Positions 1-64,000 of a DNA stretch of 64,000 bases are shown piece by piece; the stretch's first letter is position 1, and every line of letters starts with the position of its first letter. The notes under the pieces are model-generated. The model saw only the letters and a list, made by a program, of their open reading frames with translations. It did not search any database and was not told where the DNA came from. Origin of the DNA: Chiloscyllium plagiosum (lineage: Eukaryota); the NCBI RefSeq assembly GCF_004010195.1, contig NC_057718.1, positions 63,264,225 to 63,328,224 of the forward strand. Direction: 5' to 3'. The position numbers and the translations under genes were made by a program.

Positions 1-760
1 GCCTGCCACACCCTGCCTGACCCCAGGCATCTAAATTGATCCCTACTAGCACAGGAAACTGGAGCTGACAGGAACATTTCAATTAGCCTTTATTCAGCCT
101 CCAAATGGGGTCTTAATGAACCTTGTTTACTACTTGTATGGGCCTGTAGCTCTGCTTATGCTAGTGCTATCTCTGTGAAAGTGGCCTGGAAACATGGGGA
201 ACCAGTATGCCAGCTGGCTGTGCTAATTTTGCTCATACCCACCTCCAATACTAAGTCCAGCAAACTCTAGATGTTTGTGATTTAAATCTTTTTGTGACGT
301 TGCATTTGAAACCTTAACATTTTCAAGTTTAATTAAGCTATTTAGATAAACCAAAAGACACAAATGATGAATTAAACTGATTTTCTTTAAGAGGCAAGTT
401 TTGGTCAGAAAATCAAGTAAACTCCCCACTCTTTAGTTTAATATCTCACCAAAAGAAGGCAACTTTGTTTTTTCAACATTGACGTTTAATGCAGTTGTGA
501 GGTAAATTAGATTATAGATGCAAAAAGGAATGATCATTGGGCAAGTTGGCCCTGGAAAGGTACTTGAGTCCTTTTCAACATCTCACCAATTAAGAGCTGG
601 TAGGAAGGTCCATTTTGGAATTTTCCTGAGTCACGAGCAACTAAGGCCCTTAAGTCATTATTTAATGGCCACTTAAGGCCCTCAACTCGCTTCGTCCACC
701 ATCACCTACTTTCTAAAACAGAAGCAAAAGAGGGTAGCTTCCCAACTGAATAACCAGGGT

Positions 761-954
761 GGAGAAAGTGAGGACTGCAGATGCTGGAGATCAGAGCTGA
801 AAATGTGTTGCTGGAAAAGCGCAGCAGGTCAGGTAGCATCCAAGGAACAGGAGAATCGAAGCTTATGCCCGAAACGTCGATTCTCCTGTTCCTTCTGTTC
901 CTTGGATGCTGCCTGACCTGCTGCGCTTTTCCAGCAACACATTTTCAGCTCTGA
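761..954. mobile_element. Penelope-like element (PLE) terminus fold-back insertion
   Basis: Inverted arms of the GGAGAAAGTGAGG...GCTGGAAAAGCGCAGCAGGTCAGG family. Flanked by CTGAATAACCAGGGTG at 746-761 and 951-966. Confidence 0.85.
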
Positions 955-1290
955 ATAACCAGGGTGACCTGCCTGCTGGATTGGAGTCAGAGCGGTTTCC
1001 ATTTTCCTCAGTCTGGGGTCAATGAGGTCACGGATGTGGAGCATGAACATGGCCTCTGGAATTCATTCCCCTAACTTGACCTTTGATCCCCCTGAGTGGG
1101 GTCTCCCTTTATCCCCCACCCCATGGGAAATAAAAATAAAGGATTTAGTTTCTTGTCATTGGATCTGCTGAAGGGTGTGTCTTAACTGGTAGTTTTCAGC
1201 AGCCAGAAGCCACTGGCTGGTTGGCCAGCAGGTCCTAGTGAGCTGGGATACCACTGTTCAGAATCGACAATAAGCGAGAAGCTCACCAGT

Positions 1291-2305
1291 CAGCTCTTAA
1301 CAAGCTGATTGGCATGTGATCCAATGAGCTTTCTGGGAATGGAGTCAGTGAGTTAGTTGACACAACACACTTGCCCTCAAATTTAAACAGAAAAGGGGAA
1401 AATCTCAGCCAAAGGATGCTCAGGTGTGTGGTGGAATCCCGTCTACGCTCACCCCTGCCTGGACAGAATTTCACATTGGCCCCAAGGTCCCATTAGGTGT
1501 GGGCGCTTGCACTCCCTTTTTGATTTTTTTAAAACCTTCTTCTCTGTTTCTGGTTGCACTTCAGTCCCATGTTCCTGATCTTCGGGCACCCGGTATGGAG
1601 GGGGGGGAGGGCAGGTCAGAGGACCTCCTCATGAGTCTGCTCCTGGTCCTGGCCAAATTGGACACAAGCAGATCCAGGCAATGGGTCGTGGAGGGGGTCA
1701 TTAGGGCAGATTGCCTTCCCCTCTTCCACTGTTACTTCAGAGCCCGGGTGTCTTTGGAGAAGGAGCATGCGGTCTCCATCAACATCCTTGAGCTGTTCAG
1801 GGAAAGGTGTGCACCACAGGGAGTGGAGTGCATTATTTCCCCCTCCAACTCTATTTTGATTTAATCCCTGCCCTGCCCTTCACTGTTTGATCACGCAGCA
1901 TTGCCCTCCAAGAAGGGCACTGCTGTCACTGGCCACTTGGGTGATTCCTTTCTTCCTGGTGGTGGAAATTGAATAAAGATTTGTACATTTTGTGTTTTTC
2001 ACTGTGTCTCACACCTGCACACACACAACATGGAAAAAAAACAAATAGCAATGTTCACTCTGAGAGATGGCTCGGAGGGAGATGGATCAGTGTGCGTGAA
2101 GTACTCTGTTTTGTTTAAAAAAAAGAAAAAAAAATCTCATCCAAATGTTCAACTGCTGGCAAAAGCTTTGAACTCACAATCTTCTAACAGCTCTTAACAA
2201 GCTGATTGGCATGTGATCCAATGAGCTTTCTGGGAATGGAGTCAGTGAGTTAGTTGACACAACACACTTGCCCTCAAATTTAAACAGAAAAGGGGAAAAT
2301 CTCAG
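1291..2305 (+). repeat. Perfect 118-bp direct repeat pair (1291-1408 and 2188-2305)
   Basis: Identical on base-by-base reading. Confidence 0.95.
1409..2134 (+). mobile_element. 5'-truncated Tx1/L1-clade LINE: ORF2 C-terminus, 3' UTR and poly(A)
   Basis: ORF end LLLVLAKL...ADCLPLFHCYFRARVSLEKEH...FRERCAPQGV resembles Tx1-like ORF2 C-termini. AATAAA near 1972 and A-rich tail at 2116-2134. Confidence 0.65.
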
Positions 2306-3125
2306 TCAACTAGCCAATGTGAAGCTTACATAAAAAAGCAAGTTGTGTTTTCCTGTCCAAAATGAGGTCTTGAAATTTCTGTCAAAAGAATGAAGTAGGA
2401 AAGGGAGGATAGAGTTCAAGAAATAAAATGATAGCAGAAAGGACAAACTTGAAGGCTCGATGTTCTGCAGTATAAGAGTTCCTCATCCACATATGCATTA
2501 TATGCACTGCAAAATTGTAAAAGTAGATTTTAGACATCCTTTTTGGGGTCTTACCAGATTATATATCCCTTGCAAATGTTCATGCTTCCTGTTCAAGGAC
2601 CCCTCAACAGAACTGATCAGCATTGAGCATAGCATCCACAGACCTTTCCAGTGAATGCTGTAGCTCAGTAGACCCAACAAAAAGTTTTATTTTCAAGTGG
2701 AACAGCATGTTCTTCCTGAATCCACTGAGGGCTGAGGTCTGCTGCAGAACCACAATCAGTGCTGTCCCTTGTTCTCACTGCCCTATGATCTCCAAAGGTG
2801 CCAACAATTTTCTTAAAAACCTAGCCGAACAATTTTCAGCCCAAAGATGCCTAATTTTGGTAGATATTTATTTTGTAATTTTCATAAATTAGTTGGTGAA
2901 ACTTACCAGTAAAATATCATTTACTGCTTCACTACAATTATTCAGCTGTTTAATAGTTTGTAATAAATTAAGATTGCAGGTATCATAAAAAGGCATAACT
3001 GAGAGTAGAAATCAGTTTTGTCCCCATGCTGTTTTATGTAGACGATTCAGACTGGTTTTTAATGATCAATATAAAATTAATTCAAATGAAATGCTTTAAA
3101 GTTATAACAGCTCTCACTGTTTCTG

Positions 3126-3432
3126 TTAGATTAGGTTCCGTACAGTGTGGAAACAGGCCCTTTGGCCCAACAAGTCCACACCGATCCTCCGAACAGTAAT
3201 CCACTCAGACCCATTTCCCTTTGACTAACACTACAGGCAATTTAACATGGCCAATTCACCTGACCTGCACCAAATCTTTGAATTGTGGGAGTAAACCACA
3301 GCACCCAGAGATAACCCACGCAGACACAGGGAGAATGTGCAAACTCCACACAGACAGTCACCCAAGGCTGGAATTGAACCTGGGTCCCTGTTGCTGTGAG
3401 GCAGCAGTGCTAACCACTGAGCCACCGTGCCA
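3126..3432 (-). mobile_element. tRNA-derived SINE (HE1/V-SINE type)
   Basis: Head GGCACGGTGGCTCAGTGGTTAGCACTGCTGCCTCACAG with A/B boxes, V-domain core GTGTGGAGTTTGCACATTCTCC, and CR1-like tail. Confidence 0.9.
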
Positions 3433-4029
3433 TCCATAAATAGCAACTCTAATATGGCATCTTTTACAGGGTGGACTTTTGATTGAAAGAGAAGAATTGA
3501 GAAAATTCTTGGATAAGGTTTGTGCAAACAGGTTTAAAAGTGAATGTTATTCAGATAGATGTCTAAATTTAAGATCCTATCTGTAAGGAAGGTGATTGTC
3601 ATTTTGGGGACAGTTGTGCTATGGTTTGACAGTGAGGCGAGCAATAACCCACAATATGCAGAGTGCAAGGATTTTACTCCTTTTCCCCACCTTGCTGAAT
3701 AAATTCTTAATGTTAGCTATGCTGCTGTGGTTAGCCACAATCTGGTTGCAACCTTCAGCAGCAACAAAAAGTTGCAAGAAAAACATTACTATGATATTTT
3801 CATGTCTCCAAGCAACCAGCTGAGCAGAAGCATTGTTAGGATGCTAGGAACTGCAGGAGGAAAGTGATCTAGAGAGGTTGTTCCAACGAACAAGTGAAAA
3901 GCAGAAAAATGTTATATTAATAAGGTGGAGATTTTATACTAAAACTTTGATTATTAATTTAACTAATGAACGAGGACTAGAGTTATGTTGAAGTACAACA
4001 TGGTATTTCCTGGGAATCCAGGAGCAAGA

Positions 4030-4760
4030 AATCAAACAGCTTCCATTGTAATTGCCTGTTGACTCCCATAACCCATCCATCATCTGCAAGGCTCGAGTCT
4101 GGTGTGTGACAGAACACTCTCCACTTGCCTGGATTAGTGTAGATCAAACAGCACTCAAGAAGCTCGACACCATCTAAGATTGAGCATCCCACTCAATTGG
4201 CACACCTTCCATCAACTTAAAGACTCACTCCTTTCACCACCAGTGCATTTTGGCAGCAAGGTGTACCATCTACAAGATGCATGACAACATTCTTCAAACC
4301 TGAAGAATATGGCAGCAGATGCACAGGAACATCACCACCTTCAATTTCCCCTCTAACTTGCATAGTCACCAATATTTAAACTGTGTCCTGAGTCAGGATG
4401 ATTTGGAGTCCTCCAAAATTGTTAGGAAGTCCTAATTCCATTCATCTGTTTTCCTTGGCCTTGGTGGTAGAGATTAAGAGTTTGGAAGGAATCTCGATTT
4501 TGAATGTCAAAGGAAGATGGTACAATCTTTTTGGGTTTTTGGAGAAGATCCTTACCCACCACATTGAATGACCCTCACAGAACCCAAAATGAGCATGGCA
4601 GACAGATTGTTGGAGTAGAAGTTCTACTTGCTAGCACTGTTGAAGGCACCTTCAATCATTTTGCTGATGATTGAGATGGGTCTGATGGAGTAACATTTGG
4701 CTGGATTGGATTTGTCCTTCTGCTGGGCAATTTTCCATATTGTTGCCAAGCGTAGCCCTA
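4030..4760. mobile_element. Old degraded CR1/L2-group LINE fragments in both orientations
   Basis: Motifs such as AAGAAGCTCGACACCATC and GTGTACCATCTACAAGATGCA. Related inverted sequence occurs near 48100-49200 and 55820-56590. Confidence 0.5.
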
Positions 4761-5847
4761 ATGTCGAGAAAGTGTTTTTTCTTTTTTAGGAAGTGAGCCT
4801 GTTGTTCATTGTTATCCCTTTTCCTGAAGCATGTATATGTGTGTGGGTGAAATTTGGCATTATTTAGAGGAATGAATGTTTGTACTTTCATACCAATAAT
4901 TTTGTCTGTTAACCAGTTATTCAATCTTCATTGTATAACCTTTATTTTAATAATAAACTAATAATTGGATTTATTATAGAAAGTGAGTAGATAGATCATT
5001 TTTATTGATATAAATAAGGCTTTTCATTGGACATCTTGGTAACTGGACAAACTTTTTTAATATAATGTTGTGACCCATGGCACAGTGGGACTAGAATGGT
5101 GATGTTTCCTCCAGCCTTGGTTAAAACAGGGACCATTTTAATTTCACATTTTGCGAGGCAGCAAGGAAACTTTGGAATGATAAGGCTTTAGAAATGTATC
5201 TTCCTAAACAATAGAAAATGTTCACTTTTATGCATAAGCTCCAAATTAGAAGACTACTTTATGAGCTTAATTTCTTGTTGTTCCATGAACACTGATATAG
5301 AGATATCAAATGCTGTGTTCACTTGCGCAAGTAGTCAATGTTTAACTACACAAACAATGTCATGGAGTAGAATGTTGTAGTTAGATTTGCATGGTTTTGT
5401 TATAAAATTATTTGTGAGATCTGTGGATTAGTTTGACTGTTTCTTTAATTTCTTGACAAACTTGTAAAGGTAATTGCAGGCTGTCATTTTCACCATTATC
5501 TTAAATTTTGGGTTTCCGTTGGTATTGTGACATGTGTGGAGGTAATCCACCTCTCTGGCCTGACATGCAGACATCGCAATAGTAAAGTAAACAATAAGAA
5601 GCTAATTGTATTGCTGCTAACTATGTATAGTCATGTGACTATTTCTACCAATGCTGCCATTCACATAGTTTCCAAATCTTTCCACTGGCTACCTCAGACT
5701 GACTCAGTGCTATTCACACTGCCCCTGATATTATTCCTTTGGCATCCATATGCAACATCTTCACCATCCACCCTCCTCAAGTCTTTGTCACAATTATTAT
5801 TATCGTTACTAGATACATTCAAATTTCTATACTATATATTTACATAT

Positions 5848-6430
5848 TGTTATGGATCAGGCCAGACCCCCTCAAAATATATTACGAAGGTAGCCTAGAC
5901 CCTAACTTTTTCTTATTTTAAAGGTAGATATGAAGTGGGTGTTCCATGGGTGATGCAGCTGGTCAAACCATTTGGCTTTAAGTAAAACAGAACTTATTTA
6001 AACACTACAGTTGAAACACAAACATAAGAAAGCGGAATTTAGAATAGCTTAATTACTGGAAAATGTAACTGACCTGATACAGTTAATACATTACTAATTC
6101 ACCATTCCATTACAGTAACATCCCATGAACACATCGCTTGGCAAAAAAGTAAATTCAACCACAGATTCTTATAGGCAGGAGGGAGCAGTAACAAGAGAGA
6201 GATCTCAGAAGAAAGTCAGAGGAATTCTTTACTGAAGCTTGCAATTCCCCTGGACTCACACATCTTGTGACTGCTACCACTAAAAACAAACTAGAAAAAA
6301 CCTGAACTGGGAGAACTGGCCACTCCCCTTCCATTGTTAAACTAGACTCTTCTGTATCTCTGCCTTTACGACCTCCCTTAAAAAAAAACCAAGGACAAAA
6401 TAACCTTTTTAAAGTGACGGCCTTGTCACA
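5848..6430 (-). mobile_element. Solo LTR (probably Gypsy-type)
   Basis: TGT...ACA termini with 4-bp flanks ATAT/ATAC. Terminal regions are similar to the reverse complement of 29216-31009. Confidence 0.7.
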
Positions 6431-6571
6431 ATACTGCTCATCCTTCCACTCAAACTCTCTGACTTCAAAGATTCAGTTAATTTGTAGGTTTCACAACTCT
6501 CCCTAAATGTGTTTTCTTCTGACTTGGAAGAATGGTATTCTGTGTTGCTCTTGACTTGGATAATATTCCTT

Positions 6572-9500
6572 TTTTTTAAATATACTTTTATTGAAACATA
6601 GGTTTTTTTAATATTACAACAAATTCAAAACAATACAAAGAAAGAACACAAAAAACTTTTTAAAAACTCAAACCACCCTCATGTACAAATGTATAAATAT
6701 GTATAAAAATATGAAAAAAAAGGGCGGCACAGTGGCTCAGTGGTTAGCACTGCTGCCTCACAGTGTCAGGGACCTGGGCTCAAATCCCACCTCATGTGAC
6801 AGTCTGTGTGGAGTTTGCACATTCTCCCTGTGTCTGCGTGGGTTTCCTCCGGATGCTCTGGTTTTCTCCCACAGTACAAAGATGTGCAGGTCAGGTGAAC
6901 TGGCCATGCTAAATTGCCCACAGTGTTAGGTGCGTTAGTCAGAGAGAAATAGGTCTGGGTGGGTTATTCTTCGGAGAGTCAGTGTGGTCTTGTGGGGCTG
7001 AATGGCCTGTTTCCACACTGTAGATAAACTAATCTAAAAAACCCAATTAACTAAATAAATAATAACTAACAACAAACTAATAAATAATAATATGGCTCAG
7101 CAAAACAAAACACTAACTCTCAAATATCAAAAGTATTAATTTCCACACATTCATACGTTCACAGTTTCCCCTCTCTGGATATTGGACTGGTAAATCACAC
7201 TCATTACAGCTATATAAAAGCCCTTATTAGTGTGGCAGACAAATCTGTGTCCCGGTAGTCCAAAAAGGGCTGCAATGTCTTATAGAAATTCTCAGTTTTC
7301 TGTAAGAAAACTTGTAAGAAAATCCGGGGGATATGCTTCATAACAATCTTACGCCAACCTGAGAGGCTCTGGGGATTTTCAGACACCCAACCTATCAAGA
7401 TATTCTTTCTTGCACAGAAAGTGTTGAAAAGTTTTTTCTTATGCGCATCTACAGGAAATATACTGGGCAGGCCAAGAAGAAGAGAGATCAGGTCCTTCTC
7501 CACCTTTACACCCAAATCCTCTCTATTGCACCCCCCTCAGTACTCCAGTATGTTTGAAGCCTACTAGAGGACCAGAGACAATGGGTAAGAATGCCTGTAC
7601 TAACTCTACACTTGGGGCATGTTGAAGATACTCCTGGTTTAAACTTTGACAAACGATCTGGAACCTAGTGGACCCTGTGGAGAATCTTCAGCTGTAAAGC
7701 ATGGATCCTATTGCAAATTGAAATCTTTCTTGTGTTTTCCCAAATATTTTCCCATGCCTCTGAGGGGACCTCAATGCCTAGCTCTCTCTCCACACCCTGC
7801 AGAGTTGATTGAAGTCATCTGAGGCCCCAACCCCTCCCTCCCCAGTTGATGATATAGAGTGTTGACAGAAAGTGTACTCTTAGCATTGAGCACCCTCCTC
7901 CCTATGTTGGATTTGTAGGGTCAGTCAAGAGTGTAGTTTTTAAAAAATAAAATCCCTAACTTGAAAAATTGAAAGAGGGTCCACACAAGCCCAATCACTC
8001 ATATAGGATAAAAGCAAGCTTAGTTGATAGCTTTTAATGCCCAGGATATCCATTCCCCCCCAGTCTGTGAGGTAATTGCAGTTTAGCTAATTTAGTAAGG
8101 GGCCGCTTACGATGCCAAATAAAAGAGCTGATCCAGCTGTTCAGTCTCCTACACATTTGTTTATCAAAAATCAGGGGGAGCATTCATAAAGAGTACAACA
8201 AACAGTGGAGAATATTCATCTTAGTAAGAGCTATCCAACCTAACCATGAAACCGAAAGCACCTCCCATCTTTGAAGGTCTTGTTTGATTTTGTCGAATAA
8301 TTGAACAGAATTAGCTTTAAATAACCGATCAAGAACTGGAGTGATGAATATGCCCAAAACATAAAACCCCCTGTGACCACTTAAATGGAAATCAAGATTC
8401 ACCCTCAAGACTTAGCCCCTTTGTAAGGTCACCCATAGGCATAGCCTCTGATTTTTCAAAATTAATCTCGTACCTGGAAAAGGTGCCAAACGCACTGATG
8501 CATTGTATCAGGCGAGGCACTGAAACCGCTGGATTTGACTAAAAAATGAGGACATCGTCGGCAAACAACGAAATCTTATGTAACCTTGACCCCACTTCTG
8601 GAGCCGATATATTGGGATCCCTATGAATGGCCTCAGCCAACGGTTCAATCATCAGTGTAAAAAAGCAATGTTAAAAGGGAACAGCCCTGTCGGCTGCCCC
8701 TAAAAATGCTAAAATTGCTTGATCATACTCCATTGGTAATGACCGCTGCGAGAGGGTCACTATAGAGAAGTTTTACCCATCTTATAAAGGCTTCGCCCAA
8801 GCCAAACTGCGCTAGAGGTACGGCCACTCAACTCGGTCAAATGCCTTCTCTGCAGCTAAAGAAATCCCAAATCCTTGACTGTTGCTGACACGCTTGAATT
8901 ACGTTTAGCAGCCTCCTAACATTACTGGAGGGTCTGCGGTGCTTTATGATGCCCATCTGGTCCTCTTTAGCAATAGAAGGTAACACAGTCTTCAGCCTTA
9001 ATGCAAGAGTCTTAGAGAGGATTTTAAAGTCAATATGTAAGAGTGAAATGGGTCTGTAAGAAGCACAGTCCTCCAGGACCTTCCATTTTTTAAGAATTAG
9101 CGAAATATTGGCCTCTCTTCGAGATGGCGGGAGGCAATCATGAGTGTACAAGACATTGAAAACGTTCAACATCGGGCCTAACAATATGCTGATAAATTCC
9201 TTATAAAATTTGCTGGGAAGTCCATCAGGACGGGCGCCTTTCCACTCTGAAGCCATTTCACAGCCTCCTGCACCTCTTGCTCTGATAAGGGGGCATTGAG
9301 GAAAGACTGCTGTTTGGGGGTCATTGCTGGGAGCTCCAGATCCTTGAAAAAGGACTCCATCTTGGCCCGCCCCTCCTCACAACCCTCTGGTTGGTATAAT
9401 TCAGGGTAAAATCTCTGAAATGCCGCATTAATCTTTTTGGAATCACATGTTAAGCTCCCAGCCCCTTCCCTAAACGAAGTAATGGCTTGAGGGGAGCTAA

Positions 9501-12289
9501 TTTTCTTGGTAAGGTATGCTAGGTACTTGTCCAGTTTGTCACCATGCTCATACAACCTTTGTTTTGTGAAAGTAAGTTCCTTCTTTGTTGTCTGCATGAG
9601 CATGAAATACAATGGAGACCGCAGCGCCGTAATCCTCTGTAACTTGACCAATGAGGGCCTGTCAAAGTAAGCCTTCTCGGCTGCCTTCAACCATGCTTCC
9701 AGAAGACATTGCTGGACATCCTTCTGCCGCTTCCTACTGGCAGAGTAGGAAATAACTAACTCCCTGGCATAGGCTTTGGCAGTTTCCCAAAGGACAGATG
9801 AGCTACCAGCCAAGCCTGCATTAATGTCTAGAACTGCCTTAAATTTCTTGGAGAAGTACTCCACAAACTTATTATCCTTAAGGATAAAGGGATCCATTTG
9901 CCAGTGCCTCAGACCCACTATAGCATCCTTAATCTTAACCAACACTACACTGGAGCGTGACCGGAGATGATAATATTACCAATCGTGCACGATGCCACCA
10001 AGTCCAGGGTTGCCACAGGGGTCAGAAAAAAATCAATCCTGGTGTGACATCTGTGTGGATTAGAAAAAAACATAAAATCTCTGCTTGTAGAGTGGAGACG
10101 CCTCCAGATGTCCTCCAACCCTAACTCCACACACAGATCTACTAATTGTTTAGTTTGTACAGAAGATATCAGGGGGCCTTTGGGAAACTTTCTACTTTGG
10201 GATCTATTAGACAATTAAAATCTCCCCCCAAAAATGATATGCTGGGACTTGAGACTGATCAGTTTAGAAAATGCATCTACCAGAAATTTGAGGGTATGGG
10301 CTGGAGGACAGTAAACATTTAAAACACCATATTCTTTCCCGTTCATCAGGGCTTTGAGGACTCCAAACCTCCCGTGTGTGTCTTTAACACACCCTAGAAA
10401 CTTAAGTGGGAGATTCCTCCTAACCAATACAGCCACTCCCCTACTTCTGGTACTAAAAGATGAAAAGTAAACCTGATCAAAGCCATTGTGCTGTAGTTTC
10501 AAATGCTCCCTTATCATCCAAGTGTGTCTCCTGTAATAAAGCAGAATCCACCTTTTCCTTTCTAAGACTCGAGAGTACCTTTTTCCTCTTAATTGGTGAG
10601 TAGCTCCCCTTGGTGTTCCAGGTACACCATTTAATCAAATCATTAGCCATAACCTTCTGCAGTAACATTTAGGTTCCAGAGAGGAGGAACTCGACTTACA
10701 AATTGCCAAGCCTTAGTGTCATAAGATCCATCAAACATAAAAGCTCCATAAACTAAAACCACTACAGTTAACAAACCTACAAAGCTGTCAAAGACTATGT
10801 ACAACAAAAACCAAAAAACAAACCAACATATAAAGCGCCAATGGCGCTGAATAGGGGAACTCAACTCCGGCCGAAATGGGACATCTATACATCCCAAACC
10901 CCAGCTTCCCATCCCGCTGCCAATACAGCAGCTAGGGCATTTAAATACCTGAACGAGGCATAAACTGCCTGTAAGTAGGCATCCAGCCATCCCAACCATT
11001 TTCTCTCCTCCTAGCTAAAGCCCTATCACAAACACAAGCAGCAAAGAAATACACCATGGAATAACAATGTGAACAAAGCAATTTGAATAAAATAGTATCT
11101 TACCCATCCTTGGGTATAACTTAACTTAGAAATTGAAAGTAAACCTCCTAGCCACCCCTGAGTATAGTTTAGACCAGATTACTACCAATAAAACATTGGG
11201 AAAGAAGGCCCCAACTGGGCTTCCTTTTTTTTTTAAAGAAAAGTAGAGACATACCCAAACAACACTACTATTTGTATATTCTAAATTGTTCAGATTACGT
11301 TAATTTGTCCACAAAGTCTCTTGCCTTCTCTGACATGTCAAAGAGATGTACAGATCCATCTAAGGTGATCCAAAGCACCGCCGGATACCTCAGACAGAAC
11401 TGGATCCCGAACTCCCTCAGTCTTTTCTTGATGCCATCATAGGATTTTCTTTTCCAGATCACCACCACTGAGAAGTCCTGGAAGAACATGATCTTAGAGC
11501 CCCTGTAAACAAGAGCCTTCGGATCATTCCCCAGGATTCTGGAAGCTTCCATGATTCTCTCCTTATCTCTGTAGTAATTAAACCGCACCAAGATAGGGCA
11601 AGGACTTTAGTCCAATCCTGACCTCCGCGCCGTGACCCAGTGAGCCATCTCAATCTTCAAGCTTCCCATTCCAGCCTCCAAGTTAAGGAATTTCGGCACC
11701 AGTGCTCAATAAATTCCACTGGTTTTATTTCACCTTCTTTACCCTCCAGCTGACTGGCATCCAATTTTTTTCTTTCCTGCCCCTTCTCTTGAGGTCATTA
11801 ACCTGGTCAAGCAAATTACAGACCTGCATCTCCAGGGCCTGGATCCTATTCTTGGAGGAATCGGTATCAGCTTCTACCACTGAGACCCTGCATTCTACCT
11901 CATCCATCCTTTTCTCCAGGTCTCCCAGCTACTGTTCATGCTTCTGCAGCATGATAGAGATCAGGGCCAGCTTCTCCTCTATTTGCTTACCCAACATCCC
12001 CATGAGATTTTGTGAGCTCCATTACCAGGATCTGGTAGGAAATCGAGCCTAAGAATCCTGCAGGCTGGACCTCGGTCCCGGCTTCAAACATACCTGCTCC
12101 CTTCTTCGGCATCCCTGGACGGCGAAAACTGAGCTAAGTTGTTCTTTAACAATTTCCTGCGACTCCCCAACCTTTCCAGAGTCCCAGGATATCACGGTGA
12201 TCTGGGTAGTGGGTTAGGACTTTGTCCTGCTTGTGATATGGCGCAGCTCTGCAATGTGATCTTTCTAAATTGCTGCCATCTAGGGCCCC
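6572..12289 (-). mobile_element. Full-length decayed L1-clade LINE (5' UTR, ORF1 ~11295-12112, spacer, ORF2 ~7210-10650, 3' UTR, poly(A))
   Basis: ORF1 motifs RFNYYRDKERI, IMFFQDFS, LRYPA. APE motifs TWNTKG, LLQETHL, RIDFF. RT motifs YRPISLL and FADDV. AATAAA at 6587-6592 plus A tail. TSD ATAATATTCCTT at 6560-6571 and 12290-12301. Many frameshifts. Confidence 0.92.
6722..7036 (+). mobile_element. tRNA-derived SINE (HE1/V-SINE type) nested in the L1 3' UTR
   Basis: Same head, core and tail as the other copies. Confidence 0.9.
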
Positions 12290-13930
12290 ATAATATTCCT
12301 TAAGGTCTGAGGTTTCCTTTTCCTTGGACTTCAGGTTCAAAGTTTGATTCATCACCTATATAATATCCTAATTGGTGCCTCTTTCACTTCTAGAACCTTT
12401 GTCCATTCATATCCTTGATGATTTGTGGCACTCTAGATGATCATACCTTCCTGTTTTGACCTTTCCATAACTCTGGTAAATTCTTAGCATGCCACCTTTT
12501 GTTAAAATTCTTGGGGTGGTTGCTTTCCGTAAAACTTACCTTTGACCTGAACTCTCCAATAATCTTTGTGTTGTAATCTTGAAAATTCTTAATTAGAACA
12601 GGCAATTGAATTTTGAGTTTTCTTTCCATCAATAATTTGGAAAATGCTAGTCCACACTGCAGTGGACAGGATCTGAAATTCAATGATGATGTTTGAAATT
12701 ATTTTCTAGTATTTTCTAAAAGTGACTTGATAGCTCAAACTCCTCATTCAGCTTTACGCTTCGACTGAGGATATCTTAGTGATTAAATGGTATGTTCAAA
12801 TTCACTACTTTCAGCAAAGTACTAATTTGCAAAATTGTGGTCAGAAACAACTTGACCTGGAACTTCACATGTTGTAAAAATTTTTTTTCAATATTCTGAT
12901 GATTGTTCTTGTAGTCGTAGTAAATTTTTTACTTCAATCCATTTTGAAAAGTAATTGATAACATTATGACTTGCCATTGAAGACTCACTAGGCCTGCTTC
13001 ACACTGTAGGGATTCTATGATTCTATAACTGGACTCATTCCCAAACTTTCCAACAGTCAGTTAGAAATTTAGTCTATCAATGATTTGGTCCTGGTTGATG
13101 TATTTCATGCATTTGAAAATCAGAAATCATTTCTTCAATATCCTTTGAAATTCTGAGTCACCACACCAATGGCTGAGCCCTTGCTCTATATTTAGTTAAG
13201 TCCACGTGGCTTTGAGGGAGCTTCTCTAAGACATCTTCTTCAAATTTAGTTGAAACAACTAATCTCTACTCGGAGTCTAATATCAAATGATAGGGAAGTT
13301 TTCCATGTTCAAAGTACATTTTCATGACAGTTATTCAACACTTGGGTTGACTCCTGACAATCTTTGCCCCTTTGCTTATCAAGAATCTATCCACCTCTGT
13401 CTTAAAAATATTCAAAGTCTGAATTCCAATGCCTTTTGAGGAATAGATTCCAACAACTCACTATTCTGTGAGAAAAATGTTCTCAATTTTGTTTTAAACA
13501 AGCAATCCCATATTTATAAAGCGAGTCCTAGTTGTAGTTTCTCCCATGAGAGGAAAAATCCTTTATCCATCCACCCTGTCAAGACCCTCCAGACCTTATA
13601 AGTTTCAATCAAGTTGTCTCATACTTGTCTAATCTTCAGCAGATACAAGCCTAACATGTCCAATTTTTCTCATAAGACAATTTGCATATTCCACAAGTTA
13701 ATCTAGTAAACATTCTCTGAACTGCTTCCAATCCATTTATATCCTTCTATAAGTAAGGAAACCAATATTGTACACCGTACTCCAGATTTGATCTCACCAA
13801 TACCATGTAAAATTTAAGCATTATTTCCCTACTTTTGGATTCAATTCCTCTTGCACTGAACAATAATATTCCATTAACTTTTCCAATTAATTGTTGTACC
13901 TGCATCCTTATGTATTGCAATTCATGTTCT

Positions 13931-15840
13931 AGCTGAAAATGTGTTGCTGGAAAAGCGCAGCAGGTCAGGCAGCATCCAGGGAACAGGAGAATCGATGCTT
14001 CAGGCATAAGCCCTTCTTCAGGAATGAGGAAAGTTTGTCCAGCAGGCCAAGATAAAAGGTAGGGAGGAGGGACTTGGGGAAGGGCCGTCGGAAATGTGAT
14101 AGGTGGAAAGAAGTCAAGGTGAGGGTGATAGGTCAGACTGGGGTGGGGGCGGAGAGGTCAGGAAGAAGATTGCAGGTTAGGAAGGCGGTGCTNNNNNNNN
14201 NNNNNNNNNNNNNNNNNNNNNNNNNNNNNNNNNNNNNNNNNNNNNNNNNNNNNNNNNNNNNNNNNNNNNNNNNNNNNNNNNNNNNNNNNNNNNNNNNNNN
14301 NNNNNNNNNNNNNNNNNNNNNNNNNNNNNNNNNNNNNNNNNNNNNNNNNNNNNNNNNNNNNNNNNNNNNNNNNNNNNNNNNNNNNNNNNNNNNNNNNNNN
14401 NNNNNNNNNNNNNNNNNNNNNNNNNNNNNNNNNNNNNNNNNNNNNNNNNNNNNNNNNNNNNNNNNNNNNNNNNNNNNNNNNNNNNNNNNNNNNNNNNNNN
14501 NNNNNNNNNNNNNNNNNNNNNNNNNNNNNNNNNNNNNNNNNNNNNNNNNNNNNNNNNNNNNNNNNNNNNNNNNNNNNNNNNNNNNNNNNNNNNNNNNNNN
14601 NNNNNNNNNNNNNNNNNNNNNNNNNNNNNNNNNNNNNNNNNNNNNNNNNNNNNNNNNNNNNNNNNNNNNNNNNNNNNNNNNNNNNNNNNNNNNNNNNNNN
14701 NNNNNNNNNNNNNNNNNNNNNNNNNNNNNNNNNNNNNNNNNNNNNNNNNNNNNNNNNNNNNNNNNNNNNNNNNNNNNNNNNNNNNNNNNNNNNNNNNNNN
14801 NNNNNNNNNNNNNNNNNNNNNNNNNNNNNNNNNNNNNNNNNNNNNNNNNNNNNNNNNNNNNNNNNNNNNNNNNNNNNNNNNNNNNNNNNNNNNNNNNNNN
14901 NNNNNNNNNNNNNNNNNNNNNNNNNNNNNNNNNNNNNNNNNNNNNNNNNNNNNNNNNNNNNNNNNNNNNNNNNNNNNNNNNNNNNNNNNNNNNNNAGAGG
15001 CAGGCATAGCTGGGGTCCATGCGGGTGCCCATGGCTACTCCTTTTGTTTGGAGAAAGTGGGAGGATTGGAAAGGAAAGTTGTTCAGGGTGAGGACCAGTT
15101 CGGTCAGTCGAAGGAGGGTGTCGGTGGAAGGGTACTGGGTGGTACGGCGGGAAAGGCAGAAGCGGAGTGCTTTGAGTCCTTCGTGATGGGGGATGGAGGT
15201 GTACAGGGACTGGGTGTCCATGGTGAAGATGAGGCGTTGGGGACCGGGGAAGCGGAAGTCCTGGAGGAGGTGGAGGGCGTGGGTGGTGTCACGAACGTAG
15301 GTGGGGATTTCTTGGACTAATGGGGACAGGACCGTGTCGAGGTATGCCGAGATGAGTTTGGTTGGGCAGGAGCAGGCTGAGACGATGGGTCGTCCGGGGC
15401 AGTCAGGTTTGTGGGTTTTGGACAGGAGGTAGAAGCGGGCGGTGCGGGGTTGTGGGACTATGAGGTTGGAGGCGGTGGATGGGAGGTCCCCTGAGGTGAT
15501 GAGGTTATGGACGGTCTGGGAGATGATGGTTTGGTGGTGGGGGGTGGGGTCATGGTCAAGGGGGCAGTAGGAGGAGGTATCTACGAGCTGGCGTTTGGCC
15601 TCAGCGGTGTAGAGGTCGGTGCGCCAAACCACTACCACGCCTCCCTTGTCTGCTGGTTTGATAGTGAGGTTGGGGTTGCAACGGAGGGAGTGGAGGGCTG
15701 CGCGTTCCGAGGGTGAGAGGTTGGAGTGGGTGAGTGGGGTGGGGTAGTTCAGGTGGCGGTTAATATCGCGGCGGCAGTTGGCTATGAAGAGGTCGAGGGC
15801 AGGTAGGAGGCCAGCACGGGGTGTCCAGGTGGATGGGATG
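13931..15840 (-). mobile_element. 5'-truncated Penelope-like retroelement: RT ORF (open 14996-15840), assembly gap, 3' terminus with a degenerate hammerhead motif
   Basis: PLE RT motifs TIKPADKGG, K.HKPDCPGRPIVS, FTMD..SLYTSIPH, KGVAMGT. The 3' end matches the fold-back family. Confidence 0.92.
14193..14995. other. Assembly gap (803 N)
   Basis: Run of N inside the PLE. Confidence 1.
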
Positions 15841-16711
15841 TGTTCTAGGGCAGTCAGATCACTCTGCATCTCTCACTATATAGATAATACATTTTTTTTA
15901 TCCCTTCTGTCAAAATGGACAATTTCACATTTTCTCCACATTATACTCCATTTTCCAGATTTTTTCCAACTCATATAACCTATCTATATCTCATTGTAGC
16001 CTCCTTAAATAATCTTCACAACTTAATCTCCTATTATTGTATCATCAGCAAATGTAACAACTATATTATCAATCCCTTCATCCAAGCCATTTGTTGCAAC
16101 TGTAAAAAATGGAGGCCTAGCACTAATACCCATGGCGCACTAGTCTCAACACCTTGCCAACCAGAAAAATACCCATTTATGTCTGCTCTCCACTTCCTGT
16201 TAGCTGGACAATATTCTATCTACATGAATGTGTTACCCCTTTACCCCCACCATGAACTTTAATTTTGTGCAATATCTTTTGCTGTTACATCTTATAATAT
16301 GCTTTCTGAAAATCAAAGTCCAGTATGTCCACTGGCTCCCTGTATCCACAACACATACTGCTTCCTCAAAGAACTCTAATAAACTGCTCCAACATAATTT
16401 CTCTTTTAGAAAATTATGTTGGCTCTCCCTGATTGTCTTGAACTTTTCTAAGTGCTCTGCTGTAAATCTTTATTAATAACTGCGAATATCTTCCCAATGA
16501 CACACATTCAGCTAAATGGCTTAAGTTCTCTACCTTCTGTCTCCCACTATTATTGAATAAAGAAGTTACACTCTCTGTTTTCTAATCTAATGGTATATTT
16601 CCCAAATCTAACCAATTTTAGAAACAAAATCAACTTATCAATTCTCTATCAACTCACTAATCACTTTTTTTAAGACTGTAGGATGAAGTTAATCAGGAAT
16701 CATAGATTTTA

Positions 16712-17142
16712 TTCATTGGAGTGTATTCATTGGAGTTTAGAAGATTAAGGGGAGATCTAATAGAAACTTACAAGATAATACATGGCTTGGAAAGGGTGGA
16801 CGCTAGGAAATTGTTTCCGTTAGGCAATGAGACTAGGACCCGTGGACAAAACCTTAAAATTAGAGGGGGTAAATTCAGAACAGAAATGCGGAGACATTTC
16901 TTCAGCCAGAGAGTGGTGGGCCTGTGGAATTCATTGCCGCGGAGTGCAGTGGAGGCTGGGACGCTAAATGTCTTCAAGGCAAAGATTGACAAATTCTTGA
17001 TGTCACAAGGAATTAAGGGCTATGGTGAGAATGCGGGTAAGTGGAGTTGAAATGACCATCAGTCATGATTGAATGGCGGAGTGAACTCGATGGGCCGAAT
17101 GGCCTTACTTCCACTCCTATGTCTTATGGTCTTATGGTCTTA
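16712..17142 (+). mobile_element. Young CR1 3' end
   Basis: SLEFRRLRGDLIETYKII...FFSQRVVGLWNSLP. Tail TATGTCTTATGGTCTTATGGTCTTA. Confidence 0.9.
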
Positions 17143-17350
17143 TTTTAAGCCTGCAGCTTCAACAATTTGCTTAGTATCACATCCCTTGTAATTGTAATCT
17201 CTAGGAATTCCTCTGCCCCATCTATTTTCTCATTTACAGCTATTTCTGGGTTGTTGAAGGTACCTTCTACAGCGAAAATTGAAGCAAAACATCTGTTCAA
17301 TTCATTTGTCACCTCTTTCTTTTCCATTAATTCCCTAAACTTACCTACTA

Positions 17351-17625
17351 TAGATTTAGATTACTTACAGTGTGGAAACAGGCCCTTCGGCCCAACAAGT
17401 CCACACCGACCCTCCGAAGAGCAACCCACCCAGACCCATTCCCCTATGTTTATCTCTTCTCCTAACACTACGGGCAATTTAGCATGGCCGATTCACCAAA
17501 CCTGCACATTTTTGGACTGTGGGAGGAAACCGGAGCACCCAGAGGAATGTGTAAATTCCACACAGACAGTTGCATGGGTCTCTGGCGCTGCGAGGCAGCA
17601 GTGCTAACCACTGTGCCACTATGCC
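17351..17625 (-). mobile_element. tRNA-derived SINE (HE1/V-SINE type), internally deleted
   Basis: Matches the other SINE copies. Confidence 0.85.
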
Positions 17626-18235
17626 ATCCATAGAAACAATGCTCACTTTGCTAACTTTTCTTCTTTAAAGATCCTTCGAAACTCTTACCATCTATGTTTA
17701 TATTTTTAACCTTGCTGCTCTCATTCACAGTTTTTTTCCTTCCTTACTAATCTTTTACTCATTTATTGCTCAATTTTCTATTCTTGTCAAGCCTCACTGC
17801 GGTTGTGCATTGGAAATCAAGCCCCACTATTCCTGGAGGAATCATAAAGGTTAAAAATGTTATCAAAGTATGCAAAGTCCCCAATTTACCCATCAGGTAG
17901 ACACTGGTTAACAGAAAATACAGACCAGGTTTCTGTACTTAACAAGACCTATGATGTATTACAAATAAATAAATTCTAAATAGGTAAATAACTATGAATT
18001 GCTGATATATAATCGCCAATTAAATCTCTAACCCTCTTCTAACTCTCCAACCCTTATACACAGATACAGACAGACAAAGCTCTGGTGTTATGGCTGGAAG
18101 GAAAAAAATAGGTGAAGCAGTACAATGACCCTAGACCATAGGGTTAGCTGAGATTGCCAGGATTTTCAGTTCCTCAATCTCTCTTCTCTCTTTTACTTCT
18201 TCACAAATTCTCTTAGTGATTGGTAAAAGGTCTGA

Positions 18236-18750
18236 GCGTATAGACTAGAACTGGACACAGTACTCCAGAAGAGGCCTCATCAATGTCCTGTTCAGCTACA
18301 AGACATCCCAACTCCTATGCTCAAAGGTCTGAACTATGAAGACAAGCATGCTAAATGCCTTCTTAACCATGCTATCTATATGTGATGCTAACTTCAAAGA
18401 ATTACGTACATGAACCCTAAGTCTTTCTAATCTACAACACTACCCAAAGCCCTACTTTTAATTGCACAAGTCTTGTAATTGTTTGTTTTACCAAAATGCA
18501 ATACTTCACATTTATCCAAATTTATCTCTGTCTGCCACTCCATTGACCCAATTGATCAAGATCTCTTTGTACTCTTAAATAACCTTCTTCCCTGTCCACT
18601 ATACCACCAATCTTGGTGTCAATCACAAACTTCCTAACCATGTATTTTACGTTCTCATCTGGATTATTTATATGAATGACAATCAAAAGTGGACCCAGCA
18701 TTAATCCCTAATGGAACTCCAGTTCACAGGGCCTCCAATCCAAAAATCAA
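18236..18750 (-). mobile_element. CR1 RT fragment
   Basis: Reverse complement of LEYCVQF / F..DTKIGG-type ORF2 sequence. Confidence 0.7.
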
Positions 18751-19019
18751 AAAACAAAGATCTGAGGATGTTGGATGTCATCAAGCCACAGCCTTCACAG
18801 TGGCACTGCTGAGTGTGAGATTTTCTGGCCTTTGATTGGCCAGTGGCTCTCACTGGGGTGGGGTCTTGATTTTGGAGAAAGGTGCACTGCAACCCTCCAA
18901 ACTGCCCTGGTTGATCCTGCTTTAAAAAGTTTGGTCTAGTGTCTCATCACTTTTTCAGCAACTGACACTCCCAAAGAAATTGAAAATCCCATTGCTTTTT
19001 ATTACTATCCAAGTACTTT

Positions 19020-22000
19020 TTTGGAGTGGGAGGAGCGACAATGAGGACCAGAGGTCCGACGGGAAGGTACATTTAAAATATAAAACTTACCCCGTGAAAA
19101 GATGGAGCACATGCAGGACTGCGGGGTAAGTGAGGCTTTATATTTAGGTGGTCACTTTACCCAAAACAGTACTCAGGTAGTGTCTCCCACCCATCCTCCT
19201 CCTCTAAGCAAAAAAAAGGTTCTGTGCACCGTATTGGTAAGTGACTAGTTTGTTTTTTTTAGTTTTTCAGTAATCTCATTGGGAATTTAGAACAGGGGAA
19301 TGGAGGTTAGAGCAGTTGACTATTTCTCCTGCAGAATGTGGGAGATAAGTGTCACCACTGGTGTCCTTCTGACTGCATCTGTGGGAAGTGCACCCAACTC
19401 CAGCTCCTCGAAAACCGCGTTAGGAACTGGAGCTGGATGAACTTCAGATCATTCGTGAGGCAGAGGGGGTTATTGAGAGGAATTTCAGGGAGGTAGTCAC
19501 ACCTCAGGTACAAGAAGAAGATAGATGAGTCGGGGGCAGAAAGGAAACCGGCAGGCAGTGCAGGGATTCCCTGTGACCGCTCCCCTCAACAACAAGTATA
19601 CCATTTTGGGTACTGTTTGGTGGGGGCAACTTACCAGGGGTAAACAATGGGGCGCAGGCCTCTGGCACAGAGTCTATCCCTGTTGCTCAGAAGGGAAGAG
19701 GGAAGAGGAGCAGAGCATTAGTCATTGGGGACTCCATAGTTAAGAGGACAGATAGGAGGTTCTGTGGGAACGAGAGAGACTCACGGTTGGTGTGTTGCCT
19801 CTCAGGTGCCAGGGTTCGTGATGTCTCTGACTGTGTTTTCAGAATACTTGAGGGGGAGGGGGTGGGGGAACAGCCCCAAGTCATGGTCCACATAGGCACC
19901 AACTACATAGGTAGGAAGAGAGATGGGGATTTAAGGCAGAAATTCAGGGAGCTGGGGTGGAAGCTTAGAGCTAGAACAAACAGAGTTATTATCTCTGGTT
20001 TGTTACCCGTGTCATGTGCTAGCGAGGCGAGGAATAGGGAGAGAGAGAGAGAGAGAGGGAGAGGGTGAGAGGAGTTGAACAGATGGCTACAGGGAAGGTG
20101 CAGGTATGAGGGTTTTGGATTCCTGGATAATTGGAGCTCTTTCTGGTGTAGGTGGGACCTCTACAAACAGGATGACGCCAGAAGCATCCGGAATAAAGTG
20201 GGCAAACCTGCAGTGTGGGTTGGTACCTGGGATTTTGATTTTCTGGCCATTTCTGAGAGCAGGGACAGGAATGGTTATTGCAGATCTGGGACTTAGATGT
20301 TTCAGTAAGAACAGAGAAATTTGTAAAAGAGGGGGACAGTGTTACGGTTGCAGAAAGGACGTTTGAGGACTCGTCTACTGAGGTAGTATGGGCTGAGGTT
20401 AGAAACAAGAAAGGGGAGATCACCCTGTTGGGAGTTTTCTATAGGCCTCCGAATTGTTCCAGGGATGTAGAGGATAGGATACCAAAGATGATTCTCGATA
20501 GGAGCGAGAGTGACAGAGCAGTTGCTATGGGGGACTTGAACTTTCCAAATATTGACTGAGAATATTATAGTTCAACTATTTTAAACGGGTCATGTTTTGT
20601 CCAATGTGTGCAGGAGGTTTTCCTGACACAGTATGTAGACAAGCCAACAAGGGTTGCTGGCTTTGGTAAAAAAATCCAACATTGGATTTGATACTGGGTA
20701 ATGAACCTGGCCGGGTGTTAGATTTGGAGGTAGGTGAGCACTTTGGTGATAGTGACCACAATTCGGTTATGTTTACTTTAGTGATGGAAAGAGATAGGTT
20801 ATATACCACAAAACAAGAGTTTTAGTTGGGGGAAAGGCAATTATGATGCGATTAGGCAAGTTTTAAGATGCATAGGATGGGGAAGGAAACTGCAGGGAAT
20901 GGACACAATTGAAATGTGGAGCTTATTCAAGGAACAGCTACTGTATGTCCTTGAGAAGTATATACCTGTCAGGCAGGGAGGAAGTTGTCGAGTGCAGGAG
21001 CCGTGGTTTACTAAAGAAGTTGAATCTCTTCCCAGAAGGAAGAAGGCAACTTACGTTAGGACAAGATGTGAAGGCTCAGTTAGGGCGCTCGAGAATTACA
21101 AGTTAGCCAGGAAAGACCTAAAGAGAGAGCTAAAAAAAGCCAGGAGGGGACATGAGAAGTCATTGGCAGATAGGATCAAAGAAAACCTTAAGGCTTTCTA
21201 TAGATATATCAGGAGTAAAAGAGTGATGAGAGTAAGATTAGGGCCAATCAAGAGTAGTAGTGGGAAGTTATGCATGGAATTACAGGAGTCCGGGGAAGTG
21301 CTAAATTAATACTTTCTGTCAGTATTCATGCAGAAAAAGACAATGTTGTCAAGGAGAATACTGAGATACAGGCTGTAAGACTAGATGGATTGAGGGTCAC
21401 ATGGAGGAGGTGTAAGCAATTCTGGAAAGTTTGAAAATAGATAAGTCCCCTGGGCTGGATGGGATTTATTCTAAGGTTCTCTGGGAAGCCAGGGAGGAGA
21501 TTGCTGAGCGTTTGGCTTTGATCTTTATGTCGTCATTCTCTATAGGAGTAGTACTGGAAGACTGCAGGATAGCAAATGTTGTTCCCTTGTTCAAGAAGGG
21601 GGGGTAGAGACACTTTACCTACAACCGAAGTAAGGCTCACTGGTCTATAATAACCAAGAATATACAGGAGGTTGAGAGTAGTGAGGAAATAAGGTGTCAA
21701 GGTCACAAGAAGGCACTGGCATGCAAGACATTGGTTTGAGGTGTGTCTACTTTAACGCCAGAAGCATCCGGAATAAAGTGGGCAAACCTGCAGTGTGGGT
21801 TGGTACCTGGGATTTTGATGTTCTGGCCATTTCTGAGAGCAGGGACAAGAATATTCTTGGTTATTATAGACCAGTGAGCCTTACTTCGGTTGTAGGTAAA
21901 GTGTTGGAAAGGGTTATAAGAGATAGGATTTGTAATCACCTGGAAAGGAATAAGTTGATTAGGGATAAGTCAACATGGCTTTGTGAAGGGTATGTCTTGC

Positions 22001-23205
22001 CTCACAAACTTTATTGAGTTCTTTGAGAACTTGACCAAACAGGTGAATGAGATGGTGTATATGGATTTCAGTAAAGCATTTGATAAAGTTCCCCACAGTA
22101 GGTTATTGTACAAAATACGGAGGGATGGGACTGAGGGTGATTTAGTGGTTTGGATCAGAAGTTGGCTAGCTGAAAGAAGACAGAGAGTGGTGGTTGATGG
22201 GAATTATTCACCCTAGAGTTCAGTCATCAGTGGTGTACCACAAGGATTTGTTTTGGGGCCACTGTTGTTTGTCATTTCTATAAATGACCTGGATGAGGAT
22301 GTAGAAGGATGGTTAGTAAATTTGCCGATGACACTAAGGCCAGTAGAGTTGTGGATAGCGACGAAGGATGGTGTAGGTTACAGAAAGACATAGATAAGCT
22401 GCAGAGCTGGGCTGAGAGGTGGCAAATGGAGTTAAATGCGGAAACGTATGAGGTGATTCACTATGGAAGGAGTACCAGGAATGCAGAGTAGTGGGCTAAT
22501 GGTAAGATCCTTGGTAGTGTAGATGAGCAGAGAGAGCTCGGTCTCCATGTATATAGATCCCTGAAATGTTCCACCCAGGTTGATAGGGTTGTTAAGAAGG
22601 CATACGGTGTATTAGCTTTTACTGATAGAAGGATTGAGTTTCAGAACCATGAGGTCATGCGGCAGCTGTACAAAACTCTGCTGCAGCCACACTCGGAGTA
22701 TTGCGTACAATTCTGGTCCTTGCATTATAGGAAGGATGTGGAAGCTTTGGAAAGGGTTCAGAGGAGATTTACCAAGGTGTTAGGAGGAAAGACTGAGGGA
22801 CTTGAGGCTGTTTTCGGTGGAGAGAAGGTTGAGAGGTGACTTAATTGAGACATATAAGATAACCAGAGGGTTAGATAGGTTGGACAGTGAGAGCGTTTTT
22901 CCTTGCATGATGATAGCTAGCACGAGGGGACATAGCTTTAAATTGAGGGGTGATAGATATAGGACAGATGTCAGAGGTAGTTTCATTACTCAGAGAGTAG
23001 TAGGGGCACAGTATGCACAGACTGTAACAGTAATAGACTTGCCAACTTTAAGGACATTTAAATGGTCATTAGGTAGGCATATGGATGAGAATAGAATAGT
23101 GTAGATTAGATGAGCTTCAGATTGATTTCACAGGTCGGCGCAACATTGAAGGCTGAAGGGCCTGTACTGAGCTGTAATGTTCTATGTGTTATGTTCTATG
23201 TTCTA
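19020..23205 (+). mobile_element. Near full-length decayed CR1 LINE (ORF1 zinc finger + SGNH esterase from ~19300; ORF2 APE-RT; TTCTATG tail)
   Basis: GDSIV, VCCLSGARVRDV, VHIGTN in ORF1. GVFYRPP, MGDLNFPNID, YRPVSLTS, DFSKAFDKVPH, KFADDT, LRGDLIETYKI in ORF2. The 5' boundary is approximate. Confidence 0.92.
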
Positions 23206-23208
23206 CGT

Positions 23209-23430
23209 GGAGAAAGTGAGGTCTGCAGATGCTGGAGATCAAAGTTGAAACTTTATTGCTGGAACAGCACAGCAGGTCAGGCAGCATCCAGGGAACAGGA
23301 GATTCGACGTTTCGGGCACAGGCCCTTCTTCAGGAATTCCTGAAGAAGGGCCTGTGCCCGAAACGTCGAATCTCCTGTTCCCTGGATGCTGCCTGACCTG
23401 CTGTGCTGTTCCAGCAATAAAGTTTCAACT
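23209..23430. mobile_element. PLE fold-back insertion containing a perfect 188-bp palindrome (23243-23430)
   Basis: 94-bp arms are exact reverse complements around GAA|TTC (23334-23339). A 34-nt tail is present on one side only. Inserted in the CR1 tail. Confidence 0.95.
23336..23371 (+). ncRNA. Minimal type-I hammerhead ribozyme motif (mirror copy on the minus strand at 23302-23337)
   Basis: AUUC-CUGAAGA-A-GGGC(CUGU)GCCC-GAAA-C-GUC|GAAU. Helix I is AUUC/GAAU, helix II has 4 bp, helix III is the palindromic ACGU. Predicted cut after C23367. Activity untested. Confidence 0.75.
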
Positions 23431-23514
23431 CTATGTTCTATATGACCTCACATTTCTTCATATTATACTACATTATACTACAAATTTGGACTATCTTGTC
23501 TATGTCCTTTTGCA

Positions 23515-24267
23515 GGGTAAAAACAATGACTGCAGATGCTGGAAACCAGAATCTAGATTGGAATGGTGCTGGAAAAGCACAGCAGTTCAGGCAGCATCCG
23601 AAGAGCAGTAAAATCGATGTTTCGGGCAAAAACCCTTCATCAGGAATACAGGCAGAGTGCCTGTGGAGAGATAAATGAGAGGAGGATGGAGGTGGGGAGA
23701 AAATAGGTGAATAGAGTACAATAGGTGAATGGGGGAGAGGATGAAGGTGTTAGGTGGGGGGGGTAGAGTGGAGTGGATAGATGGAAAAGAATATAGGCAG
23801 GTAGGACAAGTCAGTGCTGGGCTGGAAGTTTGGAACTGAAGTGAGGTGGGGGAAGGGGAAATGAGGAAACTGTTCAAGTCCACATTGATGCCCTGGCGTT
23901 GAAGTGTTCCAAGGCGGAAGATGAGGCGTTCTTCCTCCAGGCGTCCAATATCATTTATTGTATCCTTTGCTCCCGATACGGTCTCCTCTACATTGGGGAG
24001 ACTGAACGCCTCCTAGCAGAGCGCTTTAGGGAACATCTCTGGGACACCCGCACCAATCAACCACACTGCCCTGTGGCCCAACATTTCAACTCCCCCTCCC
24101 ACTCTGCCGCTACTTTCTCCCCACCCCCACCGTCCTCTCATTTATCTCTCCACCCTTCAGGCACTCTGCCTGTATTCCTGATGAAAGGCATTTGCCCGAA
24201 ACGTCGATTTTACTGCTCCTTGGAAGATGCCTGAACTGCTGTGCTTTTCCAGCACCATTCTAATCTA
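23515..24267. mobile_element. PLE inverted insertion (second subfamily) with a GIY-YIG endonuclease fragment
   Basis: NIIYCILCSRYGLLYIGETERLLAERFREH...VAQHFN at ~23940-24110. Hammerhead-like motifs lie near both ends (~23612-23647 minus, ~24174-24209 plus). Flanks TCTAYGTCCTTTTGCAG at 23499-23515 and 24264-24280. Confidence 0.9.
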
Positions 24268-24284
24268 CGTCCTTTTGCAGCCTT

Positions 24285-25250
24285 TTGTGTTAAACTCGCC
24301 GATTACTTTTCCAACTCACTTTATGTTGCTGGTAAATTTAGATACATTTCTTAGTCTCTTTGTAATTCATCAATATAGACTGAAAATAGCTGAGGTCTCA
24401 GCACTGACCCACGCAACACAGCACTGGTTACTGGTTAGCTTGCTGACTTGAAAGTGCCCTTTTCCTCTGGACTCTAATTCATGTCTGTTAACAAGTTAAT
24501 ACTATTAACCCTATGGGCATTGTATATTAATTTGCGTGTGATACCTTGTTGAATGCCTTCTTGTTCCCCTTTGTCTATCCTGTCAGTAGCATTCGAAAAG
24601 AACTCTTAATAAATTCGTCAATCACAAGTTGCCTTTGTAAAAGCATCTCGATGTTGGTTGATTGTGCTGATGTTCTAAGGGCATTGCTGAAACTTCATTA
24701 CTGATAGATTTTAGTATTTTCCTGATGACTGAGGTCAGTTCAACAGGCCTGTTGTTTTCTGTAACTCTCTCCCTGCTTTCTTGAACAGCAGAGTTATGTT
24801 CGCTAACTACTAATGTACTGGGCTCATTCTGGAATCATTGGAAATAATTTTGGAAAATTATAACCAGTGCAACCACTATCTACAATTACTTCTTTTGAAC
24901 CCTAGGATACAGGCCATCAGATCCTGGGAGCGTGACAGTTTTTATTCCTTACGCTCTGCCAAGACTTTTTCTGTACTAACATTACCTGAAGCTCTTCACT
25001 GCTACAAATGTCTTTGCTACCCTTTATTTCTGGTATGTAATTTGGTCCTCGACTAAAAGACCGACAAAAACCTTTGCTCGTTGCATTTGCCATCTCCTTA
25101 TACCACATTAACAATCATCTTCAACTGGTTTCAAGTGGCTCCCATTGGGTTTATAAATCAATTTCTTCTGCAGTAACTGTAAAAACATGTTGGTGTTGTT
25201 TTGATATCCCTTGAAAGTATCTTTTCATTTTTCTTTGTAGCTCTTACTAT
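24285..25250 (-). mobile_element. Old degraded CR1 fragment
   Basis: Reverse complement of GSVL.P / KAF.KV / RP..LTS-type RT remnants. Confidence 0.5.
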
Positions 25251-26835
25251 CTGATTTGTCACTCTTTGCTATATTCGTGCCTAAGTCAGAAGGGTCTGTG
25301 CCAACTTCTATATTTTTGAATTTTTTTTCTTTTAGTTGTATGTTCTCGCTTACATCTTAATTGTCCCAATATATTCAGTTCTGAAGATATTTCCATTCTG
25401 CCAATCTACAAATGCTCTCCTTGTATCACACTCTTGCAGTCTCAGCTCTACCTCGTGCACTGTGTTCACGTCCAGCATAAAAGACAAAACAAACAACCTG
25501 AAGAAACCCTGGAAATGACGCTATCTTTCTTCCAGCACTCAACCTTCCCTGGTTGTGTTTTTATCGGAGGCACCTCTCCACTTTAGCGAGTTGAAGCCTT
25601 AACATTTAAAAAAAGGCCCAGAAATTGAAAGTCCCTTGTTCCAACTTGCAAGTTTACTGCTTATCTAGATCCTTCACAAGAAATGATCCAGCCTGCCATA
25701 GATTAAAGCCTGTATGTTTATTTGTCCACATGTCAATGTAGAAATAAATTTCTGTGACAGCAGGTTATTCATACAGTAAGGGTGGTGAATAATTCTGGTT
25801 GAGTTCATTTAAAGGTCAATTGCTATTCATTCCGGAAGCAGAAGCTTCTTTTCCTTGAAGCAAAGGTAATGTAAAAATTGCAGACCTTATTGAGATTAAA
25901 TTGGACTTGGGCAGTATTTGTGAATCAGCAGCCAGTTTTAAGTTCTACACATTTCACCCTTCCACTCATTCATACAAAATAGATCAGCAGAGTTTAATTG
26001 TCATGTATTCCATGTTACCAGACTAATTTCATTCCCTAATGCTCGGATATTTTCTGTTATTGTCAGAATGTCTTTTTATTCCTAATTAGCACCTTTACTT
26101 CTTTAGAAAGAACAAAAAGCTACATTGGACAGTTTCTGATATGTAACAGGCAGAAATAGCACAATAAACTTTCATATTCTAGACAAAAGTTTTTAATATA
26201 TGAATCATGGTAACCAATATTTAATTTCCATTATTAGTGGGATCTTGTGCAAGAGGAGAAGGAAACATTCCGATTATAGTTTGCAATCATATTTTTAACA
26301 GGTGAAAACAAATAATTATTTATTCCAATACAGAATTGAATAATTCCAAAAAGAGCAGGATCTTAAATCTCATTCCTTTTTTTTACATGCCTACAATGTC
26401 TACAAGTACAGCAGTGCTAATAAGTGCTAACCACATTTCACAATACAGTAGGCTCCTTTTGAACTTTTGGAATTGAAGAAATGAATATGGTGCTACCTCA
26501 AACTTTGTCAAATAATAAAATCTGCTCAGTTTCTTATATATGACTTGCTCAAGCAATCAGCTATAAATTCTTTTTTGAATTCAATAAACTGACTGCACCA
26601 CAAACATTTCTGAACAGCCATTAATTATTTAGTCACCTTAGTTACCTGACTGGAATTCAGTTTTAAGTCATAGAACAAGTCGTTTTGGAAATCTGTATTT
26701 TGGCCAAATGGTTTTGACAGAGTGTTAGATGCTACTCATTGATATTGAAACTGATTAATAATCAAATTGTTAAGCTGTGAGATGGGCAATTTCTGATCAG
26801 TACACAGAATATCTGTTCCCAACACATTCAAGATG

Positions 26836-27777
26836 GGAGAAAGTGAGCTGATGCTGGAGATCAGAGTTGAAAAGTGTGGTGTTGGAAAAGCACAGCCGAT
26901 CAGGCAGCGTCCGAAGAGCAGGAGGGGCAATGTTTTGGGCATAAGTCCTTCATCAGGAAGCTGGGTGGCGGTGGGGATGAGGGTAAGGTAGCTGGTAAGG
27001 TGATAGGTAGATGCAGGTGGGGGTGATAGTGATAAGTCAGGGGGAGGGTGGAGCAGATGGGTGGGAAGGAAGATGGACAGGTAAGACAGTTCAAGAAGAT
27101 GGTACTAAGTTGGAGGGTTAGATTTGGGATGAGAAGGAGAAAGAGGGGATTAGGAAGCTAGTGAAGTCGATGTTGATGCTGTATGGGTTGAAGGGTCCCA
27201 AGGTGGAAGCTGAGGCGTTCTTCCTCCAGTCGTTGGGTGGCTTGGATTTGGCAGTGGAGGAGGCCCAGGACTTGCATGTCCTTGGCAGAGTGAGAGGGGA
27301 AGTTAAAGTGGTCGGCCACAAGGTGCTGGGGTTGTTTGGTACACGCAAGGATATGCCAGTCCTGGGCCTCCTCCACTGCCAAATTCAAGCCACCCAATGA
27401 CTGAAGAAAGAATGCCTCATCTTCCGCCTTGGGACTCTTCAATTACACGGTATCAACATCGACTTCACTAGTTTCCTAATCCCCCCGCTTCATCTCAGAT
27501 CCAACCCTCCAACTCAGCACCACCCTCTTGAACTGTCTTACCTGTCCTTCCCACCTATCCGCTCCACCCTCCCTTCCAACCTATCACTATCACCCCACCT
27601 ACATCTACCTATCGCCTTTCCAGCTACCTTCCCCTGATCGCCACCCTCCTATTTATCTCTCAGTCCCCTTCAACCCAGCCTCCCCTACCCCCACTCCACA
27701 TTCCTGATGCCCGAGCATCTTCTGCTCCTCGGATGCTGCCTGACGTACTGTGCTTTTCCAGTGCCACACTTTTCAAC
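26836..27777. mobile_element. PLE inverted insertion (arms ~26836-27345 minus and ~27346-27777 plus)
   Basis: GIY-YIG C-terminal remnant VADHFNFPSHSAKDMQVLGLLHCQ. TSD ACATTCAAGATGGGAG at 26824-26839 and 27776-27791. Confidence 0.88.
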
Positions 27778-28109
27778 ATTCAAGATGGGAGTCTACAGCC
27801 AGCAGTGCATATGGAATCAACTCCTGCAATGCTGTACTTGCCTTAATGTGGGTGCTGGTGTGAATTATGGTGGTGTCTTGTGAACCAAACCAGTTCTTGA
27901 TGCTGTGATTTTTGTGTATGCATGTGTGGTGCTTCATCGAGGGGCGGCATTGACCCCACCCCCACCACACACACACACACACACCAAATGCTAAATGATG
28001 CTTCACATCCTTGGATTCTTAATCAGTTTTCTGCTCTTTTGTAATGATCTAATATGATAAAACAAATTGTAAAATTATACTCGTTTGTAGCTCACACTGT
28101 TTTCATGAT

Positions 28110-29110
28110 TTATAGTGCACAGAAATAGACCCTCCTGTCCAACTCGTCCACGTCACTAGGTATTGCAAACTTAACTGGTCCCATTTGTCTATGTTTGGCC
28201 CATATCCCTTTAAATCTTTACTGTTCATGTATATCTGTCAAATGTCTTTTAAAAGGTGTAATTGTACCTGCCTCTACTTCATCTGGCAGCTCATCCACAT
28301 GTGCACCGCTCTCTGTGTGAAATATTTGCCCTGACGGCCTTTTTAAATCTTTCCCCTCTCACCTTAAACCTATGCCCTTTAGTTTTAGACTCCCCTATCT
28401 TTGGAAAAAGACCTTGGCTATTCACCTCATCCATGCCCCTCAAGGTTTTATAAACCTCTATAAGGTCACCTATCAGTCTCTATGCTCGAGGGAAAACCTA
28501 TCCAGCTTGTCCTTAATTTTCAAAATCTCCAGTCCCAGCAACATTCTTGTGAATTTTTCTGCATCCTTTCTGGTTTAAAAACATCCTTCCTATAGCAAAG
28601 TGACCAGAATTGTATGCAATATTCTAAAAGTGGCCTCATTAATGTCTTATACAGCTGTAACATACATCCCAACTGCTATTCTCAGTGCTCTGACCAATGA
28701 AGGCAAGCATGTCAAACACCTTCCTCACCATCCTGTCCACCTGCAACACCATTTTCAAGGAACTATGAACCTGTACTTCTATGTCCCTCTGTTCAACAAC
28801 ACTCCTCAGGGTCTCACCATTAACTCTGTAAGTGCAGCCTGGTTTGCCTTACCAATATGCAACACGTTACATTTATCGAAATTAAACTCCAAATCTTGGC
28901 CCATTGGTCCACCTGATCAAGATCTTGTGTTCTTCAATATCTTCACTATCAACTATAGCATCAATTTTGGTGTCATTCTGCAAACTTACCATACCTTCTG
29001 TACTCTCATCCTTATCGTTGATATAAATGACAAACAACAGTGAACCCAGTGGTATTCTTGCGGCACACCACTGGTCACAGGCCTCCAGTCTGAATACCAA
29101 CCCGCTACGT
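28110..29110 (-). mobile_element. CR1 3' fragment
   Basis: RT and 3' UTR remnants (PLGSLLFVIYIND, DTKI). Confidence 0.75.
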
Positions 29111-29215
29111 GCCACTGACTTTGTAAGAAGGAGCACAGTCTTTAAGGGTTTTTTTTCCTACTGACACAGTCCTGTAAAAATACTATAAATCACATATTAT
29201 AATCATGTTTGATAC

Positions 29216-31009
29216 TGTCATAAAGCTGGTCCCTTTTTTTCTAAAAGCTGTTCCTTTTCTCAAGGATACTGTGTCCTTGGCTTTTTTCAGAGGGATCATA
29301 AAACATTCCCAGCTCCGAGGTGGCTAGTTTGGTACAGAGATGAAAAAGGATTTTGAGAGGCCTTTTGTTCAGAACAGATGAGACTTCAGGCCAAAGTGGT
29401 CATGTTTTAGAAGCATAATGAAAGGGAAGTGGTCAGCTTTCGAGCTGGGCAGTTCAGTCCAGAACTAGTTAGGAATTCCGCAGTGAGCTGCGTGGAAACA
29501 GGTTATGAAACTTTCTCTCTCCTTCAGCCCTTCTCACTTCAATCTGTGAGCATTTGTTCCATTTTTACTGTTTTTTAAGGAGGTTTGCTTATTAGGACTC
29601 TTGTGTATATTCAGAACAGCACAATTAAGTCTAGTTTGGATAGAACATTGAACATAGAACAGTACAGCACAGAACAGCCCCTTCAGCCCATGATGTTGTG
29701 CCGACCATTGATCCTCATGTGTGGTAAACCTAATGTACAAATTCTCAAATTTCTGTGACCATATGCATGTCCAGCAGTCTCTTAAATATCCCCAATGACC
29801 TCGCTTCCACAACTGCTGCTGGCAACGCATTCCATGCTCTCACAACTCTCTGCGTAAAGAACCCGCCTCTGACATCGCCTCTATACTTTCCGCCAAACAG
29901 CTTAAAACTATGACCCCTCGTGTTAACAATTTCTGCCCTGGGAAAAAGTTTATGGCTATCAACTCTATCTATGCCTCTCATTATCTTGTACACCTCAATT
30001 AGGTCCCCTCTCTTCCTTCTTTTTTCCAATGAAAAAAGTCCGAGCTCAGTCAACCTCTCTTCGTAAGATAAGCCCTCCATTCCAGGCAGCATCCTGGTAA
30101 ACCTCCTCTAAACCCTCTCCAAAGCATCCACATCTTTCCTATAACAGGATGACCAGAACTGGACACAGTATTCCAAGTGCGGTCTAACCAAAGTTTTATA
30201 GAGCTGCAACAAGATCTCACGGCTCTTAAACTCATTCCCCCAGTTAATGAAAGCCAAAACACCTTATGCTATCTTAACAACCCTGTCCACCTGGGTGGCA
30301 ATTTTAAGGGATCTATGTACCTGCACACCAAGATCCCGCTGTTCATTCACATTGCCAAGAATCCTGTCTTTAATCCTGTACTCAACTTTCAAGTTCGACC
30401 TTCCAAAATGCATCACTTCGCATTTATCCAGGTTGAACTCCATCTGCCACCTCTCAGCTCATCTCTGCATCCTGTCAATGTCACACTGCAGCCTACAACA
30501 GTCCTCTATACTGTCAATGACACCTCCAACCTTTGTGTCGTCTGCAAACTTGCTAACCCATCCTTCAATCTCCTCATCCAAGTCATTAATAAAAATTACA
30601 AACAGTAGAGGCCCAAGGACAGAGCCCTCTGGAACACCACTCACCACAGACTTCCAAGCAGAATATTTTCCTTCCACTACCACTTGCTGTCTTCTGTTGA
30701 CCAGCCAATTCTGTATCCAGACAGCTAAATTTCCCTGTATCCCATTCCTCCTGACCTTCTGAACGAGCCTACCACAGGGAACATTATCAAATGCCTTAGA
30801 CTAAGTTCTGTGGGGATTTTTTATTCTGTTCTTTGTGTTTCACTGTGTAATTTTGTGAATACATTTTTGTCTGTTTTAAAACCTGGTAGTCAACCTGGCT
30901 AACTTACTTTAGGTAATTTTCACTGTACACTTACTGAAACAAATTGCAAAGTTATGGTCTGGGCTGCCTGCTTAAGAATGTTTTGAGTGGTCTGGTCTAG
31001 TCCATTACA
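29216..31009 (+). mobile_element. Solo LTR related to 5848-6430, interrupted by a young CR1
   Basis: TGTCA...TTACA termini with ATAC/ATAT flanks. The 3' ~200 bp align by eye with the reverse complement of 5848-6050. Confidence 0.7.
29641..30797 (-). mobile_element. Young 5'-truncated CR1
   Basis: SGVPEGSVLGPLLFVIFINDLD, KFADDTKVGG, RGDLIEVYKIMRG. TTCTATG tail at ~29641-29660. Confidence 0.93.
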
Positions 31010-34000
31010 ATATATTGTAATGAATTTTAACTGAGTTTTGTTCAATGTACCTGCACCAAATTAGCAGTTAAGTAGCCAGCTATATTTTATAAGGCAAGTA
31101 TTTCATGCATTTGAGGAAACAGGTTTGCAGTAACAGCACTCCTTTAAGTGATTAAACTGTCATGGCATGAACATATTCTTCTAATCTCCATTACACCAAA
31201 CTTATTGTTGAGTGGAGGATTCCATTTTCTCTTTTACAGAAGGACAAGGTACTCTGACCCTATCATAGCCCAATCTATAAAGGGCTATGTGAGGGAAGCA
31301 AATACGCATAGCTGCCTCCAATCTTTAGAGTTATCGAATACATGATGTTCTCCTGTACTCTTTTCTGATTTTTTAAATCCATCAAGCCTGTGTCACCCCT
31401 TTCAAAGATCAATTTGCCAAAGAAAGCATGGTACGGAAGACAGGAGATGGGATTTGTGGTTGTTAATATATAGTAAGACAATAATTTTGAATCAGTAACC
31501 ATTATAATGCCATGTTTGTCTAATGTATTTCACTTTTTTCAAAAATTAGCAAATAAGCAAAGGCAAGCCAATAGGTGTCATGATTTATCTATTGAAAAAG
31601 AAAACTTGTTAGTATCTACAGATAGTTTAGGATTTTTGATAGTTGATAGACTAGTTTCCAACAAAATCTAATGTTCTTTAAGCAAAACACGCTAACTCAT
31701 TTTCAATTAATAGTTTTGGACCAAGGAATAAATCAGCTAATAACATCAACTTTAGTTCAGAAAAAAAATTGCTTAAATCCTTTGACATAACAAATTCTTG
31801 AGAGGAAGTGAGATAATGTAGTGGATGGGCTTTGCTGGAAAACAGTGGCTATGAGACAGATAATTAAATATGAATATTTATCAGTTATGATATTAGTCAA
31901 TTTTATGTTTAAACAAATAATGGTTGCAAACAAGGAGGTAAAATATTTAGCCTGTTAGTTAATAGTGAGAGTAGTAGTTCATGAGCATTAATGAGAGGCA
32001 TGTGCATCCAAGGGAATTGGAGCTCTGTTAGTATGAGGTAGGAGGGAGAAGATTTGCACAATGTAAAAAAAAATCCATCTTCTTTCTGCATTGCTTTGCG
32101 TTTCATTTTACCCTGGACAAAGCACTGACTTGGCTCACTATCCTAGTCCAGGTTGACTGGGTTTGGTGCCACAACCTCTTTTGGCTATCTAGTCCTCAGG
32201 AAAAATCTTTCATCATCCCATCTACCAGCATATCCAAGTCCCTGTTGGTAAAGCATGGAACTTACTTGCCTTTCTGGCCAATGTCCTCTGTTACACTGAC
32301 ACAGAACTCTACAGTAAAGGGTAGTTCCTGGCTTGCAGCATATGAAACGGTGTGCACTGGGCTTTAAGTATAGTACCAGTTGCATGAACACTGGAAGGTC
32401 CCAGTAGTAGTGAACACATCCCACCTCTCTTGCTTCATCATTTGATGAGAATGGCATTGTAAGCTTGGATGATAACTGGGAGAATGCGTGAGAAAACACA
32501 CTGCAAACCATGGCGATTGGGTGTCATAAATCTCACTCGCAGCAATACTGAACATAAAATGGTAAAGTTATAAATTATTGAAAATATTTAATTTTGCTGA
32601 TAAATTCATGTTTATCAGTATTGATAAAGTTAAACTAGGTTATATGCTTGAATATGTCAAACATATCATACACTTCAATAAACTATAACAACATGGTATT
32701 AAGTTGTTTGATTATGCTAGTTCATGGAATATTTCAAAATTGTAATTGTGCTTACAAATTAATTTCAGTAGCAACTGAATCTGCACAATTTCAAGTGCAT
32801 TTTGCAATTTTTTGGTCCTACACAAAGCAGAGATTATGTACACTTACACTTGAGGTAGTTTGCTGAAGAAGCCATTTTCTATATCAAAAGGACACTAGGA
32901 AAATGTGGCATAAAGTCAGAGAATATTGACTGAGCATTAAAAGCACAATTCAGTATTTTCTCATAGGCCGATACTACACATCATTCTTCGATATCTGTGT
33001 ATTTAATATTTAAGTGAATTAACTTTTGTATTGTGCTGTTGATCTATTTATTCAAATACCTGTAGTTCAAACCAGTGGTTTTCATGGAGACTTCACGTAT
33101 TATCATCATGGTGCAAAAGATTTGTTAAACTAAAAGCTATTTGGACATTGTGAACACATTTTAAGGAAAGCAGAACAAAATAAATATTTTAATAGATCAA
33201 AATAAAATACAAATGAAATAAATTTGTTCAGATTTTAATAAAAAGGAAATGTCATAGAATTTCAAAATACACAATACATTGAAATGTACCAATTGTTTGG
33301 TATATATAAGCCTGAAGCAGCATTATTTTGTCCTAATAAGCAGTCATCTGGAGAAACAATGCAGTCTGTTCTGTTATTTTTCCCTTAAACACTGTTTCAG
33401 TGCAAAGTAGTGATTTTATTTTTCTGGTGAACAAAGCAAAGCTTTGCATTCTTGCACAGTATTAGTAAATTTCTACTATTTCAAAAGCAAAAAATAAATA
33501 AAACAAATTCACAAGTTGTTTATCTGAGCATCTGGTGTGGGATGGCCTTATTTTTCCGAAAAATACAACTACTTTTTAACATAAAGACTATATATAAACA
33601 TTACAGTTAATCTTAGAAGGTCCACTATAAATCAACATTTTTCACATCATTTACCTATTTGTTTGAATTTGTGAGATTCAGCAGGTAAGTCTATTGTGAG
33701 TTAATTAGAGGTAGGTTGAGGGAAAAATGTGCAAAAAATTGAAATGAGTATGGAATAAATAGAGGAATAATAAGGTTATAAAAATACTACTTTGGTTTGA
33801 TTAAAAAGCTTACTTTGTGTGACTTTTCATTGGTGTTTGCAATGTCAATGAATATATTAAGAATTTCTAATGGAATAAAACAATATACTTTATCAAAATT
33901 TTATATGGATCATGTACCTGAAGTTTAATTCATTTATATTGGTATAAATTTGAAACTAAAAAAAAACTTTCCCGATTGTTCCACCAGAGTAAATACTTGA

Positions 34001-35146
34001 AATGCTTTATGATCTTCGCTACTGAAGGTAGGTAGAGGTAATTTATTTTTTGCCACTGAATTTTAGTCCCTATGAACGGATTTCAATGAAATCCGGTGCA
34101 CAGATAGGGTATGGCCAAAGGAAGAACTTATAGATTTTGGGGGAAAACGCAGATCCCAATGACTCTACTTTGTTTAAACTAATGGGAGTTGCTGATAATT
34201 CTGGCAACAAGAAGCTGATAAGATGTTCAACCTGAAGTTTTTGAGTACCAATTCTTCATTGCAATAATTGCCATAGTTTTCAGGAAATAACCTTCAGGTA
34301 CTTCCAGGAAGGGGAGGTAGGAGATGAGTTGTAATACCAGGATGACTTCAGTTTGTCCACAGGCAGCGAACAAATGTGATTATGTAATACTTCTCAGTTT
34401 TCCAACATTTTCAGTTTATATTAATCACTTGTTTTTAGAATATTGTAAGTTGTTTCATTCTGAATATTGTTGATTGTTTTACAATATCATTGATTGAAAC
34501 ATGTACTGTGTTGGAATTTGTAATGGCTATCAAAATATGAGCAGAGTTTTCAGAGCAGATTGCTGGATACGGATTTGTTCGAAAGTCTTCTCTATGACAT
34601 ATGCTCTTAATAAAAAGATGTATTTTTTCAGCTTTGCAGGTTACAGTGTGTCAGGAAGAACTGCTCAGTTATAACAATGCCGGGTCAATACAATTTGGCA
34701 GAAAATTGCACTAGTGTTCTTTTCACTTGTTCAGCAGATGCATTAATTCAATATGTTCAATGTTTCACAAAGAATATTTAAAAATTAGGAACCTGAAAAT
34801 CCTAGTTTGATTTCTAAACTTCATTCAGGTGTTTTATAAATTGAAAGGGTATTTGTTAATGATTTAATTAGTTTCAAAACAACTTCACCATTATTTTCTT
34901 CTCAATTCCCTGCATTAAAAATGACTCAATAAGACATAAGTTTACTTTTAAAGAATAAATTTAAAGAATAAATAAGTTGTGTAAGAAACATTTTAGAAAA
35001 TCATGGATGCCTCCCTGCAACCCGTGTGTTGGTTTAAAATGAACACATCATCTTTAAATGATAGATTAATTCATTTATAATTAGCTCATAATCCTACAGT
35101 GATAATGATGCAACATTCTTACTGCAATATAACCTTGTCACTGATA

Positions 35147-35366
35147 TAGTTGGTTCTGATATAACATGACAGTTTTGTCCTTATGCAATCTTGTGTTAGA
35201 AGAAAGTCGCACAATAGCCATGCCATTTAAACTGAAGGGGCCAGAATTGCATTACAGCCAATACAGGTAATGAATTTTCACGTTCTACAAGTAATGGTCT
35301 AAATTTGTCAACCGTGTTAAAAGCCAATTTGCATTGAAGAAACATGTGTTATACCAGAACTGACTG
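35147..35366. mobile_element. Tc1/mariner (pogo/Tigger-like) MITE
   Basis: Imperfect TIRs (TAGTTGGTTCTGATATAACA / TGTTATACCAGAACTGACTG) with TA on both sides (35145-46, 35367-68). Confidence 0.65.
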
Positions 35367-36442
35367 TACCCTTTTTGGTGTTAAAAGCCCTTTCAAGTCT
35401 TGATTCACGACAGGTAATTTTGAGGCGACATAGCAGATTACACAATAAATAATTATTTTTCATTTATTCAAATAAGAACTTGTCTCATTGTACTCATTTA
35501 GAAATTTTCTGCTCTGCACAATCATGTTGATTCATTCAATCTGCCTTCCATTCAATTCATTCTTCATTTGTTTACTTCTATGATTAGCAGCACCTTTAAT
35601 AACTATCTCAAATATTTGAACATGTTCTTCTTGCTGCTTATCATTATTTCAGTATGCTTCAGTCTAAATAATTCAGTAGCTTTCAAAGTTGAAATTGTTA
35701 AGTCATCTAGATATTCCATTCCCAGGCCATACCTGTTGCAACTTTATATAAGCTTATGAAGGAGCCATTCAATTGGTATAGTGCAATATACTTACCCCAT
35801 GTTTCTGATTAATGCTAAATCCCAGTTTTAAAATTTATATTGAATATTACAGATGCTTTTTGCTAATAATATGAAATGTGGATTTATGATTTTAAACGTT
35901 TGGACTATCAACATCATGCAACCTGTGCTAGCTCATCTGACATTAATGATCTGCAAGCGCAAAGCTGAGATATCAATGCCACCTCTGAGATGGACTTTAC
36001 CATCTGGTTCACCAAAGATTATCACCAACTTAAAATCAAACAATTCAATATGCATTGCATTAGCCTTCTCAATTGTTGCAGTTAGTGGTCAATCATTGCT
36101 CTTCAGCTGAAGAAAATAAATTCGTAAGAAAAGGTATAAAGTTTTGGTATTGAGCTTTTAATTTAGCAAATATCAAGTGGTTAAAATGTTTAAGTGACTT
36201 AAATTAGTTCCAGTTTACAATAGGTCAACTTAAGTGTAGGGCTAAATGTGTAAGCACTGCATATCAAAGTGCACCAGTGACAAAATATAACTGTAAACAA
36301 GAACAAGTAGTCTGACTGAATAGGTTTGAAATTCAATATAATGGATTAAACTGGAAATGTTGACAATTGAGGATACTGGTCTATTTGGTTCAGTATTGTA
36401 TGGAAATTGTAAATGATCCTTCCTTACATAAAATCACTGGTA

Positions 36443-36784
36443 TCATACAATCCCTACAGTGCAGAAACAGGCCATTTGGCCCATCAAGTCCACACCGACA
36501 CTCTGAAGAGCATCCCATCCTATCACCCCACCCTATCCCTGTAACCCTACATTTTCGATGGCTAACCCACCTAGTCTGCACATCCCTAGACTCTATGGGC
36601 AATCTAGCATGGCCAGTCTATCTAACTTGCATATCTTTGGACTGTGAGAGGAAACTGGAATACCCGGAGGAAATCCACACAGACATGGGGAGAATGTGCA
36701 AGCTCCACACAGAGGATGGAATTGAAACCGGCTCCGTGGCCCTGTGAGGCAGCAGCGCTAACCACTGAGCCACCCGGATGCCCC
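36443..36784 (-). mobile_element. tRNA-derived SINE (HE1/V-SINE type)
   Basis: Matches the other SINE copies. Confidence 0.85.
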
Positions 36785-36789
36785 GACAC

Positions 36790-37190
36790 CAACAAGACAT
36801 TGGTGATGCCGCTTTTGGAATACTGCATATAATTTTGATCACCCTGCTACAGGAAAGATATTATTAAATTGGAGAGGGTTTCAGAAAAGATTTACAAAGA
36901 TGTTGCTGGGAATGGAGGGCTTGTGTTATAAGGAGTGGCTAAGACTTTTTTTCCATTGGAATGTAAGAGGTCGAGGTTATAAACCTTATAGAGGTTTATA
37001 AAATCCGGAGGGACATAGATAAGGTGAACAGCAAATATCTTCTCCCTGGGGTAGGGGAGTTCAAACCTAGAGGGCGGGAAAAGATTTAAAAGGATTTGAG
37101 AGGCAAATTTTTCACACAAAGGGTGGTTCATATGTGAAAGAACTGCCAGAGGAAGTGGCAGATGCAGGTAGTTACAACATTTAAAGAGAT
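36790..37190 (+). mobile_element. CR1 3' RT fragment
   Basis: KTLVMPLLEYCI and downstream CR1 motifs. Confidence 0.75.
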
Positions 37191-37377
37191 GTAAGCTGCA
37201 TTTGATACCATAGATCAATTTCTATGGGCATTTAATTGCCATATCACCATTATTTGAACTGACAGATGCAACACTTGATGAATGGCTAAAAGAATTACTG
37301 GATATAATTGATGTTACAATTTTTTTAAGTGAAGATAAATAGCTGAGACAGAGCAGTTAGTCCTCTCTACTCAAGGA

Positions 37378-38219
37378 TGGTCCATCTGGAGGTTTTGTTC
37401 AAGAATTTCACACCAGGTGTAGTATAAGTCTGAACGTCTATTGTAAGTAGAGAATATGAGCACAATTTGAGCTTGTTAAGCCAAATGGAGCTTTCACGAT
37501 GTAGGTCAACGGGACCTTATTAGTTCAACCAGAGAGTGGTGAATCTATGGAATTCACTGCCACAGAAGGTTGTGTAGACCAGGTCAATGAGTGTATTTAA
37601 GACTGAGATAGATAGGCTCTTGATTCTCAAGGGGATCAAGGATGATGGGGAGAAGGCGGGAGAATGGGGATGAGAAACTTATCAGCCACGATTGAACGGC
37701 GGAGCAGACTCAATGAGCTGAATGGCGTAATTTTTGCTCCTATGTCTTATGGTCTTATACTGTGTATTTACCAGGATAGGTAAAGAGGACTGAGGTACAA
37801 ATGTGTCATGCTCCAACTGAATAATAGAGCAGACTTGAGGTGTGGCTTACTCCTGTTTTAATTTTTCTAAATTAACCCCGATGGGTCTTCTTAGAAGGTG
37901 AAACTTTTAAATTAACAATATCATGGCTTAGACAGCTGTTGATGGGACACTGTAACAAAATGTCAAGAGGTCAACTGAAACTTACAAACAGGAAGTTTCC
38001 AAAATTAGATCAACATATCATTATCAGGGGTGATCTGAAAATAGTTGACAATATTGATCACTCTCTGGTTGAACTAATAAGGTCCCGTTGACCTACATCG
38101 TGAAAGCTCCATTTGGCTTAACAAGCTCAAATTGTGCTCATATTCTCTACTTACAAGAGACGTCCAGACTTATGCTACACCTGGTGTGGAAATCTTGAAC
38201 AAAACCTCCAAATGGACCA
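37378..38219. repeat. ~160-bp inverted repeat pair (37378-37538 and 38059-38219)
   Basis: The arms read as reverse complements with only a few mismatches. Confidence 0.92.
37530..37757 (+). mobile_element. CR1 3' end
   Basis: CAGAGAGTGGTGAATCTATGGAATTCACTGCC... ending TATGTCTTATGGTCTTA, similar to 16907-17142. Confidence 0.85.
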
Positions 38220-38548
38220 GAGAAGATATCAAAGCATCTGAATGACAAACTATTAGGATATTTGTCAGCAGTGAGATTGGAACCCAAATTTTCAAAGAGA
38301 CAGAAACCTGAATCCAGCGTCTACTTGGCCATGTTACCAAAGTAGGTTTAAATGGAGCAAGTACACCAGCATATGTAGACTAGGGCCATATTGAATGCCC
38401 TTATTTAAAAAAAGAATAAAAATAAGAATAAATAGTTTCTATTGATGATTTCAGATATTATCCCTAGTTTGTGGATCTTGTTTTAATAAATAATTTTGAT
38501 GTTGGATTCCACCAATGAAAAAACTGAAGAACAAAAGTTGTTTTTATA

Positions 38549-38554
38549 TTTATT
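38549..38554 (-). terminator. Candidate polyadenylation signal for FAM161A (about 1 kb 3' UTR)
   Basis: AATAAA on the minus strand downstream of the stop codon. The context is AT-rich, so support is weak. Confidence 0.3.
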
Positions 38555-39512
38555 CATGGGATATGGGGCAATTGGTAGCTAGATTAGCATATTTTGTTGA
38601 TTTCTATATTTTCTTGCATAGTGTCTTCTATTCACAAAAATGGTTTACTCCTTTTCTTTAACACTGTTATGTACATACACTGTTCTTTTTCCATTAAGCA
38701 AAACTGATTTTTTTTTTGCAATTATTTTTCAGGATCCATTTATATTATAAAGTACTAATGAAGAGTTCCAGATACATTATGAACCAGTTTACAGTAGTTG
38801 ACAGTTCAGCAAAAATATTATCCATACATTTTCTGTTACTATAGAAAGAGAGTACTTGTTCTCCTTTTAGGTTTTGAAATCTTAGTTTTTAAATCAGAAT
38901 CAAATGCAAACAATTTGAATCTGATTAGTTAATTCCAACTTGGAACTCCTAAATGCAGTCAACATTTTAACTGTGCAGTTCATCATGGTGATTTTATAAT
39001 TTAGGCTAGTTATTTTAAATGAACCTGCATCTGAAAACGAATGTGGTAGTATCCATGGTTCAGATTCCTTCATTGCAATTCACAATGTTTACAGGATGAA
39101 TATTTGGCCGAAAGTTTTTGAAAACTGTTCAAACGTTAACACAAGTATATATCTGAGCTAATATGCAGCACATAAGTCATTCAGCAAATTCCTTCATAGG
39201 AAATACTTGAGGTATTTTCGTTAAAAATAGTTGACAACAATATTGATTGGTTTTCTGTTGTATGGTTAAGAATGCATACCATAAACTTGTCATACCCTTG
39301 CTAAAATCCTTGATTCATGAAAGTGAATCAGTTTCATCATTAAGTGTTCTACCATGAACATTAGAATTTACTAGTTCCTGATCATATTTAAAAGTTAATC
39401 TGAATTGTATCACCAGGAAGAAATAAAGGAAACACAATTAATATACAATAAATCATACTTATACAGTTAACCATTTATATAAATTTTTTCCTGTTTGCCA
39501 CTTCCTTTGTAG

Positions 39513-39627
39513 TTACTCATCTTTATTTATTTTGAATTCCTTTCCTTCCATGTCTCTTGATTCCTCAGTGTGCTCACTACCATCTTGGCCATCATCAGAC
39601 TCGAATCCATCAATTTCTTCCTGAGAA
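39513..39627 (-). CDS. FAM161A: FAM161A terminal coding exon (acidic tail, stop TAA at 39513-39515)
   Basis: attttttctacag| acceptor, phase 2 compatible. Encodes SSQEEIDGFESDDGQDGSEHTEESRDMEGKEFKINKDE*, an acidic C-terminus as expected for the family. Confidence 0.78.
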
Positions 39628-40124
39628 CTGTAGAAAAAATGCTTTGGATTTGTACAAATAGCTTCCAACAATCTAATCTTAGTAATGGTGGCTAAAAACT
39701 TTGATGTGCCTTAGAAAAGTTTAGAGTTGGGCAAATTTCATCTTTACTTACCAAATCTTCAACAGAATAGAGACCAGGATAAGCTGCAATTGATTTCCTT
39801 CCGTATGATACTGAAGTTTTTTTAATATAATTCCTAACGTTAGTCCAACAAAAGGTAGCAAAATATCTTATCTATTCTGACTAAATGGTATGGTCAGCTT
39901 GAGACAAAATAAAACATGATTGGTATAAAATTAATTATCCTCCAATTATGTTTTCAGCAATAAAGGATACTCTGTTGGAATGCTATCAAAGGTTAACAAA
40001 AGCAAAATTGGTTAATACGTTTCACTTAAATCTTAGACACTACTTAATCCTCACATTTCCAAATGGAATAAAAGAAAAACTGAATTAAACTTGAAGCTGA
40101 ACTTAAAAACAAAAATCACAATAA

Positions 40125-40312
40125 CTACGGATGCTGGAATTCAGAAACAATACAGACATTGCTGCAAAAACTCAGTAGGTCTGGTAGTATAGAAATCAGA
40201 GTTAATGTTTTGGGTCCAATAAGGATTACTGAAACTGAGGTGTTAACTCTGATTTCTCTCCACAGATGCTGCCAGGACCTGCTGAGCTTTTCCAACAATT
40301 TCTGTTTTGTCT
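40125..40312. mobile_element. Old diverged PLE-terminus fold-back insertion in the last FAM161A intron
   Basis: GATGCTGGAA...AAACTCAGTAGGTCTGG...AGAAATCAGAGTTAA facing TTAACTCTGATTTCT...GACCTGCTGAGCTTTTCC. Confidence 0.65.
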
Positions 40313-40680
40313 TTGTAAATCTGAAGCTGGACCGGACAGGATAAAATTTGGAATGAAGAGCAACCAATGACATTGTCTTCTACCCATGAGTCATTTCAAG
40401 GTTTACACTGTTTTTCATTTCAAGTTTTTCAATGTTTTCATTGCACTTATTTTGGCAATATTAAAAAGAAATAAAATCACACACTAAAGAACCCTTTCCA
40501 CTATTAGTCTTATTTTAAAATGCTATTAGTCTTACTTTCAGCCCCGTAATACTCAAGAAAATTAATTGCCTGTTAATTGTTGAATTATAACAAGATAAAT
40601 AGCCTTTTCAAAAACTGGTTTGTTGAAAACATCTCAAACATTAAATACAAGTGTCAATTGTCAGTACAGAGAAGAGTTAC

Positions 40681-40841
40681 CTTTCTCCGCTGTTGGCTTC
40701 ACTCCTCTCAGACTCTTCATCACTGGAATGTGAAACAAAGCCTGGGAGAGAGTGACCTTTTCTGGATACAAAATCTTCACTTAATCCCTGTAATTTTAGA
40801 GCTGTAGCATAATGTCTCTCTGCTGCTCTTCTGGCATTCCT
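40681..40841 (-). CDS. FAM161A: FAM161A 161-nt exon (equivalent of human exon 6)
   Basis: ttgtatctag| ... AAAG|gtaact. Encodes RNARRAAERHYATALKLQGLSEDFVSRKGHSLPGFVSHSSDEESERSEANSGE. Phase 0 in / 2 out. Confidence 0.88.
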
Positions 40842-41235
40842 CTAGATACAATAAAATTTGACAGATTAGTTCAGTTTTCACCTGAATATTTTACTAAATT
40901 GGTTTTAGTAACTTTACACTAAGCATTAGACAATTGGTAGCTAAGATAATGTCTCAATAAGACATTGTCAACTGTGATACTATTTAAGTTGTTTGGTGAT
41001 ATGTTTACTGCTTATTTTGAGAGATGCTTTGCATTTCAACTTCATTTGTAAGGCAGCCTAAGTTCCTATATGGAGCACTATGATGAAAAAAGAAATTATG
41101 ATTAGTCATAGCTTTTCCACAGAACAAAAAATGGAGTGTATTTTAAATGCAATATACATTTTATTTGCCTTTTACTCAGCAATACAATTATTTTTTATAT
41201 ATTTCAGCCCTGTACATCTAGTGTTTGTATCTTTT

Positions 41236-42863
41236 TAAATAAATATTTGTATTAAAGACCTTTAAAAATCTTTTATAAAACATCTATATACAAAAAAAAG
41301 TAACACCAAAAAACCATGGTCATCCAGGGCAGCCTGTGGTTTCCCAAGAGGAGGAAGCTTATCTAAGGTGTGATGAGCTACAAAGACCTTAACTCTATGA
41401 AGTCTAAAACTACTACAATTAAAAAACTAATCATTCCATTTAACCGAAACAAACACCCAAATAACCCCCAATTCACTAGAGATCTTCTTGCCCCTTGCCC
41501 ATAGGGAGCATTCCTCCCAATCCTTCCTACCATCTTATTTCCCTCTAGCTGAGGCCATGCCCTAGCCCCAGACAATTCACAAATGAGGAAAACCTGTTGT
41601 TTAAGTTCTGACAGTTAACAATGAATGCCCATTCCCCCCCACACTCATCTTAACAACAGATATAGCCACCCCCAATGCAAAATCAAAAGGACAGCAGTTA
41701 AAAAAGGGGCCCTAGATAATACCCAATCGACCAACATATAAAACAATTCCAGTTTTACAGCAAGGCTGTATGTATAAAGCCAATAACACAAAAAAAGGAG
41801 AGAGAAGTGAAAAAAAAGGCAATAAAAAACCCATACCATTGTCTGCAACAATGCCCCCTCCCCTTCCACCCCAACTCAAGTCCTTCAAAGAATTCACAAA
41901 GTCATTCGCCTTTTCTGTGGAGTTAAAGTTATATACAGTCTCCCCATGGCAGAAAAGCAACACGGCCGAGTATCTCAAGGAATATTGAATGTTCAGGTCA
42001 CTTAATTCTTTCTTGACTTCATCAAATGCCCTTTTCTTCCTAATTAGGGATCCTGAAAAAACATTATCTTTAAGCCTTTGTACATTAAATCCTGTGAATT
42101 TCTTCCCAGTCTTCTTGCTGTTTCAACTATTAACTGTTTTTCTTTATAATGCAGGATCTGCACTAGAACTGCGCAGGGGCGTGGGTCCAAACTGGACCAG
42201 TGCATTGCGATCGGGTGGGCCACTCCACTCTCACTAAGCTCGACTCCAACTCCAACCCCAGGAACTTCGGGAGCCACTTCTCCAGGGAGCCGACAAGGTC
42301 CTCGCCTTCCTCACATTCTGGAAGACCCACGAGCCATAAGTTTTTTCTCTCATTTTTGTTCTCTAGGTTGTCAACATGTTCCTGAAGGACCTGAACCTGG
42401 TTTTCCAGCATTCAGATTCTTCCTGCCGAGACCTCCGCCACGGTCCTCTCCTCCACTGCCTCCTTCTTCGGTCCAGTAATTGGATTGCCTGCTCATTCTT
42501 TTTTAGCATGGCAGGTAGTGGTTCTACTGCTGGAAGATTCAGAGAGTAAATGCTGATGTCCTGTTAGATCCAAAAGGGCCACCACGGGAGTTTGAGCACT
42601 GGTTGCAATCACCCCCCCTGATGCAGTAGGTGAGTGCCTGTCTGCTGTGTTCCTTTAGGCCCCTTTTCTTTATTCAATTTCATCCTAGCATTAAAAGATG
42701 TCACACACGATTTCAGCAGCTCCAGATGATCAGTAAGTTTAAATTAATACTTTTCTCTTCTGGGGGTGGTTGGTGAGGGGGGAGGTAAAGGTCCACCTTG
42801 CCCGGGGATATGGCACAGAGCCCAGCACAGCAGACCACTCAGACCACCGCCATATTGGATCTC
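41236..42863 (-). mobile_element. ORF1-only L1 derivative (HAL1-like), decayed
   Basis: ORF1 remnants (DNLENKNERKNLWLVGLPE, IMFFQD, LRYSA) and no ORF2. TSD GTGTTTGTRTCTTTT at 41221-41235 and 42864-42878. YY1-like AATATGGCG at the 5' end. Confidence 0.85.
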
Positions 42864-43114
42864 GTGTTTGTGTCTTTTACATATATATTTTCCCTGCTCA
42901 TTTTCATTTTTAAAAACATTGATTCAAGGGATGTAGGGGTCATCCTAAACAAAGTGGTGGAACACAGTTAATTAAAAAAATATAAAAAAGACACAAACAT
43001 TATTTTCTCATTAATTATTAAGATTCAAAAAACAGTAAGCATAGTAGCAACCTATTTCCCCATCAATCAATCAATCTACTGATTTAGAGAATTCAGATAG
43101 CGTAAGGATGTGTT

Positions 43115-43372
43115 AGCTGAAAATGTGTTGCTGGAAAAGCGCAGCAGGTCAGGCAGCATCCAGGGAACAAGAGAATCGACGTTTCATGCATAAGCCCTTC
43201 TTCAGGAATGAGGAAAGTTTGTCCAGCAGGACAAACTTTCCTCATTCCTGACGAAGGGCTTTTGCCCGAAACGTCGATTCTCCTGTTCCCTGGATGCTGC
43301 CTGACCTGCTGCGCTTTTCCAGCAACACATTTTCAGCTCTGATCTCCAGCATCTGCAGACCTCACTTTCTCC
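43115..43372. mobile_element. PLE fold-back insertion in a FAM161A intron (110-bp arms, 4-nt loop AGCA at 43225-43228)
   Basis: Near-perfect inverted arms plus a 34-nt tail. TSD TAAGGATGTGTTAGCT at 43103-43118 and 43374-43389. Hammerhead motif at 43244-43279 (+). Confidence 0.93.
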
Positions 43373-43644
43373 TTAAGGATGTGTTAGCTTTGGCTTAATT
43401 TGGTAGCAGTCCCAGTGGTGAATGAGAAAATTGTGTTCCTGTTCCTCTCCAGAGATGTGACCAAATAAACCTAGACTTACACTCTGTGCAGTAATCCATC
43501 CCAAAGTAGTATAAAACAAACAAACAGACATAACTCCAAGAAACAAATGATTGAGAAAAACAAAGCTAATTAATCTTCTTTTGGAATATGCTAACATTTA
43601 TGCTTAGGAACATTTATGCAGCTTAAACCATTTTAGGTTCATAC

Positions 43645-43744
43645 CTTTGTTTGCTCTTCTAAGAGCAGAGGCCTCCTGCTTACCCTCGCCTGCATTTCCT
43701 CAAGCTCCAGCAGATATTCTTTTGTTCTTTTTCTTTGATGATTC
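43645..43744 (-). CDS. FAM161A: FAM161A 100-nt exon (equivalent of human exon 5)
   Basis: gttttaacag| ... AAAG|gtatga. Encodes RNHQRKRTKEYLLELEEMQARVSRRPLLLEEQTK, which contains the conserved RPLL.E motif. Phase 2 in / 0 out. Not in the ORF track. Confidence 0.9.
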
Positions 43745-43884
43745 CTGTTAAAACACAATAGCAGTTAAATTGAATAATCCATGAAAATGGGTGAAAGAAT
43801 TGCTTTTGTGATGCACGATTAAATGCATGCATGATGACAACTTCTTTCTGCCTGCACAACTCCCTCAGACTAAAATAGATTATC

Positions 43885-44045
43885 TGACTGTTATCACTTT
43901 GCTGTTGTGGGAAGTTGCTCGGTATGAAATTGGCTACACAATTTCCTCCATTTATGCTTTGAAATAAATGCCCTTAATTGGCTGTAGAGCACCTGGGATA
44001 TTGTGAAATCACAAAAGATGCTATATAAATGCAGGTCTTTCTTTT
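43885..44045 (+). mobile_element. Ancient DeuSINE (SacSINE1/AmnSINE1-like) 3' fragment
   Basis: TTGCTGTTGTGGGA..TTGCT...AAATTGGCT...ATTGGCTGTAGAGCAC...GCTATATAAATGCAGGTCTTT resembles the recalled 3' region of this SINE group. Confidence 0.6.
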
Positions 44046-44979
44046 CCTTTCCTCTCAGCAACCCAAGTCTTATCCCTTTTCTATTGCACATTGTTAAGAA
44101 TTGCCAGTGTAGGAACAACAAGAAAAAGGGAAGATAAAGGGACAATATCACTCAATTTCACACTTGTAGCCATTGGTTCAGATATCAACGCTCTGTGTAA
44201 TGAAGAGGGTAGCACAGAAGAGGGATTTGCACATGGTGAGATGCTGAGTATTAGTAGGAGAAAGGATTATGCAAGTAATAGCTTGTTACAGGATGAGGTC
44301 ACACATTCGTTCTCTTGCAAAGGAATCAAATGAGAAATCTGATGGTACAGGCTCTAGATGACAGCAATGTGTGTGCACACTTAATGTTTGATGCACTGGC
44401 AAATCTACCAGAAAGCCTGTGTTAATATTAAGCATTGTGTCCAGCACCAACTTTGCACAGAGCTTTGCAGAGTTTATAGCCAATATAGACCCTTCATCAA
44501 TACACCAATGGAGCCAACCTTGATGCAACACCCAACATCTGATGTGTCAGCTTCTACTGCAGCTCAAGCACCAAACTGCCAATATCTGAATGCTGCATTA
44601 AAAACTTGGTATAAGCTCAGCTTACTGCTGTCATGATTCAAGTTACCAGGATTCAAAGGGTCTTCCAGTACATCAGAACACTCCATCAATCTATTCTGTC
44701 ACAGATCTGCTGCCTAAAAATGCGCTGCTGATCTGACCTCCGGTTGACAACTCTTTCCACCCCCTCCTCTTCCTCTGTCTTGCAGTTTTACCACTTTGTA
44801 TGATATCATCTTGATATAAGATGTGGACTACTGATCTATGTGGGCCCTCACAACATTCAGGCAATTGTACTTAAGATGTGCTTCAGAACAAACTGCACCT
44901 AAAGCCAACCTGTTCCAATACAACTACAACACTGACATCTACCCAACAATGTGGAACATTCCCTAGGTATGTCCCGAGA

Positions 44980-47150
44980 AAAAGTGTGCTAATGACAGAT
45001 ATCAGGCGGATGACACAAACAAGAATATAGACAGTTCAGAAAGAAATTGAAAAAGCAAATAAGAGAAGTACAAGAAGTTTCTGGCACTAGCATAATAGGG
45101 AATTCAAAAACCGCCTCTAGGCATTGAATGATTTGGTGGCAAAAAGAGGAAATTGTCCCAAAAACATAAAAAGGATGGACACCAGGGGGATTCTGAATGG
45201 AAGAAAATGGGTCTTCCACTAAAGGCTCAGAAAATGAATATCCTGTTCCAATCAGCACCCACAAAGAAAACCTCCTCCATAACCCTTGACTTAAGCAAAA
45301 GCAAAATCCTGGGAAATGTGGACTATTCTACACATCTTGTGAGCCTCCTCTCAATAATGACAGAGACAGACTTTGAAATTCAACATTGTCACCGTTTGCT
45401 GGCTCAGTCTTCAGCCAACCAAGGAAAAGAGAACTTGAGTACCTAGATCTCAAACCTGAGGTTAACAATAATGATCCCTGCACTTCTATATGCTTGTGAG
45501 ACTTGAACAACATACAGCAGGCATCTCAAATACTGCAGATATACCATCTAGGCCTATCCTCGAAGATCAGTATTAAGAAAGGCAGTCGAACACTAGTGTC
45601 TCCTCCCAAACTAACATATTGAGCATCAAAACAGTAATTACTAAACACCAGCTCTGTTGGGCTGGATGAGTCATTTGAAAACCCAATATCAGACATCAGA
45701 ATTCTGTTGTGGAAGGAGGACAGTTGACATGATTTAGAGATGCCTGCCCTCATAAGATTAGGAGTAAATATAGTTACATCACATCAAAAGCATTGATTCA
45801 AGAAGGCAATTCACTATTTATTATCTTCTCAAGGGTAATTAGGGATGGGCAACAAATGCTGATCCTAGCCAGTGAAGCCCATGTTCTTTGAAATAATTTT
45901 AAAATATTCATGCACAGCAACAGCATTGATGGATATGAATGATATGAAACACTATCAGCAATCTCTTGCTCTCTTGTAACTAGCCAAGATATAATTGTGT
46001 GAAGATAGCAGCACTCTCCAGTTTGTTTATTGACTTCCTTAGCTCTCTCTGCAAGTAGTCACATCACACATCATTTTCTTAGTTGCTTTCAGCACTGTAG
46101 ACAACGCTGACCACTGCCACGTTTGGAAAGATCACCAGGATCAGTGATATTCATCCAGAAATCATCATGATCCAGATCCAGATTAACAGATGTAGTTTCT
46201 AGATTCACTTCCAAAGTTCTCTCCAAAATTCTTAACACAGATAATTCCAGATATTTGGCAGCATTTCAAACTATCTTAAAGCTAGGAAACCAAGACTATG
46301 ATTCAAAAAATTTCATCTCATCATTATGCAGCTTATGGTTTACAAGGTTTGCCCTTAAACCATTAAAATCTATTTGAGAAGCTGTCCTTGCAAACAAGCA
46401 GGAAGATTTCAGTGAAGGAAAACACTGATCAAATCTTTGCGCTGACTACCAACATTGAGGCAGTCCAGAAGCAGCTTAAGACTGGAATTAGCTGAAGACT
46501 GGAATTGCCTTCAAGGACTTGTCATTGGCCTATAGCACTACCTAGTACAAAAAGACTTCAACAATTATTCATTGCTGAAAGCCTTCAGGCTTATCAACAT
46601 CCTAATGAATCACTGTTAAGTTCTGCATTTTTTTTTAGTGACAACTCCAGTTGAACACAGATTCTCAACAACTGTCTGCCATGGGTTGGCCTTTTCAACA
46701 GCTATAATGGATATTTCTGCACCAAATCCTCCAGGTTAGCTATGCCAATGAGACAACTTGGTTGACACAGGCAGCAATGTTGGGGAAGCAAGCAGGATAC
46801 TACACAGGATCTTAAACCTATGAATGCTACTTCCAGACCCAGTGCCTCCTCCCCAGTCCAGAGAACAGAGTTGTGTTTCACCTGAACAGTTAAACTGCAA
46901 AAAATTGCTCAACACTTCCTCCTGTGGTGACTCATGACATCTCTGCAAACTAGGTAGGAATCACCTGGGAGAGAATGCTTTCCCACTGGCCTCAACTCAT
47001 CAACACGAGTCAAAAATAAAAGAAAACAAAAAGTAAACCTCGTCCGAAACCCTGCTGAAGTCTCATGGGAAATAAAGGTTGAACACCACACTCCTCAGCC
47101 TCCCCTGCTGCAGAACGCTGCTTCCATTGTGGTGTTTCAGCTGCCACACA
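44980..47150 (+). mobile_element. Degraded RTE-clade LINE remnants (discontinuous)
   Basis: PALLYACET*TTYSRHLK-type RT C-terminal motif near 45475-45530. The rest is highly decayed. Confidence 0.55.
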
Positions 47151-47515
47151 AATATCTTTTGAGAACAGATGGAAGAATCTCTCTCTCATGGAGGATTGTG
47201 CAGCTTTGGACAAACAAATCATCATGATCTTATTGAATTGCAAGCAGGTTTGAGGAGCAAAGTGGCCTACTTCTGCCCCTATTCTTTTATTACTTTTCCT
47301 TGGGATGTGAATGTCATTGGCAAGGCTATTATTTGTTGGTCATTCCTAGCTGTCCTTGAGAAAGTGAAAATGAGCTGCAGTCTGAAAACATTGTAGTCTA
47401 TCTGATAATAGGTACACCAATATACCTATTATGCTGTGAAAAAGGGGGTTCCTGGGTTTTGGCTTAACGACAGTGAAGGAATGAATTATACAGTTCCGAT
47501 TCAATATGGTAAGAA

Positions 47516-47686
47516 GGAGAAAGTGAGGACCGCAGATGCTGGAGATCAGAGTCAAGAGTGTGGTACTGGAAAAGCATAGCAGGTCAGGCAGCATCCGAGG
47601 AACAGGAAAATTGACGAAACATCAATTCTCCTGCTCCTCAGATACTGCCTGACCTGCTGTGCTTTTCCAGCACTCCACTCTTGACC
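47516..47686. mobile_element. PLE fold-back insertion with the ribozyme core deleted
   Basis: Inverted arms. Flanks CCGATTCAATAYGGT at 47496-47510 and 47687-47701. Confidence 0.85.
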
Positions 47687-47790
47687 CCGATTCAATACGG
47701 TGTTTGGTGGTGTTCTCATGCAGCCTTTGCAGCCGCTGCTTTTGTCCTGCTTGATGTTAGGAATCATAAATTTGGAAGATGCTAATCCGT

Positions 47791-48105
47791 GGGCAGCACG
47801 GTGGCACAGTGGTTAGCACTGCTGCCTCACAGCGCCAGAGACCCGGGTTCAGTTCCTGCCCCAGGCGGCTCTCTGTGTGGAGTTTGCATATTCTCCCCGT
47901 GTCTGCGTGGGTTTCCTCCGGGTGCTCTGGTTTCCTCCCACAATCCAAAAATGTGTAGGTTAGGTGAATTGGCCATGCTAAATTGCCCATAATGTTAGGT
48001 GAAGGGGTAAATGTAGGGGAATGGGTCTGGGTTGGTTGTGCTTCGGCGTGTCGGTGTGGACTTGTTGGGCCGAAGGGCCTGTTTCCACACTGTAAGTAAT
48101 CTAAA
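47791..48105 (+). mobile_element. tRNA-derived SINE (HE1/V-SINE type), well preserved
   Basis: Full head, V core and tail CCTGTTTCCACACTGTAAGTAATCTAA. Confidence 0.92.
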
Positions 48106-48119
48106 TAAAAAGGAACTTT

Positions 48120-49200
48120 GGCTACAATGATTCTTGTACATTGCATGTACTGATGCCACTATGCATCAGTGGCAGAAGAAGTGAACAATTAGAGTAGTAG
48201 ATGGAGCGCCAGTCAAGTAGGCTGCCTCGTCTCAGATGGATTGTGAGATGTTTTGAGTGTTTTTGCAGGAAACTCATCCAGACAAGTTAAGAGTACTCCA
48301 TTCCACTCCTGACCTCTGCATTTTAGCTGGTGGACCACATAATGGGGATTTGAGATACTTGCCACATCATTCACAGCCTCTGTTCCGCTCTTGTAGCCAC
48401 AGGTAATCCAGTTCAGTTTCTAGTCAATGGTAACCACCACCTGGATATTGCCACTGAGGTATTCAATAATGGTAATACCACTGAATGTCAACAGATAGTA
48501 GATAGTTAGATTCTGTCTTCTTGAAGATGACCATTACCTGGCACTTTCGTGGTGTAAATGTTCAAAGTCCCTTATCAGTCCAAACCTGAATGTTGTCCCG
48601 ATTTTGCTGCATATGGATATAGACTGCTTTGATGTCTGAGTCATGAATAATAATGAACATTGTTGATGATATACATTGCTAATGAATATTTGCTGATGAT
48701 CGCTCAATGTCAGACTTATAATGTGAAGAAAGGTCGTTATCGAAGCATCTGAAGTGAACCTAGGACTCTACCTTGACGAAACTCTGCAACAATATTCTTG
48801 CACTAAGGTGATTGAGCAGGAAAAACCAAAACCAATCTTTCTTTGCGCTTGGTAGGACTGCAAACAGTGGACATTTTTCCCATTGACTTCAGTTTTACTT
48901 GGGCTTCTTGGTGCCACACTCAGTCTTAATGCTCCGTTGATATCAGGGTCAGTCACTCTGACATTACCTCTTGAGCTCAGTAATTTTGTTCGTGTCTGGT
49001 CACAGTAGTAATGAGATTAGAAGCCAAGTGATCCAGCAAGAGCTGGAACTCAGCATCGATCAGCAGGTTATTGCGGTGTAGCTGCCACTTGATAGCACTT
49101 TCAACACTTTGCTGATAATCAAGATTGGCTTAAAAGAGCAATAAGTTGGCCAGCTTACATTTGCTTTTTGTAGATTCTCTGGACAAAAGTAGATTTAGTG
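48120..49200 (-). mobile_element. Old degraded CR1/L2-group LINE (also ~47280-47500)
   Basis: Inverted similarity to the 4030-4370 remnant. No open frame. Confidence 0.5.
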
Positions 49201-49442
49201 CAATGTTGAAAAATAACTGAAAACTTGGATTTTAGAAGTTCCAGCTGAAACTCTAAACTTGCTTTGCCAGCTTGGTGCTGCCTTGTTGCCTCGACATGAT
49301 GGATAAAGTTGCATCAGAGGCAACAGCTATTACTGAAAACAAAGAAAAAGCACCTCAAAGTAATTCAAAATATATTGTGGACATACTAAAACTCATCCGA
49401 AGATGAAGATATCACACGTTATTGACAAAACACAAACCACAC

Positions 49443-49610
49443 CTGTATTGTTTTAGTTTTGATCTTGAGACTTCAGCCAAGCTCTTGTGTGGATCATTCG
49501 CCCAGGCACGGGTAGATATGACTTTTTTCCATTTTCTCTCACTCCGTTTCTGCTCGCGTTTCCAGTTTTCCTCATTTTCTTCTTTCTTCCTTTTTTCTCC
49601 CAGCAATTTC
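49443..49610 (-). CDS. FAM161A: FAM161A 168-nt symmetric exon (equivalent of alternatively spliced human exon 4)
   Basis: cattttacag| ... ACAG|gtgtgg. Encodes RKLLGEKRKKEENEENWKREQKRSERKWKKVISTRAWANDPHKSLAEVSRSKLKQY. Phase 2/2, 56 codons. Confidence 0.9.
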
Positions 49611-49834
49611 CTGTAAAATGATAAGCTAGAAAACTTAGTACAGATGCCAACATAAAGATTTATTAGATTAAAAGCAGTTAAGAATTAAAATTTTGATTAA
49701 GTCTTATATATTGGAAAATTTGTTTATTGACAGCATTTGATAAATTCAATTGTACTCCACAATAGGTATAAATCCACACCATTCAACTCTTTATCTTGTG
49801 ATGTTGCAAATATTTGATTTAGTAATTTACATTG

Positions 49835-50315
49835 TCAAAAAGAAGATTCGCTAGGCTGATCCTGAGTATGAAGCAGACATTGAATAGGTTAGTCGTGTAC
49901 TTATTATTGGAGCTTAGATACATGAGAGGTGAACTTATTGAATGTAAAGGATTCCTAGGGGACTTGGACAGAATAGATGCAGAAAGGTTATGTCCCCTTG
50001 TGGGTGAGTCTAGGACTAGAGGGCATAATCTCAGAATAAAAGGTTACCCATTGAAGAGAGGAATGAGGAAAAATTTCTTCTTTGAGGGTAGTGAATCTGT
50101 GGAATACTGTACTGCTGAAGGCTGTGTTGGCTGGATCAGTAAATATGTTAAGAACTGAGATAGACAGTTTTAATCAGTAAGGGAATCAAGGATTATGGCG
50201 AAAAGGCAGCAAAGTATGGTAGATTATAAGATTGTCTATGATCTCATTGAAAGGAGGAGCAAACTCAATGGATTGATTGCCCTACTTCTGTTCCTGCATT
50301 TTATGATTTTATGGT
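49835..50315 (+). mobile_element. CR1 3' end
   Basis: MRGELIE...ESRTRGHNLRI. TTTATG-type tail. Confidence 0.8.
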
Positions 50316-50689
50316 GCAGTTTCCATGCCTCCATTGAGCTTATTATTATACCCTCTGAGTATTTTCAGAATTTTCTGTGTTTATTATGAAACGTTAAGCC
50401 TACTGTTTTTATCTAAATGCCTAATTAATAATGACATAAGCATTAATCATGTTAATCACAAAACAACCTCACTAACATCAAAAATCAGCTTTAAAAGTGT
50501 TCCTTTGGTTGTAATTATTGTTGAGAATTTTAAAACTGTAAAATATAACATTTAAAAAAAAGTCTGTCCTTTTTCCTCTTGGTCCATTTCAATACTTAAA
50601 TCCTTTTATTTTCTTTCTGCACCTGGTTTCATATTGAAATCCCGACTCAATTTTCAGTTTTTCTACTGCTAGTTTCGCAGCCCTTCCAT

Positions 50690-51360
50690 ACAGTCAGAGT
50701 TTTTACAGCAAAAGGTCCTTCGGCCTATCTATCTATCTGTTCTAGTTCAATCATCCATCTGTTCTAGTTCAATTTTCCAGCGCTGACCCCATAACTTTGT
50801 ATGTTATGGAGTTTCAAGTTCTCAACTATACAGTTCTTGAGGATTCATGCCTCTATCACCCTTTCAAGTAAAGACTTCCAGATATTCACCTCGCTCTGGG
50901 TGAAACTTTCTTTCCTCAAAACCCATCTAACCCTTCTTCTCCTTAGCTTAAAACAGTGTCCCGTTGTTAGTGACTCCTCTATTAAGAGAAAACATTTCTC
51001 CCTATTTACCCTGTGTATGTCCCTCAGAACTTTGTACACTCCAATTAGATTCCCCACAGCGTTCTCCACTCTAAGGAGAACAACTCCAGCCTAGCTAATC
51101 TCTCAGCAGCGCAGGCAACATCCTGGTGAATCCTGTCTGCACCCTCTCCAGTGTAAACACATTCTTCCTATAGTATGGCACATTACTTCAGCTGTGGCTT
51201 AACTAATGTTATATTCAGCTCCATTATAACCTCCTTGCTCTCCTATTCAATACCTTGACTAATTAAGGCATATGCCTTCCTCCTAAAATGTATTACATCA
51301 CACTTTTCAGGATTAAATTCAATTGCCACTGTTCAGCCCACCTGATCAGTCCATCTATAT
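50690..51360 (-). mobile_element. CR1 3' fragment
   Basis: GNLIGVYKVL...GHCFKL...FTQ remnant. Confidence 0.75.
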
Positions 51361-51600
51361 AATGCTGTACAGTTAGTGATTTACATTTGCTTATCCTGTT
51401 TACTCAAATTCCAGACACAATTTCATTTGCTGCAATTTAATGCCAATCTTCTGTTATGCTGTACCTGACCCCACTTTAATTATTGAGCAAGGAAATTCCT
51501 CAGAGACTGACATCCTTCATGAAAATATTTTCAGAAAATACTGCAGGACATATCACTTTTAGTTTATTAATAAATCATGAAAGATGAAAGTTGTTCTTAC

Positions 51601-52767
51601 CTAACAGCTTCTTTCCTCTTCTTTTCAGACTCTGTGACCTTCATAATTTTCAAGTCCAATGATCCTGACTGATTTGAATTTGTGTTGTCATGTGATTTCC
51701 AACGGTTTCTGCATGACATATAAGGCCAGCGGGTCTCTTTTAAGTGGTTTTCATCTTCCATTATATCATTCAACACCTTTTCTTTTTTTGAAGGAATTTG
51801 AGGAACGAGCAGTCGGAAGGGTTCACACGCGGTTGTCAATGTCAAGTTTTTCTTTCTCATACGTTGTCTCCGAGACTTTCTGTGCAACATCTCAAAATTT
51901 GGTACTTTGGTGTTAATCTTGGGTTTGAATTTCAGTTCTTTATTTGGGTTCCAACATGTTGCTTCCTTCTTTTCCAATAAGGTATTACGAAGCATACCTT
52001 TTGGAAGGGATGCACCACGTAATGTCTCTTGAGCTCTCACTTTCATTTTAATTACACGATAGAGTTCTTGCTCTTTAATTCTGTCACTAATTGTTTGATC
52101 ATAAAGATATTTAGGAACTGGTTTTGCTTTAAATTTCTTTGGTTTACTTTCTGAAATATCTAGTTCCTGTATTTGCATTTTTCTAATTTCTTTCTTTTTC
52201 TCCTCTCTTTCAAGAAAGTCAAATGGTTTTTGCAATGCCAGTAAAATTTCTTTGCTTCTCATCTTTACAAATCTCCTTCTTTCTTCATTCCGTTCCATTA
52301 TTTCTGCCAACAAAGGAATATAGGTATGAGCTGGTACAGGATTAGCACGGAACTTTTTCTGACACTCTGCTTCTTCCTCTAATTGTTTTCTCAGCATCTG
52401 ATTCTCTACTTCAATTTCAGACCTGGATTTTATCTTCAGTTTCTTTTTCTCAGCCTCTCTAAGAGTCATTTGGAAAGGTTGAGGTATTGTGATTTTTGGT
52501 GACCACTGCTTTTGCTCCTTCTTTATTACTTGCATTTTTGCAAGTGGTAAATTTGAGTTTCTGGGCTTCTGGGGTTCCTCATCTGAAATATACTCCTGCA
52601 CAGAAAATCCATCCCACATGCTCTGAATTTGATCCCTTCCATAGGACACGCGATTTTCCCCACTTTTCTCTGGATCTTCATTTGACATTTCTGACAGGCT
52701 TGAGTGTGCAGTACTGCCCACCTCAGTTGTTGAGTAAGATAGGCGGCCATTGTTTTTCTTACCTAAA
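51601..52767 (-). CDS. FAM161A: FAM161A large exon (equivalent of human exon 3; UPF0564 domain), 1167 nt, phase 2/2
   Basis: Within the 436-aa ORF: ITIPQPFQMTLREAEKK, ECQKKFRANPVP, QKPFDFLEREEKK, FKAKPVP, KETRWPY. Donor TTAG|gtaaga at 51601. Acceptor tgtatag| at 52767 is phase-compatible with the upstream exon; this 5' boundary is less certain than the 3' one. Confidence 0.93.
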
Positions 52768-53419
52768 CTATACAAATTTACAACAGTAAGTTTGACTTTA
52801 TTTAGAATATTATGAAATGCTCTTAAAAAACTTGTACAATCCATTCTTGTAAAAGGATGTCTCAAGAGTGTTGAAGATGGAGGCATAGTACTTATCAAGC
52901 TGGTCAATTATGCTTTTGTAATCTGTACAGATGATAGGTCTGAGGAGGAAGAGTTACAAGTTTAAAAAGAAGCAAATGATAGTTCTTGGATGGTTTTTCT
53001 AGTTGTAGAAAGAAATATTGTGGAGAATTAATAGAACAACTGGAGAAGATCAGATATATAGTAAATATCAGAGGTAGTACTAACTAGAAAAAGAGTGAAG
53101 CACATACTAGTAAGATAGGAATTCAGCAGGGGTGTAATGGTAGATGTAGCAGATGGTTGAAGGGGTGCTGGAAAAATGAATAAATAGCAGACACCGAGAC
53201 TGTGAGGGTGCAGTCAGAAGTAAACTGGAAAGATCAATTATCCATGTTTAAGTTTGAAGGTAAAAAATCAGAAGAAAATCTGCCTGTGCAGGCCACTGGC
53301 TAAACTATTTAGTTAAAATTGGTAGTAACATTTTGATTGCCATCTATATCATAGCTGCCCTGAGATCTAGAAGTCCATCATGGGTGTAAGTTATCCATAT
53401 TTTCAACACAATTATCTAC

Positions 53420-53676
53420 CTGTAACACACTGAAGATTCACAGGGATCCTCTGAAGTAGCTGCCATGCTTCTGACACAGAGTTTATCCTCATACAGTTTT
53501 GCTAGTATTGCCATAGTGTGTGCTTGTGCATTTTTTAGTTCCGTGAGCTTCTTGCAGTAATCTTTGTTGGACATGCCACATAAACTACTGGAGATTGTGG
53601 AATCCCTATCATCCATATAATGATTTTTTCTGGGTTGCACTGCTTCACAAGTATCAGGATCAGAATTATTTTCATT
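53420..53676 (-). CDS. FAM161A: FAM161A coding exon (equivalent of human exon 2), phase 0 in / phase 2 out, 257 nt
   Basis: Acceptor ttttctctgtctttag| and donor ACAG|gtagat. Encodes NENNSDPD...SNKDYCKKLTELKNAQAHTMAILAKLYEDKL..., resembling the FAM161A N-terminal motif SNEEYF.K.EELK.AH.ETMAKLEKMYQDKL. Confidence 0.88.
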
Positions 53677-54074
53677 CTAAAGACAGAGAAAATTATTGGT
53701 TATCTGTTTCCGTTATTCACAATGTGCACTCACGATTTCACTGAATTAATATATTATTAGTAATGTATTATTGGCAATTAAGTTCCCAAACAGAAATAAA
53801 TGACATATCAAGAAAAGCAAAAGTGTGGAACAAAAGGCAACAACATTAGATTAATACACCAGGAAAGACAACAGTAAACAAAATATGAAGAATCTCAAAC
53901 ATATAGTTTAAAATGCGGCAAATATAAGCTTATTACTGCAAAATGTCTATCAAAATTATTTACTAAGATCAGACTCAAATTAATTTCGAATTTCTATATA
54001 ACTTCTTCATGGCATGTTGGTGTCTTGCCAAGACCAGTATCAGTCCTCACAGTAGAGCACACCATCTGCATTCT

Positions 54075-55808
54075 AAAGACAATGAAGGGCTAAAAGGGGG
54101 ATGAAATAAACACAATAACTATTCCTCGAGTAAAAGAACTAGGGCTAAAAGCCTATAAGGCCCCTGGATATGATGGGTTGCATCCTAGGATTTTAAATAA
54201 AGTAGCTGCAGAGGTAGTGGAGGTATTGCTAGTGATCTTCCAAGAACTATTAGATTCTGGAAATGTCCCAGATGATTGGAAAACTGCCAATGTAACACAA
54301 TTACTCAAAAAGACAGAGAGAAAAAACACAGGTACCTATACACGAGATAGCTTAACATGTGCCTTTGGGAAAAATGTTAAAGTCTATTATAAAGAATGTA
54401 ATCACACAGCATTTAGAGTCAAGCAGAGTCAAAATGGCATCATGAAGAGGAAATCGTGTCTGACAAATTTAATTACAGTTCTTTGAGGAGGTAACATGCA
54501 GGTTAGATAAACGAGAACCAGTAGATGTAATATATTTGGATTTCCCAAAGGCATTCAATAAGGCACCACACATAACAGTCTTTGGTATTAGAAGTAATGC
54601 ATTAGCATTGATAGAGGGCTGGCAGATGGAGAGTTGACATAAAGAAAGCTTTTTCAGGGTGGTAACATGCAACTAGTGGAGTGCCACAGGGATCAGTGCT
54701 GGAGCCACAATTATTTACAGAATGTATTAGTGATTTGGATGATGAAATTGAATGTGCTATCAAGTTTGCAGATGACAAAAATAGAATACAGCAAAGATAA
54801 GTGAGCAGGCAAAAAAATGGCAGATAGAATATAATCCGGGATGATGGAAGGTTATGCACTTTGGCTAGAACAATAGAAGATCTGAATATTATTTAAATTG
54901 AGAAAGCTGCAACACAGTGGGATTTAGGGCTCTTGTGCATGACTCACAAAAAGCTATGATGAGCTCAGCAGGTAATAGTGAACATCAATATAATGTTAGT
55001 TTTTGTTTCAAAGAGAATGAAGTGTTAAACATGGAAGGTCTTACTAAAACAAACAAGGCACTAGTCAGACCATAACTGGCATACTGTGAACAGTTTTGGT
55101 CCCTTTATCGAAGGAAAGACATACTAGCATTGGAGCCAGTCCAGAGAAGCCTGGGTTGGAGATACTTTCAGATGAGGAGTACTTGAGTAGATTGGGCTTG
55201 TAGTCTTTGGAGTTTAGAAGAATGAGAACAGAATTTATTGAAACGAACAAGATTCTTTTATCAGGGTAGATGCAGAGACGTTGTTTCCATTGGGAGAATC
55301 TGGAATTAGAAGGCATCATCTCAGATTAAGCAGTCATCCATTTAAGACAGAGATGAGAATGATTTATTTCTCCCAGAGCGAGTGATGAATCTGTGTAATT
55401 CTTTACTGCAATGGGCTATACAGGCTTGATTGTTAAAGAATATTCAAGACTGAAGTAGGCAGATTTCTAATCATTAGGGAAATTGATGGTTATGGGGATA
55501 AGACAGGAAAGTGGAATTGAGGAGTATCAGATCAGCCATGATCTAATTGAACAGCAGGGAGAAAGTGAGGACTGCAGATGCTGGAGATCAGAGTTGAGAG
55601 TGTGGTTGCTGCAAAAGCACAGCAGGTCAGGCAGCATCCGTGCAGCAGGAGAATTAATGTTTTGGGCATAAACGTCGATTTTCCTGCTCCATGGATGCTG
55701 CCTGACCTGCTGTGCTTTTCCACCACCATGATCTCAACTCTCATTGAACGGCAGACCAGTCTTGATGGGTCAAATGGCTTATTTCTTTTCTTATGTTCCA
55801 TGGTCTTA
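54075..55808 (+). mobile_element. Decayed CR1 (RT to 3' tail)
   Basis: HPRILNKVA, VPDDWKTANV, KSCLTNL, SGVPQGSVL, KFADD. Tail TTATGTTCCATGGTCTTA. Confidence 0.85.
55558..55741. mobile_element. PLE fold-back insertion in the CR1 3' UTR
   Basis: Inverted arms. Flanks TCTAATTGAACAGCAG (55542-55557) and TCTCATTGAACGGCAG (55739-55754). Confidence 0.85.
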
Positions 55809-55819
55809 TTGTCTACTCC

Positions 55820-56590
55820 AAACTGTCTTTGAGAAGGGAGTGATGAAATCTTCTTGTATTACTGAAGCCAGTGTGATAAAGGTTCTCCTAGTGTACAGTT
55901 AGGGAGGGAGTTCCAGAGTATTAATCCAATGCTGATAAAGGAGTTGTAATATATTTTCAACTCAAGGTGGTATATGACTTGGGGTGGTGGTTTTCTAATG
56001 AATCTGCTCCCTTTATCCTGCTGAATGGTGGAGTTTACGGGTTTAGGAGCTGCTGTCAAAGAAGCTTTCATGGGCTTTTGCAATGTATCTTGTAGATGGT
56101 ACACACTGGTGTGTCAGTAGGACTCAATTTTTAAGATGGAAGACAGGATGCCAATCAAAAGTGTTGGTTTTGGTTTGGATTCTGTTCAGCTTCTTGAGTG
56201 CTTTTGGAAATGTACTCATCAGACAAACAGAGACTATTACCACAGTCTCTGACATAATCTTATCACCACACAATATATTTGGCTGACCCACTTAAGGTTC
56301 TGGTTAATGATGACTCCAAGGATGTTAATGGTGTAGTTTCAGCAATGAAAATACCATTGAATATTAAGGCAATATAGCTAGAATCTTTTTTTGGAGATAA
56401 TTATCGCTTGTTTGCCACTTAACAACATAAGGCTAGATGTTATCCCGATGTTGCTGCAATGGAGCAGTTTGGCTAGCAGTGCAGCTAGTTCAAGCACAGG
56501 TTTTTAGCAATACCAGTGAGATGCTGCTGGGCCCATGGCCTTTGCCATATTTGGTACACTAACCCAATTCTTGATCTCACTTGGACTCAT
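55820..56590 (-). mobile_element. Old degraded CR1/L2-group LINE
   Basis: Contains the reverse complement of GTGTACCATCTACAAGAT, as at ~4261. Confidence 0.5.
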
Positions 56591-56737
56591 TTAGACTCGT
56601 TTCTTTAATAGACTTTCACTGCATCCATAGACAACAACTGCTGTTTTTTGCTTACGTGTAAGCAAGGCGAGTTGCTCAATACAACCAACTATTCTGTGGC
56701 TTTGCCTTAAATTGTGACAAATTAAGTGGAGGTTTTT

Positions 56738-59700
56738 TAGAATTATAGAGTTGTACAGCACAGAAACACCTGTCGGTCCAACTCGTCCATGCCGACCAGA
56801 CATTCCAAATTAATCTAGCCCCATTTATCAGTGTTTGACCCATATCCTTCTAAACTCTTCCTACTTACAGACCCATTCAGATACCTTTTAAATGTTGAAA
56901 TTGTACCATCTCCTCTGGCAGCTCATTCCATACATGTATCACTCTCTGCGGGGAAAGGTCACCCCTTAGATCCCTTTTAAATATTTCCCCTCTCATCTTA
57001 AACATATGGCCCTGAGTTTTGGATTCGCCTAACCGGGGAAAAGACCTTGGCTAATCACTCCATCTATGCCCCTCATGATTTCATAAATCTCTGGAAGAAC
57101 TCTCCAGGGAAAATAGCCCCAGCCTCTCCCTATATCTCAAACCATCCAACCCTGACAACATCCTTGTAAATCTTTTCTGAACCCTCTCAAGTTTCACAAC
57201 ATCCTTCCGATAGCAGGGACCTCAGAATTGCACATAGTATTCCAGAAGTGGCCAAACCAATGTCATGCACAGCTGCAACAAGACTCCCAACTCCTATACT
57301 CAATGCACTGACCAATAAAGACATGCATACCGAGTGCCTTCTTTAATGCCCTATTTACCTGTGACTCTACTTTTGAGGAACTATTAACCTGCACTCCAAG
57401 ATCTCTTTGTTCGGCAATATTATAGAACATAAAACATTACAGCGCAGTACAGATCCTTCGGCCCTTGATGTTGCGCTGACCTGTGGAACCAATCTGAAGC
57501 CCACCTAACGTACATTATTGCACTCTTGTCCATATGCCTATCTAATGATCATTTAAATGCCCTTGAAGTAGGCGAGTCTACTACTGCTGCAGGCAGTGCA
57601 TTCCACGCCACTACTACTCTGAGTAAAGAAACTACTTCTGACATCTGTCCAATATCTATCACCCCTCAATGTAAAGCTACGTCCCCTCATGCTAGCCATC
57701 ACCATCTGAGGAAAAAGGCTCTCACCGTCCAACCTATCTAACCCTCTGATTATCTTGTATGTCTCAATTAGGTCGCCTCTCAACCTCTTCTCTCTAACAT
57801 AAACAGGCTTTCCTCGTAAGACCTGCCCTCCATACCAGGCAACATCCTAGTAAAACTCGCCTGAACCCTTTCCAAAGCTTCCACATCCTTCCTATAATGC
57901 GGTGAACAAAACTGTACGCAATACTCCAAATATGGCTGCACCAGAGTTTTGTACAGCTGCAGCATGGTCTCATGGTTCCGAAACTCAATCCCTCTACCAA
58001 TAAAAGCTTACACATCGTATGCCTTCTTAACAACCCTATCAACCTGGGTGGCAATTTTTCAAGGATCTATGTACCTGACACAGAGATCTCTCTGTTAGCT
58101 TTTATTGGTAGTAGTGGCTTGGAATGCACTGCCTGCAGCAGTTATAGACTCACCAACTTCAAGGGCATTTAAATGATCATTGGATAGGCATATGGACGAG
58201 AACGGAATAATGTACGTTAGGTGGGCTTCAGATTGGTTCCACAGGTCGGCGCAACATCAAGGGCCTGTAATGTTTTATGTTCTATAATATTGCCGAACAA
58301 AGAGATCTTGGAGTGCAGGTTCATAGTTCCTTGAAAGTGGAGTCACAGGTAGTTAAGACATTGAAGAAGGCACTTGGTATGCATGTCTTTATTGGTCAGT
58401 GCATTCAGTATAGGAGTTGGGAGGTCTACACTGCCAAGAATCTTACCATTAGTCCAGTATTCTGCATTCCTGGTACTCTTTCCAAAGTGAATCACCTCAT
58501 ACTTTTCTGCATTAAACTCCATTTGCCAGCTCTTAGTCCAACTCTGCAGCTTATCTTTGTCTCTCTGTAACCTACAACATCCTTCGTCACTATCCATAGC
58601 TCTACCGACTGTAGTAGTGTCATTCGCAAATTTACTAACCCATCCTTCTACTCCCTCATCCAGGTCATTTATAGAAATGACAAACAACAGTGGACCCAAA
58701 ACAGATCCTTGTGGTACCCCACTAGGAACTGAACTCCAGGATAAATATTTCCCATCAACCACAACCCTGTCATCTTTCAGCAAGCCAATTTCTGGCTAAA
58801 TCACCCTCAATCCCATGCCTCCGTATTTTGTGCAATAGCCTACCGTGGGGAACCTTATCAAACACCTTACTGAAATCCACATACACCACATCAACTACGT
58901 TTCTCTCATCCACATGTTTGGTCATCTTCTCAAAGAATTCAAGAAGGTTTGTTAGGCACATCCTACCCTTCACAAAACCGTGTTGACAATTCCTTATCAA
59001 CTTTTTCCTCTCTAGTTGATTATAAATCCTATTTCTTATAACCCTTCCCAGCACATTACCTACAACCAAAGTAAGGCTCATAGGTATATAATTTCCAGGG
59101 TTGTCTCTACTCCCCTTCTTGAACAAGGGCAACATTTGCTATCCTCCAGTCTTCTGGCACTATTCCTGAAGACAAAAATGACATAAAGATTAAAACTGAA
59201 GGCCCTGCAATCTCCTCCCTGGCTTCCCAGAGAATCTTAGGATAAATCCCAACTGGACCAGGAGACTTATCCAATTTTACATTCCCCAGGACCTTATAAT
59301 TAAGTGTATACGTCCTACCCTAATTTGCCTTTTCAAAATGCAGCACCTCACAATTATCTAAATTAAACTCCATCTGCCACTTCTTGACCTATTGGCCCAT
59401 CTGATCAAGATCCTGTTGTACTCTGATGTAGCCTTCTTTGCTGTCCATTATACCTCCAATTTTGGTGTCATCTGCAAGCTTGCTACCGCACCACCTAAGG
59501 TCACATGCAAATCACTTATACAAATGTAAAAAAGCAGTGGATTCCACACTGATCCTTGTGGCATGTTGCTAGTCACAGGCCTCCAGTCTGAAAAGTAACC
59601 CTCCACCACCACCCTCTGTCTCCTACCTTCGAGCCAATTTTGTATTCCCTGGATTCCATGTGATGTAACCTTGCTAATCATATGGAACATTGTTCAATGC

Positions 59701-60090
59701 CTTGCTGAAGTCCATAGAGACAATGTCCGCCACTCTGCCTTCATCAATCTTCTTCGTCCCTTCTTCAATAAACTAAATCAAGTTAGTGAAATACGGTTTC
59801 CCACACACAAAGCCATGTTGACTATTGCTAATCAGTCCTTGCCTTTGCAAATACATGTAAATCCTGTCCCTCAGGATTATCTCCAGTGACTTGCCCACCA
59901 CTAACATCAGGTTCACTGGTCTATGTGTTCCCTGGCTTTTCCTTACCACCTTTCTTAAATAATGGCACCCCTGGCATCCACCCTCCAGTCTTATGGCATG
60001 TCACCCGTGGCTACCGATGATACAAATATCTCACCAAAGGGCCCAACATTCACTTCTCTAGCTTCCCACAAAGTTCTGATCAGGTCCTGG
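56738..60090 (-). mobile_element. Nested CR1 cluster: an older CR1 (56738-57420, resuming ~59300-60090) with a younger CR1 (~57421-59290) inserted
   Basis: Two sets of RT motifs (GVPQGSVLGPLLFVI, DFSKVFDKVPH, LEYCVQF). Internal TTCTA tail at ~57421-57440. Confidence 0.85.
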
Positions 60091-60579
60091 GGATTATGTG
60101 CCAGTGCTCAAAAATTAGGAGTCGCCCATTTAAAGAAAACAGATGTAATTATTTCTTTCGTAGGATTGTGATTGTTTGGAATTCTCTTCCAGACAAGGTG
60201 ATAGATGTAGGTTCTTGAATATTTTAAAGGCAGTGATGGATAGATTCTTGTTATCAAGGAGTTGCAAGATTATCAGGAATAGGTAGGAATGTGGATCTGA
60301 AGTTACAATAAGATCAGCCAAGGTTAGCAGGTCAACTCCTTTACTGTAACCTGGATTCACATAATTTAGTCATGTCTTGCTGTTCTTTTCCCAAGAGAAA
60401 AAAAATAACCCCACTATTCTCCTCCTCAAACCAAATGTTTTCTCAGCCTGGGCATATTTCTTAAATGGTGAGATGTTGCAAAGTAAATGTACCAAGGACC
60501 TAGGTGTCCTTGTCAATAAGTCACAGAAGGCTAACATGCAGGTACACCAAGCTGTGATGAAGGTTAATGAAATGTTTAT

Positions 60580-61390
60580 TAAAAAAAGTGATTGCTGGAG
60601 AAACTCAGCAGGTCTGGCAGCAAATGGGGAGTCAATGCTTTGGGTCCAGTCTCTCAATGACTAGTGGTAGCTAAGAAAAGGTGGTATATATCCTGAAGAT
60701 GGTGGGGGTGGTAAGGAAGTAAGCAATAGAGGCAATAGGAGCCTTGGGGGGGAAATAAAGACATCAAGGCAGACATAAGGATGGATAATGGTGATCCAGG
60801 GAGAAAGAACAGCTGCTAATGGAAACCATAGGTAAGTGACATTGGGTTGGCAATGATGTAAGCAGCCCACGTGATGACAGGGCCTACGTTGTTAAAGGAC
60901 AAGGTTAGGGTTATTGAACTCAATATTGAGTCCTGAAGGCTGCAGGGTCCCCAAGTGGAAAGTGAGATGCTCTTCTTCCGGTTTGCACTGCGCATCACTG
61001 GATCACTGCAACAGGCACGAGACAGAAATGTTGCCCGGTGAACACGGTGGTGTGTTGAAGTGACAAGTGACTAGAAGCTTGGATTGTTTTTGTGGAAAGA
61101 ACATAGGTTTTCTGCAAAGCAGTGACCCAGTCTGCGTTTGCTCTCCCAGTGGAGAAGAAACCACATTGTGAGCAGCGATTACAATAGATTAGATTGAATG
61201 AAGTGCAGGTTAAGTGCTGCTTCACCTGAAAAGTGTGTTTAGTCCTTTGGATAGTGAGGAGGGAGGAAGGTGCATTGGGCTTGGGGAAGTGTTGAGAGTG
61301 GAGGAGGAGTGGACGAGGGTGTTCTGGCTGGAACGGGCCTGTGGAATGTTGATAAGGGAGGGGAGGGGAATATGTGCTTGGTAGTGGTGA
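60580..61390 (-). mobile_element. Old PLE 3' fragment (GIY-YIG and terminus) inserted in a CR1 remnant (~60440-61500)
   Basis: NLIYCNRCSQCG remnant and terminus GCTGGAGAAACTCAGCAGGTCTGGCAGCA. Confidence 0.7.
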
Positions 61391-61514
61391 CAGAAGTGGT
61401 GACTTATGAAATGTTAGCCTTGATCAAAATAGGATTTGAGGACGGAGATAGTGAAGTTCTGCTTCAACTGTATAGACATTTGGTTAGAAGCGCTATGTGC
61501 AGGTTTAGTCTCAG

Positions 61515-62560
61515 AGTCAAAGAGTTATACAGCATGGAAAAAGACCCTTCAGTCCAACCAGTCCATGCTGAACATAATCCCAAACTAAATTAGTCCCACC
61601 TGCCTGCTCCTGGCCCATATCCCTCCTAACCTTTCCTATTCGTGTACATGTCTAACATTGTAATTGTACCTGCATCCATCACTTCCTCAGGAAGTTCATT
61701 CTATACCCAAATCACCTTCTGTATAAAGGATTTATTTCTTTTTTTTAAATCTCTCTCCTCTCACCTTAAAAATATGCCCCCCAGTCTTGAAATCCTCATT
61801 CTAGCGAAAAGGCAACTACCATTAACTCTATCTATACCTCTTATTATTTTATAAACTTCTATCATGTCACCTTTCAACTTCCTACACTCCAATGAAAAAA
61901 GTCCCAGCCTATCCAGCTTTTCTTTATAACTCAAATCTTCCATACCTGGCAACATGTTGGTAAATCTCTTCTGAACCATCTCCAGCTTGATAATATCTTT
62001 CCTGTAACTGGGTGACCAGAACTGGACACAGTATTCCAGAAGAGGCCTCACTAATGTCCTATACAACCTCCACATGACTTTCCCAATTCCTATACTCAAA
62101 GGACTGAGCAATGAAGGCAAGCAAGCCAAATGCCTTTTTAACCACCCTGTCTATTTGTGATTCAACTTTAAAGAATTATTTACCTGCACCCCTAGGTCCC
62201 TCTATTCTACAACATTACCCAAGGCCCTACCATTAATTTTATAAGCCCTACCCTTGTGTACCAAAATGCAATACCTCATATTTATCTAGATTGAACTCCA
62301 TCTGCCATTTGTCAGCCCATTTGATCAAAATCCCTTTGTAATCTTTAAAAGCTTTTTTCACAGTCTAATATGCCACCAGTTTTGGTGTAATCCACAAACT
62401 TACAAACCAATCCTTCTATATTCTTATCCAAATCATTTATATAAATACCAAATAAAATATGGCCCAGAACCAATCCCTGTGGAGCAGGTCTTCAGTCTGA
62501 AAAGCATCCCTCCACCATTATTCCCTGTCTCCTGCCATTAAGACAATTCTGTGTCCAATT
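61515..62560 (-). mobile_element. CR1 3' fragment
   Basis: LYRTLVRPLLEYCVQFWSP...KGDMIEVYKII. Confidence 0.88.
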
Positions 62561-63084
62561 GTTCTAAGAAGGTTTGAGGAATGTTCTGTTAATTCACAAT
62601 AGAATTTTCTGAAGGGACATCATTCATTACAGAATGAATGCAACAATGTTCGAACAAATCTATCTGAATAAACGTGTGTTTGATACACTATGCAAAACAA
62701 AGAAAACTACTTTGGCAATTGTTTCTGCTTCTGTAAGAAATATTCCATTATGACAAGCAAGGTCATGTGGAATCCATTGAGAATTCCTATAGTTACACCT
62801 GGTCTCCCCATTGAGCAGAAATGTTTATGACTGACCACCAGTGCGGAAGTTAAATTCAAATCCAGACAGTCTTACTCAGAGTATTCCAGTGCACTCATTA
62901 TTTTGTTCCCCATTTCCTGAAGTTCACTTTCACTCAGATTTCATTCCTGAGTTAATGCCCCAAGTAGCTAGGGAGTGGCTGTTGATTATTGAGGAGTATG
63001 AGGAACAGGCTATTCAATTAAAACGAGATGGAAACGTGTTGCTGGAAAAGCGCAGCAGGTCAGGCAGCATCTAGGGAACAGGAG

Positions 63085-63120
63085 AATCGACGTTTCGGGC
63101 ATTAGCCCTTCTTCAGGAAT
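63085..63120 (-). ncRNA. Minimal hammerhead ribozyme motif (downstream copy)
   Basis: Identical to 63344-63379. Confidence 0.7.
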
Positions 63121-63343
63121 CTGTGCAGAGGAGATGACCTGGGGGGTGCAGTGAGAGAGGGACTCACTGAAACCTTTGTAGAGGGAGAAAGAGAGCTTCT
63201 TCAAGGAAGGCATCCTTGTAAGAGGATTCGCAGTAGGTTGAAATCTTTGAGGAGAAAGTGAGGTCTGCAGATGCTGGAGATCAGAGATGGAAATGTGTTG
63301 CTGGAAAAGCGCAGCAGGTCAGGCAGCATCTAGGGAACAGGAG

Positions 63344-63379
63344 AATCGACGTTTCGGGCATTAGCCCTTCTTCAGGAAT
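63344..63379 (-). ncRNA. Minimal hammerhead ribozyme motif (upstream copy)
   Basis: AUUC-CUGAAGA-A-GGGC(UAAU)GCCC-GAAA-C-GUC|GAUU. Confidence 0.7.
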
Positions 63380-64000
63380 TGAAACCTTTGGTCCATTCCC
63401 CTATTTTTGCCCAGCATAAATAAATGGTGCTGATTCTTGAAGATTTCAATTCTCCCATTATCCAGAGCCCTATTTAGGAATGAGTTCTAGATTTTCACTG
63501 CCTTTTTACATAAGAGAGATCACTCCCATATGGCAATCTATTATTTCCTCTTTCCCTAAGAATGTTTCTTTTTACTATATTTACATTATTGAACTTGTTC
63601 ATTAAGTGATGAATTTAGAGGGCTGTAGAGTAGACTAGCTCTTTTGGGAGATAGTACAGACACGATAAGTTGAATGGCCTCCTTCTGTACTGCAAAATTC
63701 TATGATTCAATGATGGACCGAATTGAATTGACTGAAGATGGGAAGACTATGATGTGGAGGCTGAAACTGATGCTCCACTCAGCATTTCTGATTGAAGATG
63801 GTTGGAAATCCTTCAGCTTTCACTTTTGTACTCATGTTCTAGACTACAACATCATTGAAGATAGAATTTTCATCGAGCCTTCTTTTCCTCTTAGTTGTTT
63901 AATTGTCCAACACCATTCATGACTGAGTGTGATACGACTGAGAGCTCTGATCTGCTCCATTGTTTAAAGGCTCATTTAGATCTGTCTGCAGAGTGCACTA

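Follow-up and report, generated by a model that had tools for sequence, protein, structure and literature searches.

The window, that is the whole stretch of 64,000 nucleotides from Chiloscyllium plagiosum that was analysed, carries part of FAM161A on its minus strand, with the closest protein match coming from bamboo shark (96% identity). Coding exon 2 was located at 53422-53676, and intron 1 occupies 53677-64000 and extends past the window end; by protein mapping this intron is 21,851 nt long with GT..AG borders, and exon 1 lies 11.5 kb outside the window. A sequence derived from a Penelope-like element (PLE) was found on the minus strand at 63025-63379. With exon 2 at 53422-53676 and exon 1 past the window, the element therefore lies in intron 1 in sense orientation, which agrees with the sequence-only reading that had placed it on the FAM161A sense strand and probably in intron 1. 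As a single locus it is ordinary intronic retroelement debris that probably leaves FAM161A unaffected.

The whole insertion is 355 nt long. Element positions were counted from 63379 (+1), and the predicted ribozyme cut follows +32. The locus reads +1 to +259 and then +1 to +96 of a PLE 5' end, which amounts to about 1.4 (1.37) units and produces a direct repeat of 96 nt, or two heads (63025-63120 and 63284-63379, 259 nt from start to start, with one mismatch). Minimal hammerhead 1 spans 63344-63379 (core 63375-63369, stem II 63367-63356, ACGU 63352-63349, predicted cut after 63348) and minimal hammerhead 2 spans 63085-63120 (predicted cut after 63089), so that the two predicted cuts would yield the monomer 63089-63347. 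Both minus-strand motifs read AUUC-CUGAAGA-A-GGGC(UAAU)GCCC-GAAAC-GUC. The sequence and the 96-nt repeat agree with the earlier description of two identical minus-strand hammerheads placed 259 nt apart, and the PLE-type minimal type-I form with a palindromic ACGU helix III could be read in both of them.

Hammerhead 1 is followed by the PLE leader (5' UTR, minus strand, 63214-63343), which includes both family 3'-end sites (about +95 and about +130), and then by the first 31 codons of the PLE ORF (63121-63213, minus strand, ATG at 63213 or +167), whose reverse transcriptase (RT) and GIY-YIG parts are found further downstream in longer copies. The unit had been said to lack RT coding sequence; this stands for the RT part itself, which is absent, and does not stand for the spacer as a whole, which is coding in part (leader plus first 31 ORF codons). 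The join between +259 and +1 falls at 63120-63121 on the minus strand, is unique in the genome, and has 1 nt of microhomology and no untemplated base. The remainder of the second head (63025-63084, minus strand) ends at +96 and has a private change at 63035. Position 63379 would be the 5' end of the element RNA, and the +96 end of the second head would mark an internal start of reverse transcription. An Rfam scan of 58000-64000 at E<=5 gave no hammerhead match, the motif being too small for the scan to inform, and Tandem Repeats Finder called no repeat at 63025-63379. An 11-nt string at 63380-63390, just upstream of +1 and overlapping the target duplication, recurs inside the unit at 63171-63181; it possibly reflects transient pairing during target choice, or else chance.

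The insertion is bracketed by a target-site duplication of 9 nt with one mismatch in an AT-rich site. On the plus strand it reads AATTGAAAC on the element 5' side (63377-63385), where 3 nt are common to the first bases of the element, and AATTAAAAC on the element 3' side (63016-63024). Contigs from two of two other species join 63020 directly to 63382, which is the empty site. The 361 bases that they skip (63021-63381) correspond to the element plus one 9-nt copy of the duplication, three bases of which overlap the element start. The filled site was present in both of two same-species runs, at both ends in one and at the right end in the other, the interior being known from the assembly alone. 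Because the site is empty in related species and filled in the same species, the insertion is recent and apparently species-specific. There is one target duplication around both pieces and none at the internal join, and the two pieces were likely inserted in one event.

The parent element belongs to an abundant and young PLE family. Its first 53 nt (+1 to +53) have 2,949 exact copies in the genome and the segment from +41 to +90 has 5,911, with about a dozen relatives within the 64-kb window. Longer genomic copies run from the same ORF start into RT sequence. In the related copy L149, RVT_1 was matched at E 4.7e-8 and GIY-YIG at E 3e-4, the latter below the curated cut-off, and the order is RT, a CX4CXXC linker, the GIY-YIG region, the 3' UTR and, last, a hammerhead head like that at 63025-63379. 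The pLTR hammerhead thus stands after the 3' UTR in L149 and, at 63025-63379, ahead of the start of the ORF. Judged by this domain order, the parent is an endonuclease-bearing PLE with one ORF holding RT and, at the C terminus, GIY-YIG. The linker makes it putatively Neptune-like, and Nematis or Poseidon are also possible; a CX2-5CxxC linker between RT and endonuclease is a feature of the Neptune clade according to the available part of PMC8557442. Among the 10 candidate full-length loci that were extracted, each was broken by N and none was a gap-free full-length copy, and for this reason single genomic copies were used as references.

The 31-nt sequence across the join had one match in 3.56 Gb, and a 17-nt version had two, the second outside any element context. 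The sequence-only reading had itself named a junction found once genome-wide, together with no cleavage and no circular or linear monomer, as what would make the locus a one-off tandem insertion, and the genomic part of this is what was found for the 259-nt unit. The layout, on the other hand, does recur. A whole-element search revealed 29 other loci with the two-part layout, which were selected by their likeness to 63025-63379, and a gapped-pattern search gave 25 loci joining within a 30-nt interval, with 20 different joins. Many of 45 loci picked solely for the ORF start also jump back to the head, from as far out as about +2020. Among 97 unselected heads of one contig, two had an ORF-to-+1 join and about half had native upstream sequence. 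Direct ORF-to-+1 joins were finally collected at 52 loci, including 63025-63379, with joins from about +242 to about +2020, so at least 51 others share the layout; the set consists of 106 rows minus inverted and false rows, plus two loci, and three of its members may be assembly duplicates. Since the layout recurs with scattered junctions, the loci do not form a retrozyme family. Splicing was rejected as the origin of the joins, the native -1 context not being AG and the ORF-side continuations not being GT. Some insertions appear to hold more than one jump, such as L067 with three heads and L025 with a further ORF piece upstream.

Six pairs of loci sharing a junction were compared as candidates for re-transposition. 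The pairs L160/L176, L049/L183 and L011/L022 border on N gaps and could have arisen by gap-filling, and L068/L190 and L005/L178 differ at many sites, so shared junctions were not accepted as proof of re-transposition in five of the six pairs. The sixth, L018/L028 (G000:C9:104310802 and 95248177), agrees in its junction and in a stem II G>T private to the two loci, the 3' flanks being different. Its junction was found twice only, L028 abuts Ns, and either re-transposition of a tandem unit or gap-filling could explain it.

At the 3' side, 45 of the 52 downstream heads end at +89 to +96 or at +127 to +137, which gives two family 3' ends, and +259 is not among them. Two such ends agree with the optional tail of 30-40 nt in endonuclease-bearing PLE insertions, and they parallel the two internal RT start sites demonstrated in vitro for the anole PLE (PMC11167929). 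For the 5' side, a survey anchored downstream of the cut site returned 100 matches, two of which ended in gaps, and 98 unselected copies were scored; many of these are arms of head-to-head pairs and hence not independent. Stops were at -10 to +10 in 65 copies, at +11 to +30 in 19 and at +31 to +41 in four, with a single copy (1/98) stopping exactly at the cut site (+33). Ten of the 98 run at least 107 nt into native upstream sequence, and none stop between -106 and -11. In the tandem loci, 40 of 42 upstream heads (42 of 47 being analysable) begin at +1 to +21. Ends pile up at +1 and not at +33, and therefore the template had a 5' edge at the front of the ribozyme and was uncut; a circular template would give no fixed 5' edge. 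Two solo heads, L034 and L073, are preceded by a short repeat of +1 to +8 or +9 and look as if the enzyme had restarted on the first bases of the RNA.

Variants in the heads bear on how many templates were copied. At subfamily sites the two heads of a locus disagree at 5 of 170, vs 41% between loci. Over 43 loci, 13 rare variants were common to both heads and 51 occurred in one head only; in 5,000 within-subfamily shuffles the shared rare variants averaged 0.14 with a maximum of 2, vs 10 observed in 40 loci. Since the heads share rare variants, both usually came from one RNA or from one source locus. The heads of L200 belong to two subfamilies, and therefore some events took place in trans. 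Both passes probably used one molecule; the shared variants do not distinguish this from a pair of transcripts made by a single source locus, and some of them may stem from gene conversion.

The joins carry marks of their own. After hand correction of seven rows, the last untemplated base at the 52 joins was G in 11, C in 10, A in 3 and T in none, with no extra base in 27 and one unclear case (before correction the script counted G 12, C 11, A 3 and T 0; G vs A/T, p 3e-4). C is the native -1 base and was present at -1 in 33 of the 52, and microhomology repair also fits these 33 joins and the 27 of 52 without an extra base. A G that is absent from both partners is expected from copying of a cap or from terminal addition at a physical end. 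A-runs occur on the ORF side of several joins, which suggests tailed RNA 3' ends. The native context at +1 is TCATTC, which we take to fit the initiator consensus, and the helix III ACGT (63349-63352, +28 to +31) lies where a downstream promoter element is usually placed. In Drosophila Penelope the promoter is internal and lacks a TATA box, and RGACGTGY stands at that downstream position (PMC2377424, available part). The ACGT motif may be kept partly as promoter DNA, and +1 would be a capped transcription start.

Taken together, the locus is a young insertion of a PLE 5' end flanked by a target-site duplication and likely made in one event, in which RT probably copied from +96 to +1, jumped to +259 of probably the same linear RNA, and copied to +1 again. 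The endonuclease would cut the AT-rich target, and RT would begin inside the RNA at +96 and run off the 5' end of the linear RNA at +1. It would then jump to the shortened 3' end (+259) of what was probably the same RNA, the first product presumably being displaced during recopying. The second pass would halt at +1, where 3 nt of microhomology could seal the join to the target. The join thus appears to be a template jump, and the locus is likely a fossil of tandem-copy making and not a circular-RNA element. The lack of an untemplated base at its own join counts against this explanation.

The locus had been read as a retrozyme-like or circular-RNA unit, in which an intramolecular hammerhead dimer frees a 259-nt monomer that is circularised and copied to new sites, with the FAM161A pre-mRNA being cut. 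This is very unlikely. Some retrozyme features are present, namely type-I hammerheads in tandem 259 nt apart, intact and with palindromic ACGU, and no enzyme ORF (31 codons); in the size of its unit, in its tandem layout and in having a target duplication of more than 4 nt the locus is like the non-LTR retrozymes described in the accessible part of PMC7229834, the arrangement corresponds to the two-hammerhead idea in the available text of bioRxiv 10.64898/2026.07.22.740005, and the common junction and private change of L018/L028 could be taken the same way. A recurring unit family, a canonical hammerhead (helix III stem-loop and loop 1-2 contacts) and circle-templated ends are absent. Against the reading stand the junction, which occurs once in the genome, the small number of units (1.37), the scattered sister junctions (20/25), and the copy ends, which miss the cut site (1/98 at +33). 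A circular template would lack a 5' end, whereas 40 of the 42 upstream heads begin within +1 to +21. L028 lies next to an assembly gap. Topologically a dimer could form, with an inner stem I of 5 pairs and an outer one of 3 pairs, each with a U.U. When constrained, it lay above the ensemble by 18.5 kcal/mol in a 401-nt context and by 28.9 kcal/mol in a 601-nt context, with tertiary and protein effects ignored, and the 259-nt monomer folded little better than shuffles (z -1.53). Dimeric minimal hammerheads do cleave weakly in vitro (PMC4209133, available part), which favours the idea; against it, no cleavage occurred with 8 of 9 Xenopus dimers according to the available text of the bioRxiv study, which covers one cartilaginous fish. 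The anole PLE hammerhead required protein and was dispensable for insertion, uncut RNA being the main template (PMC11167929, in its accessible part). Self-cleavage of the locus is thus predicted to be weak if any, low-level cutting being possible, and the hammerheads are likely passengers that were copied uncut.

The same single insertion could also have been made by a join in trans, between two RNAs of one source locus, or by skipping of the ORF from the 3' repeat of a full-length RNA, with the +1 edge set by cutting at ATT in a DNA intermediate; this is unlikely. A pair of transcripts from a single locus would explain the shared variants just as well, L200 joins two subfamilies, and native upstream sequence in about half of the exact heads implies that terminally redundant RNAs exist. 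ATT is the sequence that the endonuclease of the lizard PLE cuts by preference, and a dimer is predicted for the lizard protein (PMC11167929, available part), so an endonuclease cut at ATT, the same boundary, is a possible DNA-level cause of the +1 edge. Such a cut leaves the added G unexplained, and a skip does not account for the far breakpoint being always +1, the excess of untemplated G or the A-runs in the ORF part of joins. It is highly improbable that separate DNA events made the locus, whether by entry of a second piece into the ATT of an earlier 96-nt stub or by deletion of the middle of a full-length copy already inserted. PLEs are said to insert beside earlier copies (PMC6765202) and microhomology deletions of PLEs have been described (PMC3846280), both in the portions available; against this, a single target duplication surrounds the two pieces and the join lacks one, the family has no 3' end at +259, rare variants are common to the heads, and deletions would neither pin to +1 in 52 loci nor add G. 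That the locus is an artefact of short-read assembly, in which fragments of a high-copy repeat were put together, is barely credible. N gaps are frequent in the assembly where the family occurs, and some identical pairs lie beside gaps, but no N is near 63025-63379, which has a clean duplication and an empty site; comparable joins were found in contigs of independent runs from three species, and private changes separate the heads (the 51 variants in one head only).

The locus was compared with known systems, as far as the available portions of the cited papers describe them. The locus resembles insertions of endonuclease-bearing Neptune-like PLEs (PMC8557442, PMC3846280) in its hammerhead-bearing terminal repeat overlapping the leader, its 3' ends about 35 nt apart, its AT-rich target, its 9-nt duplication, the inverted arms common in sister copies, and the RT, Cys linker and GIY-YIG in the family. 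In the published PLE partial tandem, however, the upstream copy is 5'-truncated, whereas in the shark locus the upstream piece lacks its 3' part and begins at +1, and the piece downstream consists of a head only, so that RT is not carried. Green anole Poseidon PAc (PMC11167929) is similar in starting reverse transcription internally at two nearby sites that match genomic ends, starts that were demonstrated in vitro, and in having ATT at the ORF-pLTR boundary and uncut RNA as its main template. It differs in that the PAc hammerhead overlaps the start codon and RT starts inside the ORF, whereas the shark start codon falls at +167, with the ends placed inside the leader; a jump back onto the RNA is not described in the accessible text of that paper.

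Metazoan non-LTR retrozymes (PMC7229834; bioRxiv 10.64898/2026.07.22.740005, both in part) share with the locus type-I tandems 150-450 nt apart, an incomplete ORF, a long target duplication and PLE ancestry. Unlike them, the locus has a minimal and not a canonical hammerhead, 1.37 units, a single copy of the unit and linear-RNA ends. Its motifs agree with the PLE minimal type-I hammerheads of PMC4209133 in the CUGANGA and GAAA core, the extra nucleotide before helix II, the short helix I and the loopless palindromic helix III, and differ in a helix II of 4 bp and a U.U in helix I; sharks are not named in the available part of that source. R2 proteins are reported to perform template jumping after full-length cDNA (PMC11371274, available part), and end-to-end jumping of R2-type RT, also the subject of PMC8857657, likewise consists of run-off at an RNA 5' end and continuation on the 3' end of another RNA. 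Initiation in the shark PLE is internal, unlike in R2-type jumping, with the consequence that jumping onto that same RNA would copy its 5' part a second time and so make a direct repeat.

More generally, it is tentatively suggested, at somewhat less than an even chance, that PLE direct repeats arise when the enzyme makes a strong-stop-like cDNA, runs off at the cap and jumps to the 3' end of that linear RNA, which is read as if it were a circle. The cDNA would be short and strong-stop-like because reverse transcription starts within the 5' leader. If this is true, long transcripts would rebuild the tandem terminal repeat, and shortened ones would give units with two hammerheads, the raw material of a retrozyme, without a circle or a ribozyme cut, which suggests a route for the first tandem of a retrozyme. 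In the literature searched, mainly open-access, neither a cis jump nor a cap-derived G was stated for PLEs. The class of loci bears on how PLE tandems form, and its genomic ends favour run-off and jumping on linear uncut RNA over circles. Pipelines that score any two-hammerhead tandem as an active retrozyme would count such one-off products. The locus is therefore a real but ordinary insertion and not a retrozyme, and the class is a testable lead on PLE tandem formation.

Other copies of the PLE family were observed in the window. A longer one at 13931-15872 (minus strand) includes RT sequence as well as an assembly gap, and its 3' head stops at about +95, and another sense-strand head with a damaged stem II lies at 43205 (minus strand) in a later FAM161A intron. 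Head-to-head inverted stubs were found at 761-954, 23209-23432, 43115-43380, 47515-47672 and 55558-55728, with their centres at the hammerhead or just inside it. In L149 (1500-2600, minus strand), a truncated copy has at its 5' end a fourfold in-frame repeat of an ORF piece of about 135 nt.
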